A DNA stretch of 64,000 bases from Magallana gigas (lineage: Eukaryota). Location: NCBI RefSeq assembly GCF_963853765.1, contig NC_088861.1:14260001-14324000 (forward strand), in the 5' to 3' direction. Position numbers and translations under genes: made by a program. Shown in pieces: positions 1 through 64,000 of this stretch. The notes below the pieces were generated by a model. The model was not told the DNA's origin, ran no database searches, and saw only the letters and a program-made list of their open reading frames with translations. Position 1 is the first letter of the stretch. Each line of letters starts with the position of its first letter.

Positions 1-249
1 CGGGAAGAGGACACAATTTTATCATGAAGACAGGAATATACATAACAAAACCTTAATGAGTTATACATTCTGTGTACACAATGCATCATATGTTTGTGTT
101 ATACATGTTGGTTTTGAAAATACAATTTGCGATTGGTAAGCTAGTTTTTCTCACATAAAAGATGCATATAACTGCGTAGGATGTTAAAAATAATTTATAT
201 TTGTATCAAACTGCTTTTAAAATGTCGATTCTTTTAAATTGTTTTACAG

Positions 250-3984
<3,735 letters not shown>

Positions 3985-5089
3985 GATAAACTTTTTTGGT
4001 TAACTTAACCTAATTCCAAATAGAGGACGATGTTCTGACCACTTATAACGTGGTTTTTTTCGGAAATGATTATTATTTCCACCTAATGTTCCTGTTAATT
4101 GTTTTCATTCAATATGTTGTTTTATTGCCAAACTTGTAAAATTCAATAAATGATTTCTTGTTCTAAAACAACCAATCTCTTTCTTTCATACAAATCAAAG
4201 TGTGCAATTTATGTTTAAAAATATAATATACAAGTACACACATCAAACTGGCCCAATTTTCAGTACTCTCAATCTTTTAATTTGTTTGTTTGTTGTTGTT
4301 GTTTTCAATTCGGTGTGAACGCCATCCGTAAGGTAAAGATAAAGGCTGTATACCTTACATAATTTATAACGTGAAGGAAGTTTAATTATAGCCATTACTT
4401 TTAATCTTGTGAATTTTGTTTTTCCCAATTTAGAAAAAAGAATTTGGATATCCCTAATTAATTTTGAAACAAAATTACAAAACAGCAGAATTATTGTCGA
4501 GGATAATTTAGGAAAAAAACAAATATAATGAGATCAGCAAATGAATCCTGATAAAGCAACTGTCCCTTAAAACAAATGTATATGATGTTATGAAATTGGC
4601 TAATGCGTTATTAATATCAATTGGTTTGAATTACATATTTGACCCTTGAAACCAACACCAACTTAACGAGTAACATTTGAACAGTTAAACATTATTTTCC
4701 ACATAATTTGCCAGTAAAACATGGGCGATATCCACTGAATGGAATGTGAAGGTTTTTTATAATTTGAATGAAAATCCGAGTGTTACAAATCGTTCAATAT
4801 GTTGTGTCACGTTTTTATCAATAATTCAAATTTAAGACGGAACTTTATACCACATCTGCATGTAGTATATATTCAAGTTATGTTGCAATGTAGTGTGACA
4901 TTTTTAAAAAAAAAATCTATTTTTCATCGATTTGAGTTTCAATACTTTTTTTCTTACTTTAAAACGGTATTTCCAACTAATATTTTGTGCATATTTCATT
5001 GCCCTATCATTGATATAATTATATATAACTTTTATTTTTTTAAACGAATATCCATTCAAGGTGTAAATACTTATAATAATAGTAACGTT

Positions 5090-5345
5090 CAGTCACATTC
5101 AGAAGAAAAAATTGCGTGAAGTGCTAAAAATTGAACTCGGGAAGGAAGCTTACATAGGTAATGAAAAATATATATCTGTTAGATTTTTTTCACAAAAACG
5201 TTTATGTAACGGGAAAAAGGCATTTTTAAGAAATAAGTTTTCTGATAAATAGGGAAATGTGTCCAAAGCTTAATGAGTGTAATTCTAGTTTACACTTTTG
5301 CGTCAGCAATGTGTACAGCTATCAGAGCATACAGAACACCGTTAG
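5090..5345 (+). pseudogene. Orphan, degenerate paralog of the first (signal peptide) exon and its upstream region
   Basis: Similar to 8590-8823 and 56320-56582 (shared cagct(a/c)tcaga..cagaac..AG|GT). ATG at 5257 and a phase-2 donor at 5346 remain, but indels scramble the hydrophobic core (MCPKLNECNSSLHFCVSNV...). No matching exon 2 was found before 8750. Confidence 0.55.
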
Positions 5346-8196
5346 GTATATCAAATATTTTACTAGTTAAATTCTAAAAATGTTATCAATACATTCCGTT
5401 TACACATACATTGTACAAATAGAAAACAGTGCAAAACATGAATAAAACTTTACTCAAATGTCAATGTAAATAAACAGTAATTAAACACATAGTTTTGTAG
5501 TTTTTTTATGTTAATGTTTTTAAATAGGGTTTTGTTTAGTTGTATGTAAACAAGTACATGTGTAGAGTTTTTTAAAATACGTAATATCTTTTGTCGAATT
5601 CTGAAGTTTATAAAAGGTAGTAATTAATTGGACCATATACACTTTCATAATAATCTTTTTTGAAAATTAGGAAAACCCTATAAATAACTTTTTACCCGAT
5701 TAATAATGTATTTGTTTGTCAATATCGATGTAACCGTCTTCAAATTTACTGTTAACCAGCTACTGAATGTAAACAAATGCATACAAATTATTAACTGAAG
5801 TTCGATATTTCTTGTTTCGCGCACAGCAAATTTTAATCGCAATTGATATTGATTCAAATCTGATAATCTAATAGTACATGTAATTTTCATATTTAGGTGG
5901 TTCGCCGACAATTTTATAACCAACTTCACATCATTCGCGAAAACGAATACAGTTTAATTATTTATTTTATTTTCATAAACTTATTCAATATCTTATACGG
6001 TGTTCCTTAAGCTCTCTGTTAGTAAGCTGTTATCAAAATGCTCATTAAATGTATTTTCGTTCACTCATCTTACAGGTAAATGCTTTTTGGTATATGTTAT
6101 AAAGATTTTAGAAAGTAATGTTCCAATAACGCAAAATTGGTAGAATTTGTGTGGGATAACTTAAGTAGCTTATGTAATAATGTCTGATTTTGATAGGACG
6201 TAAGATTATATAGAACATCATATCAGTGAGGTAGACAAAGAATACAATTACCTTCTTTTTTGCTTGCGAATATATGAAGTACTATTGGATGCAAGCTTAA
6301 AAAATGAAAATCAAACAATTACCCATTTAAAATACATATAATATGTAATTTGAAAACATGAAAATACAACAAATAATTAAAACAAGGGTTCCTTAAAGAA
6401 GGCAGGCACAACGTTTAATTTTTGCCCTTACAAGTAGCAAGACATGCAGTTGGAAAATCTTAAATCACAAGTTCCTGTCTCATTAGGAAATCAATATTCT
6501 GTCGCAACTTCACCAATATGAAGTGGGACAGATGAACTATACAAAGGCCAAGTTAAATATGAAGTCAGGAATTTGAAAGTAAAACATTTGCAATAATTAG
6601 ATCGATACTCTAAGCATATTTTACCTTAAGATATTCTTTAAAAGGATAAGGAAGAAAAATATTTGCGCTCCTTGGCTATATAGAGGATGAGCTATAAATT
6701 CAATTTTTGCCAATAAAACTGATATATGTATCAATTCTGGTCATAAAAGGAATCCAGTTTAATAATGTCGGTACAAATATTACTCGTATAAGAAGGTGCA
6801 AAAAACACTATGTAGAAATATTATAATTAAAAGTAATCGAAAATAACTTTTTAAAATAGTGGTATTAATGGTTATACCATCTATATTAATGATTTTTATC
6901 ATTTATGTTTTTTACAGAGACTGACAAAGTAAATAGGAATTCCCCATCAATTCTATAGAAAAAGAGCATAATTAAAGAGAAAAACTGCGATTTTACCAGG
7001 AATAAAGAGATGTTTTGTGAATCAGACTCCGGGCCGGAGTTAGTGATATTAAAACCGCCATTTTCATGTATAAAGGTTATAAACACATCATGTATAAGGT
7101 TATAAACACATCATGTGGAGATCAAATTACTGGCCCCTCAATAGTTAAGATGGGCATATCAGATCAGATGATTATAGCACATTGTCTACTTTTATTTTAA
7201 ATAATGATGTCAATAGAAACAATCCACAGTTTACTCATTTTTTCCGTTTAATTTGAATCAGTAAATTGGAGTAATAACTCTAATCAATTTAGACTAGAAT
7301 TTATACTTAAATAGAGTTCGTCGATGAGCAAAATAATAAATATTACGATTGATCTTTGATGAATGAACGACCCAGCAATGGATTCCGAAATCGTTGAATT
7401 CCAGTACGAACTGGAATACTATTACAGCATCACATAAGCGAAAGAGAGAGTGAGGGGGAGACAAAAAAGAAAGAGTGAGAGAGAGAAAGAACTCATTTTA
7501 ATTAAGTTAACATGTAGTCAAGATTTCAAAAGGTACCGCAAGTTCCTTTTCAAAATGGAAGTACACATTTGAAATAAGTTAACATGTAGTCAAGATTTCA
7601 AAAGGTACCACAAGCTCCATTTAAAAATGATGCTACTTGCCTTATAATGAAAAAAATGACTTTTAAATGAGTGCCTTATTAATGAGAAAAAAACAGATAA
7701 TTTTTGGATAAAATTTAATTAAAAATCAATCTAATAAAAATTATTCTTTTTTTACCTAGTAATAGTATCAATAGTGAAAGAGACCTTATTATTTTATGCA
7801 GATTTTCCTAGAAAAGAAACGTGGTGATAAAATGTTCAATGTTAGAATGTTCTAGATCGAACGTCAACAAGAAAACTACAAAACAGGAGCAGAGAAAATA
7901 CGTCTACAAAAATGTGATATGGAGGAGTTTTTTTTCTGCAATGATCGCTATCTTCATAACTTGCACCAAAGACATTTATTTTAATTTACATCTTTTTTCA
8001 CAATTTACAAATTTATCCAAAAAAAGAAAAAAAAATAACTAAATATTGTTAATGTAGATCAGTACGTTACCTTACAGCCAAATCGTTTTCTATGGGAATT
8101 TGAGTCTGACCTTGACATGATTAGTTCGGGCAGTCCGTGATTTTTCTTTGGTCGGTGAAGGTTTTGACCAATCGATAAACGGGGCGTGTGGTGTAG

Positions 8197-8334
8197 GACA
8201 GGATGAATCTCTGCCATTCAGTTAACTGAAATGTGACTGATCGGTTACTGAATGACATAGCTGTGCCATTCAGTCACCTTTCTAGACCTTTCAGTTAACA
8301 TTCATTTGACTGAATGGCAGAGGTTCATCCTGTG
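8197..8334. mobile_element. 138-bp MITE with CACAG-type termini and 3-bp TSD (CACTA/EnSpm-like)
   Basis: TIRs gacaggatgaa(t)ctctgccattcagt / actgaatggcagaggttcatcctgtg, flanked by TAG on both sides (8194-8196, 8335-8337). Confidence 0.8.
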
Positions 8335-8749
8335 TAGATTGCAGTCCTGTCATTTTCTAAGCTATGAATTATCAATCAATTTTTGTAAGAAAAAATGGGA
8401 ATCATACTTGGTGAATGTAAATGTAGAGTTTTGATTTTTAGTTCTGCTTTTATTTTTTCTGTTGGAATAACATTTTAACTATGCATATTTTAACTGAGTA
8501 TACTTGATATGTGCATGTATTATTTTAAACTTTACCAAAGTACATGTATGTATAAACACTTAAAATAGTGATATTTAGTCGCAAATATAGGGAAGAATGT
8601 TTGCATTAAGTGCGGAAAATCGGTTTCAGGAAGAAACCCTTTTGATTAAGGAAAAGTATCTTTATATATGTTTGCGATGCGGTAAAAAAAGTATTTTTAA
8701 TACAATAAGTGGTGTGAGAGAATGTGATGAAATATGTCCAGACTTTACC

Positions 8750-11700
8750 ATGCATTATCCTTTTTTACTTTGCCTTGTTTGTGCGTTGTCAAATGCACAG
8801 CTATCAGAACAGAACCCAGTCAAGTAAGTCATAATTTGGGTTTTTTGACGTTCGTCTGAACAGACCTTTTGTTTTTTCTTATCTTTTATTAATACATGTA
8901 ATATTTTTCTCGACAAAGTTTTGTAAGCGATTTTTTAAAACCGGAAAGAATATTGAAACTAATATGAATTTAGTCCTATAGCAATTATTAATGACACGTG
9001 TATTATATATTTTAAGTTCCTTTAAAAAAAATATTGACTACTTCCGGTTTTATGGGTCGGTGAAAATCGTTAATGGGAATATCAGTGTTAAACTAAAATC
9101 ACACGTCATTCGTTTTCTCAAAAAGTGTTCAAGTAAATGTTTCAATTGTTCATGTGTAATGACACATACAGTTCGCATATCGGAAAAAGTTATCGTTAGA
9201 TAATTCGGAAGAATAAGGGATCTGCAGGGGACATCGTTCAAAACAGTCCTTTAGCTGTAACTTTTTTATTTTCATCCGATTTTTAAAAAAAAAGTTTATT
9301 GTTGAGAATAAAGAGTACAACTTAAAAAATATTTTAAATTTTTTAGTTTGTTCGCCCCTTTTCTTAATTTTCAAGCCTTATATATCAAAGATATAGAAAA
9401 ATGTCTTCGCCTACATATTTGTACATCTAAACAAATTAAATCTAATTCTAAAATTTGAACGTTGTAACTAAAAAAATACACCAAATATTGCGTTTCATTC
9501 AATCATTGCAATATTCCTTGTAAAAACCGCAAGTACCGGAACCGGAAGTCCGATACCTTACATTTCATAGTGTAATATATTTGCTGTAAGACCGTTGCAA
9601 AATTGTATCAATATTTCTTCCAGTTTTCAAAAAAAAAAAAAAAAACGCTGACAGAAATCTGTCGAGAAAAATAATAATAGCTAGAACTTGTTTTGTCTCT
9701 AACAAAAAGTAAGGGCTTTTCGACATTCCCTTTACCTTTTTCATTTACAATGTCAAAAGAAAAATTCATCTCTAATCTATTTAACATTTCTGGTATTCTT
9801 GGTATAACCAGTTGCTTAGATAGGAGCTTATAAGTAGTGCAATGTGAAAAGAAAGATAACTCCAGAACTTTACAAGTAGCTACACTTTTAATTACAAAAA
9901 GAATATTTTTAAAAAATCATTTTAAAGTATGTATTTACAGTGGTAACAACGTTATTGTTGACAAACCAATCGTGTTAAATAGTTCGTGTAACGTGGGTGA
10001 TCGTTCGTGTAACGTGCGGGATCGTGCGTGTATCAGGAAAATTGGTTTGCGTTTTTTACCGTGCGTGTTCGTGCGTGATCGTGCAGTTTTTTCCTTTTGT
10101 AACCTTTTTTACGGAATGCCAGGATTTATTCTGAAAACGACAAATAGGTTTTGTAAAACAATGTGAATTTAAACCTTTTTAATAGAAGAACATTGATTCT
10201 CTCTTTATTTTTTTTTTTTATAGAAGAACATTCATTCTCTCTTTCCACGTTAAATACATTTAGTATTTCCATAGCTCATTCAATCGGTCGGGTTAGTTTT
10301 GCATAATTGATTATATTCAATTTTATATCAAGCATTTATTGTGTTTTGACACATAATTTTAATCATATTAGCAAGAGCGACACGTTGAATGAAAGCGGTC
10401 AAGCTTACCCATGCCCCGTTTTAAACCAAACGATTATTCCTAACGTTTTTCTTTCAAATGAGAATACGATACGCATTCCTATCTGGTACATTGTATATTT
10501 ATTTGTTTGAAATAAAAATTATTTAAACGCTTTAAAATTTAGAATATATAGAAGTAAATCAATTATGTACAGTAAATTATGAAAATATTGGATGTGAAAA
10601 ATCGAAATTCTATGGAACAAGGTAACAATTTTACCTGTACCCCACATAATTAAATCGTACGTAAGGGAATTGGATTACATAAACAGTCAACTCGTATGTA
10701 AATAATTTTGAGCAGTTTATGCATTATCTTCTTTTCTATTACACCTAATTTTGTTAACTTATAATTGACGTTAATATTCGTTATGGAGACACAAACATTA
10801 ATTTGTGTGTGAATCCTATATTGTGTATGAATGTGTTAAAAAATTTACTCGTTAAATATGAAACAGTGCATGACTAAAGTACATGCCGCTTTTCAATAAA
10901 CACAAACATAAAGCAATGCAAATTAAAGCAATACGTTTCCTTAATTATAATCTTAAAAATTAATTTTGATTTTGCGTGTTTAATGGTGTAGAATCGTTCG
11001 TTTGCGTGTTTTATCGTTTTTATTCGTGTATCGTGAAAATTCAGTCAGTTAGTGATCGTCCGTGTATCGTGCGTGATCGTTCGTGTATCGTGCGTGATCG
11101 TTCGTGTATCAGAATCGTGCGTGTCGTTTGTCAACAATAACGTTGCTACTACTGTATTTCTCGGTCACAAAACTTGGTATGCCTTCAGTATTTAAAGCAC
11201 AAATAGTCTATGCATATCAAGTTTTGGGTCAGAGAAATAAATACTTACTTTTATATGATTTTTTGAAAATATTCTTTAAGAAATTCAAAGTATAGCTACT
11301 TATAAAGTTCTGGGCTTATCTTTCATTTGCATCACTTACAAGTTTTTATTTAAGCATNNNNNNNNNNNNNNNNNNNNNNNNNNNNNNNNNNNNNNNNNNN
11401 NNNNNNNNNNNNNNNNNNNNNNNNNNNNNNNNNNNNNNNNNNNNNNNNNNNNNNNNNNNNNNNNNNNNNNNNNNNNNNNNNNNNNNNNNNNNNNNNNNNN
11501 NNNTAAAAAAATTGAAAAGGATGTTCAAAAGCCCTTGCTTTTTGTTGAAGAAATAAACAATTCTAATTTCAATTGTCATCGTTTAAAACTTTAATAACGA
11601 TTTTTGGTTTTTATTTGAATGATGATTAACCGTGTTTTTTTTTAAATCATTGTAGACCAAATACAAGTACACACCAGTGCAAAATATGGAATGAAATGTT

Positions 11701-13676
11701 ACACAAATGTGAGGGTAAATTGTTCTTAATTATTCAATTATTTTATTGAATTGGTTTTTCGTGATATTTTATAACAGTTTTTTCCCTTCGAAACAAACTA
11801 GAGAGCAACCCCATTTTAATTTTGTAATCTGTAACTTTAAAAATACCTTATATCTTTAGTCGAATGAAAGTAATGGTTCAAATGTTAGAATAACGGATGG
11901 CTTACCTATTTACATGAAATATACTGACCTTATTTAACATTGTATATCTAATTGTACAGAATGCAATGTTGGCTTCCTTGGTATCAACTGTTCCTTTCCT
12001 TGTCGATATCCTGGCTATGGCAGCAATTGTCAAAATCAATGTAACTGTCTTGAAATTGACTGTCATCCAGCTACTGGGTGTAAAGGTAAATATTAATATA
12101 ATTTGAAAATTGTTGCTTAGAATACATTATTGTAAACGATATTGATTCAACGGTAATTAAAATGATTGAATACGTGTCTTTTTTCATTTTAGATGGTTTG
12201 CCGACAACTTCATCACCAGCTGCAGTGTTGATATCCTCCAAGCAAGGAAATTCTCCTGAATTATTTACAACAAATAAAATAGGTTTTTTCTTACTCTATT
12301 TGTCAAATAGTCTTGTTGTATAAATGTATCTTTTTTCATTCCGTTTATTACAGTGGATTTATGTTTCAGAATGTCCTGTAGGGTATACAGGAAATCAATG
12401 TGATATCCCCTGTCGATATCCGTCTTTTGGTTACCTGTGTCAGTTTGCGTGTAATTGCAGCGAAGAACGATGCAATTTCACAAAGGGATGTGATGGTATG
12501 AAAGGTTAAAGTTCTTTTATTTTTCTAATACTACTCAAGAAATTTCAAAATCGACAACATTGTTTGATTGCAAACATTAATTTAAAAAAAAAGTGTAAGC
12601 GATAAGAAAGATGTCATAATTCCGAGGATAATCTACCTGTAATGGGTTTGCTATTAAGTTTACAACTACATGTTATATCATCATTAACAAACCTTAAACA
12701 TCCTGCGTAGTAAAAGATCGAAATATTACATGCTAGTTAATGAACGTCAATGTTAAACACGAGAGGAGAGGATTAATCGTACACCTACTCAAAGAACACA
12801 TAGACCTCCCGCCAGCACTCTCCAGATTGAACTGATGAATTCTTTTGCGGTATGTGTTTGAGACTAACCAATAAAGAACCGTCTACACACCGGAAAACCA
12901 AGTCTATGTTTTTGACGTCCAGCAGCAGGGTACATTACTCAACTAACCCTCCAAACACCATTAACAAGATTTAGGACCAAATTGACCAAAAATGGAATAG
13001 AGTCGCCAAAACTAAGATAAGGGATTGTAATCGAAGTACGAGATAGCACTGCAATCCCTGCATTACCACTCACAAAAACATATGCACTCCATCAATGATT
13101 TGACTATGTCTGATTACGTTAAATAACCCGTAACTTGTTTTAAACGTTAGTGGCTGTATAAATCCGCTCTTGATTTTATTACATTTTTATTCCTAGTCTA
13201 AACTATTTTGAAGAGTATTTTTAAATGTATATTTAACGGTAACCGTTTATAACTGAATAATGCTTAATTTGTAGCATACTTTGTTTTAAATAGAATAGTT
13301 GATTCTTATGTGCAAACGTTTAAAGCAAAAACAAACATTTCAATTATAAATACACATGACAGTGTCTGACATGGTATATGTAGTTTAAAAAGAAGAAAAC
13401 GGTTAATTTCTGTCATTCATTCAACTGAAATGTGACTAAATGGTAATTAAATGGCATATCTATGTCATTTATTTACCTTTCGATACATTACAGTAAATGT
13501 CAGTCAACTAAATTGCAGAACTTTATCCTGCGCAAACATTGTAGTTTCAGATTGCTTGGAAAGAAATAATGGGAGTGAATGTGAAATACTATGTCAGTAT
13601 CCTACGTTTGGTGTTGGCTGCCAAAGCCAATGTGACTGCAGTGAAGAATACTGCGATCCCTTAATGGGTTGTAATG
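8750..13676 (+). CDS. EGF-like repeat protein gene, 5' six exons (3' exons not identified)
   Basis: Exons 8750-8823 (signal peptide MHYPFLLCLVCALSNAQLSEQNPV, phase 2), 11656-11714 (PNTSTHQCKIWNEMLHKCE), 11960-12085 (EGF ECNVGFLGINCSFPCRYPGYG...), 12193-12282 (S/T linker), 12370-12495 (EGF) and 13551-13676 (EGF). All junctions are GT-AG and phase-compatible. Confidence 0.85.
9938..11154. mobile_element. Non-autonomous Tc1/mariner-like element (TA TSD) in intron 1
   Basis: ~29-bp TIRs cagtggtaacaacgttattgttgacaaac / gtttgtcaacaataacgttgctactactg with TA on both sides. Subterminal ~20-bp repeats (cgtgtatcgtgcgtgatcgtt-like) occur at 9983-10085 and 11020-11125. No transposase ORF. Confidence 0.8.
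11358..11503. other. Assembly gap (N run)
   Basis: 146 N. Confidence 1.
13396..13532. mobile_element. Degenerate copy of the 8197-8334 MITE
   Basis: Colinear similarity (tctgtcattcattcaactgaaatgtgactaaatgg ... ttatcctgcg vs tctgccattcagttaactgaaatgtgactgatcgg ... ttcatcctgtg). It ends ~18 bp before the 13551 exon. Confidence 0.6.
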
Positions 13677-14746
13677 GTAAAGTGTTGTTTTTGCTGTTGT
13701 CGTTTTTGTATTCTTAGCTATTTATTTATTGTTTAAATGTATAACAATTGTACATATCTAAATCAATTTACGAACATACTTAGTACTAATTAATGTAGCT
13801 AAACTTATGATTTTGTTTTCTATTAAGCATTTTATGCACATTTTACTGTCTTCAACATTCATTGTCATTAAAGATTATCAGCAAAATATGGACAAACAAC
13901 ATGGATATACGAAATAAATCGACATAATTGTTATTTTAATGAAAACAAAAAAATACATTCAAACAAAGGATATATTTATGCTTCTCGAATGTACGATAAT
14001 TTTATTATCCTATCATATATAATATAATAATACAAGGCCTTGTTTTGATTTTATGTTACAGTGACTCCGACGCATTGTGCCGCTGATAAACGTATTAAGC
14101 AAAACGAAGCCATGTTTTACATTACAATAGTTCTTGCAGTATGGGCGGCTGTCCAATGTGTGATATATTTTTGTCTCTCGTGTGGATTGGTATCGTGTAA
14201 TTTTGATAAAAAAAATATCATGTAATTGAATAAAATGATTTATATGAAATATTACACGGATACAAAAGTTAAATTGTTGGTATATCAATACATAATTTGG
14301 TTTTGTACTATATTTTCGGATAGAGTAGAGCAACATTTTACATCGAACATTCATAAGATTTAAAGACATTTTAATTGTTTAAAATATGTCCTCAACTGCT
14401 ATATAACACGCTTTTCCTGAGTGATAACAACTTCTTAATGTCAAACTGATACAATTAATTGTATGATCCATGTGATACATTTGTATGTATTATTCAGAAA
14501 TGTTTCACCTATTATTAATAAATGCAAAGAATATATCTGTGTTTGAGTCAGTGTTTAAATTAAGTCTAAGAACGGTAACATTGTTTTTCGCTGACTTATG
14601 TTTGAACTGTTATGACACAAGATATTATCATCGCCATAAACATTCATTTGCAGAAAGATGACCCAATGAAGTAATGTATCCTAAATGAGTGTTTTCTTGG
14701 AAGTACTTATAGCGTGAGCAGTAAACACGTGTTATGACTAATTTCT

Positions 14747-14749
<3 letters not shown>

Positions 14750-14791
<42 letters not shown>

Positions 14792-14800
14792 ATATATATT
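14750..14800. repeat. (CT)n(AT)n microsatellite
   Basis: Seen directly. Confidence 0.95.
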
Positions 14801-15333
14801 ATTTTTTTCATATATTTTGTTAACTTTTTAAAAGGTAAATAAACGAGGAGACGAAAGGAGAAGTACACACATAACTAGCTACATGTATGGACTGAGATTT
14901 ATGTGAGAAAATTGTCTAAATTTTGGTAGAATGTTCCTTAAGTTTGCTATCATCTTAATCGTATTTTTTTTCAAAATCAAACTCGTTGAAGGGATAGAGC
15001 GCTTTTAGATTTTAAAACAATGATAATATGTCCGATCATCAAAAATGTCTTATTTATAATTCTATATATACACTGTATCTGTGCGTTTTCAAACCACAAT
15101 TAACGATGTTAGTTAAGTAAGGAATTGTCGATATTTGTCTGTTTCTTAATACATCTATCTAATAAGATTTATTGTTTCATATTATCATTTATGAATGTTT
15201 GAATTTCAAATATTACTACATCGAAACGATTTTTGAGAAATTAAATGAAGCTGCATTGAAATTTATACTAAAATTATTCATAACAAACCAACTTAGGGCT
15301 GTAAAAACATTTCATCTAAAAATTTCATTCATA

Positions 15334-15917
15334 CACAGGGCGAAAAACCATCTTTAAGCAAGTCCTTAAAGGTGGCTTAAAGGTGACTTAAAGGAGCTTA
15401 CAGGCTATACAACCTTTAAGCCGCCTTTAAGTCACCTTTAAGCAAGTGCTTATAGGTCCTTAATGTCCAAACTTCTTTAAGCTACCTTTAAGCCACCTTT
15501 AAGCCACCTTTAAGCATCTTTAAGTGGCATTTACGCACTCTTTACACTGCCTTTACACTGCCTTTACACTGTCTTTAAGTGGCCTTTAAGTCAATTTTGA
15601 TCAAGCTGAACAATAAAAACATATATTAAATGCAAAAGCTCTTTTATAGAGATGGGAGGGGGTCATCCGAGTGATAATATAATTTCTAAGGAAGGGGGGG
15701 GGGTGTTCCGGGCGGTTTTAATCGTCGCTCCATTATACACAGATCTCTATCATCAGCACCGCTCCGATGGACACAGATTGCCGTTATAAAAGTCTTTATA
15801 ATTTTTTGGGGGTTTCAAAATTAGTGTAGGGATGAGCGCAGTCTCTGTATCTTAAAATGTGCATAAAACTAATTAAAGTATGTTTGTTTCCTATTATAAA
15901 TTAATCGGTGAAAAAAA

Positions 15918-15977
<60 letters not shown>

Positions 15978-26518: not shown

Positions 26519-29190
26519 TAAACTTTGTCCGTTTCTGAATCTTTAATTACACAATTTTTACAAATCGTATATTGGATTTGAATCTATAAAAAACATTAAA
26601 TATTTTAAAAATTCACAACAGCGATTGTACGAATAACTGCATTTCCCAACTATATTCATTGCAATTTTTTTTGAGTGACACATACTAACCTATGCAGTAT
26701 GGAATTTAATTATTTAATTCTTTTCAAAAGCATAAATAAAATCATGAAATAATCACACTTTTGACAAAATGTATAGTGGAGGTGTTGGCGCATTCGATAG
26801 CGTAGAATGATTTAAATACGGTGACCCCAGATGTGTCCATATCGATATATATCGCGGTAACATGATTGAAACCTTAAACAAGCTACTTTACTCTACTTGT
26901 GCATTCTCTCCATCCGTACACAAGGTGGTGTATTCGTTTGGTCGGATAGAGAGCTCCAAGAGTAATCCTAATTTGCATGTTTGCGGTTCGGATATATCCG
27001 GTAGATCTCTATCGCCTACTTTGCAGCTAGCATGTAGATTATGGAAATATCCTGGATCAGTTCTGAAGGTAGGATACAAATACACACCTTAGGAGGTAAT
27101 ATGGGTTCCTTACACAAAAGAAGAGATGAATATGTGAATGTAAAGCATTAGCGCCGTAATTTGACAGTTCTGTTTGTTTGCTACCAAGGGGATTGAAGAT
27201 GCTAAGGATTGTACAGTTTATGTCAGGAGGTGTTGAGTCACGTTATTTCCGCCGTCACGTTATGTCCGCCGTCACATATGTCCGCCACTTTTTTTTTTTT
27301 TAAATCGTCACGTTATGTCCGCCATCACGAAATGTCCGCCACTCGTTTGAAAAAATCGTCACGTTATATCCGCCATCACGAAATGTCCGCCACTTTTTTT
27401 TTAACATCGTCACATTATGTCCGCCACCTTATAAATTTCATTATTTTTACTTTTAATCGCCATTTAAAGCTCGATGTTACTAAATATTTGTCTATCTTAA
27501 ACAAAATGACTCATTATGTCTATTCCAAAATTGAAATGATTATTATATACGAAATACAATCATTACGACTTAATAGTGGACATGTAGAGTTAGATATCTA
27601 TTTGAAGAAAATAATCTGACCTAGAGATTGATATCATCATAAAAATAAAAAACAATTCATAAGAATATCATGAGTTGTCGTTATTTCAAACTGTACGCGT
27701 AACACAAATTTAAGCATATATTAAGATTTTTTTCTGTACGCGTAGTTTTATGATTATGCATTGGTTTGTAATGGTAAGTTAACTCAATAGAATGACCATT
27801 GTATGAATGGACTCATTTATTCCAAAAATTTAAATGATGAAAAACAAATATTTTTGCTGCTATTTTTGGAATTACAGACCCTGAAACGTACTACTACACG
27901 TAAACTTTGTCCGTTTCTGAATCTTTAATTTTACAATTTTACAAATCGTATATTGGATTTGAATCTATAAAAAACATTAAATATTTTAAAAATTCACAAC
28001 AGCGATTGTACGAATAACTGCATTTCCCAACTATATTCATTGCAATTTTTTTTTAGTGACACATATTAACCTATGCATATGGAATTTAATTCTTTAATTC
28101 TTTTCAAAAGCATAAATAAAATCATTAAATAATCACACTTTTGACAAAATGTATAGTGGAGGTGTTGGCGCTTTCGATAGCGTTGAATGATTTAAATACG
28201 GTGGCCCCGGATGTGTCCATATCGATATATATCGCGGTAACATGATTGTAACCTTAAACAACCTACTTTACTCTACTTGTGCATTCTCTCCATCCATGCA
28301 AGATGTGTATTCATTTGGTCAGATAGAGAGCTCCAAGAGTAATCCTAATTTGAATGTTTGCGGTTTGGATATATCTGGTAGATCTCTATCTCCTACTTTG
28401 CAGCTAGCATGTAGATTATGGAAATATCCTGGATCAGTTCTGAAGGTAGGATACAAATACACACCTTAGGAGGTAATATGGGTACCTTACACAAAAGAAG
28501 AGATAAGTATGTGAATGTAAAGCATTAGCGCCGTAATTTGACAGTTATGTTTGTATGCTACCAAGGGGATTGAAGATGCTAAGGATTGTACAGTTTATGT
28601 CAGGAGGTGTTGAGTCACGTTATGTCCGCCGTCACGTTTTGTCCGCCGTCTCGATATGTCCGCCACTTTTTTTGAAAAAAATCGTCACGTTATGTCCGTC
28701 ACTTTTTTTTAACATCGTCACATTATGTCCGCCACCTTATAAATTTCATTATTTTTACTTTTAATCGCCATTTAAAGCTCGATGTTACTAAATATTTGTC
28801 TATCTTAAACAAAATGACTCATTATGTCCATTCCAAAATTGAAATGATTATTATGTACGAAATACAATCATTACGACTGAATAGGGGACATGTAGAGTTA
28901 GATATATACTTTAAGAAAATAATCTGACCTAGAGATTGATATCATCATAAAAATATAAAAAAATTCCTCAGAATATCACGAGTTGTTGTTATTTCATACC
29001 GTACGCGTAACACAAATTTAAGCATATATTAAGAATTTTTTTCTGTACGCGTAGTTTTATGATTATGCATTGGTTTGTAATGGTAGGTTAACTCAATAGA
29101 ATGACCATTGTATGAATGCACTCATCAATTCCAAAAATTTCAATGATGTAAAACAAATATTTTGCTGCTATTTTTGTAATTAGTAGTTTT
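26519..29190. repeat. Local ~1.3-1.4 kb tandem duplication downstream of B1, each copy containing a 17-bp motif array
   Basis: 26519-~27870 repeats at 27901-~29190. gtcacgttatgtccgcc arrays lie at 27239-27425 and 28614-28735. Confidence 0.9.
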
Positions 29191-29429
29191 TAATCGACCT
29201 TGCACATCCTTTTACATAGCTGTCATATGCACACGAGTGTTATTTTAAAAACACTCATATAGGTTTTGGATTAATGAGATTTTAAAGCGGAATTCAAGTA
29301 CAAGTATTTGGATTCAAGTATTTATATTGACAAGTGGAACTAGAAACGTTTTATATAATATACTTACAGTATAGGCCTTATTAGGCGCCTTTTAATTTTA
29401 AAAAAATCTATCCCATACTGCCCCGCGCT

Positions 29430-29441
29430 TGCGCATGCGCA
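29430..29441. promoter_or_regulatory. NRF1-consensus palindrome TGCGCATGCGCA in the left subterminal region
   Basis: Matches YGCGCAYGCGCR, 132 bp upstream of the transposase ATG. Mirrored at 35341-35352. Confidence 0.45.
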
Positions 29442-29572
29442 GTTTAACGTAGGGCAAGGTTGAATGAATCTAAACAATAACAGTTACCTGTAGAACCGCC
29501 ATATTGCGAGGTGACGCAAATGACACTTTGTTTTGAATGTGTGAATGGTTTTTATGTTGATTTCTCTACGCA

Positions 29573-31520
29573 ATGCCGGCCCATTGCTGTGCATATGGTT
29601 GTAAAAGCAGACAAACAGCAGGTGAAAACATCAAGTTTTTCCGCATACCTAAGGATGAACACCTGAGGGCTAAGTGGATATCGGCCATTAAACGTGATGA
29701 TTGGGAGCCTAGCGATCATACCAGGATTTGCTCTAAACATTTTATTAATGGTGAGTAAGTGTTTCACGTAAACATGATACTATTATGTGAATAATGATGT
29801 GTAGCTTTTATACAGATGTAGTATAGTGAGCAGTAATAAATAGTTCATGCTTTCAACAGGTAATCGGTATCACTGGTCAGTATGCTATAAAATCAAAATG
29901 GCGGCTAGTTAATTAAGTTATTTATTTATTTAAGACGTCCTGCAGAAGTTTTATTTATATATGCATAAATTTATAATACCTTTAATAAATATGTAAATAC
30001 TACTGGCGTCCGACCAGTTCTCGCCGAGTACCATTTCTCGCCAGTGCATGGTTTCATTTTTCGGACGTAGCATATATAGTGTTTGAATGTGTCCACAACA
30101 TCAAGGCATGCAAGATGCACTTAATATTATTTTAGATTGGTTTTTAATACATTATTTTTTTTATAGGACAGCCTTGCAGAGATCCAACAAATCCTGATTA
30201 TGTGCCATCTGTATTCTGCCATCGGCCCATCAAAGAAGGTGTACTCCAGGAAAAAGTTCAGCGCCATAAACGCCTTGTTGAAAGAAAGGAAAACATCGCC
30301 AGGAGCGAGTCAGCAAAGGCCCTTCTTACTCTCAGTATGGACAAACCAGAAAAGTGTGCCGGGACTGCGACACAGACACCTGTCGTTCATCATTGTGATT
30401 CGGAAGTGCAAAGTGATATCACGCTCCCTGTGATGACTAGTCTCATCGTCACCAACCAGGTCTTGAAAAACATCTGTGATTCCAATGCAGTGACCATCAA
30501 AGAACAGCAGCTTGGTCAACAAAGAGCCCATGAAGTTTGTCGCAAGCAAGAAGATGAGTTGAAATCATTGGAATCCAGACTTCAAAAGAAGGAGGAAGAA
30601 AACACACAGCTATTGGAAGAGCTCAAGAAAAAGACACTTAGTTTTAAGACTATTGAGGGGATGATAAGAAAACTAAATTCTACACAGGATTTCCAAATTT
30701 CAAAACTTTCCATGCAGTGTTCCTAGAAACATCTTCAAAAGTGAAAAGAAAGAAAACAAAGCTGTCGAAAGAGGATGAATTATTGCTGACTCTCGTGAAA
30801 TTAAGACGAAATCTTGCTATGACAGACCTTGCCTATCGATTCAACATTAGTCAATCCTCAGTTACCAGTATATTCCATGCGTGGCTGGATGCTCTATATG
30901 CTACTTTAGGAGGACTTGTGCATTGGCCAGAGACTGATGTGTGTCAATTACCGGAAGTGTTCCAGAATGAAGTTTTCCGAAAAGTGAAACGCGTCATTAC
31001 CTGTACCGAGATTTTCATTGAGAGGCCATCCAATCTGAAGGCGAGAGCACAAACCTACTCAAACTACAAGCGCCATAACACCATCAAGATTCTTGTCGGA
31101 GCGAGTCCTTCAGGATGTATAACTTTCCTGTCTTCATGTTGGGGAGATCGTGTCAGTGATAGACAGATTACTACTGAATCAGGAATTCTTGACAAACTCC
31201 TTCCAGGAGATGTGGTACTTGCTGACCGGGGGTTCAACATGACAGAAGACTTTGCCCTAAAAGGAGCTCAGCTGATTGTTCCAGCCTACACAAAGGGGAA
31301 AAGTCAGTTACCAAAAGAAGATGTTGAGAAATCTCGAATGATGTCTCGTGCTCGGATTCACATCGAACGAGTTATTGGGAGACTGAAGGACTTTGAGATT
31401 ATCAAGGGCCCATTACCCATAAACTTTGTGAAGAGAAAATCAGACGGTCAAGTGACTTGTGGGGACAAGATAGTGCGAGTTGTTGCAGCAATTGTGAATA
31501 CTAACGATGCCATTTTGTGA
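29573..31520 (+). CDS. THAP + coiled-coil + HTH + DDE_Tnp_4-type transposase (~510 aa if one frameshift is repaired)
   Basis: Exon 1 29573-29750 encodes a THAP domain (CCAYGC...W...ICSKHF). Exon 2 30167-31520 continues YVPSVF. A 1-nt deficit lies in GGGG at 30657-30660; restoring it gives EGDDKKTKFYTGFPNF. Downstream motifs are LLLTLVKLRRN, DLAYRFNISQSSV, TYSNYKRHNTIK, LADRGF and RIHIERVIGRLK. Confidence 0.88.
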
Positions 31521-31823
31521 GATCTGAGTGAAACTGGTTCTGATCAATGAACATGCTATTGCTTGTGTCACTGTGAACAAGTACAATTGTTTCAATTAAT
31601 TAAATATAGACTAATCATTAAATTTTTGATGGTTTCCCTGTTATCAAGTAATGTCTAGTTGATTGATGTTTTTCCATTGTTTTCATGTTGCTTGTCATTA
31701 AATATTGAATCCACTGATTGAAAATAATCAGTAAATCATTGATTGATTCCCTGAATTATGATTTTGTTTTTATGTATATGAACATCAATATCATAATTTT
31801 CAATATTGTTTGCTTTGAATATC

Positions 31824-31866
31824 AATAAATAAAACCATCACAACAATATGTCAGAAATATTTTATT
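31824..31866. terminator. Back-to-back polyadenylation signals for the two convergent transposon genes
   Basis: AATAAA on + at 31824-31829 and TTTATT (AATAAA on -) at ~31861-31866, between the two stop codons. Confidence 0.45.
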
Positions 31867-32183
31867 AAACATGAAAAAGATGAAATGATAAGGCATTAAA
31901 AATGAGTGAAAACAGACTACAACAGATATAATGGACATCCGAACACATGTAATAAAAAATACTAGTGCTCCGTATTGAGGGGCCAGCTTTCAAAAACATT
32001 AAACACAAACTGAAATCTAGGTAGTTCATAATCAAAGATCACAATAGATTTACAGTCATTGTCCATTTCTTCACAGCATATATAAATCTTTATGAAAAAA
32101 TGCAATCCACACAAGGCATACTTATGCACAGTTCTTGATCATATTTGCAGTCATACACATCATCAGAGTTAATAATTGTTTAG

Positions 32184-35100
32184 TCACTGTTTGCTTTTCT
32201 TGGCGGGGGGCATTCTTCTGCAAGGTAGGCAAGTCCACGAACCCTTGGGGGCGGCTTTAAGTCCCACACATTTGAAATGATACCAGCCAACTTTACAATG
32301 TCCAGATTCACATTCTATCATGTTGTCGAAGCTCTCAGGTTTTCCACATATACACTCGGTGTCCTGAACATTGTTGTTGGCATCAAGAAGTCTTTGAGTA
32401 AGAATTTCTGGAAGCATTGCTTTCAGGAAGAAGCTGTTCAAAAATGGCAGCACTTTCTCATTGAAGAAATGTGGATCACGATGAATGCGTTCAACATGTA
32501 GTCCACGAGTGGTCCAACACACAAAATCACAGTAATCCACATCACACACTGCCATTTGTCCCTGTACTTGGTAAAAGTGTCTTGAAGCACTTGGTAGCAT
32601 GTTGGTACAAGGCTGTCCTCTCTCAGTTTGGGCATGAGGTCTCAGATAAAAATTCGGGGTGTTCACTTCACATGGATTAGTGTCCCTGATTTTAAATGGA
32701 CACTTGATCTCCATCAGTCCTTTACCGCAACACATACAGTCAGTCACTGCATCTGGGCTGGCTCCAAGAGTAGGGTAATGTGGGTTGAGCATCAGACCAC
32801 TCCGTCTCGCTGAAAATGATGGATGGTGTATCTTCATCATCTCGGAGTACTCTTTCAGGGCTACTTCCTCTTTCGTCTTCCCCACTTGATTGCTGGTGTC
32901 TCGATGTTTGGAACATAGTGCATTATTCCTTTGATGAGGGAAACACTTGGTCTCTGCACATTTGTGTGGCAAATGTCATAGAACCTTGAAGCTGTAAGTC
33001 TGCCTTCTCGGAACTTGAACCACTGAGTACACAAACTTTGCTCTCTGGTCAGCTTCTCAACGTTGTGTGATTCCTCATGGCTGACAGCGATTGTTCCGAG
33101 AATCTCCTCACACTTTGTTCGAAGTTCGGTCTCTGAAAGCCTGGCATTTAACGGATCAAAGAAGGAGGAAAACACTGTCGGTAGTGCGGGTTTAGCTAGA
33201 GTTGGATTAGGCCGAGGATTTGTAACAGTGAAGATGACTGCGGATGGGTTGCAATTCCTCAGTTTCTGCAGAAAAGATTCGGTGTTGTCAAACACTGGGT
33301 CTGCTTGTTGTGGAGCTGCATTGGAAGGTTGGTGAAAGTTGTCCTGTTTTGGTTTTTCAAAGTTGATTAGCGATAACTGGACTGCCTCTACCTGGAATCA
33401 AAATACAATAAAATAAAATTTCATAAAAATCAATTACATGTGTATTGTGTATCATCAAGCTAAACCATTAATTTAAAATTAATTTTTTTTTTCTTTTTGT
33501 AAAATTTAATTTTGAAACAAAATGCTAGTATCTCTTCTAGCTGTTGCGTCTTCTTTTTTTTATTTGTTCAGAGTGAAGCTTTGCCTTAACTAATATTCTC
33601 TCTGACATTATTAGCCTTTTTTTTAACTGCATCAGAATGTACTAGTATACTATTTTAACATATGCATGTATACACATTTGAAGAACTTCACAATCAAGAT
33701 TTTAGAAAAACTGATATAAATTAACAAAATAATCATAATTCTACAGAAAGTTAATACAAATATAAATGAATTCCAGTTTAAATTTACCTTCTTTGTAAAG
33801 TTCTGGTTCCATAAGCAAGGCATTGAAGTACAAGCTACCTTGTTGTAACCCAGTCGAACGCTTGCCTCGATCTTGAAGAGGATGGCAGCAACATGGGAAC
33901 ATACCTCACCCAATCTGAAATTAAAAGATGAATTATTAATGTAACATTTACTTGGCAATAGGATGGCATAAAAAGTACATCAGTAGTCTACGAACACCAG
34001 CAACAACTTTTGCATAAACTTTTGTACATACAGCAAAACTCGTTTATAACGAATTTCAAGGGACCATAGAAAAAACTTCGTTATAGCCGTAATTCGCTAT
34101 ACGTTAATAACGAATTGGTAAAAAATATTATAGCGAATTCGTTATAAAATGATTAAGGGTTTTACCGGCTAACAGTTTTCTAAACTATTGTAAGTTATAA
34201 AATTAGTATTAATGTCATTTACAAAAAATATCAATATAACCATTTCATTTCAATTTTAAAAAAAAATTCCGTATACTCTTTGAATTTGAGTATTTTATAT
34301 ATGCATATTAAAATTGTATGTTTCTTCAATGAATTTTGAAATAGAAAAAATTCGTTATGATAAAAAACGTTAAAATTTTGCCAGCAGGGGTTTTAAAATT
34401 ACTTCGTTATAGCCGTAAATTCGTTATAGCCGTGTTCGTTATATACATCAATTTTCTATAGGTTTATTTTAGAAATTTGCCGGGACATGAATAATAATTC
34501 GTTATAGCCGTAAATTCGCTATATCCGTGTTCGTTATATTCGAGTTTTGCTGTATATCTTAATTTACAGTAGTCGTTACAAACTTAGTTATGAAAAAGTT
34601 CTTCCAAAATGTATTGCCCATCACAAGAAAATCTGCATAAGAATATTTTACAGAATCTCAGTACTCAACATGTATGGTAACAAACATAAAATAGTTTTTT
34701 TTCCTTCTCATTCAACAGCTGTTTACTGACCTGTTGATAATCCGATTTAACCTTGTATATCACATTGTATCAACTACTTATTTGTATGCCCTGTTACATA
34801 TTAAGATTTAGGCATACGCATTAAAAGATATAGATGCTTACCCAGCCATGCATGTGCAGTGTGCGTTTAGAATGGTGCAGTCTGTGTCCACGTACACCCA
34901 TGCTTCGTGAGGTTTCTCGTACAGGGCTTGCGATCTGTTGACCTTGGCCTTCAAAAAGCACTTGTCACTTCCCAAAGTTGAACTCAACACGGTCTGAACC
35001 CACCCACTGTGAAAAAAGTTGTAGGCCTCCAAAGAACGGTAAGCTTTCGATGTCTCTCGGGTAAATTGTCCTGGAGTGTCTACATGGTAACAGTAAATTT

Positions 35101-35257
35101 CCCCAAACTGAACGTCCGGCCATTTTGTTACATTGTCCTCCCAAGTTTCACCGTCTATGAACGGATCAAAACACAGATCCTTGATCCCAAACCTCAATAA
35201 TTTCTCCTTGTACTCCCGCTGAGGGGCCTCCGGCAACGACTTGTAATACAAGCTCAT
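32184..35257 (-). CDS. SWIM zinc finger + YqaJ/lambda-exonuclease + PHD finger protein (~583 aa if one frameshift is repaired)
   Basis: Exons (minus) 35257-34842, 33914-33788 and 33391-32184, all GT-AG and phase-compatible. SWIM CTCMAG|LGEVCSH spans intron 1. YqaJ motifs are TREQ..W...R..RLTAS, LGASPD, EIKCP and YQVQGQM. C-terminal C4HC3 PHD is CICGKP...MIECESGHCKVGWYHFKCVGL...WTCLPC. A 1-nt deficit lies in the C4 run at 32880-32883. Confidence 0.9.
34031..34552. mobile_element. 522-bp Tc1/mariner-type MITE nested in intron 1 of the YqaJ-PHD gene
   Basis: TIR cagcaaaactcg...ataacgaa / ttcgttatattcgagttttgctg with TA TSD and repeated ttcgttatagccg motifs. Confidence 0.85.
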
Positions 35258-35340
35258 TGTAACGGCTAAATCCGATTAATTTCACGCTGCGATTCACTTG
35301 ACTTCATCCGATAATGGCTGTGGGTCTGCCCTACGCGCAT

Positions 35341-35352
35341 CGCGCATGCGCG
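35341..35352. promoter_or_regulatory. NRF1-consensus palindrome CGCGCATGCGCG in the right subterminal region
   Basis: Matches YGCGCAYGCGCR, ~85 bp upstream of the YqaJ gene ATG (minus strand). Confidence 0.45.
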
Positions 35353-35439
35353 GGGTCAAGGGTCAAATTTTAAAAACAAAAGGCGGCTAATAAGGCCTAT
35401 ACGCAATTGATATCAAAACCTTTGATATAAAAAAAAATA

Positions 35440-35468
35440 ACTATATGACATCCCGCGCAAGCGCGGGA
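35440..35468 (-). repeat. GC-rich hairpin resembling a Helitron 3' terminus
   Basis: cccgcgc-aa-gcgcggg hairpin, followed on the minus strand ~10 nt later by ATAG|T (CTRR-like). The other end was not identified. Confidence 0.3.
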
Positions 35469-36590
35469 AATAACGTTTTACAAGTTAATGGGCTTTGTTT
35501 GGTTTTTTGTACACATTTGTGTCCGATTTTTTTCTTAATAAGTTTTTTTAACCCTTTTTTTAAAAAAAAAGAATACTACAAAACTTAATTTTAGTCAACA
35601 GAAGTATTTTAGCTCATTGTAATGTTCGAGGCTACGCATACAGATGTTCATCTGCAAATCAGACCACCCCTACATACTTACAAGACTTCGCGTACAGTAA
35701 GCAATATCGAGGCATGATCAAAAAAAGCAAATATAAAAAAACCTTCAAATTCGAAGAATGCATTGCTTCCTTTATATATATGTAGGTTTTTTGTGTGAAA
35801 TATATCGTATTTGGCAAATATTTTCAAAACAAGAAACAACATGTTTTGTGAAAGAAATGAGAAACACTTCTCTTGAAATTTTGATTCGAACTTATTAAAT
35901 GTTTGCACTGATTTGATCCAATAAAATATAAAAATGTTTTCCGAAGAGAAATTTTAAAATTTTAAGATTGAAATGAAGAGCATAAAGTTTAACTTATTCT
36001 AGTTAACTACCGTATAAAATTGCGATACTGTCCCTCCAGATATTAGTTATTAATGTATTTTCCATCTACAATGTACATTGTACGATCAAAATAATGTTCG
36101 CAGCGCTACTTGTTCTCTCGCTTCGACAAACATCACTACCCAAAACTGTACACTTACGTTCCTACACTGTGACATGTGCATGTATATCACAAACATGCTT
36201 ATGTATTATAGACAAGAAATAAAATTTAAATTTAAAAATACGAAAAAATATGAAGGGGGGTTCATTTGCGAACATCCCCCTTCAGTGTGCCTTTGAAAAT
36301 ACAACTTCAAATATCTGCTCTCAAAAACGATTTCATATGAAAAAAAAAAACAGAGTTTATCATAAATTGTTAGTGAAAACAAATACTCACAATATTCACG
36401 AAAAGTTAAATCACTAAAACGTCACAAAAATAAAAAAAATCTGTTAATTAGATTCTAAAACAAGGGAAACAAGAATTTCCTTTTATAAAGGAAATACTAA
36501 TAGCGGTAAAATCATTCATGCGTCGTTTTTTATTTACGGACAATAGAGAGCGTATCAGTTTGACAACACATTCCAAGACAAATTTTAGAT

Positions 36591-39465
36591 ATGACGGCAC
36601 AAAACAGAATTTGTATGTGTGTTCTCATTTTTACTGGTCGAGTCTTGTTGTCAGTTGGACTATCATCACAAACACCAGAAAGGTAGTTCATTCAGTTCAT
36701 TTAGCTATATTTGCTTTTACTGACAATCATTTCTTCTGTTATATTACATACTATATTTTTTAATCTCATATTTATTTTGTCTTTTTCGGAATGTCAATTA
36801 GTTTTCAACACTCTGAATTTACAGTATTGAAGATTACACCATTGGAATACAGTGCAAGACTTGGGATGCTTCTTTCAGTAAATGCAAAGGTCAGGGGGGA
36901 AATCTTACTTGCAATTTGAAACTGCTTTGTTAATTGTTCTGTTTTCATTTTTTGTCAGCTTTGACACATTTATAAAAATATTGTTCGTTTTTTTCTTTAC
37001 ATCAAACATACAATAAATCTCCAGCTTTGTTTAATTAATTTGAATTTAGAAATTTTTACATTTGATCATTTCCTTTTCTCAGAGTGTCATAGTGGATTTT
37101 TGGGAATAAATTGCATGCCATGTCGCTACCCTAGCTATGGAAGGGACTGTCAAAAAAAGTGTAACTGTAATGAAACTTTCTGCAATCCATCGACTGGATG
37201 TGAAGGTATGTTTAAACAATTTAATGGTTCACAAAATAATTTATTCTTTAAACACTTGCATTAAAAAAACAATTATTTTAAATTCAGATGGCTCACCTAC
37301 ACTTCCACCGATATCGACCTCACTCATCATTGAGAAGATCTCTGTTACTCAGATTATGACTTTGAAAACTAGTAAATATATTTATTTTTTAATGGTTATG
37401 GGATAACTTGAAATAGCTATATTTTTATACTTAAACACCTTATAAATGTAGCTGCAGCTTGTTCTGTTGGTTACTTTGGAAGTAGCTGCGATAAACCGTG
37501 TCGATATCCATCATTTGGTTTCCATTGCCAGTCTGAGTGTATTTGCAGTGAGGAAAAATGTGACCACGTAGTAGGTTGTAATGGTAAGTTAGTGTTTGCT
37601 TTAGTTGTGTGTAACTTCTAACAGGTGTTCGTGTTTGATTTTATTCATATTTGTATTGGCACAACAAAATGTATTCTCCAAAAATAAATTGTACAATTCA
37701 GTGTTTAGATACATACAATTAACATGTTATCATGTCATGAGAAGAACAATATTTATCTACATATCTAATAAGAATTAACATATTTTTTTAATTGCCATTT
37801 AACGCTAAAATATATCTATATTGCGCTTAATTTTTAAGATCTAAAAGGCGTTGAGATTTTAACGAAAATAAAAGCAATCTGTTATTGGCTCGGTTATAAC
37901 TTTGTATCATTATTATTTGATCCACAAGGAATTGCATAAAGGATAGTAAAAATGTGTCGTATTAATGAATTTGACGTTATATGTGTACATTTCTAAAGAG
38001 CTCATCCTGGTTTCACATGTCGTTGAATGTTAAAAGGGAATGTAACACGGACAGGGAAATAAATTTTAGCATTAAACCATATCATAGTTATTATTCTTGC
38101 TTATTTTTAATCAATAGTGACTTTTTTAACAATTTTTTTTTAAAAAAAAAACCAATGATACAAAATATCGCTAGATCAGATACTGATATTTGCATTTGGA
38201 CAAAGCTGTGTGCCATTTACACATCATTTGATTCTTTATTCGGTTTATTATTGTGATATATTAGATCAATGCTAATATTTCATTGATAACGTCAAATTCT
38301 TTTATTTCAGATAATGACTTTGAAAACAAGTGAATATTATATTTTTAATGGTTATGGGATAACATGAAATAGCTATATTTTAATCCTTATACACCTTTAA
38401 AATGTAGCTGCAGATTGCCCTGTCGGTTTCTTTGGAAGTAGCTGCGATAAACCGTGTCGATATCCATCATTTGGACTCCATTGCCAGTCTGAGTGTATTT
38501 GCAGTGAGGAAAATTGTAACCACGTAGTAGGTTGTAACGGTAAGTTAGTGTTTTCTTTAGCTGTGTGTAACTTCTAACAGATGTTGCGTTTGGTTTTATT
38601 CATATTTGTATTGGCACGACAGCTTGTATTCTCCAAAAATAACTGTTTTACAATTCAGTGTCCAAATAAAATTAATATGTTATCATGTTATAAAAAGAAT
38701 AATATTCATCTACATCGTGCATCGCAATTAACAGATTTTTAAAAATGAAACGTTTTTAAGAATTAACATAATATTTCATTTAATCGCCATTTGACGCCAT
38801 AATGTATCTATTGCACATCATTTTTGGAATCTTATGGCGTTGAAATTTTAACGAAGCTAAACGCAATCCGCCTTTGGCTCGGTTATAACTTTGTATCATG
38901 ATTATTTGATCTACCAGAAATTACAGTAAGGGTAGTACAAATTTGTCATATTAATAAAATTTGACTTTATTTGTATACATTTCTAAAGAGCTCATCCTGG
39001 TTTCATATATTGTTTCATGTTACAAAAGGGAATGTAACACGGACGGAGAAATGAAGTTTAGCATTGCACCATATCATAGTAATTATTTTTGCTCATTAAT
39101 AATCATTAAGTGGGGTTTTTTTTTTTGGTTTTTTTTTTACAATATAAATTTTATTTTAGAAAAAAAAATAATGATACATATTATCGCTAGATCAGATACT
39201 GATATTTGCATTTTATCAAAGCTGTGTGCCAGTTTACTGTTGTAATATATTAGATCAGTGCTATTATTTCATTGCCTTGATAACGTCAAATTCTTTTATT
39301 TTAGAATCGTCCATATTCTGTAACTTTGAGGAGGGCCACGAATTACAAGCTTTGGTATATAGTACAGTGGTGCTAAGTGTCTGGGCGATTCTTCAAATCA
39401 GCATCTATCTATATTTAGCATTGCATTCCTCGTCAGCAATTCAATTAAATATAAGTTATACGTAA
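36591..39465 (+). CDS. Compact EGF gene A3 with three EGF exons and a TM exon, ~258 aa
   Basis: Exons 36591-36682, 36825-36889, 37083-37205, 37288-37371, 37458-37583, 38414-38539 and 39305-39465 (TM ALVYSTVVLSVWAILQISIYLYLAL). The third EGF exon comes from an internal ~957-bp duplication. A potential 19-nt micro-exon lies at 38311-38329. Confidence 0.8.
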
Positions 39466-41114
39466 CGAATAAACATGACCACTTCCCTTGTTTACATAGA
39501 TTATGCAATTCCACTTTGTATATGTCAAATTTTGTATGGTTCATATTGATAGTTCGTAATAATTATTAAACTCAACTTAAAAGAAATCTGGAGTAAAGTA
39601 TTCCATATTCTTCATAGTTGATGTGTTATTGAGGAAAACCTTTATGTTACCATGTTATCGAAATCCAAGGCGACTTCCCTTGGAATTGAAAAATAGATGC
39701 AGATGGTATTTTGTCATATCTGTTATATGAATTTTGTCTCATACTTTAACTTTTTAGACTTTGCTCAGAAAAAATTATCATGGCTATGTTTATTAGAACA
39801 TCAATTTGAAAAAAAGCGGTTTTATTAGAGTCGCATATTTAGACTCCGTTTTTTTTGGTTTGCGTGTACTTACTGTAATTAAAATGTCAGCTTTGTTGTG
39901 ATATGTAAAGCTCATATGATTTCATTTTAATGTTAACTAGAGTTGCTAATGATACAAGAAATATTTATGTAGATATAAGATGTGAATTGTAATCTAACAT
40001 AATACAAACAAAATTGTTTAATGAGTGTGTTATTTTGTGTAATAAAAATTTTAAGCAGTCGGAAAAATGTGTTATTCTGTTATCGGATTTTTTTATCAAA
40101 ATTTTAAAGTTAAGATTATTTTTACCTGAGCCTATGGATGCGGTCTGTCGTTATTGTCGTCATTACTTTCGTCGTCTTGACTTTGTTCATTTGTATTAAT
40201 AATTTATGTTGCCATTTTTACCAGGAAAAATCGTTGAAGATCATCGGAAAAATATTCCATTTCTGTTCTATTCCACAAAACCTTAATTCTTTTTTGTATC
40301 CATTAGGCATTGTATTATCACCACATTTCATAACAATGTAGAATGTGGTTGACATATTCTTTTGTTAAGTTTTGCAATTTGGAATTATTAATAAGGAATG
40401 TTACTTTCACAATATTACAGTTCAAAATTAATGTAGTTTTTTTTACATCAACTCCCCTTTTAGAAATATAACAATTGTTGACATATGGTAAACAATAAAA
40501 GCCGGAACTTATCGTGTTATACTTATTTTGTAAAAGATACATGTAGTTTTGGAAACAATTTTGAAAAAAATGAAACAAGTAGTAAATGTTTCTGTTTCTG
40601 AAACTTTAATTACACAATTTGACAACTCGTATATTGGATTTGAATCTATAGAAAGCATCTGTAAATTGCTTTCAAATTAGGAATTTTGGAGAAATTGCCA
40701 ATTACTTACGTGATTTTTTAAGTAAAGCGGCATTTTAATAAGTCTCAACCACAACAGCAATTGTGAGAGTAACTGCATTGCCCAACTATATTTATTGCCA
40801 ACATTTTTTGAGGTATACATATTAACCTATGCAGTATAGAATTTAGTTCTTTAATCCTTTTAAAAAGCATAAAAAAATAATAAAATAATCACACTTTTAA
40901 CAAATGTATAGTAGAGGTGCTGACTCATTTGATAGCGTCGACTGATTTAAATACGGAGGCCCCGAATGTGTCCCTATATCGATATCGATATATACCGCGG
41001 TTACGTGATTGTAACCTTAAGCAAATTACTTTACTCTACTTGTGCATTCTATCCATCCATACAAGATGTGTCATGTTTGGTCGGAAAGAGAGCTCCAAGA
41101 GTAATCCTAATTTG

Positions 41115-42849
41115 CACAGGATGAATGACCATCTTTAAGTCCTCCTTAAAGATAGCTTAAAGGTGTTTAAAGGTAGCTTAAAGACGATCTTTAAGCCACC
41201 TTTAAGCTACCTTTAAGCTATATGTATTGCTTAAAGGTGGCTTAAAGAAAGCGTAAAGATGGCTTAAAGGCAGCTTAAAGACTATCTTTAAGCCACCTTT
41301 AAGCCACCTTTAAGGACAACTTATAGGTCCTTAATGTCCAAACTTCTTTAAGCCACCTTTAAGCTACCTTTAAGCTACCTTTAAGCCACCTTTAAGCCAT
41401 TAAAAAAAAATTAATTCAATATTGTGCCTAATTTCCAACAAAAAGTATTCACATTATAAAAGAAAAAATATTAAAACGGTTTTTGTTCTAGAAAGAAAAA
41501 TGAAAAAAAAAACAAAAACAAAAAACCGACCACGGCGAGAATTGAACCCAGGTCCCTTAGTTTACTAGCATCACCACACATCCTCTGCGCCACGGCAACT
41601 TACATATATAAGAGCGTTTTATATCCTATATATCAGTGGATATTGAATCACTGTATTGAATGTGTTTACTTGAAAAGATTTTGACAAACCATTCAGTTGT
41701 AACAATCACTTATATCTAATTTATAAATTACATGTATGCATGTATTTAGAATGAAATACGGAACTTGGTCTTCAGTGAACAAAAATATATCATACCTAAA
41801 TGGAAACCGTTAGGTTCACTATAGTAGGCTTTCTTACATGTAGTTAATAAATTTAAACCGAGTAGATATACGTTCATCTTATTAATAGCTATAGAAATGT
41901 AAGAAAGAAAATGAAATTATTTCTTTTATTAAATGCATTGATACTATTAGGGTATTTGTTCAATTTCCCGCAATTTCCCGGTTTTCATGATCGCGGCGCC
42001 GTTCCAATATGTTTAAATATTTACATGTAATTGTATGTACATGATTTATAAACTCTCAATTCTATCACAAACAAAATTACCAATTACCGGTGACGTATTT
42101 ACTGCATGTGGCAATTGCAAATGACTTGTACATACAATTGTATGATGTGCCAGGCCGGGTATATTTGACATATTTACCCTTATACATATATTTAAATAAT
42201 CAACCCCTATTTATGATCACCGGTACATTAATTAATGAGCCTCAAGATTTTACTCTTACATACCTGTATCGTTAATTTGTAGACGTAACATCTTTGAAAC
42301 CCAGAGCTAGGAAATAATACTTTGAAAATGAATTACAAATGTAAATTAACTTTTATTCACTAGACTTATCGTATACTCGTACATAGTAAGATTCAACGCC
42401 TTTAGAAACCCTGACGTGCACCTGGGCACACGACACACCTGTTGTGTATATCTTGTATATTCTGTGTTAGTTCCAGGGGTTTTCTTAAGTTGGACAAACA
42501 ATAGACTTTAATTAGATATACACAAACATGCACCTGGGCACACGACACAACTGTTGTGTATATCTTGTATATTCTGTGTTAGTTCCAGGGGTTTTCTTAA
42601 GTTGGACAAACAATAGACTCTAATTAGATATACACAAACGAACAAAACTATGTCTAGACAAACAAAGCAGTAATATCCTGCCCAATATAACAAAGGCAGT
42701 TGAGAGTCTTTTCATCTTTAACATGTATCTAGCAGATCTAGAGTTAGAAATAATGAAAATTGAAAAAAAAAATACAAACCTTAAACCGATTAACAAATTA
42801 AATCATGCATTTTTTGTTCATTATCTTTATTTTGTTTAATAACCGGATG

Positions 42850-42921
<72 letters not shown>

Positions 42922-43500
42922 TTTTTTTCACCGATTAATTTATAATAGAAAACAAACATACTTTAATTAGTTTTATGCACATATTAAGATACAGAGACTG
43001 CGCTCATCCCTACAATAATTTTGAAACCCCCAAAAAATTATAAAGAATTTTATAATGGCAATCTGTGTCCATCGGAGCGGTCCTGATGATAGCGATCTGC
43101 GTTTAATGGAGCGACGATTAAAACCGCCTGGAACACCCCCCCCCCCTTCCTTGGAAATTATATTATCACTCGGATGACCCCCTCCCATCCCTATAAAAGA
43201 GCTTTAAATTTGCATTTAATATATGTTTTTATTGTTCAGCTTGATCAATATTGACTTAAAGGCCACTTAAAAACAGTGTAAAGGCAGTGTAACGAGAGTG
43301 TAAATGCCACTTAAAGATGCTTAAAGGTGGATTAAAGGTGGTTTAAAGGTGGCTTAAAGAAGTTTGAACATTAAGGACCTATAAGCACTTGCTTAAAGGT
43401 GACTTAAAGGCGGCTTAAAGGTTGTATAGCCTTTAAGCTCCTTTAAGTCACCTTTAAGCCACCTTTAAGGACTTGCTTAAAGATGGTTTTTCGCCCTGTG
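41115..43500 (-). mobile_element. 2.4-kb CACAG-ended element, copy 2 (inverted relative to 15334-17707)
   Basis: Reverse complement of copy 1 throughout, including the 11-bp subterminal arrays, the 112-bp duplication and (GA)n at 42855-42919. No TSD, and the flanks indicate an adjacent deletion. Confidence 0.88.
41526..41599 (-). ncRNA. tRNA-derived Pol III-like segment, copy 2
   Basis: Reverse strand reads gttgccgtggcgcagagg...gggttcaattctcgccgtggtcgg followed by T runs. Confidence 0.55.
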
Positions 43501-44254
43501 GTTGATCACAAAAATGCATTTTTAACAGGTAAAATGTTAAGTGATATTTGTGTGTTATCACAGAGAAAAGATATTGTCGATATTTAAACTTGATTCCCTT
43601 TTATCAGCTAAACAACAGGTAATATACAGAGATTGCATAGTCAAATGTTTTAAAGGACATATTCTCACCCTACTTGGGAACATCTACAAACATTTTCTGG
43701 TTTGATTTCCTATTTCTACATTTATGAAATTGAAACCGAATGGATAAGCGCTTAGAATATATCAGTATTTGGTCAAAATAGAAAACACATGTGAAGATGG
43801 TAATACAAAGAGACTTTAAAGGATCAAATCAATCCATAGTTATTAATGCTGTGTTTAATAACATCATTTTTTTCCAACACCAACACGTTGAAAACTTGCC
43901 AACATGTCTTTTTTGTAGAAGCCTTTGTTTCGTTACTATAATTTGAAGAGTCGTACCTTCCGCACAGCTGTGCTTAAGGTACACTATCTTATTTACTAAC
44001 TATAACTACAAAAATAAAACTTTAGTGAAAAAAAATTGTTCAACAATCTACCATTTATGTCAGTAAAAATTTCTGGGGGTTTTTATGAAAACAATTTCGA
44101 CTCTTTTTCCATGAACGGAGATTAAATATTGGACAGGATTTTTTTACCCGGATAGCCTAACCGTATAATGCTAAATGAGCTATAATGAATGTCATGCGTT
44201 ATTAAACATAATGTATTAAAGGTTATGTAGAAAACAGAACAGGATTAAACAGTT

Positions 44255-44535
44255 AATTAGGGTCTTCCTTTTTTAACGGAAAACATTATAGTGATTGTAG
44301 TGTTTTTTCTTTCTTTCTAATTTTTTATTATTTTTTTTTCCTTTTTGTCGGCAGAATTTCTTAAAGATGGCTAGATAGATTTTCATGAAATTTTTAGGGA
44401 TGACAGAAAATGATAATATCTTGAGGCGTTTCTTTTATTCATTTTTTTTTTCAAAATTCATTTCCGTTTGTCCTTTTCTTGTCCCGGGACAAAAAACCTT
44501 GTCACCTCGAGATCTGAAAAAACGGTAAGAACTCC
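44255..44535 (+). mobile_element. Possible Helentron-type non-autonomous element fragment
   Basis: Starts ttagggtcttcc...aacggaaaac (imperfect hairpin) and contains cttaaagatggctagatagattttcatgaaa. It resembles mollusc Helentron-derived repeats from memory only; not verified. Confidence 0.3.
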
Positions 44536-47352
44536 CATCTCCATTTCCAGAAATGTATCGAAATAACAATGCATTCTGTTTACCATTTACAAACTTCAAA
44601 ACAATTACTGTAAGATATCCCGCTGATGTAATTGGAAATAATTGTCAAATACTTTCTCCATTTTCTGAATGGTATGAGGTGTTAGACAAAATGTAAATTA
44701 AAAAAAAAACTCTCGATTTCCTCGTAGTCATGTAAAAGGGACATAACCATGATTTGAGAATATTATTCCAATTGTTTAATGCTTACAATACATGAAATTC
44801 AATGTGGTATTTCAATTGTTTAACCAAAATGCGGATTTTGAATGTCGAGTTACAAGCATGAAAGTACTCTCTTTGTTATGTGAACAATGCTCATGCCATG
44901 CTTTTGTTTATATTGCTTCGATATTGCAATAGTGTAGTCAGAGATCTGTTTTAAACAGAATTTATCTATCTGCCATTTTGTTTTGATTATAAATGTACAA
45001 TATCTAGTATCTGTCGCCTTAAGTTTGGTTATAAACCTTATATTTTTATACAACTTTCCGGTAACAAAATGGTTTAAATCTATTAAATATAAAGAATTAT
45101 GAGCTCTCTATATGCAATATAATTTGACGACTGACACTAAGATTTTTGTTGACATTTGAAAATACATTAGCAGTACATATCAAATATCTGAAGAAAAAAC
45201 CTGTCACATTTCAGCCCAACTCGTTACAATATCCTTTTAGCAAACAGAAAACCAAATCAAACTATTTTTTTTACTTTTTTTTCTAAATTTATATATTCTA
45301 TTTATATACATTGAACCTACAAGGAACTTTTCATTATCTGAAGTGAGCAGTACAAGGAATACGTAATGTTACGTTTTTGCGTTTTTTAACCTTTATGTGT
45401 ATACCCTGGAGCAGTACGTCCGGTTATATTTTCCCTACATGTCACACAATGTTATGCGTCAAAAACAGGGAAATTAGAGTATTTTTCAAAGACAAAATGT
45501 AACGTAAAGACTTAAACTTTTTCAAGAACAATAATACTAACTTATAGTTTATTTGCATAAAATAAATGTTTGTGCCTTTTATAAAACATTATTTGTGTAT
45601 TTATATCGAATGTATTCTGATGTATATTTCAGTTTTTGAATAAAATTATTTATCATTGTTACATGTAACCTTTATATTTTTCTTAGTTAACTTTACACTC
45701 TGTTACAGCAGGCAAAATCATGGAACATAAGCAGTGTTGTACAGAACCGTAAATCTATAGCAAACAATGATAAATTGACGCATACAGAGAAGTGATTTTC
45801 CTTCACCGTGACGAATTACGCTTATATCAAAGTAAAATTGCACGTCCCTGGGATTCGTTATAAACATTTATACAGGTTAAAATAAATTTAAATAAATTTG
45901 CTAAACATAATTTGTTTCGTTTACACATTACTGCGATAACAATAAATCATCTACGCATTTTTTTCATGCCAGGAAACATAATGTATACAGTTTAATGCTT
46001 TTTTTTAAGAGCAAAGCATGCACATTTAACAAATAAATGAACAAAATCTAAGAACATGAAAGAAATGCTAAACGCCGGTCACAAATTTAGGCCTTACGTT
46101 TTTTCTTTGTTTAGCATCCATCCAAAAGTTTTTTTTAAAAACCCACAAATCAACAGAAAACACATTTTTAGTAAATAAATCAAACCTATTTTATTTAATT
46201 TTTAGTATCTTCTTTAAACTGTAAGAATAATTGCTAAATAAATTTTACGATCTTTTGCTGAAATGGTAAAACAATGCAAATTTAAGACCTTAGTGTATGT
46301 ATTTTCAAACATTAAGAGTACATATGAATTATTTTTTGGGACATGTTTGCTTAGAATTTTTTAAAATTTTCATTCTTAAAAAAACAATCCGTCCACAAAC
46401 GCTTAACGTAGAAAAAAAAAACTTAGAATGGCGGTAAAGAAATCGAAGAGTTTACATACCTGTGTGACAGTGCCTCGTTACATGTATGTGTGTCCAGTTT
46501 TAAATAATTAACGTTAGTGAAACAGATAAAGGTAGGTGAGCTCAGTTCAATCTGATTGTTCAAGTTTACCCGAACTGGGTTATCTAGCTAAAACAATGCA
46601 CAACTAGTTCTTCTAAGGCATCGGTATGGACGGTAATAATAATCTTAATCAAACGCAGGACATTTTTAAACAAACAAAAAGTTGAATCTAAAGCTATCTA
46701 GTGTTTTATCAAGGGTTTCATTGAAATATAAAAACAATGGTTTTTTTACAAATTGCTATTACTAATGAATCAAGAACAAATTTAACATATGTGGAAACCA
46801 TGTACATGTATTATCAAACGCTGGATATTATTAAACAAACAAAAAGTTGAATCTAAAGTTATTCAGTGTTTTTTTAAGGGTTTCATTGACACATAATTAC
46901 AATGCTTTTTTCCAGTTGATGGTACTAATGAAATAAGAACAAAATTGAACATGTGTAGACAACATGTATTAGTGATTATGTATTTGTGAGTCTTGTGTAT
47001 TGTGTTTGTTATTTTTTTATTTATTAGTTTAAATAAATAAGAAATATATTAATTTCTCTCTTCTTAGTTCCTAAAGATGATTTATAATAAAGATAAAACA
47101 AAATGTGTTATAGATTGTTGATTAAAACAGATATTGATAAAACTTTATTGAAACGTAAAAATACCAATTACTCACGTTAGTTAAACAGTCTGTTGTTTGG
47201 ATTGAAATACCAGGGCAGTATTAATTTCCGTTTAAAAAGGAAACAGTAATTTTGTTAAAATCATTGATATGTCGTTTTTAATTAAAACGTGTATTTCCGA
47301 ACGATCCAGAGCTTTTTAGTTAGAAAAAAATCTTCTCAGACAAATGCTTTAG

Positions 47353-49260
47353 ATGGCAACACAGAAGGGATTTTATATTTGTGTTCTTCTTTGTACCGGT
47401 CGTGTCTTGTTGTTTGTTGGACTATCAAGACAAACACCAGCAAGGTACTTCGTTTAGTTCATGTTATTACTTACAATCATTTATTTTGTTATATTACAGA
47501 CTATATTCTAATGTCTTATTTTTTGTCTTTTTCGGAAAGTCAATTTGTTTTGAACCCTCTGATTTTGCAGTGTTCAAGATTATACCGCTGGAATACACTG
47601 TAAGACTTGGGATGCTCTTTTCAGTAAATGTAAAGGTCAGGAGGAAAATCTTACTTGTAATTTTAAACTCTGTTATCTATTGTTTTGTTTTGGGTTTTGT
47701 CAACACTGACACATGTATATAAATGTATTGGGGGTTGGATTTAACATGCAATAAATATTCAACTTCGTTGGATTTAGTTGAATTTGAAATTTTTACATTT
47801 TATTTTTTATTTTTACTTCTTTTTTAGAGTGTCATAGAGGATTTGTTGGATTAAATTGCACAGTGCAATGTCGCTACCCTAGTTACGGAGGCGCGTGTCA
47901 AGATAAATGTAACTGTGAACAAACTTTCTGCAATCCATCAACTGGATGTGATGGTGTGTTTAAACAATTTTAATGGTTTACAAAAAATTATTCTTTAAAA
48001 TCTTGCATTATTGAAAACAAAAATTTTATATACAGATGGATCACCTACACTTCCACCGACATCAACCTCAATTGTCATTGAGAAGATCTCTGTAGCTCGG
48101 ATAATGACTTTGAAAACAAGTAAATATCATATTTTTGAATGGTTATGGAATAATCGTAAATGGGTTTATTTTAATGCTTAAACACCTTTTTAAATATAGC
48201 TGCAGCGTGCTCTGTCGGTTTCTATGGAAGTAGCTGCGATAAACCGTGTCGATATCTATCATTTGGATTCCATTGCCAGTCAGAGTGTATTTGCAGTGAG
48301 GAAAATTGTGATCACGTTGTAGGTTGTAATGGTAAGTTAGTGTTTGCTTTAGTTGTGTGTAACTTCTAACAGAAGTTGTGTTTGATTTTATTTATTTTTG
48401 TATTGACACGACAGCATGTATTCTCAAAAAATAACTGTTATACAATTCAGTGTTAGATAATATTAACATGTTATCATGTTATAAAAAGAACAATATTCAT
48501 CTACATCATGCATCACAGTTTACAAATTTAAAAAATGAAACGTTTTTAAAAATCAACATATTTTATTTAATCGTCATATTTGACGCTAAAATGTATCTAG
48601 TGCACATCATGTTTGTCATCTAATAGGCGTTGAAATTTTAATGAAAATAAAAGCGATCTGCCTTTAGCTCGGTTATAACTTTGTAACATGATAATTTGAT
48701 CCACCAGAAATTACAGAAAGGGTAATGCAAACGTGTCATATCAATGAATATGACTTTATACGTGTACATTTCTAAAGAGCTCATCCTGGTTTCACATATT
48801 GTTGCACGTTACAAAAGGGAATGTAACACGGACAGGGAAATGAATTTTAGCATTACACAATATCATAGTTATTATTATTGCTCATTTTTTATTATTAATG
48901 TTTTTAACAATATAATTTTTATTTTAGAAAAAAACCAATGATAGATATTTATCGCTAAATCAGATACAAATATTTGCATTTGAACAAAGCTTTGTGCCAT
49001 TAACACATCATTTGATTCTTCATTCAGTTTACGATTGTGATATATTAGATCAGTGCTATTATATCTGTGCCTTGATAACGTCAAATTCGTTTATTTTAGA
49101 CTCGTCTACATTCTGTAACTTTGAGGAAGGACACAAGATACAAGCAATGATGTACAGTACTGTGGTGCTAAGTGTGTTGGCGATATTTCAAATCAGCATC
49201 TATCTATATTTAGCATTGCATTCCTCGTCAGCAATACAGTTAAAAATAAGGTATACGTAA
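47353..49260 (+). CDS. Compact two-EGF type I membrane protein gene B3 (B-lineage partner of A3), ~217 aa
   Basis: Exons 47353-47444 (MATQKGFYICVLLCTGRVLLFVGLSRQTPA), 47571-47635, 47828-47953, 48036-48119, 48206-48331 and 49100-49260 (TM AMMYSTVVLSVLAIFQISIYLYLAL). Intact frame. Confidence 0.85.
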
Positions 49261-50495
49261 AGAATAAATACGACGACTTCTCTTGTTTACATACATGATG
49301 CAAACCCAGTTTGTGTATGTCATATTATGCATGGCTCCTACTAGTAGTTCGCAATGATTATTAAACTTAACTCAATATTCTTCACAGTTGACGTGTTCTT
49401 GGGAAAAATTTTATGCTACTTAGTTATCGATATCCAAGACGACTTGCCCTTAGAATTGAAAATTAGATGCAGATGATATTTTGTCCCAGCTGTTATACGT
49501 ATTTTGTCTTATACTTTAACTTTCTTTTAAGACTGTGATAAGTAATTCATTACCGCTAGACAAGAAATTTTGCTTTAAAAAAAAACTTAAGAATATGTTC
49601 AGTAGAACATCAAGTTGAAAAAAGGCGGTTTTATGAGAGTTGCATTTTTCGAAGTTTTTATGGTTTGCGTGCACTCACTGTAATTAAACTTTCAGCTTTG
49701 TAATGATATATAAAGCTAAAGTTTACTAGAGTTTCTAACAATACAAGAAATACTTATGTAGATATTATATGTCAATGGTAATCTAACCTAACACAAACAA
49801 AATTGTTTGATAAGTGTGATATTTTGTGTTTTAAAACTTTTAAGCAGTGGGGAAATGTATTTTTGTTCGTTTTTGGCTTTTTAATCAAAATTTTAAAGTT
49901 AAGGTTATTTTTAGCTAAGCTTTTCTATGCCCTCTGTCGTTAATGTCGTCATTACTTTCGTCTTGATTTTGTACGTTTGTATTAATGATTTATGTTGCCA
50001 TTTTTACCAGAAAAGATCATTCTAGATCATTGGAAAAATATTCCAATTCCGTTCTATTCCATAAAAGCTGCAATTTATTTTCAACAATGAATTCTAGTGA
50101 TACACTTACTTTGTAAAAGAGAGTTTTCGAAATTTTTTAGAAAAAAAAATGAAACAAGTAGTAAATTTTTCTGTTTCTGAATCTTTAGTTACACAATTTT
50201 ACAGATCGTATATTGGATTTGAGTCTATAGAAAGCATATGTAAATTGCTTTCAAAATTAGGAATTCTGAAGAAATTGACAATTACCTTCGTGATTTTTTA
50301 AGTAAATCAACATTTTGATAACTCACACAACGATTGTAAGAGTAACTGCATCCCAACTATAAAACTATGCAGTATAGAATTTAATTTTTTAATTCTTTTC
50401 AAAAACAATACTAAAATAATCACACTTTTAACAAAATGTAGAACTGTTGGGGCATTCGATAGCGTCGAATGATTTGAATACGGTGGTCCCAGATG

Positions 50496-50496
<1 letters not shown>

Positions 50497-50565
<69 letters not shown>
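50497..50565. repeat. (CT)n(AT)n microsatellite expanded inside the conserved downstream block
   Basis: Paralogous copies have only gtgtccatatcgatatatatcg at this position. Confidence 0.9.
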
Positions 50566-50566
<1 letters not shown>

Positions 50567-52261
50567 CGCGGTTATGTGAATGTAACTTTAAGCAAGTTAC
50601 TTTACTCTACTTGTGCATTCTCTCTCCATCCATGCAAGAGGTGTCTTTGTTTGGTCGGACAGAGAGCTAAGTGAGTAATCCTAATTTTAATGTTTGCGGT
50701 TCGGAGATATCTAGTAGATTTCTATCGCCTACTTTGCAGCTAGCAAGTAGACGCTGGAGATATCCTGGATCAGTTCTGGAGGTAGGAAACGAATACACCT
50801 TAGGAGTTAGTATGGGTACCTAGTATAAAATAAGAGCTGAATATGTGAATGAAAAGCAATAGCACCATAATTTGACTGTTCTGGTTGTTTGTTCCCAAGA
50901 TGATTGAGGATGCTAAGGATTGTACTGGTTATGTCAGGAGGTAATATGCACAAGTCGTACGAAGTAATTTACGTTGCGAGCAAGACTATAAACCCATACT
51001 TTTACCTTTATACAGTTTGATTTTATGAAATACCGGTAATGTTTATTATAAGTGTAAATTTACATTTCCCTTTCAATTTATTTGAACAGATGACACAAAC
51101 TTTTTTCTATGTCTTGAATGACAGTAATATTTTAAAGTTTTTTCTATCTTTAACCAATGTTGTTGTTTATTTTACATTAACATTATTTATATATGTATCA
51201 TGTAATTGCTTAAAGGGATCAAACTATTTTTGTAACTAAAATTATTATTTCATATATACTAAAGGATAATAAATTAAATTTTGCTGATCACGAAAATGCA
51301 TTTTTATCAAGTAAACTGTTATATAATACGTGTCTGTAATCAAAGAAGAGAGATTTTGTTGATGTGTTGATTTGATTCCCTTTTATGAACTAAACAGCAG
51401 GTGATATACATAGATTGCATGGTCAAATATATCAAAGGACATATTCTCATTCTACTTTGGAACATATACAAACACTTTGTGGTTTGAAGTGATTTCCCAT
51501 TTCTGCATTTATGGAATTTTAAACCGAATGGATATGCGCTTAAATTAAGTATGATACTTGGTCAAAATATTTATAACATATGTGAAAATGCATATTGTAA
51601 TACATTGATACTTTAAAAGATCAAATCAATCAGTATTTATTAAGGTTCTGAATGCCGAACATACATACAATGAATACTTGCCAACCTGTCCAGTTTTTTT
51701 TTTTTTTTTTTTTTGAAAACCTCTTTTTTTTTCGTTACTGTTATAGGAAAATTCGTACCTTTCACACAACTGTGCATAAGGTACATGTATTTATTTACTA
51801 ACTGTATCTGCAAAAATAATACTTTAGTGAAAAAAATGTGCCACAATCTGTCATTTTTGTGATCGAAAAATCTGTTTTTTACGGAAAACCTATTTCGACT
51901 CTTTTTTTGAGAACTGTAATTTAATATTTGAAAGGATTTGCTTTTACCCCGGCTAGCCTAGCCGTATAATACTAGAGAACTTTAAATACATCCAGGGTTG
52001 CTTATCGAACCTAATGTGTAAAACGTATTTAAGAGCAAGAGCACACGATTACATGTATCTGAAACTTTCTATGCATGAAAAGATTGTTTTAACAGATATC
52101 AACAGTTCAAGAACACAAATTCAAAACAAATCTGCAATGCATAGGAAACTAGCAAAACAGTTTTTCAGTGCTACATTCATTGCTGTGTTCCATCACGTAA
52201 ACGAGAGTCTAGTGTACCATATTCAAGGTTGGTAATTGTCCGTTAAATTACATAACACAAC

Positions 52262-53241
52262 GACATATAGAATTTACGCAGGGGTGTTAAGGAAGCATAT
52301 GGACAATTTAGCGTCTTATTTTGACTGTTATATTCAAAATCGTGAAATTAAATAAATATTTTGAATAAGATCAAAAACTTAGTATTATCCTTCAAAACAG
52401 ATGTCCATGCAATAAAATCGGGTAGTACATTACTGCCACATTGGTACATTATCACGTGACAACTATGAATAGCTTACGTATATTCCTTAACGTAAAATGT
52501 GATAGAACAACACTACCCCGCGGTTTCTAAAATAAAATAAACATACCAAGTGAAGGCAAATCATCTCAGTTTAATCAAAACCGCTGCTAGAGTTCTATGT
52601 TCTTCTTAATTAAATAGTTATTCATCCGGCTCTCGTAAAACCTTCCCAACTTTTATACGTTTGCACGGAAAACGGTATGTTCCATTAAAACAACACAAAA
52701 TATGGGATTCTAGCAGGATTTTTCAAATAAAGCATTGATCAAACTAACGATACGTATAAAATTTCAAGTTCAATATATACGGGGTAGTGTTGTTCTAGGC
52801 GGATTTTTATATCGTAAACAACGACAGAGGAAAGCCTGGCCGATAAATAAAAGCAAATTTACATACCTTTTAGCGAATGATTTATGAAACTAACTTCTTT
52901 TCCAGTATTCTTATGTTCAATTCTCAATAAATCACACCACAATACTTTATTAGAGTTCTTAGATTAGTTATATTTTGACTCTGTTTACAATGCTTTCCGA
53001 TCAAATTCACACGACATTCAACTTTAAGTCATGACGTCATCAATGTGTAAATCTACGTAATACAAACTAATTTCTGAAGAAAAAAATTGTCTTCAGTATT
53101 TTTTATAAGTTTTTGGTCTACGTTTCGTTGCTTAGATATTTGAATAGGTACATAATTAGTAAGATTTGTGATTTCACGGAATAACATGTAACTCAGATTC
53201 AATGTGCTTCCTTAACACCCCCGCGTAAATCCATAGGTGTC
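52262..53241. mobile_element. Fold-back / MITE-like element with nested inverted repeats
   Basis: Outer IR gacatatagaatttacgcaggggtgttaaggaagca (52262-52300) vs 53202-53241. Inner IR tagaacaacactaccccg (~52503 vs ~52780-52797). Superfamily not determined. Confidence 0.5.
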
Positions 53242-55633
53242 TGTATCATTTTTTAATATTAGACTTGTAAAATCAATCCTCAAGTATACCATGTACATGG
53301 TGATACTTCAAAATCTTTAAGTAAGCAAAGAAATCATTGCTGTCATATTGGCATGTACGAGGGTCAATCAAAAAAATACGAACACTTTTGTTAAATTTAG
53401 TAGACATAATTTGGCAATAGTTTCAAACAATTTGAAATCCAAAAATGTTATATGTTCCTTTATTTTTTAGAATTCTTCAGAATCTAATCCTGCAAAAATG
53501 AGGTCACTGCGCAAGGTCCAAATTTGTGTTATGTCAACAATAAACCATACTACGTTGAAAGTAATATCTCTATGAATTGGTCTTAAATTTTAATAATATC
53601 AAAACTTTGAGTTATGAATTGTCATGATATTCTATGTAACAAATAACGACGGGATGTATAGTTTTGATGAACAGATTTCAGTAACTAAAGACGGATAGTC
53701 CTCTTTAAGATTGACTAAAAACTTTGACGTCGCCGGCATTACGGCGCAACGAAAAGTATCAACTGTATGGATTTAACTCGGGAAAAATAGAAACAAACTG
53801 TGAAAATATTCAATGGTGGGAAAAATAAGTCAAAAATTATTAACACGTCAAAACAAAATAAACAACGTCATCTGAAGTTCAGGTTTGTTCCTACAGTAAA
53901 CAAAGAGACATGCAGTAAAAAATGAAAACTTCCGGGAACTTACTTATGATTCTAGATCAAATGTCAACAAATTAGATGTCAAGTGATATAGAGCCGATTT
54001 CAATTGTATGGGGAAAAGCACAAAAAAAAACCCAGGGTCTTAAAAAGATTGGGTATTTCTATTAAATATGCATGCGTCATCTTGACGTCATTTTTTAACG
54101 TTACCGAGCGCCGTGGTGACGAAACATTTTTTTTTAAATCACGAAAAAAATATATATATTATGAAAAAAAAATATGAAAGGCATACTTGCCGGATTCCGT
54201 AGGTAATGTCGATTTTGGTAAACTTGGTTGTAATTCATTTGACAGAAATATAATATCTACATAGATGCACATGTAAAAGAGATGTTCCTATTTTCTGTCA
54301 CAAAAATCAACAAACATATTATTAAAGATATGGTTTTGGTCGTATTTAGACTGTAGTGATCTTCTTTAAAGAAGAGATTTTTGTCAAATTATAGGAAACA
54401 ACCCAAAATTTAATAATATAAAGTATATGGATTTTTTCTTAAGTAAATTATCGTTTATAGCTTATAATTTATATCTTAAAATTGTAAACAAAAAAAAAAT
54501 CTGGTGGTTAATTTGATGACCACCCAGCCCCTTTAACAATCAAAGATGATGGAATGCAGAGGTGTTCTTTTATATTTCTGGATGCTCTGCATTATCAAAA
54601 CTATAAGCTAAACTCATATGCATAATCGTGAAACAAATATTAAGTATATTGTCAATCTACTTCAACAATTAATAAAACCGTTTAACTGTTAACGACCCCC
54701 CTCCCCCCCCCCTCGAAAAAGAAATAAAAATGTGTTATTTTATCTCATGTGAAGTTAAATTGGCATACTGGTTATTAATCAAAACGTTAGACAAACAAAT
54801 AAAAACAAATCAGTAGAGCTACGCATATAAATGATAAAGCTGATTGTCGGATATATCTGATTTAACTGACATCACATGTTCCTGTGAGGTTTTTGACCAA
54901 AGCAAGCATAGATCTACAGGTTTTGTCAGTAAAACATGGGCGATGTCCAATGCATGGAGTTTGAAGTCTTATTTGTATAGTTAAATCCGACTGTTTAAAA
55001 ACGTTCCATATTTTGTTTTACATAATTAACAATAATTTAAATTCAATGAGGAATTTGATACCATATCTGCATCTGGATATGTTCAAATTATTTTTGCAAT
55101 GTATAGTGACATTAACGAGGCCGGGTCTAATTAGTTCTGCCCTAGATTTTTTAATGAAATTTTTTACCTGAATTTCTAATGATATAATTATTATTTTAAG
55201 ATTAAAAAATAAGACATTTACCACACCGTTTGTTTAGGGGGTCATCTCGAATTTTGTTAATCTTTAACATAGGACCCTATGGGATTTCGCTTGAAATGTA
55301 TCAATTTTGCACATATTTTTAAACTTCTGCCCTAGGGATTTCCTTTTCTGTTCTACATATTAAAGTTATTGCTAAAAGGCATCAAATGGTCAAATAAAAA
55401 AAACCTTACATCCTGGTTTGTTCCAGGGGTCTTATCAAAGTTGATTTTTGTATGCCCAATTTCCCAGATTTGTCAGATAATGGCTATTTTTTATTTGAGA
55501 AAGGCGGAAAAGGCGATCTTTATAGTATTATTAAAGCATTCAGACATATTTAAGTAATAAAATAATATGTAACATCACATTTTAACGGTCATTAATATAA
55601 AATACACGGTTACTGTCTTGAAATATATGAATT

Positions 55634-55724
55634 AAGCTATATTTAGGCGGGTTAAGAAAACGTGACAGAGGGTTAGGCCTGCTGAACCCTCTTCACGTTT
55701 TCGACCCGAGCCCAAATATAGCTT
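55634..55724. repeat. 91-bp imperfect palindrome
   Basis: aagctatattt..gaaaacgtga.agagggtt / aaccctcttcacgttttc..aaatatagctt. Confidence 0.8.
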
Positions 55725-56007
55725 ATACTTCGAGACAGTTATGTTTATTTCACAATATAACATTATTTTTACGCATCAAACGAGATATTTTCAACAATTT
55801 TCGCTGAATATCTGCAGTTGAAACTATCACGCCATGGCGTCAACCAAGCAAAAAGATGACGTCACAATACAATTAAAGGCTGCGCGAAAGCGTGCGTACT
55901 CGTTCTGTACTCGGCCTCGTTAAAAGACTTCTGTTTTCCATGGCTTTGGGTTTTCATCCTGTTTTTACATTACAATGACATTTTCAACTAACATATTGTA
56001 AATATCT

Positions 56008-56143
56008 NNNNNNNNNNNNNNNNNNNNNNNNNNNNNNNNNNNNNNNNNNNNNNNNNNNNNNNNNNNNNNNNNNNNNNNNNNNNNNNNNNNNNNNNNNNNN
56101 NNNNNNNNNNNNNNNNNNNNNNNNNNNNNNNNNNNNNNNNNNN
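56008..56143. other. Assembly gap (N run)
   Basis: 136 N. Confidence 1.
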
Positions 56144-56490
56144 GACAAGAACAATAGATATTATCTATTGTCTGTGTCGTTAGCCAATTTTGGTGCTTTA
56201 TATATTCAGTTTACAGGCTAAGTATCTATCTTTTAGATCCAACACTTTAACTTCTTTTTATATTTGTTCAAACAATAATCCATTCATTGTATAAATACAT
56301 ATAAAATAGTGACATGCAGTCACATTCAGATGACAGAATTATTGCATGAATTGCGTAATATTGTCTTTGGGAAGGAAGCTTATATAAAATGAAGGAAAAA
56401 GGATATGTTTGATTTGTTCACACAAAAAATTTTATGTTGGGGAAAATTTATTTTTAAAAATTCCTATCATAGTGATAAAAATGTGAAGAA

Positions 56491-56786
56491 ATGTACTCTA
56501 GGTTTAATGTGTATAATTCCCTTTTTCTTTGCTTCGTCTGTGCATTCTTTTGTGTACAGCTCTCAGAACAGAACACCATCAGGTAAATCATAGTTTAACT
56601 TGTTACAGTCTACAAGTTTTCCAACGATTTTTTGTTTCTATTTACATGATGACTAATTGTGATTTATATTATTATATTATTATATTATATCATTACAGAT
56701 CCAGTACAAATACAAACACTAAAGAGTGCAAAACCTGGAACGAAACTTTGCATAAATCCTCCCTTCCTGTATCCTTCCTGATGTAA
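56491..56786 (+). pseudogene. Truncated paralog of the 8750 gene: signal exon plus exon 2 fused to Tc1 sequence
   Basis: Exon 56491-56582 (MYSRFNVYNSLFLCFVCAFFCVQLSEQNTI, phase 2). Exon from 56699 (SSTNTNTKECKTWNETLHK) runs at ~56765 into the middle of the Tc1 element and stops at 56786. Confidence 0.65.
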
Positions 56787-57319
56787 CCTTCGCCTCACAG
56801 TTCTCTTGGACAAACGCGTTCCTTCATTTCTATTGAATGTTGATGTTATATCTTGTAAAGATTGCCTACGATTTGTTTTAACAATGCGATAAAGTTTCCG
56901 ATCCCCCCTCACATCTATCATTCGCGGCCTTCTACTTCGGGATCGTTTTCAACACTTCCCTTTTGAAAGAATTTGTTTCAAAATACGTCCGACTGTACTG
57001 CGGTGTATCCCCAATAATTCACTTACTTTGTTGTTGTTAAATCTCTTTGCATTTAATATTATGATCCGTTCATTTAAATCTGTTGACAGTTCTCGCTTTT
57101 TCTTCGACATTGTTTACATTAGTTTCTGCACCGGATATCGTCTGCATATGGGAACCAGAAACGGTTCCTAATATAAAATATACCCCATATAATTCACACC
57201 CCGGATACCATGCCCCGAATATGCCTCGTTACGCGTCAGCATTTAAAAATAAAATTTGAAGCGAGCAGAGTTGTCATGACGTCAGTCATATTTGTTGCAA
57301 TACTTTTGGCCACTCAGTG
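56766..57319 (-). mobile_element. Truncated second copy of the Tc1 element
   Basis: Near-identical to 18981-19539, with the same TIR, TA and downstream flank. The other half is deleted. Confidence 0.9.
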
Positions 57320-57792
57320 TACATGTAATAATTTATACAAAATACGCATACAAGAAAAGAACAATGGCTTTTTAATCGCTTAGAAAAGCTGTAGAACTGT
57401 GCCGATACAGGCTTATTTTGAACATTTAAAAATCCGAAAAAATATGAAGGGGGGTTCAATTGCCAACATCCCCCTTCACTGTGCCTTTGAAAACACAACC
57501 TTGATTCTCTGCTCTCAAAAACGATTGAATGTAACGAAAAAAAAACAACAACAAAAAACCGAGTTTATTATAATTTGTTAATTAAAACAAATATTCACAG
57601 GAATTTGTCGAAAAGTAAAATCACTACTACGTCACTAAAATTAAATATTCAGATTCAGCACGAGGGAAACAAGAATTTCCTTTTATAAAGTAAATACTAA
57701 TAGTGATAAACTGATTGATGCGTCGTTTTTTTTATTTACGGACGATAGAGAGCGTATCACTTTGACAACACATTCCAAGACAAATTTTAGAT

Positions 57793-59679
57793 ATGACGGC
57801 ACAAAACAGAATTTGTGTGTGTGTTCTCATTTTTACTGGTCGAGTCTTGTTGTCAGTTAGACTATCATCACAAACACCAGGAAGGTAGTTCATTCAGTTC
57901 ATTTAGCTATACTGGCTTTTTCTGACAATCATTTCTTCTGTTGTATTACATACAATATATTTTTTAATCTCATATTTCTTTTGTCTTTTTCGGAATGTCA
58001 ATTAGTTTTCAACACTCTGAATTTACAGTATTGAAGATTACACCATTGGAATACAGTGCAAGACTTGGGATGCTTCTTTTAGTAAATGCAAAGGTCAGGG
58101 GGGAAATCTTACTTGCAATTTGAAACTGCTTTGTTAATTGTTCTGTTTTAGTTTTTTGTCAGCTTTGACACATGTATAAAAATATTGTTCTTTTGTTTTC
58201 TTTACATCAAACATACAATAAATCTCCAGCTTCGTTTAATTATTTTAAATTTAGAAATTTTTAAATTTGATCATTTCCTTTTCTCAGAGTGTCATAGTGG
58301 ATTTTTGGGATTAAATTGCATGCCATGTCGCTACCCTAGCTATGGAAGGGACTGTCAAAAAGAGTGTAACTGTAATGAAACTTTCTGCAACCCACCGACT
58401 GGATGTGAAGGTATGTTTAAACAATTTTAATGGTTTACAAAATAAGTTATTCTTTAAACACTTATATAACTGAAAACAAAATTTTATCATTCAGATGGAT
58501 CACCTACATTGCAACCGAAATCGACCTCAGCTGTCATTGCACAGATCTCTGTTACTCGGATAATGACTTTGAAAACAAGTAAATATCACATTTTTGAATG
58601 GTTATGGAATATCTTAATATCTTATATCTTTATACTTTAACATCTTAAAATGTAGCTGCAGCGTGTTCTGTCGGTTTCTTTGGAATTAGCTGCGATAAAC
58701 CGTGTCGATATCCTTCATTTGGATTCCATTGCCAGTCAGAGTGTAGTTGCAGTGAGGAAAATTGCAACCACGTAGTAGGTTGTAACGGTAAGTTAGTGTT
58801 TTCTTTAGCTGTGTGTAATTTTTAATATATGTTGTGTTTGATTTTATTCTTATATGTATTGAAACGACAGCATGCGTTCTAAAAAATTGTTATTTAATTC
58901 AATGTAAAATCATTCTTTGTCGAAATAAAATTAATGCATTTTAAACAGAAAAATAATAATCTACATCTTTATCTTTATCAACAAATAAAAAAATAAAACA
59001 TTTTTATAACATCACATTATTTTTCATTTAATCGTCATCTGACGCATAGCTGTATATATTGCGACTCAGTTTTGGGATCAAATAGGCGTTGACATTATAA
59101 TGAAAATAAAAACAATTTGTTTATGGCGCGGTTAAACATAGACATGTATATCACGATTATTTGATCACAAGGAATTTATGTTATTCCAAAACAGTTATAC
59201 AATTGTGTTATATTAATAAATTTGACTTTATATTTGTACATTTCTAGACATCTTGTCCTGGTCTCACATATTGTTGCATGTTACAAAAGAGAATGTCACA
59301 ATGACAGGGAAAAAATTAGCATTACATCATATCATAGTTATTTTTTCCGCTAATTTATTATCATTAAGTGGATTTTTTTAAACAAATCTTATTTTAGAAA
59401 AAAAAAAAGATTCATATTATCGCGCGATCAGATGCAAACATTTGCATTAGATCAAAGCTTTGTGCACATCACTTGATTATTCATGCAGTTTACTATTATT
59501 ATATATTAGGTCAGTGTTATTATGTTAATGTCTTAGTAACGTTAAAACCATTTATTTTAGAGTCATTTACATTTTGTAACTCCGAAGAAGGTCACAAATT
59601 ACTAGTACACAATACTTGTGCAGTCTCTCCCTCCATGCCAAGGTGTATTTGTTGGTCGGATGGAGAGCTGCAAGAGTAA
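57793..59679 (+). CDS. Compact two-EGF gene A2, predicted secreted (TM-less), ~202 aa
   Basis: Exons 57793-57884, 58029-58093, 58288-58410, 58495-58578, 58662-58787 and 59561-59679 (ESFTFCNSEEGHKLLVHNTCAVSPSMPRCICWSDGELQE*). Confidence 0.8.
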
Positions 59680-60485
59680 TCTTAATTTGCTCGTTTGCGG
59701 TTTGGAAATTAAAAAAAAACAAATCAACAGAAAACACATTTTAATAGATAAAAAGATACTGTTTGAGTATTTTCTGTAAGTTGTATCAAAATTGCTAAAT
59801 ACATTTTCCAATCCTTTGCTAAAATGGTAAAACAAGGCAAATTTAAAATCTTGGTGTATGTATTTTCAAACATTAAGAGTACATATAAATTATTTTGTGG
59901 GACAAGTTTGCGTGGATTTTATTTCATTTTCATGCTTATAAAAACAAAACGTCCATAAACGCTTAACATGGAGAAAAAAAACTTCGAATGGTGGTAAAGA
60001 AATCAAAGAGTTTATATCACTGTGTTACAGTGCCTCGTAATGAGAAGTGTTCAGCTTTAAATAATGGAATTTATCCCTACATATGTGGACATGTATTATT
60101 GATTAATAAGATGAATTTGTGATTCTTGTGTATTGTGTTTGTCATTTTTTTTTTAATTAAAGGTTGGCTTTAAATAAAAGATCAATTTATTTCTCTCCTC
60201 TTAGTTACCAAAGATAATTTATAATAAAGATAAAACAAAATATGTTATAGATTGTTGATTAAAACATATATTGATAAAACTTTATTGAAAAGCAAAATTA
60301 CAAATCGGTCACGTTACTTAAACGGTCCGTGGTTTGGATAAAAACACGACGTCATTATTAATTTCCTTTTAAAAAGGAAACAGCAATTTTGGTAAAATCA
60401 CTGATGTGTCGTTTAGAATTTATGCGTGTTTTTACGAACGATCAAGTACTTTTTAGTAAGAAAATTTCTTGGACAAATGTTAAAG

Positions 60486-62170
60486 ATGGCGGCACAGAAG
60501 GGAGTTTATGTTCTTCTTAGTATCGGTCGCGTCTTGTTGTTTGTTGGACTATCAAGACAAACACCAGTAAGGTACCTCGTTCAGTTCATGTAATTTCTTA
60601 CAATCATTTCTTTTGTTATTAACAGACTTTTTTTCCTAATGTCTTTTTTTGTCTTTTAGAAATGTCAATATGTTTTGAACCCTCTAATTTTACAGTGTTC
60701 AAGATTTAAACACTGGAATACACTGTAAGACTTGGGATGCTCTTCTCAGTATATGTAAAGGTCAGGGAGAAAATCTTACTTTCAATATGAAACTCTTCTA
60801 AAAGTTTTTTTGTTTTGGGTTTTGTTTAATTACATTTAAGTTGAATTTGTAAATGTTTACATTCTATTTCCTATATAACCTAACTTTAAATTTTTTAATT
60901 CCTATTTCCTATTTTTACCTCTTTTTAGAGTGTCATAATGGATATTTTGGATTCAATTGCACACTCCAATGTCGCTACTCTAATTTTGGAAGCGCGTGTC
61001 AAGATAAGTGTAACTGTAATAAAACTTTCTGCAATCCATCGAGAGGATGTGAAGGTGTGTTTAAACAATTTTAATGGTTCACAAAACAATTTATTCTTTA
61101 AAAACTTGCATTATAGAAAAACATACATTTTATATTCAGATGGATCACCTACATTACAACCGAAATCAACCTCAACTGTGATTGAAAAGATCTCCGTAAC
61201 TCCGATAATAACTTTGAAAACGAGTAAATATTCTATTTTTGAATGGTTATGGAATAACTTTAAATAGCTATATTTTAATATTTAAATACGTTTTAAATGT
61301 AGCTGCAGCTTGCTCTGTCGGTTTCTTTGGAAGTAGCTGCGATATACCCTGTCGATATCCTTCATTTGGATTCCATTGCCAGTCAGAGTGTATTTGCAGT
61401 GAGGAAAATTGTAACCACATAGTAGGTTGTAATGGTAAGTTAGTGTCTGCTTAAGTTGTGTGAAATTTTTAATATATGTTGTGTTTGATTTTATTCTCAT
61501 ACGTATAGATAGACAGAATTTGTTGACCTTTAATGGGAAATAAAAAACAGTCTATCGTTAGCCCGGTTAGAACATCGACATATGGAGCGTATCATGATTA
61601 TTTGATCTACAGGGATTTGAAGTTATTCCAGAAAGAGTGATACAATTTTGTCTATTAATGAGTTTTATACATTTCTAAACAGCTCGTCCTGGTCTCACAT
61701 ATTGTTGCATGTTACAAAAAGGAAAGTAACACGGACAGGGAAATGAATTGCACTATATGATAGTTTTTTCAGCTCTATGATTATTAAGTATTTTTTTACA
61801 ACACAAATCTTTTTTTTTTAGAGAAAAAAAAATTAAACATTTTATCGCTCGATCTGATACAGATATTATATTTTGTATTTGTACAATTTGAAAGCTTTGT
61901 GCCTTTTTAAACATCATTTGATTCTTTATTAAGTTTACTGTTTATTGTGATATATATGGTCAATGCTATTATTTTAATGCCTTGGTACCGTCAAATTATT
62001 TTATTTTAGAGACGTCTACACTCTGTAAGTCCGAGGAAGGACACAAATCACCAGCTTTGATGTACATTACTGTGGTGTTAAGTGTTTGGGCGATTCTTCA
62101 AATCAGCATCTATCTATATTTAGTATTGCATTCCTCGTCGGCAATCTATTTTGATATAAGTTATTCGTAA
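60486..62170 (+). CDS. Compact two-EGF type I membrane protein gene B2, ~215 aa
   Basis: Exons 60486-60571, 60696-60760, 60929-61054, 61140-61223, 61309-61434 and 62010-62170. All 8 Cys are present in both EGF exons. Confidence 0.85.
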
Positions 62171-64000
62171 CAAAAAACTATGACGTTCCCTTGTTTCAAA
62201 TTATGTAATTCCATTTTGTGTATATCAAGTTTTGCATGGCGTGGTTAAAACACTCCTATTAGTAGTTTGTAATGATTACTTAAGTCAAAAGAACTCTAGA
62301 TTAAGGTATTCCATATTCTTTACAGTTGAAGTGTTCTTTGGGGAAATATTAATGTTACTTAGTTATTGGTATCCAAGGCGACTTGTCCCCTTGGTATTGG
62401 AAAATAGATGCAGATTGTATTTTGTCCTAACTGTTATATGTATTCTGTCTCATACTTTAACCTTCCTTTAGACTATGATAAAGTACATAATTCATTACCG
62501 CCAGACAAAAGACTTTGCCCAGAAAGACTTATTATGAACACGTTCTTTAGAAAATCAATTTGAAAAAAATGTGGTTTTATTAGAGTTGCGTTTTTAGTTT
62601 GTTTTTTTATGTGCACTTTCTGTAATTAAACTATCAGCTTGGTTGTGATGTGAAAGCTGATGTAATTTCATTTTAACGTTTACTAAAATTACTTACGATA
62701 CAATATATATTTATGTAGATATAGGAAATGAATGGTAATCTAACCTAACACAAAAAAATTGTTTACTTAGTATGATATTTTGTGTTATAAAACAGTCAAA
62801 AATCATTTTCATAGTTATTTCACAAAAAATCATTTTCAGTTCTAATTGATAAGCAGTGAGGAAAATGTATTTTCCGTTATTGAATTCTTGATGAAAATTC
62901 ACAAGTTAAGGTAATGTGTAGCTTACCTGAGACAATGTGGTTTTTATATGCTGTCTGTTGTTATTGTCATCATAACTTTCGTGTCTTGACCTTGTACATT
63001 TGTATTAATTTTTTATGTTGCCAATTTTCCAGGAAAGATCATTTTAGTTCATCGAAAAAACATTCCAATTCCGCTCTATTTCACAAAACCTGCAGTTTTT
63101 TTGGTATTCATTAGGCATTGTATTATCGCCGCATTTCATAACAATGTAAAATGTGCTAGACATATTGTTTTGTAATGTTTTGCAATTTGGAATTATTAAT
63201 AAGGAATATTTCTTTCACAATTTCACAGTTCAAATGTAGTTTTCGTACATCAGCTCCTTTTTTGGGAACATAACAATTGTTGACATATTGTAAGCAATAA
63301 AAGCCAGAATATATAGTGATATACCTACATTGTAAAATATAGCTTTAAAAACTATTTAGAAAACTAAAACAAGTAGTAAACTTTGTCCGTTTCTGAATCT
63401 TTAATTACACAATTTTACAAATCGTATATTGGATTTGAATCTATAAAAAACATTTAATATTTTAATAATTCACAACAGCGATTGTACGAATAACTGCATT
63501 TCCCAACTATATTCATTGCAATTTTTTTTGAGTGACAAATATTAACCTATGCATATGGAATTTAATTCTTTCATTCTTTTCAAAAGCATAAATAAAATCA
63601 TAAAATAATCACACTTTTGACAAAATGTATAGTGTAGGTGTTGGCGCTTTCGATAGCGTTGAATGATTTAAATACGGTAACCCCAGATGTGTCCATATCG
63701 ATATATATCGCGGTAACATGATTGTAACCTTAAACAACCTACTTTGCTCTACTTGTACATTCTCTCCATCCATGCAAGAGGTGTATTCGTTTGGTCGGAT
63801 AGAGAGCTCCAAGAGTAATCCTAATTTGAATGTTTGCGGTTTGGATATATCTGGTAGATCTCTATCTCCTACTTTGCAGCTAGCATGTAGACTATGGAAA
63901 TATCATGGATCAGTTCTGAAGGTAGGATACAAATACACACCTTAGGAGATAATATGGGTACCTTACACAAAAGAACAGATGAGTATGTGAATGTAAAGCA

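What the first reader, a model, noticed from the sequence alone, without database searches (positions are those of the whole stretch)
29373..35398. ISL2EU transposon whose accessory protein joins a SWIM finger, a lambda-type exonuclease and an ING-like PHD finger
The THAP-DDE plus YqaJ pairing is established for ISL2EU, but the role of the nuclease is unknown. Here it has intact PD-(D/E)xK residues (ASPD, EIK), an N-terminal SWIM finger and a C-terminal C4HC3 PHD resembling ING PHDs. The PHD keeps the Met and Trp of the ING aromatic cage but has Glu where ING has Tyr. A histone-tail reader on a 5'-3' exonuclease suggests chromatin-guided target choice, end resection or recombination-assisted repair, or protection from silencing. 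It sits in a locus dense with microhomology deletions and duplications, though no causal link is shown.
Basis: partly seen in the sequence, partly recalled or inferred. Interest (0 to 1): 0.72.

Follow-up and report, generated by a model that had tools for sequence, protein, structure and literature searches.

The report
Oyster ISL2EU transposon, standard two-gene layout
This is a 6-kb ISL2EU "jumping gene" in the Pacific oyster whose helper protein really does join a SWIM zinc finger, a lambda-type exonuclease and an ING-like PHD finger. That three-part build is the ordinary design of this helper protein across animals, not a peculiarity of this copy, and the papers I could search name only the nuclease.

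Summary
Window 29374-35397 is one ISL2EU (PHIS superfamily) DNA transposon of the Pacific oyster. It has 30-35 nt terminal inverted repeats starting GG and a TA target duplication.

- **Transposase (+ strand):** THAP + HTH_Tnp_4 + DDE_Tnp_4, 2 exons.
- **Helper gene (- strand, tail-to-tail):** 3 exons, about 583 aa, SWIM finger, YqaJ/lambda-type exonuclease, C-terminal ING-type PHD.

RNA joints confirm all three introns. Each gene carries a single 1-nt frameshift in this copy. Other oyster copies have an extra G at the transposase site.

The domain calls hold.
- **PHD:** the best solved matches are all ING/Yng.
- **Nuclease:** it matches LHK-Exo and lambda exonuclease and keeps the SPD and ExK residues.
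- **N-terminus:** it keeps CxCx7CxH, and a model built on a tick relative matches the ZSWIM8 SWIM region (Z 8.9).
- **Cage residue:** Glu replaces the ING cage Tyr.

The implied novelty does not hold. The same architecture is found in ticks, a firefly, a brachiopod, snails, a scallop and a catfish. In three relatives checked it sits tail-to-tail with the same type of transposase. 113 of 133 relatives keep the PHD, and the rest show remnants.

The searched literature names only "YqaJ" for this gene. Histone-guided targeting or end resection remains an untested inference, and it is weaker for this oyster lineage, which lacks the cage aromatic.

The parts
29372..29373 (.). Left target-site duplication, TA
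   Evidence: Read directly from the sequence. It matches TA at 35398-35399.
29374..29403 (+). Left terminal inverted repeat, starting GGCC
   Evidence: Inverted repeat I1, 35 nt and 91% complementary. The 20-mer occurs only at the two ends, with 0 expected by chance.
29421..29456 (+). Left subterminal block CCCCGCGC-TGCGC...GTAGGGCA, a candidate transposase (THAP/HTH) binding site
   Evidence: The same motifs sit in inverted orientation near the right end. Binding is inferred, not tested.
29573..29750 (+). Transposase exon 1 (THAP zinc finger)
   Evidence: Pfam THAP 7e-17. The GT donor and the spliced joint 29749/30166 (cut +1) appear in an RNA contig.
30167..31520 (+). Transposase exon 2: coiled-coil linker, HTH_Tnp_4 and DDE_Tnp_4. 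A 1-nt frameshift lies near 30656.
   Evidence: Pfam HTH_Tnp_4 4e-20 and DDE_Tnp_4 6e-43. Two overlapping reading frames are visible. Contigs of three other runs carry one more G behind 30656 (table 4).
34842..35257 (-). Helper gene exon 1: N-terminal helices and beta-strands of the SWIM domain, ending in CxC
   Evidence: ORF and splice model. Joint 33914/34842 appears in an RNA read and in a contig. It is homologous to the N-termini of full-length relatives.
34029..34552 (.). Nested high-copy MITE inside helper-gene intron 1; not part of the ancestral element
   Evidence: 26-nt inverted repeat I4. An empty-site joint 34028/34553 appears in three runs, and depth is in the thousands.
33788..33914 (-). 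Helper gene exon 2: CxH half and helix of the SWIM finger
   Evidence: The spliced product reads HCTCMAGLGEVCSHVAAILF. CxC..CxH is invariant or nearly so in relatives.
32184..33391 (-). Helper gene exon 3: linker, YqaJ/lambda-type exonuclease (1-nt frameshift about 32880) and C-terminal ING-type PHD (about 32214-32354)
   Evidence: Pfam YqaJ 1.6e-10 plus the N-terminal piece at 3.4e-4. The profile matches LHK-Exo at 2e-16 and lambda exonuclease at 1e-9. Relatives are contiguous across the frameshift point.
35327..35354 (-). Right subterminal block CCCCGCGC-TGCGC...GTAGGGCA
   Evidence: Read directly from the sequence.
35368..35397 (-). Right terminal inverted repeat
35398..35399 (.). Right target-site duplication, TA
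   Evidence: Read directly from the sequence.

Best explanation
This is one copy of an autonomous-type ISL2EU (PIF/Harbinger-ISL2EU-Spy superfamily) cut-and-paste DNA transposon of the Pacific oyster. It is about 6.0 kb long and carries one frameshift in each of its two convergent genes.

Gene 1 is the THAP-HTH-DDE transposase. Gene 2 is the family's accessory protein. Its full and conserved architecture is an N-terminal ZSWIM-like SWIM zinc-finger domain, a lambda-exonuclease (YqaJ) PD-(D/E)xK nuclease, and a C-terminal ING-type PHD finger. This architecture is ancestral and standard for the family across animals. It is not a new fusion in this element.

Inferred mechanism, not shown:
- The transposase binds the subterminal repeats and cuts out the element.
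- The accessory protein is held on chromatin by its PHD finger reading the histone H3 tail, and on DNA or the transposase by its SWIM domain.
- Its 5'-3' exonuclease resects the broken ends. This would favour homology-directed repair that restores the donor copy, or process the ends for integration.

In the oyster lineage the cage tyrosine is replaced by Glu, Val or Ile. Trimethyl-lysine reading is therefore probably weakened or changed there.
For: **Element anatomy.** Terminal repeats, TA duplication and a GG start. These fit the published ISL2EU definition: THAP+HTH+DDE transposase, YqaJ second ORF, 2-bp duplication and GG termini (PMC4482050; PMC4122938).

**Domains.**
- Pfam gives THAP, HTH_Tnp_4, DDE_Tnp_4 and YqaJ.
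- The PHD's best solved matches are all ING/Yng, at 5e-14 for the single sequence and 1e-20 for the profile.
- The nuclease profile matches LHK-Exo (3syy) at 2e-16 and lambda exonuclease (1avq) at 1e-9. SPD, ExK and QxQ are invariant.
- The SWIM motif CxCx7CxH is conserved. Pfam SWIM scores 14.8-18.9 bits against a cutoff of 19.6 in 4 of 10 relatives.
- An AlphaFold model of the tick relative P0077's N-terminus has pLDDT 77. Its only strong match is ZSWIM8: Z 8.9, rmsd 2.6 over 99 residues, with the next hit at Z 4.1. ZSWIM8 is also the Foldseek top hit.

**Family norm.**
- 9115 representative clusters match at E<=1e-3, and 149 at E<=1e-30.
- 113 of 133 relatives with a complete tail keep C4HC3; the other 20 show remnants.
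- All 6 full-length relatives keep the SWIM motif, and 32 relatives share the N-terminal region.
- The taxa are Ixodes, Photinus, Lingula, Littorina, Haliotis, Pecten and Neoarius.
- Relatives in Littorina, Lingula and a tick-type contig lie tail-to-tail with a transposase: THAP/HTH/DDE in the first two, HTH/DDE in the cut tick contig. These transposases are 41-46% identical to the window's.
- Two 99.8% identical 6.27-kb Littorina copies are bounded by inverted repeats.

**Expression.** Spliced joints for all three introns appear in oyster RNA data.
Against: - No biochemical or genetic data exist for any ISL2EU accessory protein, so the mechanism is inference from domain homology.
- This copy cannot make either full protein as assembled. 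Each gene has one frameshift, and a DNA-type contig reproduces the helper-gene region 32729-32953 exactly (record 14).
- The PHD of this oyster lineage lacks the cage aromatic and has Gly where ING has the Glu next to the cage Trp.
- Pfam SWIM never reaches its gathering score.
- Lambda-type exonucleases usually work with an annealing protein, and none is encoded here.
- The related single-gene Spy transposons are reported to transpose with the transposase alone (abstract of PMC11304231). An accessory nuclease is therefore not a general need of the superfamily.
- The survey used a query that contained the PHD, so PHD-bearing relatives are favoured. ESM Atlas clusters show SWIM-YqaJ proteins with SAP or Peptidase_C48 domains instead.
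Confidence: 0.85

Rival explanations
1. One reading: the SWIM and PHD fingers are an unusual, element-specific addition to the ISL2EU nuclease, that is, a new fusion in this oyster element.
For: The three papers that describe ISL2EU's second ORF name only the YqaJ domain. Pfam's precomputed labels miss the SWIM and often the PHD.
Against: The same three-domain order is found in seven animal genera. It lies inside ISL2EU-type elements in Littorina, Lingula and a tick-type contig. 113 of 133 relatives carry the PHD, and 6 of 6 full-length ones carry the SWIM motif.
Confidence: 0.03
2. The nuclease is part of the transposition chemistry itself, not a repair helper. Like TnsA of Tn7, a PD-(D/E)xK enzyme that cuts the 5' strands beside the DDE protein TnsB, it would cut or trim the second strand at the element's ends. 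SWIM and PHD would then serve only to assemble the complex.
For: The gene is kept inside the element, next to the transposase, over very long evolutionary distances, as expected for an essential partner. The catalytic residues are invariant. The TnsA/TnsB precedent is from established knowledge and was not tested here.
Against: The closest solved relatives are processive 5'-3' exonucleases that need a free end, not endonucleases. Spy elements of the same superfamily are reported active with the transposase alone (abstract of PMC11304231). A conserved histone-reader type PHD is not explained by this role.
Confidence: 0.15
3. The PHD does not read histones. It would act as a structural or protein-binding zinc module, or as a nuclear or chromatin retention signal of another kind. 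The protein's main role would be protection of the element, for example against silencing, or degradation of competing linear DNA.
For: In the oyster lineage the cage Tyr is Glu, Val or Ile and one Arg2-contacting acid is lost, yet the finger's zinc ligands are kept. This suggests a function that does not need the full cage. Other SWIM-YqaJ lineages swap in SAP or Ulp1-type domains.
Against: Across the family, 83 of 118 fingers keep an aromatic residue (Y, W or F) at the cage position. 90 of 118 keep the cage Trp, and most keep the Met. The profile similarity to ING/Yng H3K4me3 readers is far above that to any other PHD class: 1e-20 against 4e-10.
Confidence: 0.2
4. The helper gene is a host gene, or a domesticated one, that merely lies inside or next to the transposon here.
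For: Databases annotate relatives as ordinary 'uncharacterized protein LOC...' genes.
Against: It lies between the inverted repeats. It is multi-copy within species. It is repeatedly paired with the transposase in the same orientation. In the oyster it decays by frameshifts.
Confidence: 0.02

Closest known systems
ISL2EU transposons as defined by Han et al. (PMC4122938, PMC4482050): THAP-HTH-DDE transposase plus a YqaJ second ORF
   Same: Both genes, the 2-bp target duplication, termini starting GG, a size near the reported mean of about 4.8 kb for autonomous elements, and occurrence in animals.
   Different: The duplication is TA here, while the paper infers A|AT|T. [quoted passage not shown] The SWIM and ING-type PHD domains shown here for the whole family are not mentioned.
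Lambda exonuclease and LHK-Exo (PDB 1avq, 3syy); YqaJ family PF09588
   Same: Profile match at 1e-9 to 2e-16 over about 190 residues. The SPD...ExK catalytic motif and the QxQ helix are kept.
   Different: It is embedded in a 583-aa eukaryotic, intron-containing protein between two zinc-finger domains. No partner annealing protein is encoded. Activity and oligomeric state are unknown.
PHD fingers of ING1-5, Yng1/2 and Pho23 (H3K4me3 readers)
   Same: C4HC3 spacing, the M-I-x-C-D/E core, W-F/Y-H and P-K-G-x-W-x-C. These are the top 20 solved matches.
   Different: In this copy and its close oyster relatives, the cage Tyr before the first Cys is Glu (Val or Ile in the next relatives), and the Glu before the cage Trp is Gly. 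Most other family members keep Tyr, Trp or Phe at the cage position. The finger is attached to a nuclease, not to a histone acetyltransferase or deacetylase adaptor.
SWIM domain of ZSWIM8 (PDB 9rwz) and Pfam SWIM PF04434
   Same: Beta-strands followed by a helix, with CxC...CxH. Fold match Z 8.9, rmsd 2.6 over 99 residues.
   Different: Sequence similarity is marginal: Pfam is below its cutoff and the PDB profile E value is 2.1. The domain has extra N-terminal helices shared only within the transposon family.
RAG2 PHD finger in the RAG1/RAG2 recombinase (transposon-derived)
   Same: Functional analogy only: an accessory subunit of a DDE cut-and-paste enzyme carries a PHD finger that couples DNA cleavage to H3K4me3 chromatin (established knowledge).
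   Different: No homology beyond the PHD fold. RAG2 has no nuclease domain. Histone binding is not shown for the ISL2EU protein.
PIF/Harbinger Myb/SANT-like second ORF, and Tn7 TnsA
   Same: Two-gene transposons in which a second protein is needed beside the DDE transposase. TnsA is also a PD-(D/E)xK nuclease.
   Different: The Harbinger partner is a DNA-binding and nuclear-import factor without a nuclease. TnsA is a restriction-enzyme-like endonuclease, not a lambda-type exonuclease.

Membership tests
ISL2EU (PHIS superfamily) DNA transposon | DDE transposase of the IS5/Harbinger type with HTH and an N-terminal THAP domain | tested here: met
   Pfam THAP 7e-17, HTH_Tnp_4 4e-20 and DDE_Tnp_4 6e-43. 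The exon 1-2 splice is confirmed.
ISL2EU (PHIS superfamily) DNA transposon | Second ORF with a YqaJ exonuclease domain | tested here: met
   PF09588 scores 41.9 bits against a cutoff of 22. The gene lies convergent with the transposase and inside the inverted repeats.
ISL2EU (PHIS superfamily) DNA transposon | 2-bp target-site duplication and terminal inverted repeats that usually start GG | tested here: met
   TA|GGCC...GGCC|TA. The dinucleotide is TA, not the AT of PMC4482050. No empty site was found to prove the duplication.
ISL2EU (PHIS superfamily) DNA transposon | Transposase groups with reference ISL2EU sequences in a phylogeny | not tested
The only support is 41-46% identity to transposases that neighbour ORF2 homologues in three other animals.
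YqaJ / lambda exonuclease family | PD-(D/E)xK catalytic residues (D...ExK) in family-typical motifs | tested here: met
   GASPD and EIKCP are invariant in alignment A1. The profile matches 3syy at 2e-16 and 1avq at 1e-9.
YqaJ / lambda exonuclease family | 5'-3' exonuclease activity | not testable with these tools
   Needs an enzyme assay. This copy is also frameshifted inside the domain, at about 32880.
ING-type PHD finger (H3K4me3 reader) | C4HC3 zinc ligands with ING-like spacing, and best similarity to ING/Yng | tested here: met
   The 20 best PDB matches are all ING family, at 5e-14, and 1e-20 with the profile. Pfam PHD is below its cutoff in this copy (20.9 against 24) but above it in relatives.
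ING-type PHD finger (H3K4me3 reader) | Cage for trimethyl-lysine: Tyr before Cys1, plus Trp, Met and Ser | tested here: not met
   Glu replaces Tyr, while Ser, Met and Trp are kept. Across the family, Y, W or F occupies this position in 83 of 118 fingers; the oyster lineage has E, V or I.
ING-type PHD finger (H3K4me3 reader) | Binds the H3K4me3 peptide | not testable with these tools
   Needs a peptide array or ITC.
SWIM zinc finger | CxCxnCxH signature before and within a helix | tested here: met
   CTCx7CSH in the spliced product. H136, C137 and C139 are invariant, and C147 and H149 are nearly invariant, in A2.
SWIM zinc finger | Pfam PF04434 at gathering score | tested here: inconclusive
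   Relatives score 14.8-18.9 bits against a cutoff of 19.6, at the right place, in 4 of 10.
SWIM zinc finger | SWIM fold | tested here: met
   The model of relative P0077 1-190 (pLDDT 77) matches ZSWIM8 residues 110-213 at Z 8.9 and rmsd 2.6 over 99 residues, with the next hit at Z 4.1. The same chain tops Foldseek at E 0.05, probability 0.96.

The most novel reading that the evidence does not exclude
The conserved ING-type PHD would make the ISL2EU accessory nuclease a chromatin-gated partner of the transposase, analogous to RAG2 in V(D)J recombination. It would bring a transposon-encoded 5'-3' resection activity to H3K4-methylated chromatin. The element would then choose open, promoter-proximal targets or steer repair of its own excision gap towards homologous recombination. 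The Tyr-to-Glu change of the oyster lineage would retune the finger to a lower methylation state or to the unmodified tail. This would be the first DNA-transposon family shown to carry its own histone reader joined to an end-processing enzyme.
Probability: 0.2. Interest if true: 0.7.

Novelty: new member of a known kind. Interest (0 to 1): 0.36.

Why it matters
The element itself is an ordinary, decaying member of a known transposon group. What is useful is the family-level annotation. The second protein of ISL2EU has been described in the papers I could search only as a "YqaJ" protein of unknown role. It is in fact a conserved SWIM, lambda-exonuclease and ING-type PHD protein across arthropods, molluscs, brachiopods and fish.

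This gives concrete, cheap experiments for a long-open question, namely what the second ORF does:
- histone-peptide binding by the PHD;
- an exonuclease assay;
- transposition with and without ORF2.

Apparently intact, near-identical copies, such as those in Littorina saxatilis, could serve as starting material. It also offers a possible parallel to the RAG2 PHD finger. For genome annotation, it explains thousands of "uncharacterized protein" models in invertebrate genomes as transposon genes.

Tried and rejected
- **Pfam on single exons:** exons 1 and 2 gave nothing for SWIM, because the finger is split by intron 1. I did not type the spliced protein into any tool. I tested full-length relatives instead.
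- **Context look-ups:** The look-up of encoding contigs had nothing on record for the two closest relatives, P0001 and P0007. Three more distant full-length relatives gave context.
- **Profile of the N-terminus against PDB sequences:** only an insignificant ZSWIM8 match, E 2.1. The fold search was needed.
- **Literature:** searches combining 'SWIM' and 'PHD' were swamped by swimming papers and PhD titles. 'YqaJ' plus 'PHD finger' gave one irrelevant paper. Bao et al. 2009 is not held, so I cannot exclude that it or Repbase notes these domains.
- **Helper-gene frameshift in other copies:** the read tables list the extra G at the transposase frameshift, but 22 indel rows were not shown. Whether other oyster copies are intact at the helper-gene frameshift is therefore not settled. 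One contig of an unlabelled, DNA-like run reproduces the window exactly there.
- **Rejected readings:** a host-gene or domestication reading, and a Harbinger assignment. The duplication is 2 bp rather than 3 bp, and the partner is YqaJ rather than Myb.
- **Not tested:** any causal link to the neighbouring deletions and duplications.
Full report
**What is there**

The window is AT-rich animal DNA. Earlier notes on this window and the best protein hits identify it as Pacific oyster, Magallana gigas.

- **Ends.** A 35-nt inverted repeat (91% complementary) lies at 29369-29403 and 35368-35402. A 20-mer from the end occurs only at these two places, with none expected by chance.
- **Boundaries.** Read base by base, the element is GGCC...GGCC (29374-35397), flanked by TA on each side.

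**The two genes**

*Transposase, + strand.*
- The ORFs carry THAP (7e-17), then HTH_Tnp_4 (4e-20) and DDE_Tnp_4 (6e-43).
- Exon 1 (29573-29750) ends at a GT donor and exon 2 starts at 30167. An RNA contig shows exactly this GT..AG joint.
- The frame changes once, in a run of G near 30656. Contigs of three other oyster runs carry one more G there (table 4). The shift is therefore private to this copy or to the assembly.
- Read through, the product would be about 510 aa. This is close to the 509-aa transposase beside a Littorina homologue.

*Helper gene, - strand.*
- It has three exons: 35257-34842, 33914-33788 and 33391-32184.
- Joints in oyster RNA data confirm both introns. Each appears in one raw poly-A RNA read plus contigs.
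- A 1-nt frameshift lies at about 32880, between ...AIKWG and KTKEE.... Relatives P0001 and P0033 are contiguous there.
- Read through with X at the break, the protein has 584 positions.
- Intron 1 holds a nested high-copy MITE (34029-34552). It has its own 26-nt inverted repeats and an empty-site joint in three runs.

**Domains of the helper protein**

*Nuclease.*
- Pfam YqaJ scores 41.9 bits against a cutoff of 22. The N-terminal fragment and Viral_alk_exo also match.
- A family profile matches LHK-Exo (3syy) at 2e-16, lambda exonuclease (1avq) at 1e-9 and mimivirus R354 at 4e-8.
- SPD, ExK and QxQ are invariant in the alignment.

*PHD finger.*
- It falls below Pfam's cutoff in this copy. 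Even so, the 20 best solved matches are all ING1-5, Yng1/2, Png2 or Pho23, down to 5e-14, while the next class (PHF10) is at 1e-5.
- With a profile, ING/Yng reach 1e-20 against 4e-10 for NSD3.
- The printed alignment shows Glu at the ING cage Tyr, with Ser, Met and Trp kept. It also shows Gly where ING has the Glu before the Trp.

*SWIM finger.*
- The motif is created by splicing exon 1 to exon 2, giving HCTCMAGLGEVCSHVAAILF.
- Pfam SWIM stays just under its cutoff in relatives: 14.8-18.9 bits against 19.6, in 4 of 10. The Cys and His positions are invariant or nearly so.
- An AlphaFold model of the N-terminus of the tick relative P0077 (pLDDT 77; four strands then a helix) has one outstanding match among 48,161 chains. 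That match is ZSWIM8 residues 110-213, at Z 8.9 and rmsd 2.6 over 99 residues, with the next hit at Z 4.1.
- Foldseek ranks the same chain first.

**Is the architecture special?**

No.

- **Size of the family.** An exhaustive search with the nuclease+PHD piece found 9115 representative clusters at E<=1e-3 and 149 at E<=1e-30.
- **PHD.** Of 133 collected relatives with a complete nuclease and a tail of at least 55 aa, 113 carry an intact C-terminal C4HC3. The other 20 show decayed or truncated versions of the same finger.
- **SWIM.** All six relatives with a full N-terminus carry CxCx(5-9)CxH. 32 share the N-terminal region, and many begin exactly at the exon-2 equivalent because the gene models miss exon 1.
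- **Taxa.** Named members come from Ixodes ticks, the firefly Photinus, the brachiopod Lingula, the snails Littorina and Haliotis, the scallop Pecten and a catfish. All are annotated 'uncharacterized'.
- **Genomic context.** In Littorina (two loci), Lingula and a tick-type contig, the gene lies tail-to-tail, 0.3-1.6 kb from a transposase gene. That gene carries THAP, HTH_Tnp_4 and DDE_Tnp_4 in Littorina and Lingula, and HTH_Tnp_4 plus DDE_Tnp_4 in the contig-truncated tick gene. These transposases are 41-46% identical to the window's.
- **Young copies elsewhere.** The two Littorina copies are 99.8% identical over 6.27 kb and bounded by inverted repeats. They are apparently intact.
- **Variation.** The ESM Atlas shows the same N-terminal fold in front of YqaJ in many mollusc, cnidarian and arthropod clusters, some with SAP or Peptidase_C48 domains. 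The SWIM-nuclease core is thus older than, or more widespread than, the PHD version.

**Literature**

- Three papers define ISL2EU as a THAP-HTH-DDE transposase plus a YqaJ second ORF, with a 2-bp duplication and GG termini. They state that the second ORF's function is unknown.
- None mentions SWIM or PHD. No paper in the library holds both 'ISL2EU' and 'PHD finger'.
- Bao et al. 2009 and Repbase could not be read.
The norm seems not to have been spelled out in accessible papers.

**How it most likely works**

*Shown.*
- The element's anatomy.
- The conserved pairing of the two genes.
- Conservation of the catalytic residues and zinc ligands.
- Transcription and correct splicing of family members in the oyster.

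*Inferred.*
- The transposase recognises the ends. Both ends share a subterminal CCCCGCGC-TGCGC...GTAGGGCA block, and the GGGCA core recalls THAP-type sites (my own knowledge).
- The helper protein is tethered by its PHD to the H3 tail, and by its SWIM domain to DNA or a partner.
- Its lambda-type exonuclease resects 5' strands at the breaks made by excision. This would favour homology-directed refilling of the donor site or prepare ends for integration.

I put about 0.3 on this specific mechanism and 0.85 on the identity and family-norm statement.

*Rivals.*
- A TnsA-like direct role in strand cleavage.
- A PHD that does not read histones.

*Cautions.*
- In the oyster lineage the cage aromatic is E, V or I, whereas 83 of 118 family fingers have Y, W or F. 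An H3K4me3 reading is therefore least secure for this very copy.
- From my own knowledge, an acidic residue placed in a PHD cage can shift preference towards lower methylation states. This is a lead, not a result.

**Verdict**

This is a correct and careful observation of an ordinary element. It is a new member of a known kind, both of its genes are frameshifted, and no link to the neighbouring rearrangements was tested. Its residual value is the family-wide domain annotation and the experiments it suggests.

That agrees with a multi-copy, decaying family.

Noticed in passing
window 34029-34552: A 524-bp MITE with 26-nt inverted repeats (ATACAGCAAAACTCG...) and internal TTCGTTATAGCCGTAA repeats is nested in intron 1 of the helper gene. 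Three runs show the empty-site joint 34028/34553, and word depth there is in the thousands, so it is a very high-copy oyster repeat.
   Followed up: partly
window about 30000-30053: A short stretch inside the transposase intron has extreme depth (about 30,900 in one run). It also shows an 'opposite strands' joint at 30044/30049 and many loose ends on both sides. It is probably the end or a hairpin of another very abundant repeat inserted here.
   Followed up: no
window 29421-29456 and 35327-35354 (- strand): Both ends of the element carry, 47-75 bp inside the termini and in inverted orientation, a GC-rich block CCCCGCGC(T/A)TGCGC... followed by GTAGGGCA. This is a candidate binding site for the THAP/HTH transposase.
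   Followed up: partly
window 28614-28745: Five copies of a 17-nt unit GTCACGTTATGTCCGCC, spaced 17-36 nt apart, lie about 650 bp upstream of the element. Their origin is unknown; they may be subterminal repeats of another transposon.
   Followed up: no
L002 and L003 (Littorina saxatilis, GCA_037325665.1), 7847-14124: Two 6.27-kb ISL2EU copies on different chromosomes are 99.8% identical. They have open 619-aa SWIM-YqaJ-PHD and 509-aa THAP-HTH-DDE genes and TTGAGGTCTGTCGATTG termini. This looks like a recently active family.
   Followed up: partly
P0066 / P0198 (Neoarius graeffei gene models): The catfish relative carries a PRDM-type PR domain piece in front of the SWIM-YqaJ-PHD body (Pfam PRDM2_PR 9.5e-6, 25.8 bits, just under the 27-bit cutoff). 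This is either a chimeric gene model or an exon capture or fusion.
   Followed up: no
ESM Atlas clusters: Other SWIM-YqaJ protein clusters of molluscs and cnidarians carry SAP or Peptidase_C48 (Ulp1-like) domains in place of or beside the PHD. This suggests swapping of the chromatin or DNA tether among related transposon nucleases.
   Followed up: no
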